A DNA stretch of 64,000 bases, from the NCBI GenBank assembly GCA_963555985.3, contig OY820591.1, forward strand, positions 2,464,001 through 2,528,000, given 5' to 3'. The first letter of the stretch is position 1. The number at the start of each line of letters is the position of its first letter. Positions 1 to 64,000 of this stretch are shown here, piece by piece. The notes beneath the pieces are model-generated. The model saw nothing but the letters and a program-made list of their open reading frames with translations. It did no database searches and was not told where the DNA came from. The stretch comes from Dehalococcoidia bacterium (GTDB lineage: Bacteria; Chloroflexota; Dehalococcoidia; Bin125). The position numbers and the translations under genes are program-made.

Positions 1-102
1 GCGTTTGCGGGGGATCCGGCGGCGGATATTCGCGCGCTTGGGGGGGCGGTGTTTGTGATGCAAGGTGGCGCGGTTGTCGTTGGGGCGGATTGGGACGGGT
101 AG
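1..102 (+). CDS. 3' end of amidohydrolase-family protein (partial)
   Basis: Frame 1 reads AFAGDPAADIRALGGAVFVMQGGAVV...*, matching the C-terminal GDPxxDI...FVMKGG pattern of amidohydrolases; TAG at 100-102. Confidence 0.65.
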   Translation, partial: AFAGDPAADIRALGGAVFVMQGGAVVVGADWDG

Positions 103-106
103 CCAG

Positions 107-155
107 ACCCCCCTCTGTCGCTGCGCGACATCTCCCCCGCGGTGCGGGGGGAGAG
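107..155. repeat. REP-like double-hairpin repeat, family A (ACCCCCCTCTG..hairpin..CATCTCCCCC-loop-GGGGGAGAG)
   Basis: Closely similar copies at 41321, 42695, 43482, 45776 and 50959; this copy lies between convergent genes. Confidence 0.85.
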
Positions 156-162
156 TTTTGCG

Positions 163-1671
163 CTACGGCAGTTTGAGCACGATCTCCCGACCTTGCCGTG
201 CCTCCAGATCGAGCTGCACGATCCGGTGGTTGTTCGTGTCAGCCACGAGCAGAGAGCGGCCGGGGCCGTTGGTCAGGCCACCTGGTTCGTCAAGCTGGAC
301 TTCGTTGAAGTTGCCCAGTGCGGATCCGTGGCTACCTACGAGAGTTGTGACATTCTCGGTGAGCGGGAAGACCTGCTTGATCTTGTGGTTGAAGGTGTCG
401 GCGACGTAGAGCTCGTCTCCGACTCGGGCTACGTCCAGGGGGTGTTGGAGACGGGCGACGGAGCGGCCGCCGTCGGCGTCCCCGAAGTGGAAGAGACCGC
501 CTTGGCCGGTCTTGCCGATGAAGGTCTGGACTCGGCCATCGGGATCCCAGGTCACTTCTCGTACTCCGCTTGACTCGGAGTCGGCGAAGGCGAGGCCGGA
601 CGGTCCGGGGGCGAGGCCGGAGACTTGCGCGAGTTCGGCGCGCATTCTTGGTCCGTCTTCGATTCCCTCGCGGCCGGAGCCTCCCCAAGGTCCCACGAAT
701 GAGCCTTCGCCGCGCTGTCCGTTGAGCGGCATTCGCCAGATCTGGTGAACGCCGGCCATCGCGATGAAGAGATCGTCGTTGTAGACGGCGACGTCCCAGG
801 GCGAGCTGAGGGCGGTGGCGGTGGCGGGGCGGCCTGAGGGCATCTGTCGGGCTTGTTCGCCGATGCCGGCGATCGTGTTCACGTCGCCAGAGGGGAGATC
901 GATCCGCCGGATTGCGTGGTTCTCGTTGTCGGCGACGTAGATGGCGTCGCCGTTGATGGCGACGCCCTGGGGTTGGTTGAATTTGGCTTCGGCTGCGGAA
1001 CCGTCCGAGAAACCGGCCTCCGAACCGCCGACGACCAGTGAAACGTTGCCGTCGATATCGGCGACCAGCACGCGGTCGTTGTTGGAGTCGGAGACGACCA
1101 AGCGGCCGGTGGCGTCGTCCCAGGCGACTTTGCCCGGGAATGAGAGGGCGCTTTCGCGTCCGGTCTCACGGACCAGGCCGAGGTTGCGGCGAGTGAGCAG
1201 CGATTCCTGGTCGTATTCACCGAGCCAGCCGTCGAGCAGCGGCGCGACCATTTCTTCGGTCAGTTCGCCCTCGTGCAGGCCGATCACGTTGCCGCGCGGG
1301 TCGATGAAGAAGAGTGTGGGCCAGGCGCGCGCGCCGAAGGTCTGCCAGTAGGCGAAGTCGGCGTCGTTGAGTACGGGATGCTCAATCCGCAGGCGCAGCA
1401 CGGCCTGGCGCAGGTTCTCGGTCTCGCGCTCGGTGGGGAACTTGGGCGAGTGGACGGAGACCACCTGGACGGTCTCGGCGTAGCGGCGCTCGATCTTCCG
1501 CAACTGCGGAAGCACGTGGAGGCAGTTGATTCAAGCGTAGGTCCAGAAGTGCAGAATCAGCAGGCGTCCGCGGAAGTCGCCGAGCGACAGTTCCCGGCCC
1601 GAGTTCAGCCAAGTCATTCCACTGGGAACGTCGGGGGCGGGGGTCTTGCCGAAGGCTCGTGAAGTCGTCAT
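163..1671 (-). CDS. Thioredoxin-like + NHL-repeat beta-propeller protein (NHLRC2-like), predicted selenoprotein (Sec at codon 47)
   Basis: ORF 163..1515 extends in frame through TGA (1531-1533) to ATG at 1671: ...WLNSGRELSLGDFRGRLLILHFWTYA-U-INCLHVLPQL..., aligning with the family WTYxCINC motif; VHSPKF, RAWPT and NHL repeats (VADTNNHRI) follow. Confidence 0.88.
1495..1512 (-). promoter_or_regulatory. Putative bacterial SECIS hairpin
   Basis: mRNA CUUCCGC-AGUU-GCGGAAG: perfect 7-bp stem whose loop starts 25 nt after the UGA and has GU at positions 2-3. Confidence 0.75.
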
Positions 1672-1725
1672 CGAGCGATCCGATCTGTAGGCGCAGCAGC
1701 GTTGCCGCGCAATCAGGGTAGTGGC

Positions 1726-3204
1726 TCAGTCGGGCTCAGCTTCGCTGCTGACGGAGCCCGGCCTCGTGTGCGTCAGTTTCAGGATTGGGCCGTTGAATGT
1801 GAGGATGTGAACTTCGCCCTCTGGGCCGTGGGCGAAACTCACGATCCGGGCGTCCAGATGGAGCACCTCCGTCATTGACCAGCCCGTCGCAGCGTCGGGA
1901 TCTTCCCACAAACCCCAGACTCGCCCGGAGCAGTAATCGGCGAAGAAGTACGGTGCAACTGCGCTCAGAATCGAGTCCCCGCCCGCCGCAGAGGTACGAT
2001 CCTTGCCTCGATAGACGACCCCGCCGGTGACCGAGCAGCCCTCGTCGTGGTTGTAGACCGCGACCGGCGGCACAGCCTCGAGTGCGTCGCAGCGATCCTG
2101 GCTGGCGAAGCAGCGGTCGCCCTCGAACACGCGCCAGCCCTGATTCGAGCCGGCTCCGACGATCGCGATCTCCTCGACCGCGTTCTGACCTACGTCGCCT
2201 ACCCAAAGCCGGCCGGTAGCGAGGTCGAACGACATTCGCCAGGGGTTGCGCAGGCCGTAGGCGTAGATCTCGGGCAAGACGCCCTCAACACCGACAAACG
2301 GGTTGTCAAGCGGGATGCGGTAGGGCTCTGCCGTGTCACTCCGGCTGACATCGAGGCGGATGATCGTGCCCAGCAGCGTTTCGGTGTTCTGTCCGTGTCC
2401 GTGAGGGTCATTCGCCGCGCCGCCGTCGCCGATGCCGAGATAGAGCATTCCGTCCGGCCCGAAGCGCACAGCGCCGCCGTTGTGGTTGGGGTACGGCTGA
2501 CCGATCTCAATGATCACCAGTTCCGATGCAGGTATCGCCGCGCCTTGCATGATCAAGAATCGCGACAGCCGTGAGCGTCCACCCTCACGCGGTGAGTAGT
2601 AGACGTAGAGATAGGGATCGGATTCGAACTGTGGATCGAGCGCAAAGCTCAGCAATCCCTCTTCCCCACCGAAGCGAACCGCATCGGTCAGATCGAGGAC
2701 GCCAAACTGTTCGACTCCATCCTCGGTCTCGACGAACCGTGTGATCGAACCGCGTTGCTCGGCGATCAGGAGCGAGCCGTCAGGCAGCGCGGCCAACTCT
2801 ATGGGTTGCTGGAATTGGTACTCGTCCAGGATCGGTTCCAGATCGAACGTGAACAGAAAGAGCGGAAACTCGCCCGGCGCAACGAACACACGGCCACTAC
2901 CGTCCGTGCTGATCTGCACCGTGGTGCGAATCTCTCCGCCCGATTGCTGCTCGTTCTCCGCCAGCCGTGATTGCTGCAAAGCCTGCTCGAACGCACCCTG
3001 CTGATCTTGATCAGCGGCCTCCTCGTCCCGACTCGCTCGAACTTCCTCCGAAGCCGGCTGCGCTGGCTGCGGCTGCTCCGATTGCGCCTGGGCTGCCACA
3101 GGAGCGGCTTGCTCTCTGCCGCTGGGCGTCTCCTCGCCGGAACAGGCTGCAAACAGCAAGAGGACGAGCGCGAACACAGCGCAGCTACGGATCGAACGGC
3201 TCAT
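1726..3204 (-). CDS. PQQ-dependent sugar (glucose/sorbosone) dehydrogenase-family lipoprotein
   Basis: Lipobox FAAC; motifs EEGLLS, NHNGG..FGPDGMLY..GDGG, AYGLRNPWR, GDVGQ. Confidence 0.9.
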   Translation of the reverse strand: MSRSIRSCAVFALVLLLFAACSGEETPSGREQAAPVAAQAQSEQPQPAQPASEEVRASRDEEAADQDQQGAFEQALQQSRLAENEQQSGGEIRTTVQISTDGSGRVFVAPGEFPLFLFTFDLEPILDEYQFQQPIELAALPDGSLLIAEQRGSITRFVETEDGVEQFGVLDLTDAVRFGGEEGLLSFALDPQFESDPYLYVYYSPREGGRSRLSRFLIMQGAAIPASELVIIEIGQPYPNHNGGAVRFGPDGMLYLGIGDGGAANDPHGHGQNTETLLGTIIRLDVSRSDTAEPYRIPLDNPFVGVEGVLPEIYAYGLRNPWRMSFDLATGRLWVGDVGQNAVEEIAIVGAGSNQGWRVFEGDRCFASQDRCDALEAVPPVAVYNHDEGCSVTGGVVYRGKDRTSAAGGDSILSAVAPYFFADYCSGRVWGLWEDPDAATGWSMTEVLHLDARIVSFAHGPEGEVHILTFNGPILKLTHTRPGSVSSEAEPD

Positions 3205-3607
3205 AGCGCAGGAGGGTGGTCTCGGTACCGGGCAGGTCGTCGAAGATTGGGCGGACTCTCATGCCAACCGTGATCGCGTCTTCTTCTACGTTGACCAGAG
3301 TTGAGGTCAGCCGGGGACCCTCGTCCAGTTCGACCACGGCGATGATCTGGGGTTCGTCGCCGGCGAAGTCGGGGGCGGTGGGACGGCGCGCGATCGTGTA
3401 GGTGTAGAGCGTGCCTTCCCCGGAGATTTCGCGCCACTCCAGGTCGTCTTCGAGAGTCAGCGGCGCGTGCGAGCGGGGATAGAAGACCCACTGATCGCTG
3501 GAGGGGGAGTACTGGATTTTGACCTTGCGCTCGCGCAGGCCGTCCCAGAAGGGTTGAGTGCGCGGGATCGGCGTGGGCAGCGGGCGATCGACCTGCGGGT
3601 CGGGCAT
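3185..3607 (-). CDS. DUF35 (rubredoxin-like/OB-fold) protein
   Basis: TQPFWDG, W...SGEGTLYTYT, VVELDEGPRL, VGMRV; coupled to the thiolase-like gene. Confidence 0.88.
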   Translation of the reverse strand: MPDPQVDRPLPTPIPRTQPFWDGLRERKVKIQYSPSSDQWVFYPRSHAPLTLEDDLEWREISGEGTLYTYTIARRPTAPDFAGDEPQIIAVVELDEGPRLTSTLVNVEEDAITVGMRVRPIFDDLPGTETTLLRYEPFDP

Positions 3608-4806
3608 TAGTCGCCCTCCAGGATTAAGGCGACCTGCTCCGACATCAGACCGCCGTTGCCGGTGATGAAGGCGACATCGGCGTCGGGTACCTGGTGATCT
3701 TCTCCACGCCGCATTACCTGCCGCGCGCCCTCGGTGATGTGCGACATCCCGCCCGCGAGTCCGGCTTGTCCGAAGCCAAGCTGCCCGCCGTGCGTATTGC
3801 AGGGAAAGTCGCCTCGGAACGAGAGGTCGTGCTCACGCACGAACGGCTGACCCTCGCCACGCGGACAGAAGCCCGCGTCCTCGATCGTCATCAGAACGGT
3901 GATCGTGTAGCAGTCGTAGACCGAGATCAGGTCCACCTCGTCGCGCGAGCGTCCGGCCATGCTGAAGGCTTGCTCGGCAGCCGGGATCAGGGCGGTAGAG
4001 AGCAGGTCCTCGGCGTAGGTCGGAGTCTTGTGCAGGACGCGCTCGCCGAAGCCGGTGATCCAGGCGGGGCGATGGTTCGACTGCTGCGCGAACTCCTTGC
4101 CCGCGACCACGATTGCCGCACCGCCGACGCAGGGCATCACGATCTCGAGCATGTGGATGGGATCGGAGATCATCGGCGAGTTGAGCACATCTTCGACCGT
4201 GATCGGCACGTGGTGGAAGACGGCGGCGGGATTGTGGTTGGCGGAGACGCGCTGGTCGACGGCGATCTTGGCGAGCGCTTCGGCGTCGTAGCCGTACTCC
4301 GCGCCGTACTTCATCGCGATCTGGGCGTAGCCGCAGTTCTGGGCGACGTTGCCGTAGGGGATGTCGAATTCGGCCTGGGGCGATCCGTAGTTGGCGGAGG
4401 ACGCGCCGTAGCGCCAACTGCTCGGTCCGCTGGGCGGAAGCGGAGGCCGGGGCGAGGGCCAGGAGGGCGCGCCAATCACAACGACATTGCACAACCCCAG
4501 TTCAATCGCCGCCGCCGCGCGCCAGACCATCGCCGCGCAGGAGGCGCCACCCAGGTCGACGACCTCAGCGAAGTTGACCTGCATCCCCAAGTACTCGGCG
4601 ATGGTCGAGGGCACGAACGAGTCCGACTCGCGGATGTTGGTGCAGCAGATGCCGTCTACGTCGCGGGGGTCGATGCCGGCGTCGTCGAGGGCTTCACGGG
4701 TGAGTTGGGCCCACTGTTCGAGGGTGAAGATGGGCGGGGTCGTTGGCCGGCGTTCGGGTTTCCACTCGGCAATGCCGACGATGGCGGCTTCTCCTCTGAG
4801 TCCCAT
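3607..4806 (-). CDS. Thiolase-superfamily protein (SCP-x/Ltp2-like)
   Basis: AAIVGIAE, NPAA, SPMISDP, YDCYT, NTHGGQL motifs. Confidence 0.88.
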   Translation of the reverse strand: MGLRGEAAIVGIAEWKPERRPTTPPIFTLEQWAQLTREALDDAGIDPRDVDGICCTNIRESDSFVPSTIAEYLGMQVNFAEVVDLGGASCAAMVWRAAAAIELGLCNVVVIGAPSWPSPRPPLPPSGPSSWRYGASSANYGSPQAEFDIPYGNVAQNCGYAQIAMKYGAEYGYDAEALAKIAVDQRVSANHNPAAVFHHVPITVEDVLNSPMISDPIHMLEIVMPCVGGAAIVVAGKEFAQQSNHRPAWITGFGERVLHKTPTYAEDLLSTALIPAAEQAFSMAGRSRDEVDLISVYDCYTITVLMTIEDAGFCPRGEGQPFVREHDLSFRGDFPCNTHGGQLGFGQAGLAGGMSHITEGARQVMRRGEDHQVPDADVAFITGNGGLMSEQVALILEGD

Positions 4807-4867
4807 GGGTTGGCTCCTGTTCCGATCACAGGAGCAGTCTAGGTTGATGGTGAGGTTTGCCGGATTG

Positions 4868-5356
4868 TCAGGCCGATCGTGCGAAAGACGCCGCCTCCGG
4901 CGGCGTTGCGACGGCGCAATCCTCCACGACCAAGGAGCGTCCGAGCACGGACAGGGCGCGCTGCACGGTGGTCATGTGGGTGCGGTATCGCGGATCGAGC
5001 AGCCGGCGCACCTTCTCGTCGTCCATATCCAGTTTCTTAGCCAGCATTGCGGGCGACATTCCCTGCTCGCGCATGGCGGTGTAGACCGCCAGCTTGGCGG
5101 CGACGAGCGGCGAGACAGAGATCATGACCTCACCATTCAATGGAGAACTGGGAGTTGGAAGCATTTCGCCGTCTTTGACGTAGAACCCTAGGGCGACACC
5201 CAAGCAATCGCTCGCCATGTCGATCGCCTCAGCCCAAGAGCAACCCCCTGTGATCGCAGGTTCTACATCGCGGAAGGTCACCACATACGCCTCTCGACCC
5301 GTGGCCTGGAATTCTTCGACATCACGTTCGATCAGGCAAGGGTAGGAATAGCGCAT
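4868..5356 (-). CDS. hicB: HicB-family antitoxin with C-terminal HTH
   Basis: YVVTFRDV..AIT.G....EAIDMA.D.L, LPTPS, AAKLAVY.AMRE, VRRLLDP. Confidence 0.88.
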   Translation of the reverse strand: MRYSYPCLIERDVEEFQATGREAYVVTFRDVEPAITGGCSWAEAIDMASDCLGVALGFYVKDGEMLPTPSSPLNGEVMISVSPLVAAKLAVYTAMREQGMSPAMLAKKLDMDDEKVRRLLDPRYRTHMTTVQRALSVLGRSLVVEDCAVATPPEAASFARSA

Positions 5357-5359
5357 GAA

Positions 5360-5566
5360 TCAGAACTCCTCGCGGTTGATCCTCAGCTTCTTCAGGATAC
5401 CGTTCAGCGTGCCAGTGCGAATTTCACCGCTCGGAATCGTGGACGTGTATGGGCCGAGGGTGAACTGCCAGTGGCTGCCTTTACCTCGTTCCGTATCAAC
5501 TTCGTAAGGCAGCCGTTTTCTGCGAGCGTACCTTCTCGCTCGTCTGAGGAATTCTTGGTCGTTCAC
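5360..5566 (-). CDS. hicA: HicA-family toxin (68 aa)
   Basis: C-terminal part of track ORF 5360..6313; GTG at 5566 overlaps the upstream stop (GTGA); RGKGSH motif and EIRTGTL..I.K.L. Confidence 0.85.
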   Translation of the reverse strand: MNDQEFLRRARRYARRKRLPYEVDTERGKGSHWQFTLGPYTSTIPSGEIRTGTLNGILKKLRINREEF

Positions 5567-7977
5567 GCCAGCTTGACTGGTTCCGACCAGACGACGCCTT
5601 CCGATCGCAACCGTTCGATCTCTTCGCCTCTGCCGATCTCCGACAGAAGCTCGTCTGTCTCTTGGCCGGCCAGGACGCCGTGGGCGTAGCCGTCTCGCCG
5701 GCCTGCACAGCGCGTGAGCGCTCCCCAGCGGCGGATTTGGCCTAGACGCCGGTGCTCGGCGTAGGGAGCGAATTCGTTGGCCTGGACGTGTTCGTCGTGG
5801 AGGAAGAACTGGCCTGCGTGACCGGAATCGGCGACGACGCAGCCGACTCCGACGGCGGTGAGGCGGGTTTCCCACTCGGCGGCGGGGGCTTGGGCGAAGA
5901 CCGCAGCGATGGCGGCGGTCATTGCGTCTTCGTCGTCCGTGCTGAGATCGGAGAGCTGCGGCGCAGCTCCGTTGCAGAATGCCGACCACTCCTCGTCGGT
6001 CAGGGCGGCGAAGAAGACCCAGCCCTCTGAGGCGGGGTAGAGCCGGTATCGGGGCGCGGTGCCGTAGAGCTCGCCGTCGACCTGGCGGCGCGAGGGCTTG
6101 CCTTCGTATTGGAGGAAGTCGTCGTGGTTGGCGTAGGCGTTGGCGGTGAGCATGTTGACGAAGATTTGCTGACCGACGCCGTAGCGACGCTGCGCGTAGA
6201 GGCCTAGCAGCGTCGCGGACGCGACCAGTACGCCCGTGTTCGGATCGGGATTGGCTTCGTTCGCTCGCATCAGTTGACGCGAGGCTTCGCGGATTTCTTC
6301 GATGGTCTCGCAACCGGCGGGGGGCATTGCAGAGCCGGCCTGGTAGAGCGCTCCGCCGACGGCCGCGCCAGGGATCGGGTGCGCCGAGGGGCGGCGCGCG
6401 CCGGGGGCATCGGGGCCGTAGCCGTTGGCGGAGACCCAGACGATCTCAGGATTGATCGCTTTGGCGGTCTCGTAGCCGATGCCGAGGCGGTCGGGCACGC
6501 CGGGGCGGTAGTTGTGGACAATGGCGTCGGCCTGCGCGATCAGGTCGGCGACGATCGCCTGGCCCTCGGGAGACTTGAGGTCGATGCAGATGCTCTCTTT
6601 GGCCGCGTTGGTCTTGGATGCGAGCAGACCGGTCAGCGGGCCTGCGCCCATGCCGCGGAAGGGATCGCCGCCGATCGGTTCGACCTTGATCACACGCGCG
6701 CCCAGATCGGCGAGCATCGAGACGCCGATCGGGGTAGCGATGATGGTGGCGAATTCGAGGATGGTGAAGCCGTCCAGTGGTTTACCGGAGGGCGCCGCGC
6801 CGTTCGGTGTCGTGGACATCGGCACATCGTTTTCTGTGCCGTTGCGCGACGCCCAACTGAAGCCGTTGGCTTCTCCGACCGCCGGTGCGGGACGGACGAT
6901 CTCCGCCGGCGTCTCGCGCAGGTGGGCGATCGGGCCGAGCTGCTTGACCGGGCCGAGTTCAGGATCGTTCAGCGTGAGCGTGTCGCCGTTGGCGGCCATG
7001 TCGAGGTTGTCGACGGCCTCATGGGTAGGGGTGAACGGCTCTGCGGCGATGTTGCCCTGAGCGCGGAAGAGCTCCATCCACTCGTCGCAGGTCTTCTCCT
7101 GCATCCGCTCGAGGATGCGGTCGCGCATCTCCTCCGTCGCTTCGGGCGTCCACTCGGCCTGCCCTCCCTGCCACTGCTCTTCGGCGAAGAGCAGAGTCAG
7201 ATCGGCGGCGTCCATGAAGGCGTAGAAGAGATGCTCAAGCAGATTGCCGAGTTGGATCCAGCGCCCGTCGCGGGTCATCACCGGGTGATAGTTCAGGGTC
7301 GGCATTCCGCCGCCGATGTTGAAGATCTGCGGGTAGCTCTCAGGCTCGCGCTCGTGCAGTTCGGACAGGAGTAGTTGCAGCAGATCGAAGGGAAGCATTC
7401 CTTGCAGCAGCGACGTTTCGACGATCTGTCCGCGCCCGCAGCGTTGGCGCTCAATGAGGGCCGCGAGAATGCCCTGGACCGCGCCCTGGGAGGCGGCGTG
7501 TCCGCCAACGGGAACAGCGGCAAAGCCCGGACCTTCGCGCAGGCGCTGACCGGTGAAACCGACCATGCGTCCCGATTTGGCCGCGACCACGCCCTCGTAG
7601 GCGGGGTACTCGGCGTATGGGCCATCGGGACCCCAGCCGGTGATCGAGCAGAAGATCGCCGCTTCGTTGAGGGCGCGGATGTCGCCGTATTCGAGGTTTC
7701 GCGCGGCGGCCTGAGCGGGGGAATCGGTCGAGACCACCACGTCCGCCTCGCGGATCAGCGCCTCCAGGCGAGACCGATCCGCAACCAGATCCAGCTCCAG
7801 CGAGCGCTTGCCGCGCAGCCACATCGGAGCGGCCGCCAGCGTCCGCCAGGGGTCGCCGCCGAGCGGCTCGACCTTGACCACCTCTGCGCCGAAGTCGGCG
7901 AGGATCATGGTGGCGATCCCGCCGACGGGTCCGGTGGAGAGGTCGAGGACGCGGGTGTCGGTCAACAGTGGGGCCAT
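5563..7977 (-). CDS. Two-domain class III CoA-transferase (CaiB/BaiF family)
   Basis: Two repeats of LAD.GA.V.KVEP..GD and K.S..LDL. Confidence 0.9.
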   Translation of the reverse strand: MAPLLTDTRVLDLSTGPVGGIATMILADFGAEVVKVEPLGGDPWRTLAAAPMWLRGKRSLELDLVADRSRLEALIREADVVVSTDSPAQAAARNLEYGDIRALNEAAIFCSITGWGPDGPYAEYPAYEGVVAAKSGRMVGFTGQRLREGPGFAAVPVGGHAASQGAVQGILAALIERQRCGRGQIVETSLLQGMLPFDLLQLLLSELHEREPESYPQIFNIGGGMPTLNYHPVMTRDGRWIQLGNLLEHLFYAFMDAADLTLLFAEEQWQGGQAEWTPEATEEMRDRILERMQEKTCDEWMELFRAQGNIAAEPFTPTHEAVDNLDMAANGDTLTLNDPELGPVKQLGPIAHLRETPAEIVRPAPAVGEANGFSWASRNGTENDVPMSTTPNGAAPSGKPLDGFTILEFATIIATPIGVSMLADLGARVIKVEPIGGDPFRGMGAGPLTGLLASKTNAAKESICIDLKSPEGQAIVADLIAQADAIVHNYRPGVPDRLGIGYETAKAINPEIVWVSANGYGPDAPGARRPSAHPIPGAAVGGALYQAGSAMPPAGCETIEEIREASRQLMRANEANPDPNTGVLVASATLLGLYAQRRYGVGQQIFVNMLTANAYANHDDFLQYEGKPSRRQVDGELYGTAPRYRLYPASEGWVFFAALTDEEWSAFCNGAAPQLSDLSTDDEDAMTAAIAAVFAQAPAAEWETRLTAVGVGCVVADSGHAGQFFLHDEHVQANEFAPYAEHRRLGQIRRWGALTRCAGRRDGYAHGVLAGQETDELLSEIGRGEEIERLRSEGVVWSEPVKLA

Positions 7978-8115
7978 GAGTTGTCTCCTGAGGGCAGTCT
8001 CAGGAGCAGATTAGCTGGGGTCTGGGACTGGCGCAGGACAGCGACCTGCACTCGCGCTGATTGCGAGCGCACAGTTGGATGTGGGAACCTGCGGTTCGGA
8101 AGAGGGGTCGTCTAG

Positions 8116-9594
8116 ATGGCCGATACCGAACCTGTCGTTGCATATGAGTGGCAACCGATCGAAGACCTGCCGGCAGATTGGCGGGCGCTCTGCCGCGACG
8201 ATCTCCACGCGGTGCATCGGCAGTGGCTCGCCGATCGAGCGCTGGTCAAGGATGAGTCCAAGCTCAGGAAGTTCCAAGAACAGCTCGCCGTCCTCTGGGC
8301 AATCGAGACTGGCATCATCGAACGGCTCTATCGGGTCGATCGTGGCGTCACCGTGCAGATACTCGAAGCGGGGATGGAGGCGCTCGGCCAGTTTCACGCC
8401 AAGGGGTTGCTGACAAGCGATGCGCGAGCGCTGATCACGGATCAACGGGAAGCGCTGGAAATGGTAATGGATCTGATCGGGGGCACGCGCGAACTCACTG
8501 CGTCGTACATGAAGGAGCTGCATCAGCGCCTGACACTGAGCCAAGCCACGACTGAAGCCGAAGACCAGTTCGGGCGCCGCATGGAGGTCGCTCTCTTCAA
8601 GGGAGACTGGAAGAAGCGAGAGAACAACCCTCGCCGGCCCGACGGTTCGATTCACCAATACTGCCCACCCGAGTTCGTTCAGGACGAAATCGATCGACTC
8701 CTGTCATGGCGTCAAGAGCATGAGTCACTGGGCGTCTGTGCCGAGGTCGAGGCGGCCTGGCTTCATCATCGTTTCACCCAGATACATCCATTTCAAGATG
8801 GCAACGGGCGCGTGGCGCGAGCGATCACGAGCGCGGTGTTCCTTAGGGCGAACTACCTCGTCTTGGTCGTGCGCGATCAAGAGCATCGCGAGCGCTATCT
8901 CGATGCGCTCGAATCCGCCGATCACGGCGACCTGAAACCGCTGGTCAATCTCTTCGCCGATATTCAGATCGGCGATCTGCAGAATGCGATCCAGTCCCTA
9001 CGGGAGCTTCGCGGCGAACCCGTCGTTCGCGTCGCAGAATCGATCGCGGAGCGCGCCAAGCGGCGGATGGAATCGTCGCAGGAACAGGCCGCCCGAATCA
9101 TGGATGGCCTCTGGCAGATTGCCCACACCAGACTCGAAGAAGCCGCGGGCGAACTAACTCGCGCCTTCGACGATGCGGGCGTAACCGTGGAGGCGCTAGT
9201 CGGGACAGACGACGACCGGCAAGACTGGTGGCGCTTCCAAATCATCGAAGCTGCTAGACAGCACGAGTACTTCGCCGATCTCAATCGTCCGCGTCGTTGG
9301 GTATCGTTGCGGCTCGGCCTGCCGGGGCTCGATCAGGCTCAGTCGCGGCTCGTCATTTCGTTTCATGCCGTCGGACGCTCGGCCGATCTGCACGCTGCCA
9401 CCGCTTTCCTCACTCACTCGCTCAGCAGCGGGGAGAGCGACCAAGCGCCGCGCTGGGAGAGTGAGACGATCCCGGATCAGGCTTTCAAGTTCGGTACGGA
9501 AACTACAACTCTCGAGGCGATCGAGGAGAATTTCCGCGCCTGGCTCGAGCGCACAGTGGAGAATGGCTTGGCGCTTTGGGGTGAGCAGCTCTGA
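8116..9594 (+). CDS. Fic-domain protein
   Basis: Canonical HPFQDGNGRVAR motif; about 200-aa uncharacterised C-terminal extension. Confidence 0.9.
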   Translation: MADTEPVVAYEWQPIEDLPADWRALCRDDLHAVHRQWLADRALVKDESKLRKFQEQLAVLWAIETGIIERLYRVDRGVTVQILEAGMEALGQFHAKGLLTSDARALITDQREALEMVMDLIGGTRELTASYMKELHQRLTLSQATTEAEDQFGRRMEVALFKGDWKKRENNPRRPDGSIHQYCPPEFVQDEIDRLLSWRQEHESLGVCAEVEAAWLHHRFTQIHPFQDGNGRVARAITSAVFLRANYLVLVVRDQEHRERYLDALESADHGDLKPLVNLFADIQIGDLQNAIQSLRELRGEPVVRVAESIAERAKRRMESSQEQAARIMDGLWQIAHTRLEEAAGELTRAFDDAGVTVEALVGTDDDRQDWWRFQIIEAARQHEYFADLNRPRRWVSLRLGLPGLDQAQSRLVISFHAVGRSADLHAATAFLTHSLSSGESDQAPRWESETIPDQAFKFGTETTTLEAIEENFRAWLERTVENGLALWGEQL

Positions 9595-9649
9595 GCGCGC
9601 TTCCTCCCGTGCGGCGGCAGCCCTACGCTGACCTTTGGAGACCTCCCAG

Positions 9650-11287
9650 ATGACCACCTGGACCAACCAGCTCTACTTCGGCGACAACCTCAGCGTGCTG
9701 CGTGAGCACATCCCCGATGCGTCGGTCGACCTGATCTACCTTGACCCGCCCTTCAACTCGAATGCGACCTACAACGTGCTGTTCAAGGAGCGGTCGGGGG
9801 AGGATTCGGCGGCTCAGATTACGGCCTTCGACGACACCTGGCACTGGACGCTGGAGTCGGAGCGGGCCTACCAGGAGGTGGTGACGGAGGGGGCGGACAA
9901 GCTGGGCAAGCTGCTCCAGGCGATGCGCGAGTTCCTGGGCCGGAACGACATGATGGCGTATCTGACGATGATGGCGCAGCGCTTGGCGGAGCTGCATCGG
10001 GTGCTCAAGCCGACGGGGAGCATCTATCTGCACTGTGATCCGACAGCGAGTCACTACCTGAAGATGTTGTTGGATGCAGTGTTTGGGCCCGACAATTTCC
10101 AGAACGAAGTAACTTGGAAACGCACGACAGCCCACAATGATCCGAAGCGCTACGGCAGAATCAGCGACTGTCTATTGTTCTACGCAAAGTCAACACAGAA
10201 GACCTTCAATCGCGAGGGTGGATCATATTCTGATGCTCAACTTCGGCGCTACAAGTACAGCGACGAACAAGGACCGTATCGAGCTGAGAATCTTACAGCT
10301 CCGCATTTCTCACCAACACGAACTGTCGAGTGGCGGGGAGTGCATCCAGGAGCCAACAGGCAGTGGCGTTTCTCATTGGAAGAACTGGAGCGTCTCTATT
10401 CGGCGGGACGAATCCTGCTCAGGCGTGACGGACTTCCCAGAAAAGACGGTTACAAGTCTTATCTCAGTGAGGCACCAGGAGCAGTGCTGCAAGATGTTTG
10501 GACGGATATCGGTCTCGCGCCAACGTCCAATGAACGCCTTGGCTACCCGACCCAGAAACCCGAAGCGCTGCTCGAACGGATCATCAACGCCAGCAGCAAC
10601 GAGGGCGATGTGGTGCTCGATCCGTTCTGCGGCTGCGGCACGGCGGTGGCCGTGGCTGAGCGGCTCAAACGGCGCTGGATCGGGATTGACGTGACGCACA
10701 TCGCGATCTCGCTGATGAAGCACCGGCTGCACGACAGCTTCGGCAGCGAGCTCTCCGACTACGCAGTCGTCGGACTACCCGAAGATGTCGCCAGCGCGCG
10801 GGCGCTCGCCACCGACAGTCAGAACGACGGCCGCTACCAGTTCGAGTATTGGGCGCTCGGACTGGTCGATGCGCGTCCGGCGACGGGCAAGAAGGGCGCG
10901 GATTCGGGTGTGGACGGCTACATCAACTTCTTCGACGACAACTCGGGCAAGGCCAAGCGGATCATCGTGCAGGTCAAGAGCGGCAAGGTGAATCGGGGGC
11001 AGATCGCGACGCTCAAGGGCGATATGGACAGTCAGAACGCCGCGATTGGCCTCTTCATCACGCTCGAAGCGCCGACCCAGCCGATGATCCAGGCGGCGGT
11101 CGAGGCGGGGTTCTATGAGCCGGAAGGTCTGCCGGGCAATCAGTATCCGAAGGTGCAGATTCTGACGATTGAGGAGCTGTTGGGCGGGGCGCAGCCGGAG
11201 TATCCGCGTTTCGCAAGTCCGCAGACGTTCCGCAAGGCTCCCCGCCGCAAGCGCAAGCAGGGCGTGCAGCGGCGGTTGGAGGAGTGA
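9650..11287 (+). CDS. Beta-class N6/N4 DNA methyltransferase fused to C-terminal Mrr-like endonuclease domain
   Basis: LIYLDPPFNS, YPTQKP, DPFCGCGT; C-terminal GAD.GVDG...IIVQVKSG; GGAG RBS before ATG 9650. Confidence 0.9.
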   Translation: MTTWTNQLYFGDNLSVLREHIPDASVDLIYLDPPFNSNATYNVLFKERSGEDSAAQITAFDDTWHWTLESERAYQEVVTEGADKLGKLLQAMREFLGRNDMMAYLTMMAQRLAELHRVLKPTGSIYLHCDPTASHYLKMLLDAVFGPDNFQNEVTWKRTTAHNDPKRYGRISDCLLFYAKSTQKTFNREGGSYSDAQLRRYKYSDEQGPYRAENLTAPHFSPTRTVEWRGVHPGANRQWRFSLEELERLYSAGRILLRRDGLPRKDGYKSYLSEAPGAVLQDVWTDIGLAPTSNERLGYPTQKPEALLERIINASSNEGDVVLDPFCGCGTAVAVAERLKRRWIGIDVTHIAISLMKHRLHDSFGSELSDYAVVGLPEDVASARALATDSQNDGRYQFEYWALGLVDARPATGKKGADSGVDGYINFFDDNSGKAKRIIVQVKSGKVNRGQIATLKGDMDSQNAAIGLFITLEAPTQPMIQAAVEAGFYEPEGLPGNQYPKVQILTIEELLGGAQPEYPRFASPQTFRKAPRRKRKQGVQRRLEE

Positions 11288-11533
11288 ACTCCATCGACAC
11301 CTCCGGTCAATCTCCGCAAAATCTCCCTTCCGCCTCGGCATGGACTAGCGCTGACGATTCCCGTTTCTCTCGGCGAGGGCAGAGACGAATTGGATCTGTA
11401 GATCAGCCTTCAGATAGGAGGGAGCGACATCCTTCTCCAAGACTCGCCTCTGAAGGGCACCAAGGTCCCGGGCCAGCTACAGTGGTTACGAGCCTATCAG
11501 ATTGCCACACAATTTAAGGCGTAGGGTGTAGCA

Positions 11534-11980
11534 ATGGAACACCAGTTGTGGGTCACAATCGCGGTTGGAGTCCTTACAGGCGTGAGCGCTGCCACGATCG
11601 TTGAGGGCATCGCATTCTTGCACCGTCGTCGGCAGAAGCAAAAGGTGATTGACCACTTGGGCGCATTGATTGTCCTCGGTGAGAGAAGGCTCGGTCTAGA
11701 CAATGTAGCACAAACAGGTCAAGAGGCTATCCAACGAATCGTTTGGATCGACATTTGGAAAACGTTCCTTGACCAGCTCCAATTGGTTTTCATAGCAGCG
11801 TCTCGTCATTTGTCCGATGAAGAGATAAAGATGTTCGCCGAAGAATTGGCTGAGTGCTATCGACTGTTTCCAGATCGAGACAGCCCACCTACCAAGCATC
11901 ACTATGCCCATTCGCTTCAGCGCTTTAAAGAGGCGCTCCCTTATTCGGTTGGCTTGTTCGATAAAGACTATTCCAAATGA
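11534..11980 (+). CDS. Hypothetical protein with N-terminal transmembrane helix, low GC
   Basis: 148-aa ORF with hydrophobic N-terminus followed by a basic patch; GC below flanks (28/60 at 11761-11820). Confidence 0.6.
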   Translation: MEHQLWVTIAVGVLTGVSAATIVEGIAFLHRRRQKQKVIDHLGALIVLGERRLGLDNVAQTGQEAIQRIVWIDIWKTFLDQLQLVFIAASRHLSDEEIKMFAEELAECYRLFPDRDSPPTKHHYAHSLQRFKEALPYSVGLFDKDYSK

Positions 11981-12096
11981 ATAATCTAAACGACTTGAGC
12001 TATGGTCTTGGCTCTCTATCGCTTAGACGCGTCCAACATGACCATTGTCGCAATGGTCTCCAAATTGAAGATATATGTCGGGGGATCGAATGCGCC

Positions 12097-14070
12097 CTAC
12101 TCCGGCTGGATCGGCGTCCAGCGCATGTCCCACTCGTCGCCGAAGCTGAGGCGGCCTTGATCGCTGTAGTCCTCCAACGAGTAGGTGCGGATCTCCTCGT
12201 CGGAGAGCAGGTGAATCTGACTGCCGACCGGCAGTGCGCGGCGGGCTTCTCCTTGCACCCGCAGCGAGGACTCGTGGGTCAGACCGTCGGCTGTGACGCG
12301 GACGCCGAGGAAGGCGCCGTCGTGGTCGTCCCAATAGCGCCAGTCGTTCGGGGCGACGGGGATCCAGGCGACGCCGTTCTGGTAGCGGAAGGCGCGGTGG
12401 TCGAACTCGACCGGGCTGCGGGCGTCGTCGCCCAGAGGCAGCACCGAGAGTTGGATCGGATTCGCCGGATCGGAGACGTCGAAGAGCGACGCTTGCAGCC
12501 CGCGTTCGCGTCCGGTGCGTTCGTCGGCGTCGCGCCCGATGCCGAGCAGCAGCCCGCCGCTGAGCGGGTGCAAGTAGCGCGAGAAGCCGGGAATCTTCAG
12601 TTCGCCAAGTGATTGCGGATTGGTCGGATCGGAGAGATCGAGCACGTAGAGCGGGTCGATCTGGCGGAAGGTGACGACGTAGCCCACGTCGCCGGCGAAG
12701 CGAACGGCGAAAATGTCCTCGGTTACGCCCAGTCCGCTGACCAGGCCGACTTGCTCCAGCGAGCCCTGATCGCCCTTGCCGGTCGCTTCGAGCACGAAGA
12801 CATTGCTGACCGTGGGCCAGCGATCCTGGATTGTGGTAGCGACGCGCAGGTAGCCGTCGTGCTCGGAGAGCGACCACTGCGAGAGCAGTCGTCCGCGCAC
12901 TTTGCCGCTGCCGAAGTAGCTCGGCGCGAGCGGCGCGCTGATGTCGAAGCGGTGGATCGCCGTGTTGCCCCAGTCGGCTGTGGGCGCGGCGAGGTAGAGC
13001 GCATCAACCGACGCATACACGGTCGGGTTGTCGCTCATCACACCCACGCTGCCCCAATCGCCGATCCCTTCCGCAAGATCGAACGAGAGCATGTAGGAGA
13101 GGCCCTCGCGCCAGGGCGGGCTGTCGTCCAGTTGCGGCGCAAACGTCTGCTCGCAGTCGAGCGCGCGACCGTGCTTGAAGCTACCGGCGACGTAATCCTC
13201 CAATCCGAACAGCGGATGCCAGCGCGCGAGTCCGCTGCTGCGAATCGCCGCCTCGTTGTAGGCCTCCGCTTGCCGTTCCGCGTTGCGCGCCCAATCGAAA
13301 TCCCAGGGGCCGACCCACTGGTTGTAGGCACGGTGCTCGAACACGATCCGCGCGTTGGCGCCGACCAAACGTGCGCTGACGAAGCGGCCGTCCAGATCCA
13401 GCTTGCGCAGCAGACGCGGCTTGGCGGCGTTGCTCAGATCGATCTCCAACACCTCCGTCTGCGCGCGGTAGCGGCGCGGCAGCGAACGCGGACGGGCCAG
13501 ATCGCCCACCTCCGGATCGAAGATGCTCACCGCGTCGTCCAGCTGCCGCACGACGACCGCCTTACCCCTCCCGATCAGCAATTCCTGGCGGTGCGCCCAG
13601 TCAGCGAACTCGATCTGCGCGACGGTTTCCACCGGCCCGCCTTCGGTGATTCTGGCGATCAGCAATGACTGAGAGCGCAGCACGTAGAGATACTTGCCGT
13701 CGGTCTTGATGATGTCCGACTCGTCCACGCCGCGTTCCTGCACGTTGGTGCCGGTTTCGGAGACCTCACCCTGATCGGCGGGCGCAGACTTTGCGGCATC
13801 AGCCGAGGTGGCCTCCGCGCTCTCCGCCTCCACGGCGACCGCTGCTTCTGCTTCCGCCGCTTCTTCAACCTCCTCGTAGTAGTAGTACTGCTGGCGCAGC
13901 GAGTCTCGCGCGCGCTCCATGTAGTAGGCGTGCAAGTCGTCGCAGCTGCTGAATCCACGCAGCGGCTGCGCGGAGGCGGTTCCGCCAAAGGCAAACAGCT
14001 GCGCCGCGACCACGGCAACGATCAGCGCTGGTACACCAGCCAGCAGCCAGCGGCGTCGGCGCTTCGTCAT
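12097..14070 (-). CDS. Secreted beta-propeller domain protein (Beta_propel family)
   Basis: Signal peptide; TNVQE.GVDE.DIIKTDG, LRVATT, VTFRQIDPLYV.DLSDP, GELKIPGFS.YLHP. Confidence 0.88.
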   Translation of the reverse strand: MTKRRRRWLLAGVPALIVAVVAAQLFAFGGTASAQPLRGFSSCDDLHAYYMERARDSLRQQYYYYEEVEEAAEAEAAVAVEAESAEATSADAAKSAPADQGEVSETGTNVQERGVDESDIIKTDGKYLYVLRSQSLLIARITEGGPVETVAQIEFADWAHRQELLIGRGKAVVVRQLDDAVSIFDPEVGDLARPRSLPRRYRAQTEVLEIDLSNAAKPRLLRKLDLDGRFVSARLVGANARIVFEHRAYNQWVGPWDFDWARNAERQAEAYNEAAIRSSGLARWHPLFGLEDYVAGSFKHGRALDCEQTFAPQLDDSPPWREGLSYMLSFDLAEGIGDWGSVGVMSDNPTVYASVDALYLAAPTADWGNTAIHRFDISAPLAPSYFGSGKVRGRLLSQWSLSEHDGYLRVATTIQDRWPTVSNVFVLEATGKGDQGSLEQVGLVSGLGVTEDIFAVRFAGDVGYVVTFRQIDPLYVLDLSDPTNPQSLGELKIPGFSRYLHPLSGGLLLGIGRDADERTGRERGLQASLFDVSDPANPIQLSVLPLGDDARSPVEFDHRAFRYQNGVAWIPVAPNDWRYWDDHDGAFLGVRVTADGLTHESSLRVQGEARRALPVGSQIHLLSDEEIRTYSLEDYSDQGRLSFGDEWDMRWTPIQPE

Positions 14071-14194
14071 TGGCGTCTCCCGTCAGTCGATCAGCGGCGG
14101 CCCTCGCCGTCCACACTATGCCAAACGCAGGCGCGCCGCAGAATGTTCCCGCGCTGCGAGCGACCTATCTTGGCGTTATCTGATTGGAGATGTA

Positions 14195-14872
14195 ATGCCA
14201 TCGACAAGTACCGCGACTGTGGCTGCGCCTGCCGAGGCTGCTGCACCGGCACAACCCCCGACGGCCGAGGCACGCCCGGCCCGGCCCGTGCTCGTGCGTC
14301 TGCCCGACGACTGGGATTTCAGCGATGCGGCGATGCTGGCGCTCTGGAAGCTCAATCCGCAATGGGACATTGAGGTGACGGAAGCGGGGGAGCTATCGAT
14401 CATGCCTGGAACCGGTTGGGACAACAGCGAACTCGCTGCTGAGATCATCATCGATGTTGGGACGTGGCGGCGCGCCGGAGGCGGCGGAAGAGTCGCGGGC
14501 GCCGACGGCATGGTGCGCTTCCCGCCCCCGAGCCGGGCGATGATGGCGCCCGATGTGTCCTGGGTGTCCGACGAACGGGCCGCACAGCCGGGCGAGCGGC
14601 ATGAGACGGTGCTGATCCCGGTCTGCCCGGACTTCGTCGTCGAGATCCGCTCGGAGAGCGACGATCCGCAGGATCAGCGGGAGAAGATGCAGCGCTGGAT
14701 CGAATACGGAGTACGGCTCGGTTGGCTGATTGATCGCTATGAGGGCCAAGTTTGGATCTATCGGGAGGGCCAGGCGGAACCCGCGCTGCTTGCGCAGCCG
14801 GAGCGACTTGAGGGAGAGGACGTGCTGGAGGGCTTGGTCGTTGAGTTGGGATGGTTGTGGGAGTCGGAGTGA
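14195..14872 (+). CDS. Uma2 (DUF820) family endonuclease-like protein, copy 1
   Basis: APDVSWV, CPDFVVEIRS.SD, KM..W...G.RLGWLID. Confidence 0.9.
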   Translation: MPSTSTATVAAPAEAAAPAQPPTAEARPARPVLVRLPDDWDFSDAAMLALWKLNPQWDIEVTEAGELSIMPGTGWDNSELAAEIIIDVGTWRRAGGGGRVAGADGMVRFPPPSRAMMAPDVSWVSDERAAQPGERHETVLIPVCPDFVVEIRSESDDPQDQREKMQRWIEYGVRLGWLIDRYEGQVWIYREGQAEPALLAQPERLEGEDVLEGLVVELGWLWESE

Positions 14873-14930
14873 TCCCGGCCGAACCGGAGCGCGCGTCCGC
14901 CTATCGTGAGAGCGGCTGATTGGAGAGGCA

Positions 14931-15605
14931 ATGGCGTCCACAGGTACCGCAACCGCAGTCGCGCCGGAGACGGCCGCCGCGTCGGAGCAGCTCACCACGG
15001 CGGAACGACAACCCACGCATCCTGTGATCGTGCGTCTGCCTGACGACTGGGATTTCAGCGACGCGGCGATGCTGGCGCTCTGGAAGCTCAATCCGCAGTG
15101 GGACATCGAGGTGACGGAAGCGGGGGAGCTGTCGATCATGCCTGGAACCGGTTGGACGAACAGCGCGGCTGCGATGCGGATTGGGGCGGCAGTGGTGGGC
15201 TGGAGCGACGCGAGCGGGGGAACGGTCGCGGGCGCGGACGGCATGGTGCGCTTTCCGCCTCCGAGCCGGGCGATGATGGCGCCCGATGTGTCCTGGGTGT
15301 CGGACGAACGAGCCGCACAGCCGGGCGAGCGGCATGACACGGTGCTGATCCCGGTCTGCCCCGATTTCGTCGTCGAGATCCGCTCGGAGAGCGACGATCC
15401 GCAGGATCAGCGGGAGAAGATGGAGCGCTGGATCGACTATGGAGCAAGGCTCGGCTGGCTGATTGATCGCTATGAGGGCGAAGTCTGGATTTACCGAGCG
15501 GGCCAGCCGGAAGCGGAGACGCTGGAGCGTCCCCAGCAGCTTGATGGGGAAGATGTGCTGGCTGGCTTGGTCGTTGAGTTGGGATGGCTCTGGGAGCCCG
15601 AATAG
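14931..15605 (+). CDS. Uma2 (DUF820) family endonuclease-like protein, copy 2 (tandem paralogue)
   Basis: Same motifs; long stretches identical to copy 1. Confidence 0.9.
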   Translation: MASTGTATAVAPETAAASEQLTTAERQPTHPVIVRLPDDWDFSDAAMLALWKLNPQWDIEVTEAGELSIMPGTGWTNSAAAMRIGAAVVGWSDASGGTVAGADGMVRFPPPSRAMMAPDVSWVSDERAAQPGERHDTVLIPVCPDFVVEIRSESDDPQDQREKMERWIDYGARLGWLIDRYEGEVWIYRAGQPEAETLERPQQLDGEDVLAGLVVELGWLWEPE

Positions 15606-15640
15606 CGATCGCGGGCTCCCGTTTCCTCTCGCAGAGCCGG

Positions 15641-16816
<1,176 letters not shown>

Positions 16817-17076
16817 CTGCTCAGCCTCTCCTCAGTGCGGCTGCGGCCGCCTGCAACGCAATCGCTCACCAGTCTAGCGCCTGTCGCGTTCAGGGATGTT
16901 CAGCAACGGGTTCTCCACTACATGCGCCATGGCGCCGTACCTGACCAAGGCGAGGCCGGGGCTGGGCACAGTAGCGACTGCGCGATAGAGATCGCGCTGT
17001 CTGTCCGTCAGAAAAAAAATGGCGGGACTTGTGGGAGCGGTCGAACGCTCGGTTCAACCGCTTCGAGGTAGGGGTA

Positions 17077-17430
17077 TTACTGAGGCTCATCCTCTTCCTC
17101 CGTGCTTTCCTCGTCCTCCATCAGGGGGACGTCTTCGCCGCGCATCAGGGCGACGGCGATCGCGTGCGGGTGCAAGTGCAGCGCCTTCTTCTGCTCGGCG
17201 GTGAGCGGCGCTCCGGGCAGATTTGGGGAATGGTTGGGCCGGGGCGCGGGCTCGGGGTGGGGCGCGATGCCGAGCGCGTGGTGGATCTCGCGGCTCTTGG
17301 GGTTGGCCGGGGAGAGTTCGCGGCGCAGGATGGCGAAGGCTTGGGCGCGGACGTAGCCGGGTTCGCGCTTGCAGAAGGCGAGCTCGCCGACGCCGGCCAT
17401 GGCGGACTGGTAGCTGTAGTTGAAGGGCAT
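17077..17430 (-). CDS. Orphan hypothetical protein (117 aa, acidic tail)
   Basis: AGAGAGG RBS upstream; promoter motif shared with ORF 36398. Confidence 0.55.
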   Translation of the reverse strand: MPFNYSYQSAMAGVGELAFCKREPGYVRAQAFAILRRELSPANPKSREIHHALGIAPHPEPAPRPNHSPNLPGAPLTAEQKKALHLHPHAIAVALMRGEDVPLMEDEESTEEEDEPQ

Positions 17431-17542
17431 GGGTCCGGGTTCCTCTCTTGCTCAATGAAGGACACTTGATCTTATATGGATGGGTGTTCGGGTGGGTAAT
17501 TTGGGGGTGTGTCGTGGTTGGCAGAGGGTTGAGTGCTGGTCA

Positions 17543-17730
17543 CGGCGAGATACCCGCGACGGGGCGCGGGTATGACGGAACTTGTTTGGGGCGGGGATGA
17601 CGGAGGTGGGGATTTCGCAACGGTCTCCGCAGGCGGGAATCCGGATGCCATTCGAGACGCCGCATGGATTCCCGCGTTCGCGGGAATGACGGAGATGGGG
17701 ATCTACGCGCAGGTCTTCTCAAGGGGGAGA
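17543..17730. repeat. Cluster of family-B REP-like hairpins (GTCATTCCCGCG-loop-GCGGGAATC type) with two MITE-type right ends
   Basis: Hairpins at 17550-17576 and 17666-17690; ends TTTCGCAACGGTCTC (to 17627) and CTACGCGCAGGTCTT (to 17717). Confidence 0.8.
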
Positions 17731-17839
17731 TTTTGGGTTTGAGAGGGAGGGGGAGTGGGGAAGCGGTAAGACACTCTTCTCGGCCTCGGCGGTGGTGTTA
17801 CGGTGATCTTGGGCGGGGTTGGAGCCGACGGTTGGCTGG

Positions 17840-20197
17840 ATGATGTCTGCACTTGTTCGCATTGCGGTGCGTGGGGCGGCTTTGCTTGGGCTGGCCTGCT
17901 TGCTTTGCGCCTGCATCTTCGGCGGCGAATCCGAACGCGATCTGACCGAGTACTTCCCCCAGGCCAGCGAAGAGGTCACCACCAGCGAGACTGAGCAAGA
18001 GACCGCGCAGGCCGCGGCCGACGACCAAGAGGGCGTCTACACGCCTCCGCCGGAAGAGCTCGAAGACCTCTCTCGCGCTCCGGCCAGCGCCCAGGAAGCT
18101 GTTCAACGCTTCTTCCACCTGCTCGCCAGCGGACACTTGCAGGAAGCCTGGTCCACCACATCGTTGGAGACCAAAGAACGGATCAGCGCCGAAGATTTCG
18201 AGCGCCGCTACCGCGATATCTGGGCTGAAGCGACGATCGGCGGCTTCAGCTGGGAGCTCGTGCCCAACGACGACATCAACGCGCCCTCCTACGAGGTCAT
18301 CCTGCGCTACCAGACGACCTTCTTCGGGGAGATCGAAGAGCGCGTACACGCCCCGACCCTGCGCCAGCCGCACTGGGTCGTGCACTGGACGCCGGACCTG
18401 ATCTTCGCCGGGCTTGGCCCCAGCGGTTACCTCGTTCGCGCGCAAGTCGAAATCCCCACGCGCGGACTGGTCCTCGATCGCAACGGGCTCGTGCTTGCGG
18501 GCGTCGCTGAGTTCGCGGTCGTGGGCGTCTACTGGGACGCGATCACGGATGAGGAGGCCGTGGTGAACTTCTTCATCGAGCGCTTGGAGATGGAGGAAGA
18601 GATCGTCCGCGCGCTCGTCTACCAGGATTTGCCCTCGTATCAGTTCATCCCCGTTGCGGAGCTGGAGATCGGCACTCCTGCGGAGACGATTGCAGAGTTC
18701 GAGCAGCTCGCTTCGATGGGCATTCTCGTTCGGCGCGAGACGCGGCGTCACTATCCCTACGGCGAGCTCGCCTCGCACGTGATCGGCTATCTCCAGGAGA
18801 TCAATCCGACCGAGCTGGAAGAGCTCTTCGTTGAGGGCTACCGCGCCGGCGACATGATCGGGCGCGACGGGATCGAACAGTCCTTTGAGCGCGCCCTGGC
18901 CGGACGGCGGGGCGGTCATCTGGTGATCATCGACCCCGAAGGCCGCCCGATCCGCGAGATCACCTACCGGCCCGCGATCGCGGGCAGCAACATCCGGCTC
19001 ACGCTCGATGTGCGCGTGCAGCAACTCGCCGAAGCGGCGCTGGGCGATCAACCGGGCGCGGTCGTCGCGCTTGATCCGCGCAACGGACATGTCCTCGCGA
19101 TGGCCTCCTATCCCCGGATCAACTCCAATCACATCGTCGACGGCGTCACCCAGGCGGAGTACGACCTCTACTTCACCGATGTGCGCCAGCCGTTCATCAA
19201 CCGCGCGGTCGAACAGGTCTATGCGCCCGGTTCGACCTTCAAGACGGTCACGCTCGCAGCGGCGCTGGAGGAAGGCGGCTACGAGATCTCCGACCGGCTC
19301 GGCTGTCCGACCACGTGGATGGAGGTGGGCGACCAGCCGCTGCACAACTGGAAAGACAGCGACCAGGGCCGGATCACGCTCGCCCAAGCGTTGGCCGAGT
19401 CCTGCAACACCGTGTTCTACGAAGTCGGCCTACAGCTCGACCGCCGGGATCCCGAAATCTTGCCGCGAGTGGCGCGCGGTTTCGGCTTTGGCGAGCGCAC
19501 GGGGATCATCGGGCTGAGCGAGGAGAGCGGCATTATCCCCGGCCCGGCCTGGAAGGCGACGGCGCTGAACGACGCCTGGTACACCGGCGATACGATCAAC
19601 ATGAGCATCGGACAGGGCTTCGTCGCCGTGACTCCGTTGCAGGTCTCGAACGCTTACGCCGCGCTCGCCACCAACGGCGTGATCGCGACGCCGATGATCA
19701 TCCAATCGATCGAACCCTCCGGCGCGCCGCCGCAGACGATTGAGCGCCGCACCACCAATTTGATTCCCGTCTCAGGCGACACGCTGGAAGAGTTGCAGGC
19801 CGCCCTGCGCACCACGATCAGCCGCCCCTACGGCACCGGTTTCTACCAGTTCGAGGGCACTGTGCTCCGCGCCGCGGGCAAGTCCGGTACCGCCGAAGAC
19901 CAGGTGATCGACCCGGAAACGATCGCGGACGTGGACGACGAGGAGGCAGAGCAGGCAGAGGACGAGCAGAGCGACACAGCACAGGAAGAGTCGGCGCAAG
20001 AGCAGCAGGAGCAACAGGAGTCGGCCGATCAGCCGCTCTACTCGACCCACGCCTGGTTCTCGGCCTGGGCCAACTACGACGAGCCGCGCCTGGTGGTGAC
20101 GGTGGTGCTCGACGACGGCGCGTCCGGCACCGACGACGCCGGGCCGATCGCGCGGCGGGTGCTGGAAGGCGCAATTCTCAATGACTGGGTACCCTGA
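17840..20197 (+). CDS. mrdA: Penicillin-binding protein 2 (class B) with N-terminal NTF2/MecA_N-like domain
   Basis: RG..LDRNG, R.YPYG, G..GIE, catalytic STFK, SCN, KSG; HAWF. Confidence 0.88.
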   Translation: MMSALVRIAVRGAALLGLACLLCACIFGGESERDLTEYFPQASEEVTTSETEQETAQAAADDQEGVYTPPPEELEDLSRAPASAQEAVQRFFHLLASGHLQEAWSTTSLETKERISAEDFERRYRDIWAEATIGGFSWELVPNDDINAPSYEVILRYQTTFFGEIEERVHAPTLRQPHWVVHWTPDLIFAGLGPSGYLVRAQVEIPTRGLVLDRNGLVLAGVAEFAVVGVYWDAITDEEAVVNFFIERLEMEEEIVRALVYQDLPSYQFIPVAELEIGTPAETIAEFEQLASMGILVRRETRRHYPYGELASHVIGYLQEINPTELEELFVEGYRAGDMIGRDGIEQSFERALAGRRGGHLVIIDPEGRPIREITYRPAIAGSNIRLTLDVRVQQLAEAALGDQPGAVVALDPRNGHVLAMASYPRINSNHIVDGVTQAEYDLYFTDVRQPFINRAVEQVYAPGSTFKTVTLAAALEEGGYEISDRLGCPTTWMEVGDQPLHNWKDSDQGRITLAQALAESCNTVFYEVGLQLDRRDPEILPRVARGFGFGERTGIIGLSEESGIIPGPAWKATALNDAWYTGDTINMSIGQGFVAVTPLQVSNAYAALATNGVIATPMIIQSIEPSGAPPQTIERRTTNLIPVSGDTLEELQAALRTTISRPYGTGFYQFEGTVLRAAGKSGTAEDQVIDPETIADVDDEEAEQAEDEQSDTAQEESAQEQQEQQESADQPLYSTHAWFSAWANYDEPRLVVTVVLDDGASGTDDAGPIARRVLEGAILNDWVP

Positions 20198-20201
20198 GCC
20201 G

Positions 20202-20633
20202 ATGCAGCGCTCACGCTTCCGCCGCCTCGTCCAGCAGGCGCTCGACGAAATCCCCGACGCGCTCTATGAGCGGATGGAGAACGTCGTCATCCTCGTTCGT
20301 AATCAGCCCACCGCCGAGGAACTCGAATCGGTCGGCCTCGGGCCGCGCCAGACCCTGCTCGGCCTCTACGTTGGGCGTCCGCTCACTTCGCGCGGTTGGT
20401 ACGGCGAGACCCTGCCCGATCGGATCATGATCTACCAGCAGCCGATCGAGTCGATCTGCCGGTCGGAGGCGGAAGTGGTGGAGCAGGTGCGCGAAACGGT
20501 GCTGCACGAAGTCGCGCACCACTTCGGGATCGACGACGATCGCCTGGACGAGATCGGGATCTCGCCGCCTCCCCGCGATCATGTCCGCGCCGCGATCAAC
20601 CTGAGCGAGCGCCGCCAGCCCTATCTCGAATAG
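20202..20633 (+). CDS. Zincin-like metallopeptidase (DUF1025)
   Basis: LLGLY.G.PLT.R, LPDRI.IY, HEVAHHFGIDD. Confidence 0.9.
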   Translation: MQRSRFRRLVQQALDEIPDALYERMENVVILVRNQPTAEELESVGLGPRQTLLGLYVGRPLTSRGWYGETLPDRIMIYQQPIESICRSEAEVVEQVRETVLHEVAHHFGIDDDRLDEIGISPPPRDHVRAAINLSERRQPYLE

Positions 20634-21739
20634 CGCCGCAAGAGCCGCTCGACCGCAGCTGGCACCAGCTCGTCGGCGCGTGACATCGCCTCTTCGAGCG
20701 GCATCCCCGGCGGGGTTGAGGCTTCGCTGGCGACCAAACCGGGCAGTTGGGCGGAGCCTTCGACCAAGCCGGCGACGGCGACGCAGGGGACATTCGCCGC
20801 CTGCGCCAGCGACGCGACCCCGGCGACCGTCTTGCCGTATGCGGACTGGGTATCGAGCCGCCCCTCGCCGGTGATCACGAGATCGGCGTCCGCGATCCGC
20901 TCGGCCAGCCGAACGGCCTCCGAGACGGCGGCGAAGCCGGATACCAGCGTTGCGCCGCAGCAGGCCAGCAGGCCGGCCGCGAGTCCGCCTGCGGCTCCCG
21001 CGCCGGGTATGTCGGCGACCTTTGCGCCCAGATCGCGCTCCAGCACCGCCGCGTAGTTTGCCAAGGCGCGATCCAGCTCGAGCACGCAGGTTGGATCGGC
21101 GCCCTTTTGCGGGCCGTAGACGGCGCTCGCGCCTTCGGGGCCCAGGAGCGGATTCTGGACGTCGCAGAGGACTTGGAGCTCGACCGAGGGCAGCCGCGGA
21201 TCGAGACCGCTGACGTCGATCCGCGCCAATGTGGCCAGCGCCGCCCCGCCGGGGGGCAGACGCCGGCCGCGCTCGTCGTAGCATTTCGCGCCCAGCGCTT
21301 CGGCTGCGCCGGCGCCGCCGTCGTTGGTGGCGCTGCCACCGACGCCGATCAGGATTCGCTCCACTCGGGCGTCGAGCGCGTGGGTGATCAGCTGTCCGAC
21401 GCCGTGCGTGCTCGTGCGGCGCGGGTCTAGCTGGTGCTGCGAGAGCAGGGTGAGACCGGCCGCGGCGGCCATTTCGATCACTGCGGTGCGGCCGTTATCG
21501 ATTCGTCCCCAGCGGGCGTCCACGGGCGCGCCCAGCGGCCCGTCTACGCGCGCGATTGAGGTGCGACCATTGGCGGCTCGCACCAGGGCGGCCACGGTGC
21601 CCGGGCCGCCGTCGGCGAGCGGGGCGCTGTCGATTTCGGCGTCGGGCCAGACCCTGAGTACGCCTTCGCGGATGCGTTCGGCGGCTTCCAGCGCGGTGAG
21701 GCTGCCCTTGAACTCTTGCGGCGCGATCAGCACTCGCAT
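20621..21739 (-). CDS. Glycerate kinase
   Basis: IAP..FKGSL, ADGG.GT, GGSATNDGG, YGPQKGA, TGEGRLD.QS..GK. Confidence 0.93.
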   Translation of the reverse strand: MRVLIAPQEFKGSLTALEAAERIREGVLRVWPDAEIDSAPLADGGPGTVAALVRAANGRTSIARVDGPLGAPVDARWGRIDNGRTAVIEMAAAAGLTLLSQHQLDPRRTSTHGVGQLITHALDARVERILIGVGGSATNDGGAGAAEALGAKCYDERGRRLPPGGAALATLARIDVSGLDPRLPSVELQVLCDVQNPLLGPEGASAVYGPQKGADPTCVLELDRALANYAAVLERDLGAKVADIPGAGAAGGLAAGLLACCGATLVSGFAAVSEAVRLAERIADADLVITGEGRLDTQSAYGKTVAGVASLAQAANVPCVAVAGLVEGSAQLPGLVASEASTPPGMPLEEAMSRADELVPAAVERLLRRYSR

Positions 21740-21742
21740 TGG

Positions 21743-21928
21743 TCAGTCGCCCGTGCCGATGCCCAGAATGCGCAGGATGCCGATGATCAGGATCGCCACT
21801 ACCGCGAGCAGAATCGCGAGCCGGATGCGGCGATAGACGGACAAGAGGTTGCCGAGGTTCAGCAGACCTCGCATGTAGAGCAGTGCGATCAGCACTGCGA
21901 TGACGACCAGACCGAGGATGATGCCCAC
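21743..21928 (-). CDS. Small two-TM membrane protein (about 61 aa)
   Basis: Two hydrophobic helices; GTG at 21928 lies 4 nt after the upstream stop; its stop lies 3 nt before glycerate kinase. Confidence 0.65.
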   Translation of the reverse strand: MGIILGLVVIAVLIALLYMRGLLNLGNLLSVYRRIRLAILLAVVAILIIGILRILGIGTGD

Positions 21929-21932
21929 AGCC

Positions 21933-22166
21933 CTATCGTACGCGCCGCCGCCGACTCTTCCCACGTGCTTCCGTTACAGCCTCGGGGCCAATCCGGTAGC
22001 CGCAGACCACGCAGACGCGCATTGCGCCGTGACCGCCCAGCGGACCGGCGCAATGCGGACAGACGCCGCTCTGCCGCCGGGGCTGTCCGCGCTCTGTCCG
22101 CCTGCGCGCGGCCGCGCCCAGAAACAGGGGCAACTGCGCTCCACGACTGATGGCCGGTTGCGACAT
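21933..22166 (-). CDS. Zinc-ribbon microprotein with QLPLF motif (77 aa)
   Basis: CPHC-x12-CVVCG ribbon; clear promoter directly upstream. Confidence 0.65.
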   Translation of the reverse strand: MSQPAISRGAQLPLFLGAAARRRTERGQPRRQSGVCPHCAGPLGGHGAMRVCVVCGYRIGPEAVTEARGKSRRRRVR

Positions 22167-22188
22167 GATCCCGCTCGTATTCGCTCGC

Positions 22189-22237
22189 GTACGTGCGTTC
22201 TGCCACTAAGGTAGGACGCTCGTGCGAACGTTGTCAA
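22189..22237 (-). promoter_or_regulatory. Sigma70-type promoter with SOS (LexA)-like box at the predicted start site
   Basis: TTGACA (22232-22237), 18-nt spacer, TACCTT (22208-22213); GAAC-GCAC-GTAC at 22189-22200; second TTGACA at 22256-22261. Confidence 0.65.
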
Positions 22238-22265
22238 GCGGAATCAGACCCGATGTGTCAAGTAG

Positions 22266-22397
22266 TTACTGTTGGTCTTCCGGCCGATCGAGCCAATCCA
22301 CGAAATCCTTCATTCGCTCGTTCAGCCGCTCGTAGCGCCCGCGATCGGCCGCGAAGAGAATCCCAATGAACAGAATGGCCAGGCCGATCTCCAACAT
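22266..22397 (-). CDS. 43-aa single-TM microprotein (below the track length cutoff)
   Basis: MLEIGLAILFIGILFAADRGRYERLNERMKDFVDWLDRPEDQQ*, preceded by GGGAGG RBS. Confidence 0.65.
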   Translation of the reverse strand: MLEIGLAILFIGILFAADRGRYERLNERMKDFVDWLDRPEDQQ

Positions 22398-22475
22398 CGT
22401 GCGCCTCCCGGACCTTGCGCCGGCATGATTGCGCCAATGCGACGCTTTCGCTCAGTATCGTAGAGCTTCCAGCTC

Positions 22476-23744
22476 ATGCCTAGTCCAACCAGACCACCGG
22501 TCGTCGCCGCGCTCACGCTCGGCTGCAAACTCAACCAGGCCGAGACGCAGCAGGCTGCGCGCGAGTTGCAGCGCCATGGCTGCGTGACGGTCGACCGCCC
22601 CAGCCGCGCCGACGCTTATCTGATCAATACCTGCACGATCACGCACGTCGCTGATCGCAAGGCGCGGCGTTTGATCCGGCTGGCGCAGAAGCTCTCGCCG
22701 GAGGCGCCGGTGATCGTCACGGGCTGTTATGCAGAACGCGACGGGGCTGCGCTTGCGCGGGACTTGAACGTGCGGGTTGTCGGCAATGCTGACAAGTCCA
22801 CCGCCGCTCGGAGCGTGCTGGACGCCCTCAGAGAGGTGTCGCTACCGGCGGCTGCTACGGAATCGCCAAGTTCGAGCGGACGCACGCGCGCCTTCCTCAA
22901 GATCCAGGAAGGCTGCGACGACGTCTGCGCGTTTTGCATCGTCCCCTACGTGCGCGGACGCGAACGCGCCCTGCCGATTCCTGAGATTGTCTCGCAAGCG
23001 CGGGAACGGGTGACGGAAGGCGTGCGAGAGCTCGTGCTCACCGGTACGCAGCCGGGCGCATATGGACGCGACCGCGACGACGGCGCGTCGGCTGCGCGCC
23101 TGATTGAAGCGCTGCTGGCAGAGACCGACGCGCCCCGCATTCGCTACTCCTCGATTCAGCCGCAGGACATCACGCCTGAGTTGCTCGCCTGCTGGGAGGA
23201 CGCGCGCATGTGCCGTCACTTCCACCTTGCGCTCCAGAGCGGGTCGGATCCGGTGCTGCGACGGATGCGACGCCGTTACAGCGCCGCCCAGTTCGAGCAG
23301 GCGGTCGCGCAGATTCGCACCGCCGTGCCGGGCGCGTCGATCACGACCGACATCATCGCCGGCTTCCCGGGCGAAACCGAGGCCGATCACGACGCCACCA
23401 TCGCGCTGATGGAGCGGGTGCGTTTCGCCGATGTGCATGTCTTCCCCTATTCGTCGCGGCCCAACACCTCGGCTTCACTGCTTCCCGACGATGTACCGCC
23501 GCCGCTCAAGCGCGAACGCGCCGCCCAGCTTCGGGCACTCGGACACGAGCACACACAGCAGTGGCGCAGCGCACAGATCGGGCACACGGCGCCGGTGTTG
23601 TTTGAGACCGACGATCGTGGTCTCAGCGACACCTATCTTCCCGTTCGCGCCGCCGAGAGCGCGGCGCGAGTGAACCGGATCATCCCCGTCCACATTGGCG
23701 CCCTGGACGACGACAGCCTCGAGCTGATCGGCGAGACCGCCTGA
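22476..23744 (+). CDS. mtaB: tRNA methylthiotransferase MtaB (radical SAM)
   Basis: TLGCKLNQAE, INTCTIT, KIQEGC..C.FC, LQSGS, HVFPYS.R. Confidence 0.85.
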   Translation: MPSPTRPPVVAALTLGCKLNQAETQQAARELQRHGCVTVDRPSRADAYLINTCTITHVADRKARRLIRLAQKLSPEAPVIVTGCYAERDGAALARDLNVRVVGNADKSTAARSVLDALREVSLPAAATESPSSSGRTRAFLKIQEGCDDVCAFCIVPYVRGRERALPIPEIVSQARERVTEGVRELVLTGTQPGAYGRDRDDGASAARLIEALLAETDAPRIRYSSIQPQDITPELLACWEDARMCRHFHLALQSGSDPVLRRMRRRYSAAQFEQAVAQIRTAVPGASITTDIIAGFPGETEADHDATIALMERVRFADVHVFPYSSRPNTSASLLPDDVPPPLKRERAAQLRALGHEHTQQWRSAQIGHTAPVLFETDDRGLSDTYLPVRAAESAARVNRIIPVHIGALDDDSLELIGETA

Positions 23745-23749
23745 ACCTC

Positions 23750-24040
23750 ATGGTCATTACCGTCTTGCGCATCGAGTTGACGATCTTCGAGTCCGCCTCG
23801 CTCAAGGACAAGCGGGCGGTGGTGCGCCGCGTGCTCGACCGTGTGCGGAACAAGTTTCCGGTCGCCGCCTCCGAAGTCGGGCGGCAGGACGACCCCGCCT
23901 ACGCAACGCTCGCCTTCGCTGCGCTCTCCTCGGACGGGAAGATCTCGCACGCTACCGCTCAGAAGGTGCTCGCCTTCATTGAGGGTTTGCATATTGATGC
24001 GGAGATCACGGAGGTGGAGACGGAGTCGATCCAGCTCTGA
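23750..24040 (+). CDS. DUF503 (YlxP) family protein
   Basis: SLKDKR.VV......R.KF.V..SEV..QD. Confidence 0.88.
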   Translation: MVITVLRIELTIFESASLKDKRAVVRRVLDRVRNKFPVAASEVGRQDDPAYATLAFAALSSDGKISHATAQKVLAFIEGLHIDAEITEVETESIQL

Positions 24041-24051
24041 AAACCCCCGAC

Positions 24052-24221
24052 TTCCGTCATACCCGCGCTTGTCGCGGGTATCTCGATGTGAGCAGCATGG
24101 AGCTCATGCACGGAGCGAGCGGTTTGGGAGAGGGTTTCCTCAGATTCAAACGACGGTGCAGCACTCGGCGAGATTCCCGCGGCGGAGCGCGGGAATGACG
24201 GAGAATGTTGCGGGTATGACG
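24052..24221. repeat. Family-B REP-like hairpin pair in inverted orientation
   Basis: CCGTCATACCCGCG..CGCGGGTATCTCG and CGAGATTCCCGCG..CGCGGGAATGACGG between convergent genes. Confidence 0.82.
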
Positions 24222-24252
24222 ATCGAGTATTGGACGTCAATCTGAACAGGCC

Positions 24253-25542
24253 CTAGCCGACTGGTTCGCCCCAGAGATCGTGACCCAGCGCTTGCGTGAT
24301 CCGCACGCTCGGCATTGAGCCCGGGTTGGCGACACCGGCGCTCAACACCAGCCCGTCCACCTCCGGCGCTTCGCGGTAGCTGCGCCCGGCGAAGATCGGC
24401 GTACCGTCATCGGCGGTCTGACCGGGCTCCGACTCGACCAGGACGGCCAACTCGCGTCCGACCTGCGCTTGGTTGTGTTCGGCGGCGATCTGGCCCAGCT
24501 CGCGCATCAGGCGCTCGTGGCGGCGCTGTTTCACCCGTTCCGAAACCTGTCCGCCCATCTTGGCGGCCGGCGTGCCCTCTTGCGGTGAATAGACGAACGC
24601 TCCGGCGCGATCGAACCGCACTGCACGTACGAAATCCAGCAACTCCCGGAATTCCGCCTTGGTTTCGCCCGGGAAACCGACGATGAAGGTCGTGCGCAGG
24701 GCCAAATCGGGCATTGCTTCGCGCAGACGCTCCAGCGTTCCCCGCACCATCGAGATGTTGTGCGGACGTTTCATCCGCCTGAGCACGCTCGGCGATCCGT
24801 GCTGGAGGGGAATATCGAGGTAGTTGCAGACCTGGGGCGTCTGCGCCATCACCTCGATCAGGCTGGGGGTGACGAAGCCGGGATAGGCGTACATCAGCCG
24901 CAGCCAGGCCGCGCCCGACTCCGCTGCCAGACGCTCCAACAATCGCGCCAATCCGTCGGCGTCGCCCCATTCGGAGCCGTAGGAGGTGCTGTCCTGCGCG
25001 ACGAGCACCAGTTCACGCGCGCCGCGAGCCGTCAGTTCACGCGCTTCGGCGACGATCGAATCGGGCGCCGCGCTGCGAAACTGGCGGCCCTTGATCGCGG
25101 GGATGTTGCAGAACGTGCAGGGACGCGCGCAGCCGTCGGAGATCTTGAGGTAGGCCGACGGTCCGACCGTGCCCGTCGCCGCAGTCGAGGCGGGGATATC
25201 CCGCTCCACCGGACCGGCGGCGGCTGCGATCTCGTCCCAGGCCTCGATCCCGAAGGTTGCGTCGATCCCGTCGATCTCAATTACCTGTTCGCGCTCGATC
25301 TGAGACCAACAGCCGACCACGAACAACTGCTGATCGGCTCGCTGTTCAGCAGCGAGAATTTCAGCCGCCTCAGCCGATTCCCGCTTCGCCTCGTCGATGA
25401 ACCCGCAGGTATTCAGGATCACGAGATCGGCGTCGAAGCGATCCGCGGTGAGTCGATGCCCGGCCGCCTCCAGCGCGCCTGCGATCCGAGTCGAATCGGT
25501 GGTGTTCTTGGGACAGCCGAGCGTGACCAGGTGATAGCGCAT
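24253..25542 (-). CDS. rimO: Ribosomal protein S12 methylthiotransferase RimO
   Basis: LGCPKN..DS, NTCGFI..AK.ES, YLKISDGC...C.FC.IP, Y.DIPLQH, APEVDG. Confidence 0.93.
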   Translation of the reverse strand: MRYHLVTLGCPKNTTDSTRIAGALEAAGHRLTADRFDADLVILNTCGFIDEAKRESAEAAEILAAEQRADQQLFVVGCWSQIEREQVIEIDGIDATFGIEAWDEIAAAAGPVERDIPASTAATGTVGPSAYLKISDGCARPCTFCNIPAIKGRQFRSAAPDSIVAEARELTARGARELVLVAQDSTSYGSEWGDADGLARLLERLAAESGAAWLRLMYAYPGFVTPSLIEVMAQTPQVCNYLDIPLQHGSPSVLRRMKRPHNISMVRGTLERLREAMPDLALRTTFIVGFPGETKAEFRELLDFVRAVRFDRAGAFVYSPQEGTPAAKMGGQVSERVKQRRHERLMRELGQIAAEHNQAQVGRELAVLVESEPGQTADDGTPIFAGRSYREAPEVDGLVLSAGVANPGSMPSVRITQALGHDLWGEPVG

Positions 25543-25550
25543 GGGCAGCC

Positions 25551-26318
25551 TTACTCACCGGTCCTGGGACGCGGGCCCATGCTGACGACGAGGGTCACGA
25601 CGCTGCTAGTGGAGAGCGGAACGCCCGCGCTCGGAGACTGTTCCAAGACGACGCCCGCAGGGGTTTCGTCATAGACCTCGATCACGATGTAGGGCGTGCC
25701 GGTCAATTTTACGTAGTTGGTCGCCTCACGCGCGCTGTATTGGCGCAGATCGGGAAGCGGCTCGCTGCTCACCTCCGCACGCGAGAGCACGGCCTCGGCA
25801 GCAGCGGTCTCGTCGCCGCTTTCGTTGATCCCCGGCACCGAGCGCGCCTCTTCGACCGGCTCGACTTCGTCGCGCAAGCTGATCAGCGCGACCACACCCG
25901 CGATCACGACCAAGACCACCGCCGCCGCCGCGAGCCAGGGACCGAGCTGGATGCGCGGCCCGCGCAACTCGGTCGCCGTGCGCCCGCTGCGCACCAGTTC
26001 AGTCTCCGACTGGGCGGTCAGATCGGCCAACTGCAAGCCCTCGCCGGGCGCGGTCGGCTCGAACGGACACAGATCGAGCAGCGGCTTCGGATCCAGACCG
26101 AGGTATTGCGCATAGGAAGAGATGAAACCCCGCGCGTAGGTGGCGGCGGGCATCCGATCCCAATCTTCGGCCTCCATCGCTTCGAGGTAGCGCAGCGCGA
26201 TCCGGGTCGCCTGGTTCGCCTGCTGCAACGAGCGCCCGCGCCGGATTCGGGTCTGGCGCAGTTCTTCCCCGATGCCGAGATAGCCGCCCTCACCGTCGCC
26301 GTGTCCATAGACCGTCAT
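25551..26318 (-). CDS. RodZ-like HTH membrane protein with C-terminal PASTA domain
   Basis: IGE.LR..R, TRI...YL.A.E, Y.RGF..SYA.YLGLD; TM helix; GVV.EQSP..V.L.VS.GP. Confidence 0.82.
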   Translation of the reverse strand: MTVYGHGDGEGGYLGIGEELRQTRIRRGRSLQQANQATRIALRYLEAMEAEDWDRMPAATYARGFISSYAQYLGLDPKPLLDLCPFEPTAPGEGLQLADLTAQSETELVRSGRTATELRGPRIQLGPWLAAAAVVLVVIAGVVALISLRDEVEPVEEARSVPGINESGDETAAAEAVLSRAEVSSEPLPDLRQYSAREATNYVKLTGTPYIVIEVYDETPAGVVLEQSPSAGVPLSTSSVVTLVVSMGPRPRTGE

Positions 26319-26328
26319 GCCGCGTCCC

Positions 26329-27369
26329 TCACAGCGCGTCGTCGGGCAGTACCGCTGTCTTCAATACTGCCGGATCCTGGCGTGAACTGTACGCCCGATC
26401 CGCCTCGGAGAGCGCAAAGCGATGCGAGACGATTCCTTCGACCGCATCCAGCGACGGCAGCAGCGCCGCCGTGCGCCGAAACTGATCCGGGGTCGCGTTT
26501 TGCGTACCGGTGAGCGAGACCTCGCGGTAGTGCAGATCGTTCACGTCGATCACCGCCGACGACTCCGGCGGAAAGCCCGCGAAGAGATTGACCGAGCTCT
26601 GGCGGGCGGCGACCGTCAACGCGGTCTCAGTCAGTCCGTCAAGCCCGACCGAGACGATCACCACATCGCAGCCCTCACCGCCGGTCGCCTCAGCGACGAC
26701 AGCCCTGATTTCGTCCCGATCACCGCCGCAAACGACACTCGCGCCGGCAGCCGCTGCCGCTTCGCGCCGTACCTCCACTGGTTCCGCCACGACAATCGCG
26801 CCCGCGCCCAACGCTCTGGCGAGCACCACATGCAACAGTCCCATCGGGCCCGCGCCCAAGACGGCGACGCTCGCTCCCGCGCGAAAGCGGCAGGACTCCA
26901 GCGAATTCAAGACGCAGGCGGTCGGCTCGGTCAAGGCAGCGCGCTCGAAACTGGCTCCGGCCGCAAGACGCACGGCGTGTCCCTGCGAGACCAGCGGCGC
27001 CGGCAGCAGCACCTGCTCGGCCAGACCTCCGTTCGCGTTGTAGCCCAAAGTCTGCCGCGCCGTACAGCGGTTGCGCAGCCCCCGCCGGCAGAAATCGCAG
27101 CCGCCGCAAGCGATGATCGGGTAGACCGCAACCGAGTCGCCAAGCGAGACCGTCTCCACGCCCTCCCCCACAGCGACGATCTCGCCCGTGAATTCATGTC
27201 CGGGCACGACACCTGGCGCGGCGTACTTCTCACCGCGATAGACGCGCAGGTCAGAGGCGCAGACGCTCGCCGCGCGGACGGCCAGGACTGCTTCGCCCGG
27301 ACCCGGTTGGGGGTCGGGGAGTTCGCCGACGTGGATTTCGCCGGGGCGCTCGAAGATCAGTGCTCGCAT
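26329..27369 (-). CDS. Zinc-dependent medium-chain alcohol/polyol dehydrogenase
   Basis: C.SD, GHEF.G, CGGCDFC..G..N.C, GAGPMG. Confidence 0.9.
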   Translation of the reverse strand: MRALIFERPGEIHVGELPDPQPGPGEAVLAVRAASVCASDLRVYRGEKYAAPGVVPGHEFTGEIVAVGEGVETVSLGDSVAVYPIIACGGCDFCRRGLRNRCTARQTLGYNANGGLAEQVLLPAPLVSQGHAVRLAAGASFERAALTEPTACVLNSLESCRFRAGASVAVLGAGPMGLLHVVLARALGAGAIVVAEPVEVRREAAAAAGASVVCGGDRDEIRAVVAEATGGEGCDVVIVSVGLDGLTETALTVAARQSSVNLFAGFPPESSAVIDVNDLHYREVSLTGTQNATPDQFRRTAALLPSLDAVEGIVSHRFALSEADRAYSSRQDPAVLKTAVLPDDAL

Positions 27370-27435
27370 CGGTCTGGGCCCCTCTCTGCGCCCACGCTAG
27401 GGCCTATCCGGATTGATCGCCACGTCAGCCATGAC

Positions 27436-27576
27436 CCGTCATACCCGCGCTCGTCGCGGAGCCTGTCCCCGCGAAGGCGGGGATCGCTCGCCGTGATCTG
27501 CACCGTCGTAGCCAGCACGGCGAGCTTGCCCCCTGTTCAGGCCAGGGGCAAGCTGCGGCGGAGCGCGGCAATGACG
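27436..27576. repeat. Family-B REP-like pair, each arm interrupted by a further hairpin
   Basis: GTCATACCCGCG...; inner CCCCGCGAAGGCGGGG and GCTTGCCCC..GGGGCAAGC; closing CGCGGCAATGAC. Confidence 0.75.
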
Positions 27577-27650
27577 AAGCTTTGATGTAAGCGCAAGGTC
27601 TCAGGTAAGGGAGAGATGCAAACGCCGGAATTCGGACTGCTGGCAGCCGG

Positions 27651-27983
27651 CTACGGCGTCAGCGCCGGTTCGGGACGCCGATTGCGCGGGCGCAGTTCGC
27701 GCTCCGGATTGCGCGCGTCGTGATACTGGCGCAGCAGCCGCGACTTGCGGCGGGCGGCCGTGTTCGCGTGCATGACGCCACGCTGGGCGGCGCGGTCGAG
27801 CGCGCTCACGGCGCGCTGGATCGCCTCGTCGGTCGTATCCCACTCGCCCGTGTCGACGCTCTCGTCAATCGCGTCGAGCGCGGCGCGGACGCTGCCCCGG
27901 GCGTAGGTGCGAATCGGCTTGTTGCGCATCCGCCGGCGCTGCGACTGGCGGAGATATTTTTCAGCGGCAGCCTTGTTGGCCAC
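27651..27983 (-). CDS. rpsT: 30S ribosomal protein S20
   Basis: MAN..AEK..RQS.RRR.RNK, LDRAA..GV.H.N.AARRKSRL. Confidence 0.93.
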   Translation of the reverse strand: MANKAAAEKYLRQSQRRRMRNKPIRTYARGSVRAALDAIDESVDTGEWDTTDEAIQRAVSALDRAAQRGVMHANTAARRKSRLLRQYHDARNPERELRPRNRRPEPALTP

Positions 27984-28086
27984 GACAACCCCTCTTTCTC
28001 AAACGTCGCTAGCGTACCAGCCTTAGAGTGAGTGTCTAGCCGCCGCCGCAACGTGCTTCTCCGATGCCTTCGAACGAGCCGCAGCC

Positions 28087-29727
28087 ATGAGCCGCCGCGC
28101 GCCTGCGCAAGCGCAGCCTTCGTTGCCCGACTCCGGCGGATTCCTCGACTGGAGAGGCGCATCCGGGGGCATCGTCGGGGCCGTTCTCGTGATCGGCCTC
28201 TCCTTCCTCGGCTCGCGCCTGCTCGGCGCCGCCCGCGCCGTCGTGATCGCCGATCAATATGGAACCTCGGTCGAACTGGATGCGTTCTGGGTCGCCATGC
28301 GGCTGCCCGAACTCGTCTTCCAACTGCTCGCCGGAGCGACGCTCGCCGCCGCCTTCATCCCCGTCTACACCCGCGTCTTCCAGCAACGCGGCGAAAGCGC
28401 CGCCTGGCGCGTCGCCAGCATCGTCCTCAACTGGGTCTTGATCGGCACGATCGCGCTTGCCGCGATCATCTTCCTCACCGCCCACTGGATCGTGCCCGCG
28501 CTCGCGCCCGGACTGGGCGAAGATTCCGGCGTCCAGGACGCGGTCATGGCCGACGCGATCTTCCTCACTCGGGTGCTGCTGATCTCGCCGATTCTCTTCG
28601 CCGTCAGCGGCATGATCACGGGAATGCTCCACGCGCGGCGGCATTTCCTCCTGCCCGGCATTTCGCCGATGCTCTACAACCTCGCGATCATTCTGGGCGC
28701 GCTGCTCTTGCCCGCCGAGTTGGGGGTCGAAGCGCTGGTGATCGGCGTGATCGCCGGTTCCGGCCTGCACCTGATGATCCAGTTGCCGGCGCTGACGGCG
28801 GTCGGGGCGCGCTTGCGTCCGCGCCTCAACCTGCGCGATCCCGATGTGCGCGAGGTCCTGCGCCTGATGGGGCCGCGAATGCTGGGACTGGCGGCTGCGC
28901 AGATCAACCTGATCGTGCTCACCTTCTTCGGATCGCTGGTCGGTGATTCCTCGATCTCCGCGCTCAATTTCGCCTGGCTGATCCTGATGTTCCCGGTCGG
29001 CGTCTTCGGGATGTCGCTGGCCACCGCGATCTTCCCCACCCTCGCCCTGCGCGCGGTCAGCGGCGGCCCCGCCGCCGTCCGGGAACTGGTCAGCCGCTCG
29101 CTTCGCTTTAGCCTCTTCCTCGCCATTCCCGCCTCTGTGGGGATGCTGTTGTTACGCGAGTCGATCGTTTCGACCCTGCTCGAACACGGCGCCTTCGACG
29201 CCGCTGCGACGCAGTTGGTCTCCGACGCGCTGCTCTTCTATTCGGTCGGGCTGTTCGCGCACGCGGCGATCGAGATTCTCTCGCGCGGTTTCTATGCGCT
29301 CGGCGACACCCGCACGCCCGTCTCTCTGGCGGTAGGCTCGATGCTCCTGAACCTCGTGCTCTCGGCCGCGCTGGTGGGGCCGTTCGAGTTGCGCGGGCTG
29401 GCGCTGGCGCTCTCGATCGCCACGATCTCCGAAGCGCTGGCGCTCTTCGTCCTCCTGCACGTGCGGCTCGACTTCGGCCTCTTCACCCGTCCGCTGTTCG
29501 GCTCGCTAGGGAAGACCATCGCCGCGACCGTGATCATGGCGCAGCTCGTATTCGTGCTCGTACTGGCGCTGGATCAGGCCGCCGGAATCGACCCGGGTTC
29601 GCCGCTGACGCTGGCGCTGGGCGTGATCGGCGGGGGCGTGATCTACTTGGCGCTGACGCTGCTGCTGCGCCAGGACGAGGCGGAAACGCTGGCGCTCCGT
29701 GTCGAGCGGGTGCTGTTTCGGCGCTAG
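28087..29727 (+). CDS. murJ: Lipid II flippase MurJ
   Basis: SRLLG..R, DAF..A.RLP, AFIPV, P.GVFG.SLATA.FP, R.FYALGDTRTP. Confidence 0.93.
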   Translation: MSRRAPAQAQPSLPDSGGFLDWRGASGGIVGAVLVIGLSFLGSRLLGAARAVVIADQYGTSVELDAFWVAMRLPELVFQLLAGATLAAAFIPVYTRVFQQRGESAAWRVASIVLNWVLIGTIALAAIIFLTAHWIVPALAPGLGEDSGVQDAVMADAIFLTRVLLISPILFAVSGMITGMLHARRHFLLPGISPMLYNLAIILGALLLPAELGVEALVIGVIAGSGLHLMIQLPALTAVGARLRPRLNLRDPDVREVLRLMGPRMLGLAAAQINLIVLTFFGSLVGDSSISALNFAWLILMFPVGVFGMSLATAIFPTLALRAVSGGPAAVRELVSRSLRFSLFLAIPASVGMLLLRESIVSTLLEHGAFDAAATQLVSDALLFYSVGLFAHAAIEILSRGFYALGDTRTPVSLAVGSMLLNLVLSAALVGPFELRGLALALSIATISEALALFVLLHVRLDFGLFTRPLFGSLGKTIAATVIMAQLVFVLVLALDQAAGIDPGSPLTLALGVIGGGVIYLALTLLLRQDEAETLALRVERVLFRR

Positions 29728-29808
29728 CGCTCCGATCCGCAGCGGCGCAGCGCAGCGGCTCTGATAACGTGGAGCGCAGACCCTGTCCAACGATTTCCGA
29801 GAGAGACT

Positions 29809-30282
29809 ATGGCCCTGCAGGACCGCACCATTGTTTGCCGCGACTGTGGACGCGACTTCATCTTCACCGCCGGCGAGCAGGAGTTCTACGCCTCCAAAGG
29901 CCTCCAGAACGATCCTGTTCGCTGCCCCGACTGCCGCGCCGTGCGCAAGAGCACCCGCACCAGCCCGGAAGCCGACGCCGGCTATGTCCGCTACAACGGA
30001 GCCGCCTCCTTCGGCGGACGCACGCCCCGTCAAATGCACCCGGCCGCTTGCGCCAAGTGCGGCGACATGATCGAAGTCCCCTTCATGCCGCGCGGCGACC
30101 GTCCCGTCTTCTGCACCACCGTCAAGCGGATCATGTCGCTCGGCTACATGATGGATGAAATCCAGGCGCGCTGGGGCATCCGCCCCTGTCAGATTGAGGG
30201 CATCAACCAGGACCTCCGCCGCGGCTTGATCCCGCCCAAACCGGGCGTCGAGCTTCCCGATTTCACCCGCCCTCGTAACTAG
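29809..30282 (+). CDS. Zinc-ribbon protein (zf-trcl + CxxC-x17-CxxC type) with altered C-terminus
   Basis: DRTIVCRDCG.DF.FTAGEQEFY..KG..N.P.RCPDCR; CAKCG..EVPF.P...RPVFC. Confidence 0.85.
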   Translation: MALQDRTIVCRDCGRDFIFTAGEQEFYASKGLQNDPVRCPDCRAVRKSTRTSPEADAGYVRYNGAASFGGRTPRQMHPAACAKCGDMIEVPFMPRGDRPVFCTTVKRIMSLGYMMDEIQARWGIRPCQIEGINQDLRRGLIPPKPGVELPDFTRPRN

Positions 30283-30324
30283 GCGTCGCACCGAGCGCCT
30301 GTTTCCGCCCCACGAGATGACCCG

Positions 30325-30616
30325 ATGCCTCAGTCCCTGCCCCAACGCTGGGCCCGCCTGATCGGTGGACAGGGCCGCCCCAGCGCGCGCCCGCCCAGCC
30401 CCGCAGCCGTGGCCGAGCGCGTCCGCCGCTACCCGGAACGCGCCGCCCAGGCGCTCGCCGATCAAGCCCGGCGCCAAGACCGGGCCGATCCCCAAGATTG
30501 GCTCGCGCAAGAGCTGGAGCAAGCCGCCGAGCTGCTCGACGCAGCGACGCGGGCCAGGATCGCCGAGCTCGCCGAATCCGAGCTCTCCCGCCGCCTGCCC
30601 AAGGAAGCCAATCACG

Positions 30617-30624
<8 letters not shown>
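30325..30624 (+). CDS. Hypothetical helical protein overlapping the ileS start
   Basis: 99-aa ORF whose stop overlaps the ileS ATG (ATGACTGA). Confidence 0.5.
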
Positions 30625-33920
<3,296 letters not shown>

Positions 33921-33946
<26 letters not shown>

Positions 33947-35099
33947 GCGCAGGCTCTTCCGCCTCCTCGGGCGCGAGCGGCGGCTCGGGCGCTCGCGCCA
34001 GGCGCTCACTGCGTTGAGCGGCGCGGCGCTCGGCCCGCGCCTCCCGCGCCGACTCTTCCGCCGTCGCATCCTGGGCCTCCGGACCCTCGTCCGCGACCAT
34101 GCCGGTCACCGCCAGCAGCACCCGCCGCGACCAGGGCGCATCCTCACCGCCGACCGCATCCTCCAACTCGTCGTCGTAGTGCCCTTGCATGATCCGCGGC
34201 CACTCCGACGCGATCTCCGCGCCCAACAGCAAGACGCAGGCCGCCAGATAGACGAAGAAGAGCAGCGCGATCGTCGCGCCCAGGGAGCCGTAGACCGCGT
34301 CATAGTTGGAGAAGTTGCGCAGGTAGAAGGCGAACCCGTGCTTGAGCACTTCAAACAGCGCCCCGGCCACCAGCGCGCCCGCGATCACGTCGCGCACGCG
34401 CGTCTTCAGGCTCGGCACGACCTTGTAGATCACCGTGAACGTGATCACGCTCAGCACGTAGGGCGCGACCACGGCCAGCACATCGACCACGACGTGCGCG
34501 CTCGCGCCGAACGGACCCAGCGCGTCCGAGAGCGTCGTGCTCACGTCGCGCCCTACCTGCAACAGGGCGGTCGTCCCGATCGAGAGCGCCAGCAGTCCGC
34601 CTACACAGATGATCAGTCCCAGATCCACCAGCTTCCCGCGCACGAAGGGGCGGCGGTACTCCAGGTCCCAGGCCGTATCGAGGCTGTGCCGCAGCGCCGA
34701 CATCATTCCCGTCGCGCCCCAGAGCAGACCGAGCACGCTGAACACCCCCAGCGCCGAGCGTCCGCTCGCGATCGGCTCAATCAGCGACTCCAAGTCCTCA
34801 CGCCCGGCCCCGGCCGGCAAGATGTCGACCAAGCCGTCGATCGCGCGCTCGCGCAGCGAGTCGTCGGTCAGCAGCAGGCCGGCAATCGAGACCACCAGGA
34901 TCGTCAGGGGAAAGAGCGAGAACAGCACGTAGTAGGACATCGACGCGGCCAACTGCGGGCAGTGGTCGTTGAGGAACTCGCGCACCGCCCGCTTCGCCAG
35001 CAGGGACAGGTCGGCCCGCCACCAACTCAGGTGCAGCGCCCACCAGCGGTACCAGTGGGATGGGTCAAAGTGGAGTTGAACGCTCTGTGCTCGCCGCAT
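33921..35099 (-). CDS. YihY/virulence factor BrkB family membrane protein
   Basis: LAASMSYY.LFSLFP, Y.A.YGSLG, LLLGAE. Confidence 0.9.
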
Positions 35100-35131
35100 G
35101 ACCCCATTATCCGCCCGCGGAGGGTTGCGTG

Positions 35132-36256
35132 ATGCCCACTCACCCCCGGCGCATCATCGCCAAGTTCGGCACCAACCTGCTCACCGCCGGCGGCGAGCAG
35201 CTTGATCCGGCCACGCTCGACGACCTCACCCGCCAGATCGCGCAGGTCCGCGCGAGCGGCGCGCAGATCGCCGTGGTCACCTCCGGCGCGGTCGCCGCCG
35301 GACGCGCCCGCGTCGGCGCTCGCGCCGACAGCGCCTCCGTCGCCGCCCGCCAGGCGCTCGCCGCGATCGGACAGGCGCACCTAGTCGAACGCTACGACTC
35401 GCTCCTGCGCCGTTACGGTCTGACCGCCGCCCAAGCCCTGATCACGCGCGGCGACGTGACCGAGCGGCGCGGCTACCTCAATGTCCGCAACACGCTCCTG
35501 CGCCTGCTCCAGTACAACGTAATCCCGATCATCAACGAAAACGACGTCGTCGCCGATGAAGAACTGCGCGGCGGCGCGTTCGGCGAGAACGATGCCCTCT
35601 CCGCGCTCGTGGCCAACCTGATCGACGCCGACCTGCTAATCCTGCTCAGTGACGTCGACGGCGTCTACGACCGCGATCCCCGCCTCGATCCAAGCGCGAG
35701 CCTGATCCGGGAACTCGGCAATCCAGGCGACGCGCTCGCACTCGCCGGCGAAGTCGGCGCTCGCGGACGCGGGGGCATGAGAGCCAAGCTCGAAGCCGCC
35801 CAACTCGCCGCCAGCGGGGGAGCGGATGTCGTGATCGCCTCGGGCCGCGAGCCGGACGCGATCATCCGCATCGCGCAAAGCGAGCCGCTCGGTACTCGCA
35901 TTCCCGCCCAGGCCAGCCATCGCGCCAGCCGCCAGCGCTGGCTGCTGGCCGGCCTCCACAACGGCGGCGGCATCATCCTCGATCGCGGCGCCGTCCGCGC
36001 CCTCCGCGAACAGGGCCGCAGCCTGCTCCCGGTCGGCGTCACGGCCGTGCGCGGCCGCTTCGAGCGCGGCGATGTGATCCAGCTCTACGATCCCGAAGGC
36101 ACAGCCATCGCGGTCGGCATCAGCAACTACTCCGCCGACGAAATCAAGAGGATCGCCGGGCGGCGTTCAGACGAGATCGAGGATGCGCTGGGATACGACT
36201 ACGGCTCGGAGATGGTACATCGGAATAATCTGGCGCTCCTCCCCAGCACCGACTGA
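35132..36256 (+). CDS. proB: Glutamate 5-kinase
   Basis: KFGT..L, VTSGAV, AAIGQ, PIINEND, GGM..K; C-terminal PUA domain. Confidence 0.95.
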   Translation: MPTHPRRIIAKFGTNLLTAGGEQLDPATLDDLTRQIAQVRASGAQIAVVTSGAVAAGRARVGARADSASVAARQALAAIGQAHLVERYDSLLRRYGLTAAQALITRGDVTERRGYLNVRNTLLRLLQYNVIPIINENDVVADEELRGGAFGENDALSALVANLIDADLLILLSDVDGVYDRDPRLDPSASLIRELGNPGDALALAGEVGARGRGGMRAKLEAAQLAASGGADVVIASGREPDAIIRIAQSEPLGTRIPAQASHRASRQRWLLAGLHNGGGIILDRGAVRALREQGRSLLPVGVTAVRGRFERGDVIQLYDPEGTAIAVGISNYSADEIKRIAGRRSDEIEDALGYDYGSEMVHRNNLALLPSTD

Positions 36257-36260
36257 GAGT

Positions 36261-36313
36261 GGGGGAGCCCGCTCCGTTCCCAGTCCCCGACTTGATCGGG
36301 GACCTGCTCCCCC
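36261..36313. repeat. Nested hairpin after proB (REP-like or terminator-like)
   Basis: GGGGGAGC...GCTCCCCC enclosing GTCCCCGA-CTTGA-TCGGGGAC. Confidence 0.5.
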
Positions 36314-36397
36314 CTCCATAAACCACGACACACAACCCCGAACACCAATTCACTATAGTCATCACAGAACGTTCGTATCACTCAGAAAGGACTACCC

Positions 36398-37249
36398 ATG
36401 CAGATCCACCCCGCCCGACGCCGCCGCGCCCTCCGCGTCCACTACCTCCAACAACGCGGCGACTCGCTCCGCAAGATCGCCGAGCAACTCGGTGTCTCCC
36501 ACACCACCGTCCGCGACGACCTCCGTCTGGTCGAATCCCACTGGAGCAGCATCGCCGCCCCGGCCGCCGACGATCTGCTGCTCGAATCCCTGCAACTGCT
36601 CCAGTTCCGGCTCGCCCTCGCCGCTCGCGACGACGAAGTCGCCCGTCTCTCAGACCGCCTCACGCCGGTCGAGTACCTCCGCGCCCGCGACGCCCAGGAC
36701 GCCCAACTGACCGCGCTCGCGCGCGAGATCCGGCGCACGGTCGGCGAGGTCCACCGCCGCGCCGAGCAGCGCCCGGACCAACCCGACCTCGACGCCGAAC
36801 AGCCGCAAACCCCGGCCGAAACCTCCCAACCTTCCACAGCCTTACAGCCCGAATCCGCGATCTCCAGTGCAGAGCGGGAGATCGTCGAAATTCCGGCCCC
36901 GGAGGAAAAACTTCCTTCCAATCCCATCCAACCCACCCCACCCAACCGCCAGGCCGAAGCAGCGCCAACCCCGGCCGAAACCGCCGAGGTTTCCACAGCC
37001 TTACAGCCGGAATCGACGATCGCCAGTGCAGAGCGGGAGATCGTCGAAATTCCGGCTCCCGAGGAAAAACTTCCTTCCAACCCCCTCCAACTCCCCGATC
37101 CGCCCGCTTACGACGAGCTGCTTAACGAAGTCATCGACCACTTCCCCCAGCTCAAGGGCCAGTCGGAGGAGCAAATCCTCGCATTCCTCGACCAATTCAC
37201 CAGCCCAAACGAGGAACCCATCCAAATCCAGACCGCAGCCGCCGGCTAA
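36398..37249 (+). CDS. Orphan protein with N-terminal HTH and duplicated Pro/Glu-rich repeat
   Basis: SLRKIAEQLGVSHTTVRDDL HTH; AAAGGA RBS; TATAGT -10 at 36354-36359. Confidence 0.75.
   Translation: MQIHPARRRRALRVHYLQQRGDSLRKIAEQLGVSHTTVRDDLRLVESHWSSIAAPAADDLLLESLQLLQFRLALAARDDEVARLSDRLTPVEYLRARDAQDAQLTALAREIRRTVGEVHRRAEQRPDQPDLDAEQPQTPAETSQPSTALQPESAISSAEREIVEIPAPEEKLPSNPIQPTPPNRQAEAAPTPAETAEVSTALQPESTIASAEREIVEIPAPEEKLPSNPLQLPDPPAYDELLNEVIDHFPQLKGQSEEQILAFLDQFTSPNEEPIQIQTAAAG
36808..37091 (+). repeat. Intragenic direct repeat, about 125 bp x2, 159-bp period
   Basis: 36808-36932 vs 36967-37091, both encoding STALQPES..SAEREIVEIPAPEEKLPSNP. Confidence 0.9.
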
Positions 37250-37286
37250 CTACCCTCCTCTCCCCATGATCGCTCTCCCCCTTGAG

Positions 37287-37427
37287 GAGACCGGTGCAAA
37301 AGTCCCATTTCCGTCATTCCAGGCTTGACCTGGAATCTCGTTCGGAGTTCGGTCTATCTGGTCGGGCGAGATTCCAGCTTTCGCTGGAATGACGAGAGCA
37401 GCGGGAATGCCAATTTGCAAAGCCCTC
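37287..37427. mobile_element. MITE-like element with imperfect terminal inverted repeats and two internal hairpins
   Basis: Starts GAGACCGGTGCAAAA, ends TTTGCAAAGCCCTC; internal GTCATTCCAGG..CCTGGAATC and GATTCCAGC..GCTGGAATGAC. Confidence 0.65.
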
Positions 37428-37538
37428 CGTAGGCGGGGACAAGGGGGGTCCCCGCTACGCCTGAGCAGATGAGATCGCACGGTCACGGTAAGCACCCCGG
37501 ACATACGCCGCAGCGACGGCACGCAATACCCTCTCTTC

Positions 37539-38417
37539 ATGACCACCCTCAACGACTATCCCGCCTCCCAGATCTACTTCTCCCAGCGACTGCGGCTGCA
37601 CTACGTGGATTGGGGCAATCCCAGCGCTCCGCCGCTGATCCTGGTTCACGGCGGGCGCGATCACTGCCGCTCCTGGGATTGGGTCGCGCTGGCCCTGCGC
37701 GACCGCTACCACGTGATCGCGCCCGACCTGCGCGGTCACGGCGACTCGCAGTGGGTCAACGGCTCCGGCTACGCCATGATCGATTACGTCTACGACCTGG
37801 CCCAACTGGTGCGGCAGAAGCATCTCGCGCCCGTGACCTTGCTTGGCCACTCGCTGGGCGGGCGCATCTGCATCGAATACGCCGGCATCTACCCCGATCG
37901 CGTCAGCCGCTTGATCGCGATCGAGGGCCTGGGGCCTTCGCGTTCGCAAACGGACGAACACTCGAACACCCCGGCGCATCGGCGGATGGCGGACTGGATC
38001 GGCTCGATTCACCGCTTCGCCGGACGCCTGCCCCGCCGCTATCCGACCCTCGAGGATGCGGTCGATCGAATGCGCGAAGCCAACCCCCGGCTCTCGCCGG
38101 AACAGGCGCTGCATCTCACCACCCACGCCGTCAACCAGAACGAGGACGGCACCTACATCTGGAAGTTCGACAACTACGCCCGCTCGCACTCGCCCTATCC
38201 CTTCAACGAGGACGACGCCGAGGAGATCTGGCAGCGGGTGCGGATGCCGACCCTGCTGATCAGCGGCTTGGAATCCGCCGGAGACCCGAACAAAGACGAA
38301 CGAACCAAGTCCTTCCCCCACGCGCAGCGGGTCGGAGTCGCCAACGCCGGCCACTGGGTGCATCACGACCAGCTCGATCTGTTCCTCGATCACGTCGAGC
38401 ACTTCCTGATCCAATAG
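37539..38417 (+). CDS. Alpha/beta hydrolase
   Basis: LVHGG, DLRGHGDS, GHSLGG nucleophile elbow, AGHWVHHD. Confidence 0.92.
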   Translation: MTTLNDYPASQIYFSQRLRLHYVDWGNPSAPPLILVHGGRDHCRSWDWVALALRDRYHVIAPDLRGHGDSQWVNGSGYAMIDYVYDLAQLVRQKHLAPVTLLGHSLGGRICIEYAGIYPDRVSRLIAIEGLGPSRSQTDEHSNTPAHRRMADWIGSIHRFAGRLPRRYPTLEDAVDRMREANPRLSPEQALHLTTHAVNQNEDGTYIWKFDNYARSHSPYPFNEDDAEEIWQRVRMPTLLISGLESAGDPNKDERTKSFPHAQRVGVANAGHWVHHDQLDLFLDHVEHFLIQ

Positions 38418-38705
38418 GAGACTCGTGCGCAATCCTCAATCATCTCCCCCTGACGAGACCGTTGCAAAATCCCCATATCCGTCATTCCCGCGCAGGCGGG
38501 AATCTCGAACCTCTCAAGTCTGAAGCTCTTCCATATCTGGTCGTACCACCGACCTCGCATCGCACGCTCCGCTTCTCCGAGCCCCCAATGCACCGAGATG
38601 GACTTTCCCAAAGCCCTCCGAACGCAGGAATCCATACAACGTGTCGAGTGGGACGTGGATTCCCGCCTGCGCGGGAATGACGGAAATGGGAGTTGCAAAG
38701 GTCTC
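38418..38705. mobile_element. Nested MITE-like element with 6-bp target-site duplication
   Basis: CAATAG|GAGACTCGTGCGCAATCC...GAGTTGCAAAGGTCTC|CAATAG; inner unit 38455-38618 (GAGACCGTTGCAAAA...TTTCCCAAAGCCCTC). Confidence 0.75.
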
Positions 38706-38743
38706 CAATAGCGCTACCGTCTACGCGGAGAGGAATCAGCCGG

Positions 38744-40192
38744 ATGCGGATCAGCCGATCACTCGCGCTCGCCTTGCTGGGCCTGCTGGCGCTCGCCTGC
38801 GCCGCCGGCGGTTACGTGCTCGCGCATGTGACTCAGGGAGAGAACGAAGTGCGGGTGGTCGTGCGACCGCACGAGGACGGCCGGATCGAGGTCGCGCTGC
38901 AACAGCGAACCGAGGGGAACTGGGGCGAACCGCTGAAACCAGAGCGGCGCTTCCTCTCGCCGGAGCGGATCGAACAGCAAGCCGGTCGCTGGCTGCAAAG
39001 TTCGCCGCTCTTGCTCGAAGCGCAGCCCGAACCGGAGCCGCTGCGGATCGGCTTCATCGGCAGCTACACGGGCACGCCCGCGCCCTCGGGCCCCGATCGG
39101 CAGACCGGAGCGGAGTTGGCCGTCGCCCATCTCAACGCGGCGGGCGGGGTCAACGGGCGCCCGGTCGAGTTGGTGGTCGGCGATACCGGCTCCGAGCTCG
39201 AAGTAGTGCTCGCGGAAGCGCGCCGCTTGGTCGAGGAGGAAGGCGTCCACGCGATCGTCGGCCCCGATCGCAGCTCGTTCACGCTGGCGGTCGTGGAGGC
39301 GGTGACCAAGCCGGCCGGAATTCCGACGATCTCTCCTTCGGCTACTTCGCCCCTGCTGACCACCGCCGACGACGACGGCTACCTCTTCCGCAGCATCACC
39401 TCCGACGCTGCGCAAGGGCCGGCGCTGGCGGCGCTGGCGCGGGACGAGGGCTACACGAACGTCGGCGTGATCTTCTTCGACGACGCCTATGGACGAGGGT
39501 TGGCCGAGTCGTTTGAGGCCGCCTGGAGCGATGCGGGCGGGAAGCTGGCGACGGCGCCAATCAACGGCGAGTCGGACTCCTATCTGAGCGAACTGCGAAT
39601 GCTGGCCGAGTCCGGCGCGGAGGTCTTGGTCGTGATCACCTTCGTCAGCCAGGCCGAAATCTTTCTCCGTGAAGCGCTTGAGCAGGAATTGTTCGATCGC
39701 TTCCTCTTCGTGGATGCGACCAAGCGCCAGTATCTGCTTGATGTGATCGGCGCCGAGCACCTGAGCGGGATGAAGGGCACCTCTCACGCGCCCGCGCCTG
39801 AGACCGAGTCGCTGCGGCTCTATCTGGAGGCCTACCGAGCGATGTTCGGAGAGCCGTCGGGCAGCGACTTCGTACCGACGACCTATGACGCGGTGATTGC
39901 CATCGGGCTGGCGGCGGCGAAGGCCGGTTCGACCGACGGAGCCGCGATCCGCGACGCGCTGCCGCAAGTGGCCGGTCCGGGCGGACAAGAGGTGCTGCCC
40001 GGCGCTGCGGGAGTCGCGCAAGCGCTGGCGATCATCGCCCAGGGCGGGGAAGTCGATTACCAGGGCGTTGCGACCAAGCTGGACTGGGACGCGGCGGGAG
40101 ATGTGCCCGCCGGTCAGATTGGCATCTGGCAGTTCGCAGCGGGCGGGATCGAGGAGCTGCGAGTGGTGCCGTTCGATCTGCGGGAGCAGTAA
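38744..40192 (+). CDS. Branched-chain-amino-acid-type ABC substrate-binding protein with extra N-terminal domain
   Basis: LRIG, LAV..LNAAGGVNGRPVEL...D, ISPSATSP.L, YG.GL, YDAV. Confidence 0.88.
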   Translation: MRISRSLALALLGLLALACAAGGYVLAHVTQGENEVRVVVRPHEDGRIEVALQQRTEGNWGEPLKPERRFLSPERIEQQAGRWLQSSPLLLEAQPEPEPLRIGFIGSYTGTPAPSGPDRQTGAELAVAHLNAAGGVNGRPVELVVGDTGSELEVVLAEARRLVEEEGVHAIVGPDRSSFTLAVVEAVTKPAGIPTISPSATSPLLTTADDDGYLFRSITSDAAQGPALAALARDEGYTNVGVIFFDDAYGRGLAESFEAAWSDAGGKLATAPINGESDSYLSELRMLAESGAEVLVVITFVSQAEIFLREALEQELFDRFLFVDATKRQYLLDVIGAEHLSGMKGTSHAPAPETESLRLYLEAYRAMFGEPSGSDFVPTTYDAVIAIGLAAAKAGSTDGAAIRDALPQVAGPGGQEVLPGAAGVAQALAIIAQGGEVDYQGVATKLDWDAAGDVPAGQIGIWQFAAGGIEELRVVPFDLREQ

Positions 40193-40236
40193 GGCCGTTG
40201 GCGGGGCGCAAACGTTCAGCGCCTAGACTGCGCGCC

Positions 40237-41373
40237 ATGAGCGCCCTAGCGCGACCGAGACCGAAATTCAGCTGGTTCGTCCCGATCGACGGCGACGGCG
40301 ATCGGATCGGCTCCCTGCGCGCGCAGCGTCCGCCCAGCTTCGACTATCTGCGCGATGTCGTCCTCAACGCGGAGCAGCTGGGCTATCACTCGCTGCTGAT
40401 CCCCACCCGTTTCAGCAACGGCTCGTTCGATCAGGCCGCGCCGCTCGCGGAGACCTGGACGGCGGCGACGGCGCTGGCGGCGGTCAGTTCGCGCATTCGC
40501 TTGCTAATCGCCGTGCGGCCGGGCTTCGCCTCGGCGGGACTCTTCGCGCAGCAGGCCGCGACCCTGCACGAGCTCTCGGGCGGGCGAATCGATATCAATA
40601 TCGTCCCCGGGGGCATCCAGGGCGACAACGAGCGGATCGGCGCAGCCGTCTCACACAACGACCGCTACGCGCAGGCGAACGAGTTCATTGAGGCCTGTTC
40701 GCGGCTCTGGGCCTCGGGCGGGCCGCTGGACTTCGCCGGCGAGGCCGTGCATCTGCGCGGAGCGCTCTGCGCGCCGCAGCCGTCGCCGCCGCCGGAGTGG
40801 TACCTGGGCGGCGCCTCTGACTCGGCGCTGCGCTTGGCGGCTGAGCGGGCGGACGTGCTGCTCTGCTGGATTCAGCCGTTCGAGGCGATGTCGGCGCTGC
40901 TGGATCGCGCGCGTGAGGCAGCGGCGCGAGCGGGGCGCAACCCACGCTTCGGGCTGCGTACGCATCTGGTCGTGCGCGAGACCGAAGCCGCGGCTTGGGC
41001 GGAGGCGGAAGCGCTGCTCTCGGAGGCGCATCCCCAGGTGATGGCGCAGCGCGCGGCGGCGGTACGTTCGACCGCGATGGTCGGGGCGGCGGCGCAGGCG
41101 CGGCGAGTGGAGGACGATCGCCTCAGCGAGCGCTTGTGGAACGGCATCTCGCGCGTGCGGGTGAATCTGGGCACGGCGATCGTGGGCACACCCGAGCAGG
41201 CGGCAGCGGAGTTGCGGCGCTACTGGGAGCTGGGATTTGATGAGTTCATCCTCTCGGGCTATCCGCATTTGGAAGAGGCGGAGCGGATTGCTCGGGAGGT
41301 GATTCCACTTGTTGCGCCGGACCCCCCTCTGTCCCTTCGGGACATCTCCCCCCGCAATGCGGGGGGAGAGTAG
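40237..41373 (+). CDS. Luciferase-like monooxygenase, SsuD/MsuD-like
   Basis: WF.P..GDG, AE.LG...LLIPT, L.AVRPG, GGAS, FILSGYPHLEEA. Confidence 0.88.
   Translation: MSALARPRPKFSWFVPIDGDGDRIGSLRAQRPPSFDYLRDVVLNAEQLGYHSLLIPTRFSNGSFDQAAPLAETWTAATALAAVSSRIRLLIAVRPGFASAGLFAQQAATLHELSGGRIDINIVPGGIQGDNERIGAAVSHNDRYAQANEFIEACSRLWASGGPLDFAGEAVHLRGALCAPQPSPPPEWYLGGASDSALRLAAERADVLLCWIQPFEAMSALLDRAREAAARAGRNPRFGLRTHLVVRETEAAAWAEAEALLSEAHPQVMAQRAAAVRSTAMVGAAAQARRVEDDRLSERLWNGISRVRVNLGTAIVGTPEQAAAELRRYWELGFDEFILSGYPHLEEAERIAREVIPLVAPDPPLSLRDISPRNAGGE
41321..41370. repeat. Family-A repeat inside the 3' end of the monooxygenase ORF
   Basis: ACCCCCCTCTGTCCCTTCGGGACATCTCCCCCCGCAATGCGGGGGGAGAG, directly followed by TAG. 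Confidence 0.85.
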
Positions 41374-41416
41374 GGACCCGAGCGGCGCGGCGGTCTGCTG
41401 AAACCGGAGGTCTGAA

Positions 41417-42613
41417 ATGGGTTGGCCAATCGACCGTCCGACGGGGCTGACGCACCACGATCCGGCCCGCTCCTGCAAGGGCTACACGCTGATGTGCGGT
41501 CTGGGCGGACAGGATGCGGTGCTGCTCGATATGCAGGGACGGGTGGTTCAGCGCTGGCACGTGCCCGACCGCCGGCTGTTCAACGTCGAGTTGCTGCCGA
41601 GCGGGAACCTGCTGGCGCTGCTCTCGCCGCTCAATCCGCCGCCGCCGCGCACGATCGGCGAGACTACCCGCTTCAATCTCGATCCGGGCGAGCCGCCGGA
41701 CACGTTCAACTTCTTGGGCGGTCACGGCGACGGTCTGCACGAGCTCGACTGGGATGGGAACAGCGTCTGGGCAGTGGAGAATCCGGCGCTGCACCACGAC
41801 TTCGCGCGGATGGCCAACGGCCACACGATGACGCTGGAGTGGGTCGAGATTCCGGACGAGGTCTCGGAGCGGATCCCGGGCGGCGGACACTTGCCCAATC
41901 AGCCGATGCCGCCGCGCATGATCGGCGACGATTTCGTCGAACTCGACGAGCACGGGGCCGAGCTCAGCCGCATCCACCTCTGGGAGGCGCTTGAGCCCGA
42001 GTTGACCCCGATCTGTCCGCTCGAAAATCGCTGGGAGTGGACGCACACCAACAGCGTGGACGTGATGGAGGACGGCGGGATCATCTTCTCGGCGCGCAAT
42101 GTGAGCACGATCGGGATCGTTGATCCGCCCAGCGACGACCAACCGCCAACTCTGCGTTGGAGCTGCGGCCCGCCCGAACTGGCGCATCAGCATCACGCCT
42201 CGGCGCTGGCGAACGGGCGCATCCTGGTCTACGACAACGGTCAGCACCGCTTGCAAGACCTCTGCTACTCGCGGGTGCTGGAGATTGATCCGTCGGACGA
42301 CAGCGTGGCGCAGGTCTTTCAGGGGACGCCGCGAGAGCAGTTCTTCTCGGCGCACATCTCCGGGGTCTGCCGCTTGGAGAATGGCAACACGCTGGTCACG
42401 GAGGGCGCGGCGGGGCGGATCTTCGAGGTGGACGGGCAGGGGCAGGTGGTCTGGGAGTGGGTTAGTCCGTTTCAGGTGCAGCAGCGGGGTGATACGTGCA
42501 ACTGGGTCTTTCGGGCCTGGCGGTACGGGGCGGACTTTCCCGGTCTGGCGGGGCGGGAGTTGGATCACCGTGCGCAGGCGGGGTTCAATCGCTTGTATGG
42601 GTTGGGGGAGTGA
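41417..42613 (+). CDS. Arylsulfotransferase (ASST) family protein
   Basis: GYTL, HHDF, WTH.NS, QHHA, DNG, RL.NGNTL.TEG..GRIFEV, VVWE. Confidence 0.85.
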   Translation: MGWPIDRPTGLTHHDPARSCKGYTLMCGLGGQDAVLLDMQGRVVQRWHVPDRRLFNVELLPSGNLLALLSPLNPPPPRTIGETTRFNLDPGEPPDTFNFLGGHGDGLHELDWDGNSVWAVENPALHHDFARMANGHTMTLEWVEIPDEVSERIPGGGHLPNQPMPPRMIGDDFVELDEHGAELSRIHLWEALEPELTPICPLENRWEWTHTNSVDVMEDGGIIFSARNVSTIGIVDPPSDDQPPTLRWSCGPPELAHQHHASALANGRILVYDNGQHRLQDLCYSRVLEIDPSDDSVAQVFQGTPREQFFSAHISGVCRLENGNTLVTEGAAGRIFEVDGQGQVVWEWVSPFQVQQRGDTCNWVFRAWRYGADFPGLAGRELDHRAQAGFNRLYGLGE

Positions 42614-42642
42614 TTGGATTGGGGATGAGCACATATCCAGTG

Positions 42643-42737
42643 CCGTCATTGTCCGCTCCGCCGCAGGTATGACGGAAGTGGAGACGCGGGTCTCACCCCC
42701 TCTGCCCCTTCGGGGCATCTCCCCCTCAAGGGGGAGA
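42643..42737. repeat. Degenerate family-B plus family-A repeats
   Basis: CCGTCAT..ATGACGG, then ACCCCCTCTGCCCCTTCGGGGCATCTCCCCCTCAAGGGGGAGA. Confidence 0.78.
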
Positions 42738-42766
42738 TTAGTTCTCTGTATGGGTCATCCGAGGGA

Positions 42767-43357
42767 TCAGCCGGAGCGGGGGACTTTGAGGCGGCGGGTG
42801 GCGATCAGGAGGTCGTGGGTTTGGCCGTCGGCGTCGATTACGTAGTCCCAGAGGACGGCTTCGCGCTGGAAACCGAGGCGGCGGAAGACGGATTGGGCGG
42901 CGGCCTGGTCGAGCACCATGCGGGCGGTGAGGAGTTGCAGTTCGAGCAGTTGGGCGATGGCGTAGATCTCTTCGGCAAGGACTCGGCCGAGTCCGCGGCC
43001 GCGGGCGGTTGGGGAGAGCAGCAGGCGGATTTCGCCGAGGTGGCGGGTCCAGTCGGCGGAGGAGTAGTTGAGGTCGCCCTCGCCGAGCAGTTCGTCGCCG
43101 TCGAAGGCGAGCACGGTGTAGGTGCGCCCGTCGGCGATTTCGCGCATCCAGTCGGCGACGGAGGATTCTTTGGTGATGTCGCGGCGGAGGAAGAGGAGGT
43201 CGTCGGCGGGCAGTGAGCGGGCGAAGGCGAGGATCGTGTCTTCATCGCCCGGGCCCATCAGGCGGAGGCTAATCTTGTGTCCGTCGCGGAGGGAGGCGGC
43301 GCGGGGGTAGCGGACGGCGATGTGTTGCTGAGCTTCAGCGGGGGAGGTCTGGGCCAT
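42767..43357 (-). CDS. GNAT-family N-acetyltransferase
   Basis: LRDG, ARGRGLG acetyl-CoA motif, FRRLGF..EA.L. Confidence 0.88.
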   Translation of the reverse strand: MAQTSPAEAQQHIAVRYPRAASLRDGHKISLRLMGPGDEDTILAFARSLPADDLLFLRRDITKESSVADWMREIADGRTYTVLAFDGDELLGEGDLNYSSADWTRHLGEIRLLLSPTARGRGLGRVLAEEIYAIAQLLELQLLTARMVLDQAAAQSVFRRLGFQREAVLWDYVIDADGQTHDLLIATRRLKVPRSG

Positions 43358-43481
43358 GTCGGGGTTGGAGCCTCTCGGATGGGCGTGATCGTTGTGCGAT
43401 GGGGACAGGATACCGATGCGCTCCGCAGGGGCTAGCAACTGGATAACCCTTGCCGGGGGGTCAGTGTTTGCATCTGGGCGG

Positions 43482-43582
43482 ACCCCCCTCTGTCACTACG
43501 TGACATCTCCCCCCGCAGTGCGGGGGGAGAGATAAAGGGAGCTTTCGGATCAGCTCTCTCCCTGCTTACGCAGGGAGAGAGC
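43482..43582. repeat. Family-A repeat plus a perfect 13-bp-stem hairpin (possible terminator of the binding-protein gene)
   Basis: Family-A copy 43482-43531; GCTCTCTCCCTGC-TTAC-GCAGGGAGAGAGC at 43553-43582. Confidence 0.8.
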
Positions 43583-43601
43583 GGGGTCGTGCGAGGGAGC
43601 G

Positions 43602-45620
43602 TTAGGTGCGGTTGCCGGGGTAGTCGGGGTGGCCGGTGTCGTACCAGAACTCTTTGCGCCAGTGCCAGCCTTCGCGCTCCCAGACCTGATGGGTAGCGCG
43701 ATAGGGCGCGTGCAGATAGGGCCAGTGGATCGAGGTGTCGATGCCATTGCCCATGACCGAGAAGCCGGCGAAGCTGTCGAGGCCGTAGCGGTCGTCCTCG
43801 CCCAGCAGGTTCCAGGAGACTTCCATCGCCATCTCGCGGCGCGCTTCGGCGTCAAGCGTGACTTTCATCTTCTTGACGATCTCCTCGGTCGGCGGGTGGT
43901 TGTAGTGCTCCCAGTTCTCCGAGCCGCCGTAGACGAGGCGCGCGTTCCACTGTCCGGTCGGGTCGCCCGTGCCAGCGCCGACCCAGATCGGCATGTGTCC
44001 GGGGAAGTTGCCGGTCGCCAACTGGGCGAAGATGGCGTCATAGGGCTCGAGCGCGATGTTGATTTTCACTCCCAGCGCTTCCTCGAACATGTTCTGGTAG
44101 AGCTCGGAGGAACCCTGGTAGAGGCCCTCGAAGATGTCGGCCACGACCAGATCGAACTCGTGCCCCTCCTCGATCCCGGCCGCGCGGATCAGCTCACGCG
44201 CAGTGGCGTTGTCCGCTTCCTTGTCCGGGCCGTAACCCGGCAGCGTGCGCATCGTCTCCTGATCGATCGACCAGCCGTGGTACCAGTTGATGTGCTGGAT
44301 CGTGGACGGTTTGCCGGCGCCGAGGTAGACGAAGTCGATGATCGCGTCGCGGTCCATGGCCAAGTGGAAGGCGTAGGGCACGCGCCGGTCGACCCAGGGG
44401 TTGTCCGGCATTTCCGGGTTGAAGTTGAAGCGCATCGCCAGCGGCAGGACGACGCCGCGCTCGAAGCGGATGTGCTCGGGGAAGTCCTCGGCGATGCCTT
44501 CGATGGCCAAGAGGTTGAGGCTGACTGCGTCGAGGTCGCCGTTGCGGTAGGCCGTCTCGACCGCCGTTTGGTCGCTGATGATGACCCAGGTGATGGAATC
44601 GAGGAAGGGCATCTGCTGACCTTCGAGCGACTTCCAGTAGTCGGGGTTGCGCTCCAGATGCAGGCGGCCTTCCGGCTCGAAGATCGTGGGGATGAACGGC
44701 CCGCAGCCGGAGACTAGATCGACGTTGGTCTGATCGTCCATCCAGTCCCCGTGCCAGAGTTCCATCGCCTCGATTGAGGTCATGAACGAATAGCCCATGT
44801 GCACGGTCTCGAGATAGGTGGCGTTGGGGCCGTCGGTCTTGCAGACCATCGTGGTGTCGTCGGGTACGTCTAGCGAGGCGGTCTCGGCGTACTGGGCCTG
44901 TCGAGCGAAGCGAGAATCGGGCACGCCATCGACATCGAGGGCTTCGATCTGGCGGACGATGTTCGCCTCGGCGTCGCGGGCGGTAAAGAGCCGTCCGCCC
45001 TCGGTCGGGTAGCGATCCCAGAACTTCGCGCCCTGGTCGAAGCGAAAGATATAGGTCTCTTCGTCCGGGATTTCCGGCAGCGAAGACAGGTCCGCTCCAT
45101 AGACCGGTCCGGCGTTGTCGTTGATCTCGACCAAGCGGCCCATGGAGTCGTTGTAGACCTGGAAGGGGTGGGCGAGGTTGGTGCGGTGGGGATCGAAGCC
45201 GTCCCAGTTTGGCGGCGTGTAGACCGAGTAGTTGCCGCCGTACTGTCGCTGGCCGGCATCGGCCGAGACCTGCTGCTGTTGCGCCTGTTGCTGCTGTTGG
45301 GCGGCCTGCTGCTGCGCTTGTTGCTCGGCGGCTTCTTCCTGAGCGGCCTGCTGCTGCGCCTGTTGTTCGGCTTGCTGCTGCTGAGCGGCTTGCTGCTGGG
45401 CTTGCTGTTGTTGGACTTGTTGCTGAGCAGCCTGTTGCTGGGCTTGCTGCTGTTGCTGCTGGACTTGGGCGACTGTTTGCTGAGCGTCGTCATCGTCGTC
45501 GCCGCAGCCGACCAGGGCAAGACCGGCGGCGCCGACGCCGGCGCGTCCGGAGGCGCGCAGGATGGCGCGCCTGCTCATGCGATTGCGCTTCATTCGCTGC
45601 CAGTAGTTTGGGCGTTCCAT
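43602..45620 (-). CDS. Family-5 ABC substrate-binding lipoprotein with Tat signal and poly-Gln linker
   Basis: SRRAILR...ALVGC; FDPH, G.GPF, LERNPDYW, PFLD.I, A.DRDAI. Confidence 0.9.
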   Translation of the reverse strand: MERPNYWQRMKRNRMSRRAILRASGRAGVGAAGLALVGCGDDDDDAQQTVAQVQQQQQQAQQQAAQQQVQQQQAQQQAAQQQQAEQQAQQQAAQEEAAEQQAQQQAAQQQQQAQQQQVSADAGQRQYGGNYSVYTPPNWDGFDPHRTNLAHPFQVYNDSMGRLVEINDNAGPVYGADLSSLPEIPDEETYIFRFDQGAKFWDRYPTEGGRLFTARDAEANIVRQIEALDVDGVPDSRFARQAQYAETASLDVPDDTTMVCKTDGPNATYLETVHMGYSFMTSIEAMELWHGDWMDDQTNVDLVSGCGPFIPTIFEPEGRLHLERNPDYWKSLEGQQMPFLDSITWVIISDQTAVETAYRNGDLDAVSLNLLAIEGIAEDFPEHIRFERGVVLPLAMRFNFNPEMPDNPWVDRRVPYAFHLAMDRDAIIDFVYLGAGKPSTIQHINWYHGWSIDQETMRTLPGYGPDKEADNATARELIRAAGIEEGHEFDLVVADIFEGLYQGSSELYQNMFEEALGVKINIALEPYDAIFAQLATGNFPGHMPIWVGAGTGDPTGQWNARLVYGGSENWEHYNHPPTEEIVKKMKVTLDAEARREMAMEVSWNLLGEDDRYGLDSFAGFSVMGNGIDTSIHWPYLHAPYRATHQVWEREGWHWRKEFWYDTGHPDYPGNRT

Positions 45621-45775
45621 GGGTCTCGCTCCTTCGCTGTACGCGCGCGCAGCGCGTGCATTGTGCTTGTGTGCGGGAGTCTAACGGGATGCTCCTACGT
45701 CATGTAGACGCGGTAGCGGCCGGGTTGCGGGGCCGGATCGAGTTTGCTGTGCTTGGGCTGTTGAGCAGCGGTCGG

Positions 45776-45825
45776 ACCCCCCTCTGCCGCTTCGCGGCGT
45801 CTCCCCCCGCACTGCGGGGGGAGAG
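45776..45825. repeat. Family-A repeat
   Basis: ACCCCCCTCTGCCGCTTCGCGGCGTCTCCCCCCGCACTGCGGGGGGAGAG. Confidence 0.85.
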
Positions 45826-45880
45826 TGGGAGTGGGATTGGTCGGACCTTATCCGTCGCTGCACGAGGTCTCGGCGCGGTG

Positions 45881-46306
45881 TTAGGGGAGCGGCAACTCGA
45901 CTCCGACCTGTTGGCAGAGGCGGATGATGGTGTCGCGCAGATCGGCCTCGCGCCCGCCGACCTCCCAGGGCCACTCAATCCACCGTCCGGGGTACTCGCC
46001 GGTGCGTTTGTCGATCAGCGCATAGGTCTCGAGTCCGTGCTCCGCCCGCAGGCGGCGCGCGGTCGCGCCGGAGTCGACGATGTCGTCAATGGCGATGTCT
46101 GCGGCCTGCGGTTCGTCGACAACGTTCATGCGTCCCGAACCGGCGAGCATTGCCGCGACGAACAATCCCCCTCGGGGGACGGGGTAGGCCGCGATCCGGT
46201 TGTCGCCGTGGGACTCGCACACGCGGCGCTCAAGCTGTCGCGCCAACTCATAAGCCTCTGTCCACGTCACCTTGATGACGCGGTGGTCAGGGCTTGGAGG
46301 GGGCAA
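45881..46306 (-). CDS. Short type-I phosphoribosyltransferase-like protein
   Basis: VPRGG, IDDIVDSGAT PRPP loop, WIEWPWE; start codon uncertain. Confidence 0.75.
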   Translation of the reverse strand: MPPPSPDHRVIKVTWTEAYELARQLERRVCESHGDNRIAAYPVPRGGLFVAAMLAGSGRMNVVDEPQAADIAIDDIVDSGATARRLRAEHGLETYALIDKRTGEYPGRWIEWPWEVGGREADLRDTIIRLCQQVGVELPLP

Positions 46307-46307
46307 C

Positions 46308-47462
46308 TCAGTCGCCTCCGCCGGCGGCGGCCAGCAGGCCCACTTCCTCCACCGCGCCGAAGTCGGGGAGGCGGGTGAGGGGTGCGCGCTCGGGCTCCTC
46401 GAAGGCGGGCATGACCTCGCGGGCGAAGAGCTTGAGCGAAGCGAGAATCTTCTCGTGCGGCACCACCTGGTCGAAGTTGATCAGGAAGACCATGCGGTCG
46501 ACGCCGATCTCCTCCCACTGGCGGAGGGCGGCGATCACGGTGTCGGGATTGCCGATTGGGGTGCCCTGCTGGAGCGGGTTGATCACGTCGCCGGGGCGGT
46601 CGCGGAGCTGGATCGCGCTGGCCTGGGAGCTGTAGGCGGGCGAGGGGTAGATGCTGCCGACGCCGACCAGGTGGGCGGCGGCGCTCATGAAGGCCATCGC
46701 GCCGGCCCCGCCGAGCGCCATTGCTTCCTCGTCGGTCTCGCCGGTGTACATCCAGCCGACGCCGTTGACCTGGTTGTTGACGAACTTGCCTACGGGGTCG
46801 GCGTTGCGGATCACGCGGCGGTAGTCGGCGATGCGCTGTTCGTACTGGGCGGGGGTGCCGATCGAGACGCCGAGCAGACCCATGCCGCGCTCGGCGGCCT
46901 GGATCGCGGTTTCGGGGCTGGAGACGGCGACCCACATGGGCGGGTGCGGCTTCTGCACGGGCTTGGGGATGATCGCGCGCTCGGGCATGGAGAAGTACTT
47001 GCCGTCCCAGCCGGCGATCTCGTTCGTCCACATGTGAGGAATGGCGCGGATCACCTCGTCCCACATGTCTTTGGTGTCGTCCGGTTCGACCTGGAAGCCG
47101 CCGAGTTCGGTCCAGGTGGCGGCGCGGCCGGTACCGAATTCGAGCCGTCCGTTGGAGATGATGTCGAGCGCGGCGGCGCGTTCGGCGACGCGGGCGGGGT
47201 GGTTGACCTGGGGCAGGCAGAGCGCGATGCCCTGGCCGATGTGGATGTTCTCGGTCATCGCGGCGGCGGCGGAGAGGAAGACTTCCGGGGCGGGTGAGTG
47301 GCTGTACTCCTCGAGGAAGTGGTGCTCGACTTCCCAGACCTGATCGAAGCCGAGTTCGTCGGCCAGACAGATCTGTTCGAGCGCCTGGTGGTAGACGCGC
47401 CACTCGGAGGTTTCGGTCCAGGGGCGCTGGACGGAGTGTTCGTAGAAGATGCCGAATTTCAT
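46308..47462 (-). CDS. LLM-class flavin-dependent oxidoreductase
   Basis: MKFGIF, ADELGFD.VW.VEHHF, AERAA.LD..S.GRLEFG.GR, PKPVQKPHPP. Confidence 0.92.
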   Translation of the reverse strand: MKFGIFYEHSVQRPWTETSEWRVYHQALEQICLADELGFDQVWEVEHHFLEEYSHSPAPEVFLSAAAAMTENIHIGQGIALCLPQVNHPARVAERAAALDIISNGRLEFGTGRAATWTELGGFQVEPDDTKDMWDEVIRAIPHMWTNEIAGWDGKYFSMPERAIIPKPVQKPHPPMWVAVSSPETAIQAAERGMGLLGVSIGTPAQYEQRIADYRRVIRNADPVGKFVNNQVNGVGWMYTGETDEEAMALGGAGAMAFMSAAAHLVGVGSIYPSPAYSSQASAIQLRDRPGDVINPLQQGTPIGNPDTVIAALRQWEEIGVDRMVFLINFDQVVPHEKILASLKLFAREVMPAFEEPERAPLTRLPDFGAVEEVGLLAAAGGGD

Positions 47463-47657
47463 ATCAGTCTCGCTGTTCCTTGGGCGGCTCCCGGCCTGCT
47501 TCTCGACACACGCAGCCGATTGCGCCCAGCGGTTCGTTGACGCGACCCCTAGCTTGCGATCGGGGCGTCGCAGAGATGCTAGCATTCTGCGCGCGCGCCG
47601 GTGAGGAACTCGACCGCCGCGCTCCGGCAGGATTCCAGCGGAGAGGCGCGAGAGGCT

Positions 47658-48518
47658 ATGTCGGTCGCCATCGTCTGTGATTCATCGGTCGATCTGCCCG
47701 CTGCGCTGCTCGCCGAACGGGGGTTGCGCACTGCGCCGGTCGGCTACAGCCTCGGCGCGGTCCACTACAAGCAGGGCGAGCAGACGAGCGCCGATTTCTA
47801 CGACGCAGTGGCCGGCGGCGCGCGCCTGACCTTGACCGGCGTCACCTCCGAAGACTGGGAGGCGGTGATCCAGGAGGCGGGCGGGGATGTCGATGAGGGC
47901 GTGATCTGTCTCTGCCAGGCGTTTGGCTCGTCGAGTCCGTCGTTTGACGCGGCCGAATACGCATCGCGGCGGTTGGAGCATTTTCAGCAACTCGACGTAC
48001 GCATCCACCAGACGCCGCGCTCAACAGCCGGTCAGGCAGCGATCGCGCTGGCGGTGGCGCGGGTCGCGCAGACCGGCGCAGACCGCGCCGCAGTCGACCA
48101 TGCGCTTGATGAAGTCAGTTTCAGCGCCGACATCTTCATGCTGGCGCCGGATGTGGACGGTCTGGATCGTGCAGGCGAACTCTCGGCGGTGCAGTCGGCG
48201 AGCGGGATTGGCTCGCTCGATTTCGGCGTGCCGGTGTTTCGGGCGCGGGATCGGATCAAGGCGGTGGAGTTGGCGGATGACGCTGAGCAGGCGGAAGACT
48301 CGCTGCTGGAACACGCGGCGCGGATCCTGGACGGGCAGCCGGCGATTCTGGTCGTGACGCACGCGCTCGCGCCCGAGGCGGCGGCGCGTTTGCAGGAGAA
48401 GGCAGCGGCGCAGCTCAACGTTGACGAGCTGCACGTGTCCGAACTGGGTCCCACTGTCGGCGGACTGCTTGGAGCCGGGGCGTGGGGTCTGGGGTTCTGC
48501 CAGGCGCCGCCGACGTAA
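47658..48518 (+). CDS. DegV-family fatty-acid-binding protein (divergent)
   Basis: VAIVCDSS.DLP, V.HA, ELGP.VG...G.GA.G. Confidence 0.75.
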   Translation: MSVAIVCDSSVDLPAALLAERGLRTAPVGYSLGAVHYKQGEQTSADFYDAVAGGARLTLTGVTSEDWEAVIQEAGGDVDEGVICLCQAFGSSSPSFDAAEYASRRLEHFQQLDVRIHQTPRSTAGQAAIALAVARVAQTGADRAAVDHALDEVSFSADIFMLAPDVDGLDRAGELSAVQSASGIGSLDFGVPVFRARDRIKAVELADDAEQAEDSLLEHAARILDGQPAILVVTHALAPEAAARLQEKAAAQLNVDELHVSELGPTVGGLLGAGAWGLGFCQAPPT

Positions 48519-48576
48519 GGCTCGCACGAATTGAGAGGACGGCCGGGCGTGATCGGCCCGGCGGGAAGGAAGCATC

Positions 48577-49290
48577 ATGCCTGAAGCCGGTTTGATCGAT
48601 AGCACCAGCCTGCCCGCCGTGAGCGCCGAATCGGACGCGGCCGCTCCGCCTTGGGAGATTGGCGAGGCGGTCGTGCAGCACATCACCTATGAGGTGCCGG
48701 TCGCCAATGCGCGGCGCAATTTGCCCGATGTGGTGACGCGCTCCGCGCCCACCTACGGACGGGTGAGCGTGATCGACCGAGCCGACAGTCCGGTGGGGCC
48801 GTACCGTGAGGCGTTGCTCTCGGTCGGTTGCCGGGTGGGGATGATTCCGGCGCTCTATGTCGTGGCGGCGGTGGTCAACACGGAAGCGGCGCGCGATGCG
48901 ATCGCCGCGCACTGGGGCTACTTGCCCACGGTCGGAGAGATCGGGTTCGAGCGCGGGGACGACGCGATCCGGTCGACGATCGATGCGGGCGACGGATTGA
49001 CGGTGAGCCTGCACTCGCCGATCGCGGAGGCGGCGGCGACCGCGATCGTGCGTTATGACCCGCTGCTGGTGGTGCAGCCGCAGGATGGTCGGGGAGCGGC
49101 CTCGGAGATTCCCTGCGAGCACGATGTGCGGCTGGCCTGGCTGGCGCGCGCGAGCGCTCTGAGCTACGAGGGCGGGTCGCGTTCGCATCCGTGGATTCAG
49201 TTGCGCCCGTCGAACGCGATCACGGCGGTGGCGGCGGTGGAGGGTCAGCGGATCGATCCGGCGGCGGCGATTGAGTTGCCGGGCGGGTAG
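48577..49290 (+). CDS. Acetoacetate decarboxylase-fold protein
   Basis: DSPVGPY.EA.L, WG motif. Confidence 0.6.
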   Translation: MPEAGLIDSTSLPAVSAESDAAAPPWEIGEAVVQHITYEVPVANARRNLPDVVTRSAPTYGRVSVIDRADSPVGPYREALLSVGCRVGMIPALYVVAAVVNTEAARDAIAAHWGYLPTVGEIGFERGDDAIRSTIDAGDGLTVSLHSPIAEAAATAIVRYDPLLVVQPQDGRGAASEIPCEHDVRLAWLARASALSYEGGSRSHPWIQLRPSNAITAVAAVEGQRIDPAAAIELPGG

Positions 49291-49316
49291 GGGCTGTTCG
49301 CATTTGCCGTCCTGCT

Positions 49317-49415
49317 CCGTCATTGCCGCGCTTTGCCGCGGCAATCTCGATGTGTTCCGCACCGACGTCTGTGCTCGACTCGGCGAGATACCCGCGGCAA
49401 GCGCGGGTATGACGG
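49317..49415. repeat. Family-B REP-like inverted hairpin pair
   Basis: CCGTCATTGCCGCG..CGCGGCAATCTCG and CGAGATACCCGCG..CGCGGGTATGACGG. Confidence 0.82.
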
Positions 49416-49523
49416 TGTTTCTTGGGCGCGGATGTGTGGAAGCAGCGTGGCGGATAGAATTCGGGGCATCGCCCATGCTACGGGCGTCTGCAACGCGCCG
49501 ATGGGCCGTCTCTTGAGTTCTCC

Positions 49524-50942
49524 GTGATCACCCGCCTTCGCAACGCCTACTACGGCTGGTACCTGCTGATTGTCGCCGTGATTGGGATGGCGATTGCTTC
49601 GGGTGTCTCGTTCTGGGTGCTGGGCTACTACGTGACGCCGCTGGAGGAGGAGTTCGGCTGGTCGCGGACGCTGTTGCAGACGGGCATCTCGGTCTCATTC
49701 CTGATTAGCGGACTCGGCTCGCCGCTGGCGGGCAAGGTCGTGGATCGTTGGGGTCCCAGACGGTCGATCATCTGGGGGACGGTGTTTACCTGCGGCTCGT
49801 ACGTGTTGCTGGCGACCACATCTTCGATCTGGGAGTGGTACCTCTATTCGTCGATCAATGCGTTCTTCCGCGGGTTCATGTTCTACATCCCCTTCCAAGT
49901 GCTGATCTCGCGCTGGTTCGAGCGTAAGCGCGGTCGCGCGGTCGGGATCATGGCGATGGGCTTCTCGCTGGGCGTGGTCTTGGTACCGGTGATGCAGCGG
50001 CTGATCGACGATGTGGGCTGGGAGGCGTCGTTCATCTTCGCGGCCGTCATTCTGGCGGTGAGCTTCCTACCGATCGGCTTGTTCGTCGTGCGCGATCATC
50101 CGCGCGATATGGGGCTCGAAGTGGACGGCGAACCGGTACCGGCGAACGGCGCTGCGGGCGGCGCGAGGGTGTTCAGCGGGCTAACCGTGAGCGAGGCGAT
50201 CCGCACCTGGAACTTCTGGGTGATCGCGCTGGCGTTCATGATGTTCTTCTTCGGCATGTTCGGCTGGATGTTCAATGGGACGCCGGTCTTCGAGTCGTAT
50301 GGCATTGCTCGAGAGACGATCGCGCTGCTCATGCTGATCCAGGGTCTGGGCGGGATGATCTCGCGGCCGGCCTTCGGCCTGTTGGCCGAGCGGATCCCGT
50401 CGATTGAATTGGCATCGGTCGGGCTGGCCGCGATCATGGCGGCGGGCATGATCAACTTGCTGATCTTGCACGAGCCGATGCTCTACGTCTCGATCGGGAT
50501 TTTCATCTTCTGCTGGTTCATCGGCTCGGCCGGCGGGCCGGTCTTGGAGCCGCTGATCTTGCCCAAGGTGTTCGGGATGGCGCACTTCGGCGCGATCATG
50601 GGGACGATGTTCATGATTGAGACGATCGGGCAGTTCCTGGTGCCGACCGTTGCGGGGGCGATCTATGACATCACCGGCTCGTATAACTACTTGCTGGTGA
50701 CCTTCATCCTCTGTCTCGTGGCGGGGATGTTCTTCTTTGCGCTGGCGCACTACATTCCGAATCCGCGGATTCCGAGTCCGGTGGTGCGGCCTCGGGTGAT
50801 CATGTCTCGGCTGGTGCGTCAGTTGGTGGCGCGGCCGTTGCCTCAGCAGGCGGCGGGGAGCAATGGGGTGAGCGGGAATGGGGCGGGGCGGGTTGGGGGT
50901 GCGTCGGTGCCGCAGCGGAGCGGTTGGGGCGAGCGGGGCTGA
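49524..50942 (+). CDS. MFS transporter
   Basis: About 12 TM helices; YYGW, EFGWSR, G..VDRWGPRR, RWF..KRG.A. Confidence 0.9.
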   Translation: MITRLRNAYYGWYLLIVAVIGMAIASGVSFWVLGYYVTPLEEEFGWSRTLLQTGISVSFLISGLGSPLAGKVVDRWGPRRSIIWGTVFTCGSYVLLATTSSIWEWYLYSSINAFFRGFMFYIPFQVLISRWFERKRGRAVGIMAMGFSLGVVLVPVMQRLIDDVGWEASFIFAAVILAVSFLPIGLFVVRDHPRDMGLEVDGEPVPANGAAGGARVFSGLTVSEAIRTWNFWVIALAFMMFFFGMFGWMFNGTPVFESYGIARETIALLMLIQGLGGMISRPAFGLLAERIPSIELASVGLAAIMAAGMINLLILHEPMLYVSIGIFIFCWFIGSAGGPVLEPLILPKVFGMAHFGAIMGTMFMIETIGQFLVPTVAGAIYDITGSYNYLLVTFILCLVAGMFFFALAHYIPNPRIPSPVVRPRVIMSRLVRQLVARPLPQQAAGSNGVSGNGAGRVGGASVPQRSGWGERG

Positions 50943-50958
50943 CTTGGTTGGTGGGGGG

Positions 50959-51044
50959 ACCCCCCTCTGCCTTCGGCATCTCCCCCCGCAAGGGGGGGAG
51001 AGGGGAGGTAGGAAGCTGCATCTCCCCCTTGCGGGGGGGGGAGA
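50959..51044. repeat. Family-A repeat plus partial second copy between convergent genes
   Basis: ACCCCCCTCTGCCTTCGGCATCTCCCCCCGCAAGGGGGGGAGAG, then CATCTCCCCC..GGGGGAGA. Confidence 0.8.
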
Positions 51045-51062
51045 CGGGGAGGTGGGAAGGGG

Positions 51063-51368
51063 TTAGAAGATGCCGAGTTCGAATTTGGCTTCGTCGGAGC
51101 ACATTTCGCGGGGATCCCAGGGGGGGGAGAAGACGATTTCGGACTCTACGTTGTCGACGCCCTCGATGGTGGAAGCGGCCTGTTCGATTTGGGCTTTGAT
51201 CATGGGGCCGACGGGGCAGGCGGGGGAGGTGAGGGTGAACTGGATCTTGACGCTGTCGTCGGTAGGGGATTCGACGCCGTAGACGAGGCCGAGGTCGACG
51301 ATGTTGATGCCGATTTCGGGGTCGAAGACGGTTTTGAGGGCTTCGAGGACTTGTTGTTCGCTGGCCAT
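51063..51368 (-). CDS. DUF59/SufT-like Fe-S assembly protein
   Basis: V.DPEIG.NIVDLGLVY, TLTSP.CP, PPW. Confidence 0.9.
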   Translation of the reverse strand: MASEQQVLEALKTVFDPEIGINIVDLGLVYGVESPTDDSVKIQFTLTSPACPVGPMIKAQIEQAASTIEGVDNVESEIVFSPPWDPREMCSDEAKFELGIF

Positions 51369-51379
51369 GTCGGTGCTCC

Positions 51380-51886
51380 TCAGTTGCTGGTGACGCGGGT
51401 GGGGATGTCGGAGTCGTCTTCGAGGGTATCGCCGGCGGCCCGGGCGAGGGCTTGGTCGAGCACTTTCCAGGCGAGCAGGCCGCATTTGATGCGGACGGGG
51501 AAGCGGGCCACGCCGGAGAGGGCTTCGAGGTCGCCGAGGTCGACCGCATCGAGGTCGAAGCGGTCGTCGGTGAGCATCTGCTGGACGTGTCGGGAGGTCC
51601 GGCGGGCCTGGGCGAGGGATTGTCCGCCGATGGCTTCGGTCATCATGGAGGCGCTGCTTTGGGAGATGGAACAGCCGCTGCCGCCGAAGCCGAGGGCGCT
51701 GACGGCGTCGCCGTCGATCACCATTGAGAGTTGGATTTCGTCGCCGCAGGAGGGGTTGAAGCCTTCGGCGGAAACGGTGGCGTCGTCGCGTTGGCCGCGG
51801 TTGCGGGGGCGGCGATAGTGTTCGAGGATCACGTCGCGGTAGAGCTCGTCGAGGTCGACCGGATTCTGTGCTTCGCGGTTGGCCAT
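51380..51886 (-). CDS. sufU: SUF system NifU-like protein SufU
   Basis: LY..VILEHY..PRN, NPSCGD, GCSISQ.SAS, RIKC. Confidence 0.92.
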   Translation of the reverse strand: MANREAQNPVDLDELYRDVILEHYRRPRNRGQRDDATVSAEGFNPSCGDEIQLSMVIDGDAVSALGFGGSGCSISQSSASMMTEAIGGQSLAQARRTSRHVQQMLTDDRFDLDAVDLGDLEALSGVARFPVRIKCGLLAWKVLDQALARAAGDTLEDDSDIPTRVTSN

Positions 51887-51902
51887 GGGCCGGTGGTCCG
51901 TT

Positions 51903-53165
51903 TCAGCTGCTGAGGGCGGCGGCGCGCTCGAAGCCGAAGTATTCGCCCGCTTCGAGGAGGCCTTCGACGAGGGCGTCGACTTCTTCGCGTTGGTTGTAGA
52001 GATAGAACGATGCTCGTGCGGTAGCGGGAACGTTGAGCGTTCGCATGAGCGGTTGGGCGCAATGGTGTCCGGCGCGGACGGCGACGCCCGAGCGATCGAG
52101 GATGGTGGCGACGTCGTGGGAGTGGATGTCGCGGTAGTTGAAGGCGACGACCGCGCCGCGTTCGGCGGGGTCGGCGGGGCCGTAGATTTCCATGCCCTCC
52201 AGCCGCGAGAGGCGGTCTACGGCGTAGCCGACCAGATCGGCGTCGTGGGCGGCGATCTGGTCCATGCCGAGGTCGTTGAGGTAATCGAGGGCTGCGCCGA
52301 AGGCGATCACGTCGGCGATGTTGGGTGTGCCGGCCTCGAACTTGTGGGGGAGCGCGGCCCAGGTGGATTCTTCGCGGTTGACGACGCTGATCATTTCGCC
52401 GCCGCCGAGGAAGGGATCGAGGTCGGCCAGCAGTTCGCGGCGCCCCCAGAGCACGCCGACTCCGGTGGGGCCAAGCATCTTGTGCGCGGAGAAGGCGATG
52501 TAGTCAGCGCCTAGCTCGGCCACATCGAGGGGGATGTGGGGAGCGCTCTGGGCGGCGTCCAGGATCAGGGTTGCGCCGACGGCGCGGGACATTTCGGCGA
52601 GTTCGGGGACCGGGGTGATCGAGCCGAGCACGTTGGACATGTGGACGACGGAAACGATGCGGGTGGCGGGGCCGATTGCGGCGCGGGCGGAATCGAGGTC
52701 GGGCTGCTGATCGTCGTTGAGTTCGATGAAGCGCAGCTTTGCGCCGCTGCGCTGGGCGGCGAGCTGCCAGGGGACGAGGTTGGAGTGGTGCTCGGCGGTG
52801 GTGAGCACGATTTCGTCGCCCGGTCGCAAGCGCGCTCCGAGGGTGTAAGCGAGGAGATTGAGGGATTCGGTGGTGTTGCGGGTGAAGACGATCTCGCGCT
52901 GGCTGGCTGCGCCGATGAAGTCGGCGGTCTTGGCGCGGACGCCCTCGTAAGCGGCGGTGGCTTCTTCGGCGAGGGTGTGGAGGCCGCGATGGATGTTGGC
53001 GTTGATCGTGGAGTAGTAGGCGCTGAGGGCGTCGATCACGGACTGGGGCTTTTGGGTGGTGGCGGCGTTGTCGAGGTAGACGAGGGGATGTCCGTGCACC
53101 TCGCGGCGGAGGATGGGGAAATCGGCGCGGATCGCCGCCGGATCGAGCACACGGGTGGTGGTCAT
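51903..53165 (-). CDS. sufS: Cysteine desulfurase SufS
   Basis: YLDNAATTQKP, EHHSN.VPW, S.HKM.GPTG.G, RAGHHCAQP. Confidence 0.95.
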   Translation of the reverse strand: MTTTRVLDPAAIRADFPILRREVHGHPLVYLDNAATTQKPQSVIDALSAYYSTINANIHRGLHTLAEEATAAYEGVRAKTADFIGAASQREIVFTRNTTESLNLLAYTLGARLRPGDEIVLTTAEHHSNLVPWQLAAQRSGAKLRFIELNDDQQPDLDSARAAIGPATRIVSVVHMSNVLGSITPVPELAEMSRAVGATLILDAAQSAPHIPLDVAELGADYIAFSAHKMLGPTGVGVLWGRRELLADLDPFLGGGEMISVVNREESTWAALPHKFEAGTPNIADVIAFGAALDYLNDLGMDQIAAHDADLVGYAVDRLSRLEGMEIYGPADPAERGAVVAFNYRDIHSHDVATILDRSGVAVRAGHHCAQPLMRTLNVPATARASFYLYNQREEVDALVEGLLEAGEYFGFERAAALSS

Positions 53166-53485
53166 GCGTCCGGGTCGATTCGGATTTCGCCGTCGATGAT
53201 CTCGACGGGGTAGCAGCGGACGCGGCCGATGGCGGGGAGGGTCTTGGCCTGGCCGGTGGTGACGTCGAAGAGGGCGCCGTGGCGGGGGCATTCGATGAGG
53301 TCGCCGTCCAGTTCGCCTTCGCCCAGGGGTCCGTCGTCGTGGGTGCAGCGGTTCTCGATGGCGTAGACGCCGCCGCCGGCGCCGGCTTCGACGTGGCAGA
53401 GGGCGATGCTTTGGCCGTCGATTTCGACGACGCGGGCGGCGCCTTCGGGCAGATCGTGCAGGGGGCCGACGCTGCGGGCGGTCAT
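53162..53485 (-). CDS. Rieske-type ferredoxin
   Basis: CTH and CPRHG Rieske motifs. Confidence 0.92.
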   Translation of the reverse strand: MTARSVGPLHDLPEGAARVVEIDGQSIALCHVEAGAGGGVYAIENRCTHDDGPLGEGELDGDLIECPRHGALFDVTTGQAKTLPAIGRVRCYPVEIIDGEIRIDPDA

Positions 53486-54885
53486 GCGGGCGCCCCCGAG
53501 GCGGTCGGTTCAGGGGTTGGTTCGGAGACTGGCTGAGAGGTTGGATCGGGGATGTGGAGCTGGATTTCGACCAGTTCGTCGATCACCTCGCGCAGGTGTT
53601 GGTCGGGGATGCCGTCGGCGATCTCGCTGAGGAAGCCGCGCACGACCATGCGCTCGGCGACCTGGGGAGGGATGCCGCGGGCCTGGAGGTAGAAGAGTTG
53701 ATCGGGATCGACCGGCCCGACGGCGGCGGCGTGGGAGCACTTGACGTCGTCGGCCTCGATTTCGAGTACGGGGATGGGGTCTGCTCCGGCGCCATCGTCG
53801 AGGAGGAGGTTGCGCATGGTCTGGTAGGCGGCGGTCTTCTGGCCTTCGGGTTCGATCCGGATGACGCCGTACTGGACGGCGTGGGAATCGTCGGTGAGGA
53901 CGCCGCGCACGAGCAGGTCGCTGGTCGCGCCGACGCCGGTGTGGTGCTGGCGGGTGACGTGCTCGATGTGCTGGTGTTGGTCTCCGACGAAGAGTCCGCG
54001 CAATTCGGCGTGCCCGCCGGGCTGACCGAGGTTCATGTCGATCCGCTGCTTGTCGAGGTCGGCGCCGAAGGCGGCGGTGGTGACGCGGATGGTGGCGTCG
54101 CGTCCGACTTGGCCGCGCATAGTGGAGATGGCGGCGGTCTGGCGGTGCCAGCGCTGGACGGAGGCGAACTGGAGCTGCGCGCCCGGTTCGGCGATCAGTT
54201 CGACGGAGGCGTGGACGAAGGGGGTTTCGGAGAGTTGAGCGCGGCGGTCGTCGGCGTCGCCGGCGTCGATCAGGGAGAGTTGGGCTTCGCGGTCAGCGAC
54301 GACGAGGGTGTAGTGCCAGTGGTCGGACTCGTGGGTCTGCTGGGTGATGAGGTAGAAGAGCGATTCGGAGATCGCGACGCCGGGGGGGACGTAGCAGAAG
54401 ACGCCTTGCGTCCAGAGGGCGCGGCCGTAGGCGTCGTACTTATCGAGCGGGTCTCCGACAGAGCCAAGCCAGCGCCGGACGAGCTCGGGCTGCTCGCGGG
54501 CGGCGGTAGAGAGGGGCGCGAGGATGACGCCGTTGGCTTCGGCCTGGGGATCGAGATCGGAGGCGGCGACCTGTCCGCCGACTTGATGCACGAGAGCGGC
54601 GTGGGCTTCGGGGGCGAAAACGTGAGCCGGGGCGTGTCCGTTGACGCCGGGTTGGAGGTTGGCGACGCGGGCGCGTCGGGGGAGCCGGTCGCGGGGGGTG
54701 CGCCGCCAGGATTCCTCTTGGCTGCTCCACCAGTCGGATTGTTGCGCCTGTTGGAGAGCGTGGAGGCGAAATTCGCGCAGCCAGTCGGGTTCGTCCAGGG
54801 AGAAGCTGAGTTGTTCGACCTGTTCGGACAGGTCGGGCTCGGGCGAAATTTTTTCGGCGGGTTCGGAGAGTGCGGTACTCGCCAT
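53482..54885 (-). CDS. sufD: Fe-S cluster assembly protein SufD
   Basis: E.WRRT, NLLL, P.LEI.ADDVKCSH.A, LFYL..RG. Confidence 0.9.
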   Translation of the reverse strand: MASTALSEPAEKISPEPDLSEQVEQLSFSLDEPDWLREFRLHALQQAQQSDWWSSQEESWRRTPRDRLPRRARVANLQPGVNGHAPAHVFAPEAHAALVHQVGGQVAASDLDPQAEANGVILAPLSTAAREQPELVRRWLGSVGDPLDKYDAYGRALWTQGVFCYVPPGVAISESLFYLITQQTHESDHWHYTLVVADREAQLSLIDAGDADDRRAQLSETPFVHASVELIAEPGAQLQFASVQRWHRQTAAISTMRGQVGRDATIRVTTAAFGADLDKQRIDMNLGQPGGHAELRGLFVGDQHQHIEHVTRQHHTGVGATSDLLVRGVLTDDSHAVQYGVIRIEPEGQKTAAYQTMRNLLLDDGAGADPIPVLEIEADDVKCSHAAAVGPVDPDQLFYLQARGIPPQVAERMVVRGFLSEIADGIPDQHLREVIDELVEIQLHIPDPTSQPVSEPTPEPTASGAPA

Positions 54886-54910
54886 ATTGTCAGTGTTTTC
54901 TCGTCTCATC

Positions 54911-55055
54911 TGCGTTCGGGCGCTGTTCAGGATGGTTCGTCCTGTTCAGCGGGGGTTAGTCCTGTTCAGCGGGAGCTGTTCGGTTCCGTTCGATTCCGTT
55001 CGGATGCGGACGGGCGGGGACGGGTGGGTTCGGGCGGGTACGGGCAATGACGGGC
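54911..55055. repeat. Degenerate 10/20-bp-period tandem repeat between sufB and sufD
   Basis: CG(G) recurs every 10 bp from 54981 to 55055; GTCCTGTTCAGCGGG at 54939 and 54959. Confidence 0.7.
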
Positions 55056-55056
55056 A

Positions 55057-56468
<1,412 letters not shown>

Positions 56469-56472
<4 letters not shown>

Positions 56473-57236
56473 GAGGTCAGTACCTCTTCCTTGGCTCGCG
56501 CCATGAACGGTTCGTAGCCGTCGCGCTCGAGGCGCTCGGCGAGGCTGGCGTCGCCAGATTCGACGATCCGGCCGTCGATCAGGACGTGGACGTGGTCGGG
56601 TTCTACATAGCGCAGGATGCGCTGGTAGTGGGTGATCAGGAGGATCGCGTTGTCGTCGGAGTGGAAGGTGTTGATGCCTTCGCTGACGATGCGGAGGGCG
56701 TCGATGTCGAGGCCGGAGTCGGTTTCGTCCATGACCGCGACGAGCGGTTGGAGGAGTCCGAGCTGGAGGATTTCGGCGCGCTTCTTCTCGCCGCCGGAGA
56801 AGCCGTCGTTGACGTAGCGGCGGACGAAGGACTCGTCCATCTGCAAGCGTCCGAGCACCTCATTGAGCAGCTGGCGGAACTCGCGCACGGGGATGTCGGA
56901 ACCTCGGCGGGCGCTGATGGCGCGGCGGAGGAAGTTGATCATCGAGACGCCGGGGATGTCGGTGGGGTACTGGAAGGCGAGGAAGAGTCCCATGCGGGCG
57001 CGTTCGTCGGGGGCGGTTTCGATGATGCTCTCACCGTTGAGGCGGATGTCGCCGCCGTTGATCGTGTAGCGGGGATGTCCCATCAGAGCGTTGGCCAGGG
57101 TGCTTTTGCCCGAGCCGTTGGGGCCCATGATCGCGTGGACTTCGCCCGGTTGGAGAGTGAGCGAGAGTCCGTTGACGATCTGTTTGTCTTCGACGGCGAC
57201 GCGGAGGTCGTCGATCGCAAAGAGCGCTGGGGTCAT
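56469..57236 (-). CDS. sufC: Fe-S cluster assembly ATPase SufC
   Basis: [41 protein letters not shown]. Confidence 0.96.
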
Positions 57237-57270
57237 CCGGCCTCATCTTTCCGTGTGGTGGTACAGGCGC

Positions 57271-57918
57271 TCAGACGGCCTGTTTGACGAATTCGTCTGC
57301 CGATGTCTGGGGCAGGGGAATGATGTAGATGCAGCCGTCGTCGCCCTCGACGACGCGGCCGGTTTGTTCGACCTCGACTCCGAGCAGTTTCTCGATGGCG
57401 AGGCGATCGGCTTCGCAGACGCAGGAGCTGGTGCTGGCCGCGCCCAGGTAGGGGCAGGCGTTGTTGACCAGTTGCAGGACTTCGCCGTCGCGCTCCCAGC
57501 GGTCGAGGATGCCCTCGCTGCGGAGTGCGGTGACGACGTTGTCGACGCGTTCTTCGAGCGAGCCGGCGGCGACCTCGTCGCGGTGGGCTTCGGCGAGTTG
57601 ATCGGCGAGCGCTTCCGAGATCGCGGTGGGCGGCACGCGCAGGCGGACCATTTCGGCGAGCAGGCGCTCGGCGAGTTCGGGGGTGTGGTCGCGGACGGCG
57701 TGGACGCCCTGATCGGTGGCGCGGTAGAGGTAGGAGGGGCGGCCCGGTCCGCGGCGCAGTGCTTCGACCTGCAAGAGTCCCTCGGCTTCGAGCCGATCGA
57801 GGTGGCGGCGCACGGTGGCGTCGGAGATGCCCATTTCGCCGCTCAAGGTGGCGACGGTCGCGCCGCCGAGTTGGACGACGCGCTCCAGCAGGCTCGTACG
57901 AGTTTCGCGTGGTCGCAT
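57271..57918 (-). CDS. SufR-like HTH transcriptional regulator
   Basis: TVRRHL..LE..GL, GRP..Y, N.CPY, C..D, GD..C; AGGAGG RBS; first gene of the suf operon. Confidence 0.85.
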   Translation of the reverse strand: MRPRETRTSLLERVVQLGGATVATLSGEMGISDATVRRHLDRLEAEGLLQVEALRRGPGRPSYLYRATDQGVHAVRDHTPELAERLLAEMVRLRVPPTAISEALADQLAEAHRDEVAAGSLEERVDNVVTALRSEGILDRWERDGEVLQLVNNACPYLGAASTSSCVCEADRLAIEKLLGVEVEQTGRVVEGDDGCIYIIPLPQTSADEFVKQAV

Positions 57919-57982
57919 GTGAGCCTCCTGTCCGCGCGCGCCGGCGATTCGATTCCGGCGATCCATCTTGGCATTTCTGAGT

Positions 57983-58005
57983 TTATCAACATCTCTACGT
58001 GATAA
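57983..58005. promoter_or_regulatory. AT-rich inverted repeat upstream of sufR (candidate operator)
   Basis: TTATCA-N11-TGATAA in an AT-rich intergenic patch. Confidence 0.45.
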
Positions 58006-58055
58006 TGCAGTCTTTCTAGCTAGAATTCGGCGGCGCGGGTAATCCGAACGACAGA

Positions 58056-58868
58056 TCACTCGCTGCTCGGGGGCGCGGGCAGGGCGACCAGCACCGGCCG
58101 CTCCAGTTGGGGATGCCGCTGGAGCGCGAAATCGATCCCGAAGATCGGACGCAGCACCGCTGGATCCAAGGCAATTTCGGGCACGTCGCAGATCACGAGT
58201 CGTCCGCGATGGAGTAGAGCCACGCGATCGGCGTAGGCGGCGGCCAAGTTGAGATCGTGCAAGACCGCGACGATTGCGGCGCCTTCCTGCACCAGATCGC
58301 GCATCAGATTGAGCACCAGATGCTGATGGCGTGGATCGAGGTGGGCGGTGGGTTCGTCGATCAGGAGGATTGGCGTCTCCTGGGCGAGTACGCGGGCGAG
58401 CGTGACGCGGGACTGTTCGCCGCCGGAGAGGGTGGGATAGGCGCGCACGGCATAATCGCGCGTATCGGTAAGTCCCATCGCGTAATCGGTCAAGCGAGCG
58501 CCGTGTTCGCGTTCGCCGCGTTCGCCCTCCCAGGGAGCGCGGCCCATGCGCACGACTTCGCGGGCGGTGAAGAGGAAGGGCAAGTGCGCGCTCTGGGGCA
58601 TGACCGCGCGGCGGCGGGCGAGTTCGCGGGGATCGAAATCGGCGAGCGGGCGGTCGTCGATGTAGACCGTGCCCGCGTCGGGGACAACATCGCCCGAAAA
58701 GGCGCGCAGCAGCGTCGTCTTGCCCGCGCCGTTCGGCCCGACGATGGCGACTAATTCGCCGCCATGCACGGGCAGCGTGATATCGCGCAGCAAGTCCTTG
58801 CCGTCCAGTGCGACGGTCACGTCTTCGCAGCGCAGGACGGCGTCGCGGGAGAGGTCGTCCGTAGTCAC
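58056..58868 (-). CDS. HmuV-like ABC transporter ATP-binding protein
   Basis: GPNGAGKT, ARRRAVMPQ, LSGGE..RV.LARVLAQ, LHDLNLA. Confidence 0.88.
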   Translation of the reverse strand: MTTDDLSRDAVLRCEDVTVALDGKDLLRDITLPVHGGELVAIVGPNGAGKTTLLRAFSGDVVPDAGTVYIDDRPLADFDPRELARRRAVMPQSAHLPFLFTAREVVRMGRAPWEGERGEREHGARLTDYAMGLTDTRDYAVRAYPTLSGGEQSRVTLARVLAQETPILLIDEPTAHLDPRHQHLVLNLMRDLVQEGAAIVAVLHDLNLAAAYADRVALLHRGRLVICDVPEIALDPAVLRPIFGIDFALQRHPQLERPVLVALPAPPSSE

Positions 58869-58906
58869 ACTCTGAGCTTATCGCCTGCTCGGGTTGGGGG
58901 CTGCCG

Positions 58907-60019
58907 CTACCAACCGGCCATCGCCAGACTGCGGCGGGCGCGGTCGATCAGGAAGAGGAAGACGGGCGTCCCGATGATCGCGGTGAGGACGCCGAGCGGC
59001 AACTCGGCGGGCGCGGCGATCGTGCGCGCGCCGAGGTCGGCGCCCAAGACCAGGATCGCGCCGGCGAGGGCGCTCGCGGGCAGCAGGCGGCGGTGATCCG
59101 GTCCTACCGCGAGACGGACGAGGTGGGGCGCGATCAGACCGACGAATCCGACCACACCCGCGACGGCGACGCCCGCGCCGGTGGCGAGCGCGGCGCCGGT
59201 CACGATCGTCAGCTGGGCGCGTTCGACCCGCAGCCCCAGATGGCGCGCCTCGGCGTCGCCCAACGTGAGCAGGTTGAGCGCTCCCGCCTGGCGGATCAGC
59301 ACCGCCAGCGCGACCAGCACCAGCGGTCCCGCCGCCAGCACGTAATCCCAGACCGAGCCGGCCAGACTGCCCAGCAGCCAGGAGACGATATCGCGCAGCT
59401 CGGCGTCGTCGGCGAAGGCGGCGATGAAGCTGATCGCCGAGCCCAAGAGCGCGTTCACGGCGATCCCGACCAGCAGCATGGTCGCCATCTGGCCGCGCCC
59501 GCCGCCGCGCCGGGCGAAGGCGTAGATCGCCAGCGTGAGCACCAGGCCGCCGACAAACGCGGCCAGCGGCAGGGCGAATAGTCCGAGCGTGCTGAGGCCG
59601 ATCACGACCGCCAGCGCTACGGCAAAAGCCGCCCCGCTGGAGACCCCGATCAGACCCGGATCGGCCAACGGGTTGCGGAAGAGTCCCTGCAAGACCGCGC
59701 CGGAGATGCCCAATCCCGCTCCGACCAAGGCGGCCATCAACATTCGCGGCAGGCGGATCACCCAGACCACCGCTTCGTCGCGCTGGCTGTATTCGATTCC
59801 CAGTCCGATCCCGAGCTTGTCGAAGAGAATGCCGACGACGCGCCCCAACTCGACATCGAACGCGCCCAGGATCAGATTCAGCGCCGCCAGGATGACCACG
59901 CCGGCGGTGAGCATTCCCCAGGCTGCGGGCGAACGAATGCGGGAGAGCGGCTCGGCGACGTGGGCGATATCCGGCCGGCGTTTTCGCAGCTGGGCCAGCG
60001 GGCCGCTCGCCATCGTCAC
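58907..60019 (-). CDS. FecCD/HmuU-like ABC permease
   Basis: IRLPR, QGLFRNPLADPG, EARHLG, FVGL.APH, ELPLG. Confidence 0.9.
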   Translation of the reverse strand: MTMASGPLAQLRKRRPDIAHVAEPLSRIRSPAAWGMLTAGVVILAALNLILGAFDVELGRVVGILFDKLGIGLGIEYSQRDEAVVWVIRLPRMLMAALVGAGLGISGAVLQGLFRNPLADPGLIGVSSGAAFAVALAVVIGLSTLGLFALPLAAFVGGLVLTLAIYAFARRGGGRGQMATMLLVGIAVNALLGSAISFIAAFADDAELRDIVSWLLGSLAGSVWDYVLAAGPLVLVALAVLIRQAGALNLLTLGDAEARHLGLRVERAQLTIVTGAALATGAGVAVAGVVGFVGLIAPHLVRLAVGPDHRRLLPASALAGAILVLGADLGARTIAAPAELPLGVLTAIIGTPVFLFLIDRARRSLAMAGW

Positions 60020-61194
60020 TCCTCCTGCAAGGCTTGCAGATAGGCGCTCAACTCCGCGATCGCCTCCGGCAGGCGCGGGCCGAAGCCGAGCAGGTAGAGA
60101 TCGGACATCGCGATCAGGCGGCGTTCACGCCCTGCGGTCGTCTCAGCCATGCCGGGGATTGCGAGCAGTTCGTCGATCCCGCCAATCACGTCCAGCCCCA
60201 GTTCCATGACCAGATAGACATCAGGGTTGGCGGCGACCAGCGCTTCGGGGGTAAGCGCCTGCCAACCGACGATGCCGGCCTCTGCGCCCGCGTCGATCCC
60301 GCCCGCCGCCTCAATGATCGTCTGGGCTTCGTTGCCTTGACCGGAGACGAGCTGCAAACCGCCGCGGCGAATGTAGATCAACAGTACCCGCAGCGGTTGC
60401 TCAATGTCCTGAGCTTGCGCGAGCACGGCTGACAGCCGCGCTTCGACATCCCCGGCCAGCGCCTCAGCGGTTTCGGACAAGCTCAGGGCCGCGCCAATCG
60501 CGCGAATCTTGATTCCGGGCGCGTCCAAGCCGGTTGGCGTCTCGATGATTAGCAAGTCAACGCCCGCTGCCTCCAATTGCTCCAAGACGCCGGGCGGCCC
60601 GGCCAGCGAATTGCCGATCACGAGCGTAGGTTCGAGGGCGAGGATCGCCTCCACGTTCAGGGCTCCGGCGAAGCCCAGATTGGGCAGCGTCTCGGTGTCG
60701 GTCGGGTAGATCGAGCTGGTGTCGCGCCCGACCAGGAATTCCTGAGCGCCGAGCGCGTAGACGATTTCCGTCAAGTCGCCGAAGAGGGTGATGATCCGCG
60801 TGCCTTCGGGCACTGCTTCGGCGGGCGTTGGATCGGCAACTGTCTGTTCTGCTTGCTCTTGCTCAATCGTTTCGGACGGAGCGCTCTGTTGCTGCGAGTC
60901 TTGCTGCGACGGCTGCGCCGCCTGCTGATCCGGCTGAGCGGATGCGGCGGGCGCCGGCTCTGCTTGCGGTTCGGTTTGCGCCTGTTGCGCCGGCTCCGGG
61001 CTTGGCGCGGTTTGGGCTTGAGATTGCGGTTCGGCGGTCTGGGCGGCGGCTTGAACGGCGGGTTGCGGCTGCGGCTCTGCGGCGTCGGTTTGCGGCTCTT
61101 CACGCTCGCCGCAAGCTGCTGCGAGCAGCAAGATCAGCGCCAGCAGGCTGAGCAAGAGACTCGACCCGGCACGCGCAGCGATGGCTCGTTGCAT
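60016..61194 (-). CDS. HmuT-like substrate-binding lipoprotein
   Basis: Lipobox AAAC; TEIVYALG, GRD.SS.YP, E.IL.L.PTL, LLGFGPR. Confidence 0.82.
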   Translation of the reverse strand: MQRAIAARAGSSLLLSLLALILLLAAACGEREEPQTDAAEPQPQPAVQAAAQTAEPQSQAQTAPSPEPAQQAQTEPQAEPAPAASAQPDQQAAQPSQQDSQQQSAPSETIEQEQAEQTVADPTPAEAVPEGTRIITLFGDLTEIVYALGAQEFLVGRDTSSIYPTDTETLPNLGFAGALNVEAILALEPTLVIGNSLAGPPGVLEQLEAAGVDLLIIETPTGLDAPGIKIRAIGAALSLSETAEALAGDVEARLSAVLAQAQDIEQPLRVLLIYIRRGGLQLVSGQGNEAQTIIEAAGGIDAGAEAGIVGWQALTPEALVAANPDVYLVMELGLDVIGGIDELLAIPGMAETTAGRERRLIAMSDLYLLGFGPRLPEAIAELSAYLQALQEE

Positions 61195-61333
61195 CTGTAC
61201 TGTCTCTCCCGCGCCGGAAGCTCAAGCCAACAAGGTTGCCTGCACTGGTATATCACTCAGATTTCGACAGAAACACCAACGGCGATACAGGCTGGGAAGC
61301 TGAGGGTGGACTTGCGATCCTCTCTCCCCGCAA

Positions 61334-61539
61334 GAGACCGATGCATAATCCATGTTCCGTCATTCCCGCGTTCGGAGAGCTTTGCGAAAATTCTCTTGTG
61401 GGCGCATTGGAGTTTGGAGAAGGGGATCGCGCGATGTGAGGTTGGCGGTACGACCAGATTGGGAGTGGTTTCATACTTGGTTGCTTCGAGATTCCCGCCT
61501 GCGCGGGAATGACGGATTTTGGGATTACGCGCAGGTCTC
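61334..61539. mobile_element. Nested MITE-like element; inner part is an inverted homologue of 38455-38618
   Basis: GAGACCGATGCATAATCC...GGATTACGCGCAGGTCTC; inner end GAGAGCTTTGCGAAAA at 61375; shared interior GCGATG.GAGGT.GG.GGTACGACCAGAT. Confidence 0.72.
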
Positions 61540-61617
61540 CTCAAGGGGGAAAGGAGGGAGTAGAGCCCGGCCTGGGCGGGAATGAGGGATCAGGAGGAGA
61601 GGCTTTTCGGCGATTTG

Positions 61618-62376
61618 TTAGAGGTGGAGCTTCATGCCGTCGTGGACGGCGGCGACTTCGCCTTTGAAGATCTGCGACGCAGCGGCCGCCGCCGCATCCC
61701 GATCGGCGTCGAACCAGAAGTGGGTGAGCAGCAAGCGCTGGACTCCGGCTTCGCGGGCCAACTCGGCCGCTTGCACGGCGGTCAGATGACCGCGCACGGG
61801 GCCGGCTTCGGGTTCGTCGAGCGTCGCTTCTGCGAGCAGGGTGTCGGAGCCGCGCGCGAGTTCGCAGACGGCCGGGGAGGGAGCGGTGTCGCCGGTGTAG
61901 GTGAGGCTGGTGGAACCGTCGATCCGCAGGGCCCAGCCGGGGATGTAGTGCACGCCGACGGCGCAGCGCGCTTGCAGACCGTCGCCCAGCGCGATCGGGG
62001 CGGCGCTGTCGTACTCGCGCACCTGGAAGACGGTGTGGAGGAAATCGGGCGGGAAACAGACTGCGGCCAGGACTTGGCGCAGCGTCTCGCTGCCGTCCGG
62101 AGGCAGGTAGAGCGCGATCCGCTGCTCGGGGAGACCGTTCATATCGCGGGTAAGACGGAAGCGCAGGGGCAAGAGATCGATGAAATGATCGGCATGCATA
62201 TGGGAGATGATGATCGCGTCCAGATCGAACTGGGGGCGTTCGGCCAAGAGCGCCGAAGCGATTCCATGCCCGCAATCGAGCAGGACGCTGCGCCCGCGAT
62301 CTTCGACGAGATAGCCCGAACTCGCGCCGCCGCCGGGCGGGCAGGCGGCACCCGAGCCCAATACCGTGAGCTGCAT
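61618..62376 (-). CDS. MBL-fold metallohydrolase (RNase Z/PhnP-like)
   Basis: LTVLGS, LLDCG.G, SHMHADH, YTGDT, LLTH. Confidence 0.9.
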   Translation of the reverse strand: MQLTVLGSGAACPPGGGASSGYLVEDRGRSVLLDCGHGIASALLAERPQFDLDAIIISHMHADHFIDLLPLRFRLTRDMNGLPEQRIALYLPPDGSETLRQVLAAVCFPPDFLHTVFQVREYDSAAPIALGDGLQARCAVGVHYIPGWALRIDGSTSLTYTGDTAPSPAVCELARGSDTLLAEATLDEPEAGPVRGHLTAVQAAELAREAGVQRLLLTHFWFDADRDAAAAAASQIFKGEVAAVHDGMKLHL

Positions 62377-62524
62377 CCGCTACTCCCTGATCGCCCGACC
62401 GTCCCGCATGATCCGGGGGCTGCGCGCGGTATGGTGCGCGTGCGCCTTCGCTCGCCCGATTGGGCTGATCCTACGCACGTAGTTTCGGCGCGTTCTATCA
62501 ACCACGCGCCAGAAGCGAGCGCCG

Positions 62525-62728
62525 ATGCCCGCATTGCCGCCCTCAAACCGTTCCCAGCCCCCCAGAGGACTGTGCGATCGCTGTTCCTTCGCGCGCTTGA
62601 TCGGCAATCGCAGAGGCAGCGTCTTTCTGCGCTGCGGACGACATGACGAAGACGCGAGTTACGCGAAGTATCCGCGCCTGCCGGTATTCGAGTGTCGCGG
62701 ATTCAGTCCGAATGACGAGCGCGAGTGA
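62525..62728 (+). CDS. Small four-cysteine hypothetical protein
   Basis: GLCDRC..AR.I...RGS.F.RC...D..Y.KYP.LPV..C.GF. Confidence 0.65.
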   Translation: MPALPPSNRSQPPRGLCDRCSFARLIGNRRGSVFLRCGRHDEDASYAKYPRLPVFECRGFSPNDERE

Positions 62729-62797
62729 GCCGTTCGGCGCGCCTATCCTCTGTGTGCGCAGCGGCCGGCGCGGCTGCGCTCTTGGAGGACGGGATCG

Positions 62798-63910
62798 ATG
62801 GGCACACTCTCGCCGCGCTGGCTGCGAGCGGTCTCCGAGGCGTGTCTGCGCATTCTGGTGGTTGCCGCTGCGCTGATTCTGCTCGGCCTGGCAATGGATC
62901 GCCTGCGCGTGATCGTGCTGCCGCTGCTGGCGGCGATCATCCTGGCGACGGCGTTGATGCCGCTCAAGCACCGGCTGGTGCGGCGCGGGCTGCCCAACAC
63001 GCAGGCGACGGTGGTCGTGGTCGGCAGCGCGATTGCGGTGTTGGGCGCGATCGGTTACGGCACCGTCGAAGGCTTGGCGGCGGATTTCGATGAGCTCGAA
63101 GTCGATATTCAGGCCGGCTTCACGCAGGCGGTGGAATCGGTCGGCGGTTGGTTCGGACTGTCGGAAGAGCAGACGGACGAGGCGATCGACGACATTCTGG
63201 AGGGCATTCGCGGCAACGCGGGGACGGTCGCGGGCGGGCTGTTCTCGGGCGTACTGGTCGCGTTTGAGATCGTCGCGGGCGCGATCCTCCTGGTCGTGTT
63301 GATGTTCCTGATCGTGAAGGACGCGGAGCGGATGCAATGGGAGATCGCGCGCCGGCTGGGGGGCGAACACCGGCACGACTTCCTGCTGCTGACGACGGGA
63401 CTCTGGGAGACCTTGGGGCGCTATTTCCGGGGCGTCGCGATCGTCGCCTTCATGGATGCGTTCTTTATCGGGATTGGCTTGGTGATCATCGGGATTCCGT
63501 TCGCGCTGCCGCTGGCGGTGTTGACGTTCTTCGGGGCGTTCATTCCCGTGATTGGGGCGGTGCTGGCGGGGCTGGCGGCGTTTCTGATCGCGCTGGCGAC
63601 CGAGGGCGTGACGGCGGCGCTGATCGTGGGCGGGCTGGTGCTGGCGGTGCAGCAGATCGAGGGCAACGTGCTCGCGCCCTACATCGTGGGGCGGCAGGTG
63701 TCGCTGCATCCGGCGGTAATCCTGCTGGCGGTGGCGACGGGGGGGACGCTGTGGGGGATTCTGGGCGCGTTCGTGGCGGTGCCGGTGACGGTGATCGCGG
63801 TGGCGATCGTCGACTTCTACACGCGCAGCGGCCAGTACGCGCTGCGCAAAACCAGCGTGACGCAGCGCGAGACCGAGGAGGGCGAAGAGTCCGGTGAGGC
63901 GATCGGGTGA
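62798..63910 (+). CDS. AI-2E family transporter
   Basis: FIPVIG, QQIEGNVL.P.I.G..V.LHP, GILGA..AVP. Confidence 0.92.
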   Translation: MGTLSPRWLRAVSEACLRILVVAAALILLGLAMDRLRVIVLPLLAAIILATALMPLKHRLVRRGLPNTQATVVVVGSAIAVLGAIGYGTVEGLAADFDELEVDIQAGFTQAVESVGGWFGLSEEQTDEAIDDILEGIRGNAGTVAGGLFSGVLVAFEIVAGAILLVVLMFLIVKDAERMQWEIARRLGGEHRHDFLLLTTGLWETLGRYFRGVAIVAFMDAFFIGIGLVIIGIPFALPLAVLTFFGAFIPVIGAVLAGLAAFLIALATEGVTAALIVGGLVLAVQQIEGNVLAPYIVGRQVSLHPAVILLAVATGGTLWGILGAFVAVPVTVIAVAIVDFYTRSGQYALRKTSVTQRETEEGEESGEAIG

Positions 63911-63950
63911 GTCCCAGTTCGCTTCAACGGGGCCGACGCGCCGCGTCCGC

Positions 63951-64000
63951 TCAGGCCAGTAGGAATAGCAAGGCGCTCGCGCCTGCATAGCCGCCGACCA
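63951..64000 (-). CDS. Probable 3' end of a membrane-protein gene (partial)
   Basis: Minus strand reads ...VGGYAGASALLFLLA*. Confidence 0.35.
   Translation of the reverse strand, partial: VGGYAGASALLFLLA

Follow-up and report, generated by a model that had tools for sequence, protein, structure and literature searches.

Does a 77-residue open reading frame (ORF77) on the chromosome of a Dehalococcoidia bacterium encode a protein that is made upon DNA damage and that binds the sliding clamp DnaN? ORF77 lies in a stretch of 64,000 nt (hereafter, the window) from a 3.33-Mb genome with 65% G+C, assembled in 11 contigs. The original prediction saw in it a small, SOS-induced clamp ligand, and all the elements that were named in its support (i.e., TTGACA, the 18-nt spacer, TACCTT, the box, the 77-aa ORF, QLPLF and CPHC-x12-CVVC) had been located correctly (Table 1). 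Judged from comparative sequence analyses, ORF77 is an undescribed, lineage-restricted gene that is very probably repressed by LexA and that possibly encodes a clamp ligand.

Table 1. Features of the ORF77 locus, with positions counted from the first nucleotide of the window
Feature	Position	Strand	Remarks
glxK (glycerate kinase)	20621..21739	-	Pfam Gly_kinase, E 1.1e-136; starts 3 nt past the orf73 stop
orf73	21743..21964	-	Small protein with two predicted membrane helices; 32-nt overlap with the end of ORF77; alternative start at an internal GTG (21931), 2 nt past the ORF77 stop
ORF77	21933..22166 (including stop)	-	77-aa product, read from the ATG at 22166 to the stop codon at 21935-21933; conserved in syntenic orthologs, with nine columns invariant and pN/pS of 0.22-0.38
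C4 zinc ribbon	22002..22061	-	C36, C39, C52 and C55 with G41, P42 and G56, all invariant; strands 43-46 and 49-52
QLPLFL (residues 11-16), candidate clamp-binding motif	22119..22136	-	Preceded by the invariant R8; QLPLF at 22122-22136; Q invariant in alignment A1
LexA-type operator GAACGCACGTAC	22189..22200	-	At the predicted transcription start, 7-8 nt past TACCTT
-10 hexamer TACCTT (weak)	22208..22213	-	18-nt spacer here; TAnnnT after a 17-nt spacer in orthologs
Degenerate first operator GCACGAGCGTCC	22214..22225	-	Lies within the spacer, directly next to the -10; differs from G[AT]AC-N4-GT[AT]C at two positions
-35 hexamer TTGACA	22232..22237	-	TTGACA-like hexamers at the equivalent place in orthologous loci
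orf43	22266..22397	-	43-aa single-helix membrane protein, conserved; ends just 5' of the ORF77 promoter

Syntenic orthologs, invariant cysteines and low pN/pS values bore out the proposal that ORF77 is a conserved coding gene. The closest named relatives of the neighboring glxK were found in MAGs labelled Chloroflexota or Dehalococcoidia (73-77% identity). When 60 related genomes were searched in six frames with the single ORF77 protein as the query, ORF77-like frames were identified in 21 relatives, all of the same family (referred to as f1), with E values from 6.5e-13 to 9.9e-4; matches weaker than the latter value were mostly noise. Synteny was examined with tblastn by comparing five window proteins with 23 oriented loci, the locus of ORF77 itself included. 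Matches were obtained in 23 of the 23 loci for orf43, in 22 for glxK, in 21 for mtaB, in 21 for ORF77 and in 16 for orf73, and the two loci at which ORF77 was missed, both from genus g9, were recovered by the six-frame search. In all tblastn matches, the order of genes was mtaB (divergent)/orf43-ORF77-orf73-glxK, with orf73 and glxK downstream of ORF77.

Alignment of 22 syntenic ORF77 orthologs (alignment A1) revealed nine invariant columns (i.e., R8, Q11, C36, C39, G41, P42, C52, C55 and G56) and a variable linker. The pN/pS ratios of three ortholog pairs of equal length were 0.22, 0.38 and 0.37, and a fourth, near-identical pair differed at three synonymous and no non-synonymous sites. Shine-Dalgarno-like sequences (GGAG or GAGG) were found upstream of the ATG in many of the orthologs. 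That ORF77 is a chance ORF without function, as might be suspected in GC-rich DNA that here yields many overlapping ORFs, is contradicted by the synteny, the invariant cysteines, pN/pS values well below 1 and the ribosome-binding sites of the orthologs, which leaves this reading next to no credence and makes it virtually certain that ORF77 is a real gene. In a class-wide sample of 201 genomes, near-full-length matches to short frames (from profile positions 1-3 through 66-73) occurred only in family f1, where 8 of the 9 genomes had one, and the matches outside f1 were mostly to the ribbon only or inside long unrelated frames. Among the genomes sampled, ORF77 is confined to a single family of Dehalococcoidia-class Chloroflexota.

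From its N terminus, the predicted product of ORF77 carries QLPLF (residues 11-15), a linker rich in Arg, CPHC-x12-CVVC (C36-C55) and a basic tail, RGKSRRRRVR. The original prediction could not assign it to a known family, and our searches agree that it stands outside any described family, with no match above threshold in Pfam or NCBIfam and no named homolog in profile searches. The best Pfam match to ORF77 was zinc_ribbon_16 (17.3 bits, cut-off 27), and the best NCBIfam match reached 13.6 bits (cut-off 120); orf73 and orf43 likewise matched no family in Pfam or NCBIfam. A profile search of 5.8 billion proteins returned 34 clusters, none with a functional name and one labelled "hypothetical protein," and a profile search of 1.84 billion representatives returned 46 proteins at E ≤ 0.001, 12 of them at E ≤ 1e-10. 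The ESM Atlas clusters nearest to ORF77 were also unnamed hypothetical proteins. Among the papers listed in searches on LexA- or SOS-induced small proteins, clamp-binding motifs, zinc ribbons and Chloroflexi SOS boxes, none dealt with such a protein, and a literature search for the Thermus zinc-finger protein ZifS gave nothing relevant.

To follow the ribbon and the N-terminal peptide beyond the syntenic orthologs, we used 46 distinct sequences, i.e., the 22 of A1 and 25 of the 46 representatives from the profile search, with one duplicate; the 25 were chosen by eye and were mostly short single-stretch matches. CxxC...CxxC was present in all 46. The AlphaFold2 (AF2) model of ORF77 had a mean pLDDT of 69.6 and placed the ribbon in two hairpins with block-mean pLDDT of 77-90, while residues 1-30 had block-mean pLDDT of 52-70, no secondary structure was predicted before residue 43, and the tail was helical at low confidence. 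Comparison of the model with the PDB by Foldseek found only generic zinc ribbons, the nearest folds being ribosomal and RNA-polymerase zinc ribbons, none of them significant (best E 0.21). The four-Cys ribbon that had been proposed is thus upheld by the invariance of all four cysteines in A1 and by the two modelled hairpins, and ORF77 very probably contains a zinc ribbon, the metal being predicted.

It could be argued that ORF77 is the Cys-rich zinc tail of B12-dependent ribonucleotide reductase in the form of a separate protein, with a role in redox reactions or in dNTP supply after damage, given that residues 23-57 match the last 40 positions of the NCBIfam model of this reductase (E 0.14, 10.4 bits) and that the NrdJ of the host ends in a C-x2-C...C-x2-C tail. 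The 10.4 bits, however, compare with a cut-off of 961, and BLASTP of ORF77 against the 90-residue tail of the host NrdJ gave an E value of 0.22 at 24% identity. The likeness is that of any zinc ribbon, and the N-terminal motif and basic tail of ORF77 have no counterpart in the reductase tail. Identification of ORF77 as a reductase tail is therefore not supported and is, in our view, most improbable.

If ORF77 is not a chance frame, what controls its expression? A scan of positions 20400-22700 for consensus promoters called none, because TACCTT matches TATAAT at only three of six positions. The LexA-type operator adjoins the core promoter, abutting the -10 in the orthologs and lying 7-8 nt past the weak -10 in the host. 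The position of the box is fixed in that it abuts the -10 inside the spacer in all genera, and the spacer sequence of the host, GCACGAGCGTCC, aligns with exact GTAC-N4-GTAC or GAAC-N4-GTTC boxes in genera g7, g8 and g3. From this alignment, the host spacer copy is a decayed operator with two mismatches. A second box, GAAC-N4-GTAC or a variant of it with one mismatch, is found at the start site in the orthologs of genus g7 and in the host genome.

For the count of boxes, 130 nt upstream of 22 orthologs were scored with the pattern G[AT]AC-N4-GT[AT]C; locus L005 was left out because it encodes the same protein as L004. Eleven of these upstream stretches contained an exact box, 10 a box with one mismatch and 1 a box with two mismatches. 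Upstream of dnaN in the same genomes (n = 20), none was exact, 2 had one mismatch and 18 had two or more, and 4400 shuffles gave an exact box in 0.5% and one mismatch in 10.4%. Boxes with at most one mismatch therefore occurred in 21 of 22 ORF77 orthologs versus 2 of the 20 stretches before dnaN and about 11% of the shuffled sequences, in genomes that are related and not independent. The significance of the box comes from this conservation across orthologs, as a single exact box is not rare.

The host genome has one lexA and one recA. Upstream of lexA in relatives, an exact G[AT]AC-N4-G[TA][AT]C was found in 23 of 30 stretches (260 nt each), mostly as AGAAC-N4-GTTCC and just past the -10 of a TTGACA...TAnnnT promoter; in 5 of the 7 stretches without an exact box, the sequence scored was itself part of the frame, which was extended at its N terminus. 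The promoter of the host recA consists of TTGACA, a 17-nt spacer and TACATT, with GTACATTCGTTC (GTAC-N4-GTTC) over the -10, and 29 recA upstreams comprised 16 with an exact box and 13 with one mismatch. Moreover, genus-specific variants of the box are common to ORF77 and recA, namely GCACTCACGTTC in g8 and GAACGCATGTGC in g9. At the locus in genus g10, orf73-glxK is present and orf43, ORF77 and the palindrome are all absent; since ORF77 and the palindrome are missing together, the operator belongs to ORF77.

A LexA motif of the GAAC-N4-GTTC type has reportedly been found in Chloroflexus. In B. subtilis and M. tuberculosis, the published motif for LexA is GAAC-N4-GTTC (PMC3323433). In line with the LexA site of the original prediction, the operator at ORF77 is thus of the kind that lexA and recA carry in this bacterial family, and its variants follow those at recA from genus to genus. 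By these comparisons, it would be an ordinary, Gram-positive-type operator for LexA that serves a new target gene. Control of ORF77 by LexA, with binding and damage induction predicted, is accordingly a strong likelihood.

Some observations are less easily accommodated by LexA. In the 3.33 Mb of the host genome, exact G[AT]AC-N4-GT[AT]C occurs 92 times, 58 of them outside crude gene calls. About 10 of the 92 belong to a repeat family of ~370 nt, other exact boxes precede dnaX, ogt, comM and yebC, and some precede genes without an evident SOS role (e.g., those for a thioredoxin, an ammonium transporter and a HigB-like toxin). The 330 nt upstream of the host lexA, and likewise of the host dinB, contained no box with at most one mismatch. 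When the genome was scored with a 20-nt matrix made from lexA of relatives only and with flanks included, the ORF77 box was absent from the best 70 of the 79 positions above 9 bits, this matrix being flank-heavy and over-fitted. The palindrome could accordingly be the operator of another repressor, and ORF77 could stand outside the DNA-damage response: the pattern is enriched outside genes and precedes varied genes, the antitoxin of the HigB-like toxin could itself bind such a palindrome, and the host lexA has no clear box. Against this, the identical box and its genus variants occur at recA, and at lexA in relatives, and LexA operators typically lie where this one does, across the -10 and the start site. 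We regard another repressor as very improbable and LexA as the probable regulator of ORF77. A longer motif, CACAGAAC...GTAC, was also considered and rejected, as it came from the ~370-nt repeat family and not from operators.

The N-terminal peptide bears on the partner of ORF77. The clamp-binding consensus in the literature is QLxLF or QLxLxL (PMC4564189), a pattern that QLPLF/QLPLFL of ORF77 satisfies. Hda carries 6-QLSLPL-11 in a flexible N-terminal loop, where Leu7, Leu9, Pro10 and Leu11 fill the clamp cleft (PMC5397184), and ImuB, a damage-inducible non-catalytic hub, carries QLPLWG (PMC10421592). Among the 46 family sequences, 43 had Q[LV]x[LFM] ahead of the ribbon, usually in the form R-x-x-Q-L-x-L-x-hydrophobic. 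Position 6 of the motif was L, I, M, V, F, A or C in 37 of the 46, and was non-hydrophobic in 6 of the 43 sequences that have the motif. The motif falls in a segment with no predicted structure (residues 1-30 of the AF2 model). Arg at position -3 of the motif, present in 39 of the 46 sequences, does not belong to this consensus and could be the sign of a different partner.

The DnaN protein is well conserved in family f1, and DinB of the host carries QLSLF, which means that the host clamp is served by ordinary motifs. Motifs of this kind also arise by chance. Ten of 3168 crude host ORFs had QLxLx[LIMFV] or QLxLF no more than 25 residues from the N terminus or 16 from the C terminus, one of the ten being an alpha/beta hydrolase, an unlikely partner of the clamp. 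In the three loci of genus g5, a perfect LexA box and orf73 are kept, and the small ORF has neither the Gln-Leu motif nor the first Cys. Prediction of a complex between DnaN (alignment A2, 20 rows) and residues 1-32 of ORF77 (A1) gave 0.46, 0.51 and 0.50, with 0.00, 0.34 and 0.00 for the controls, so that the required lead of 0.20 was not attained over every control, and the prediction weighs neither for nor against docking. The original prediction had counted operator, peptide and ribbon as three independent signals; motifs of this kind also occur by chance and the g5 ORF lacks one, and there are therefore two solid signals, the operator and the ribbon, and one, the motif, that is suggestive. 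Docking of the ORF77 peptide on DnaN might well occur, although we put it at somewhat below an even chance.

The explanation that we tentatively favor is that ORF77 is a LexA-repressed, damage-induced protein with a clamp-docking peptide. In undamaged cells, LexA would be bound at one or two GAAC-N4-GT[AT]C operators, which lie on either side of the -10 and extend across the start. Upon damage, self-cleavage of LexA stimulated by RecA would free the ORF77 promoter, and ORF77 would then be made, probably along with the two-helix membrane protein orf73 and glxK. The R-x-x-Q-L-x-L-x-hydrophobic peptide in the putatively disordered N terminus of ORF77 would dock in the hydrophobic cleft of DnaN, as QLSLPL of Hda and QLPLWG of ImuB do, while DNA or an additional partner would be held by the C4 ribbon together with the Arg-rich tail. 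The outcome would be that clamps are occupied at damaged forks, where ORF77 would either slow the replicase or act as an adaptor. We infer the docking and its consequence weakly.

The eukaryotic p21 is damage-induced and blocks PCNA through a docking peptide. A bolder version of the favored explanation, which we consider unlikely, is that ORF77, which has no enzymatic domain, is a stand-alone, damage-induced clamp blocker like p21 that fills the DnaN cleft with its N-terminal QLxLxh peptide, grips DNA with its basic zinc ribbon and thereby pauses the replicase or gates the access of DinB, and that the co-induced orf73 restrains division, the two together forming a two-armed SOS checkpoint module of a kind undescribed in bacteria.

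Small SOS membrane proteins act as division checkpoints in other bacteria. It is quite possible, if less likely than not, that ORF77 is controlled by LexA and that its peptide binds a partner other than the clamp, such as orf73, the division machinery, RecA or RNA polymerase. The pairing of ORF77 with orf73 would in one variant be an SOS checkpoint on division, and in another the role of the basic zinc ribbon may be no more than to bind nucleic acid. Consistent with a partner other than DnaN are the tight coupling of ORF77 to a conserved gene for a two-helix membrane protein, the invariant Arg at -3, the chance QLxL motifs in the host proteome, the ribosomal and RNA-polymerase ribbons as the nearest, non-significant folds, and the g5 variant that retains the box and orf73 without the motif. 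On the other hand, neither ORF77 nor orf73 had homology to a known division inhibitor or RecA modulator in Pfam or NCBIfam, and orf73 in particular had none to the described SOS division inhibitor families in these databases. To our knowledge, moreover, the ORF77 motif fits the clamp consensus better than that of any other known bacterial docking peptide, which also counts against a non-clamp partner.

How does this putative clamp ligand, under probable control by LexA, compare with known systems? E. coli Pol II, IV and V belong to the SOS regulon. Translesion polymerases, among them these three and the host DinB with its QLSLF, gain access to the clamp through QLxLF or QLxLxL (PMC4564189) and are enzymes, whereas a catalytic domain is absent from ORF77. 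In the mycobacterial ImuA'-ImuB-DnaE2 mutasome, ImuB docks on the beta clamp through QLPLWG (PMC10421592), which shares QLPL with QLPLFL of ORF77. ImuB is, however, a large homolog of Y-family polymerases that bridges DnaE2, while ORF77, at 77 residues, lacks a polymerase fold and contains a zinc ribbon; the host genome contains only one gene with an IMS domain (PF00817), dinB. The ORF77 motif also resembles the N-terminal QLSLPL of Hda, a protein that acts in the regulatory inactivation of DnaA and carries this peptide in a flexible loop. Hda differs in that it has an AAA+ domain and acts on DnaA, and LexA control is not described in the available text of PMC5397184; ORF77 has no such domain or homology. 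By analogy, ORF77 resembles the N-terminal peptide of Hda or the hub peptide of ImuB fused to a basic zinc ribbon and is a member of neither family, its docking being putative.

SulA, YneA, SidA and DidA are small damage-induced proteins that stop division, and YabA, also a small protein, binds zinc and contacts DnaN. No sequence relation of ORF77 to any of these proteins or to p21 was detected in Pfam or NCBIfam, and the bacterial division inhibitors differ from the proposed role of ORF77 in that their target is the divisome and not the clamp. Outside the model bacteria, as far as we know, most SOS regulons have yet to be mapped, and the members specific to a lineage are for the most part small proteins with no known mode of action. 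The regulatory half of the case for ORF77 is supported as well as comparative genomics permits. Should the peptide dock on DnaN, ORF77 would be a non-enzymatic SOS effector that acts directly on the replication clamp, and a natural ligand of the clamp cleft from an uncultured marine or sponge-type Chloroflexota lineage; should it not, the ORF77 family would still mark an undescribed pair of DNA-damage genes that encode a zinc ribbon and a small membrane protein.

Co-transcription of ORF77 with orf73 and glxK, as suggested at the outset, is plausible, given that the genes overlap or are separated by 3 nt, that their order is conserved, and that a scan of positions 20400-22700 found no terminator-like site. 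Rfam gave no match across positions 20000-24500 of the window. As the genes overlap or nearly abut and the gene beyond glxK is convergent, damage-induced read-through is likely, and transcription from the ORF77 promoter would reach glxK on top of any supply from the orf43 promoter.

The exact LexA-like motif G[AT]AC-N4-GT[AT]C occurs at 92 sites genome-wide in the genome containing the window, 58 of which lie outside the crude gene calls (an approximate ORF set accounting for 87% of the DNA), and these counts are inflated because copies of a repeat family on the window's contig contain GAAC-N4-GTAC. The family has about 10 copies with a unit of ~370 nt, in which an initial G/C-rich hairpin is followed by GAAC-N4-GTAC with TATATAGT-like bases and then by short direct repeats (CTGGAC...). 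It had no match in Rfam, and no copies were seen within the 64-kb window. The genes directly downstream of exact sites include dnaX, ogt, comM and yebC, together with a member of the DinB_2 family. Several palindromes of the form AGTAC-N4-GTACT lie immediately upstream of unrelated genes. This distribution suggests that either the regulon is broader or several regulators recognize sites of a similar kind.

We noticed that the 330 nt upstream of this genome's lexA contain no G[AT]AC-N4-GT[AT]C at ≤1 mismatch, unlike the lexA upstream regions of relatives, 23 of 30 of which carry an exact box. In place of the box is a 22-nt near-palindrome, CAACGTGTTCTAGAATACGTTG, and a similar core, GTGTTCTAG, is also found upstream of a comM-like gene.

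The locus of ORF77, the 77-aa zinc-ribbon protein gene, differs in two genera. In g5 (L281-L283), a perfect GAAC-N4-GTTC adjoins TATACT or TATAAT, and the small ORF downstream has lost both its first Cys and the Gln-Leu motif. The g10 locus (L280) retains orf73-glxK and has none of orf43, ORF77 or the palindrome.

Both neighbors of ORF77 encode small membrane proteins. Divergent from mtaB and adjoining the ORF77 promoter on its upstream side, orf43 is kept in all 23 loci and matched no family in Pfam or NCBIfam. Translationally coupled to ORF77, orf73 resembles division inhibitors in being a small membrane protein under a candidate SOS promoter; no homology to any division inhibitor was found in Pfam or NCBIfam.

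Coordinates of the repeat copies, genes and look-alike motif
Feature	Window (strand)	Contig C1	Description
Repeat, L287		2723300-2724150	example copy
Repeat, L288		831150-832000	example copy
Repeat, L289		2700-3500	example copy
Repeat, L290		1553150-1554000	example copy
lexA locus, L001		181077-184706	
orf43	22266-22397 (-)		43 aa, single-helix membrane protein, C-terminal end ...DWLDRPEDQQ
orf73	21743-21964 (-)		conserved small protein, two predicted membrane helices
Hydrolase ORF	37539-38417 (+)	2501539-2502417	alpha/beta-hydrolase

The hydrolase ORF carries QLDLFL 15 residues from its C terminus, which is probably a chance look-alike of a clamp-binding motif.
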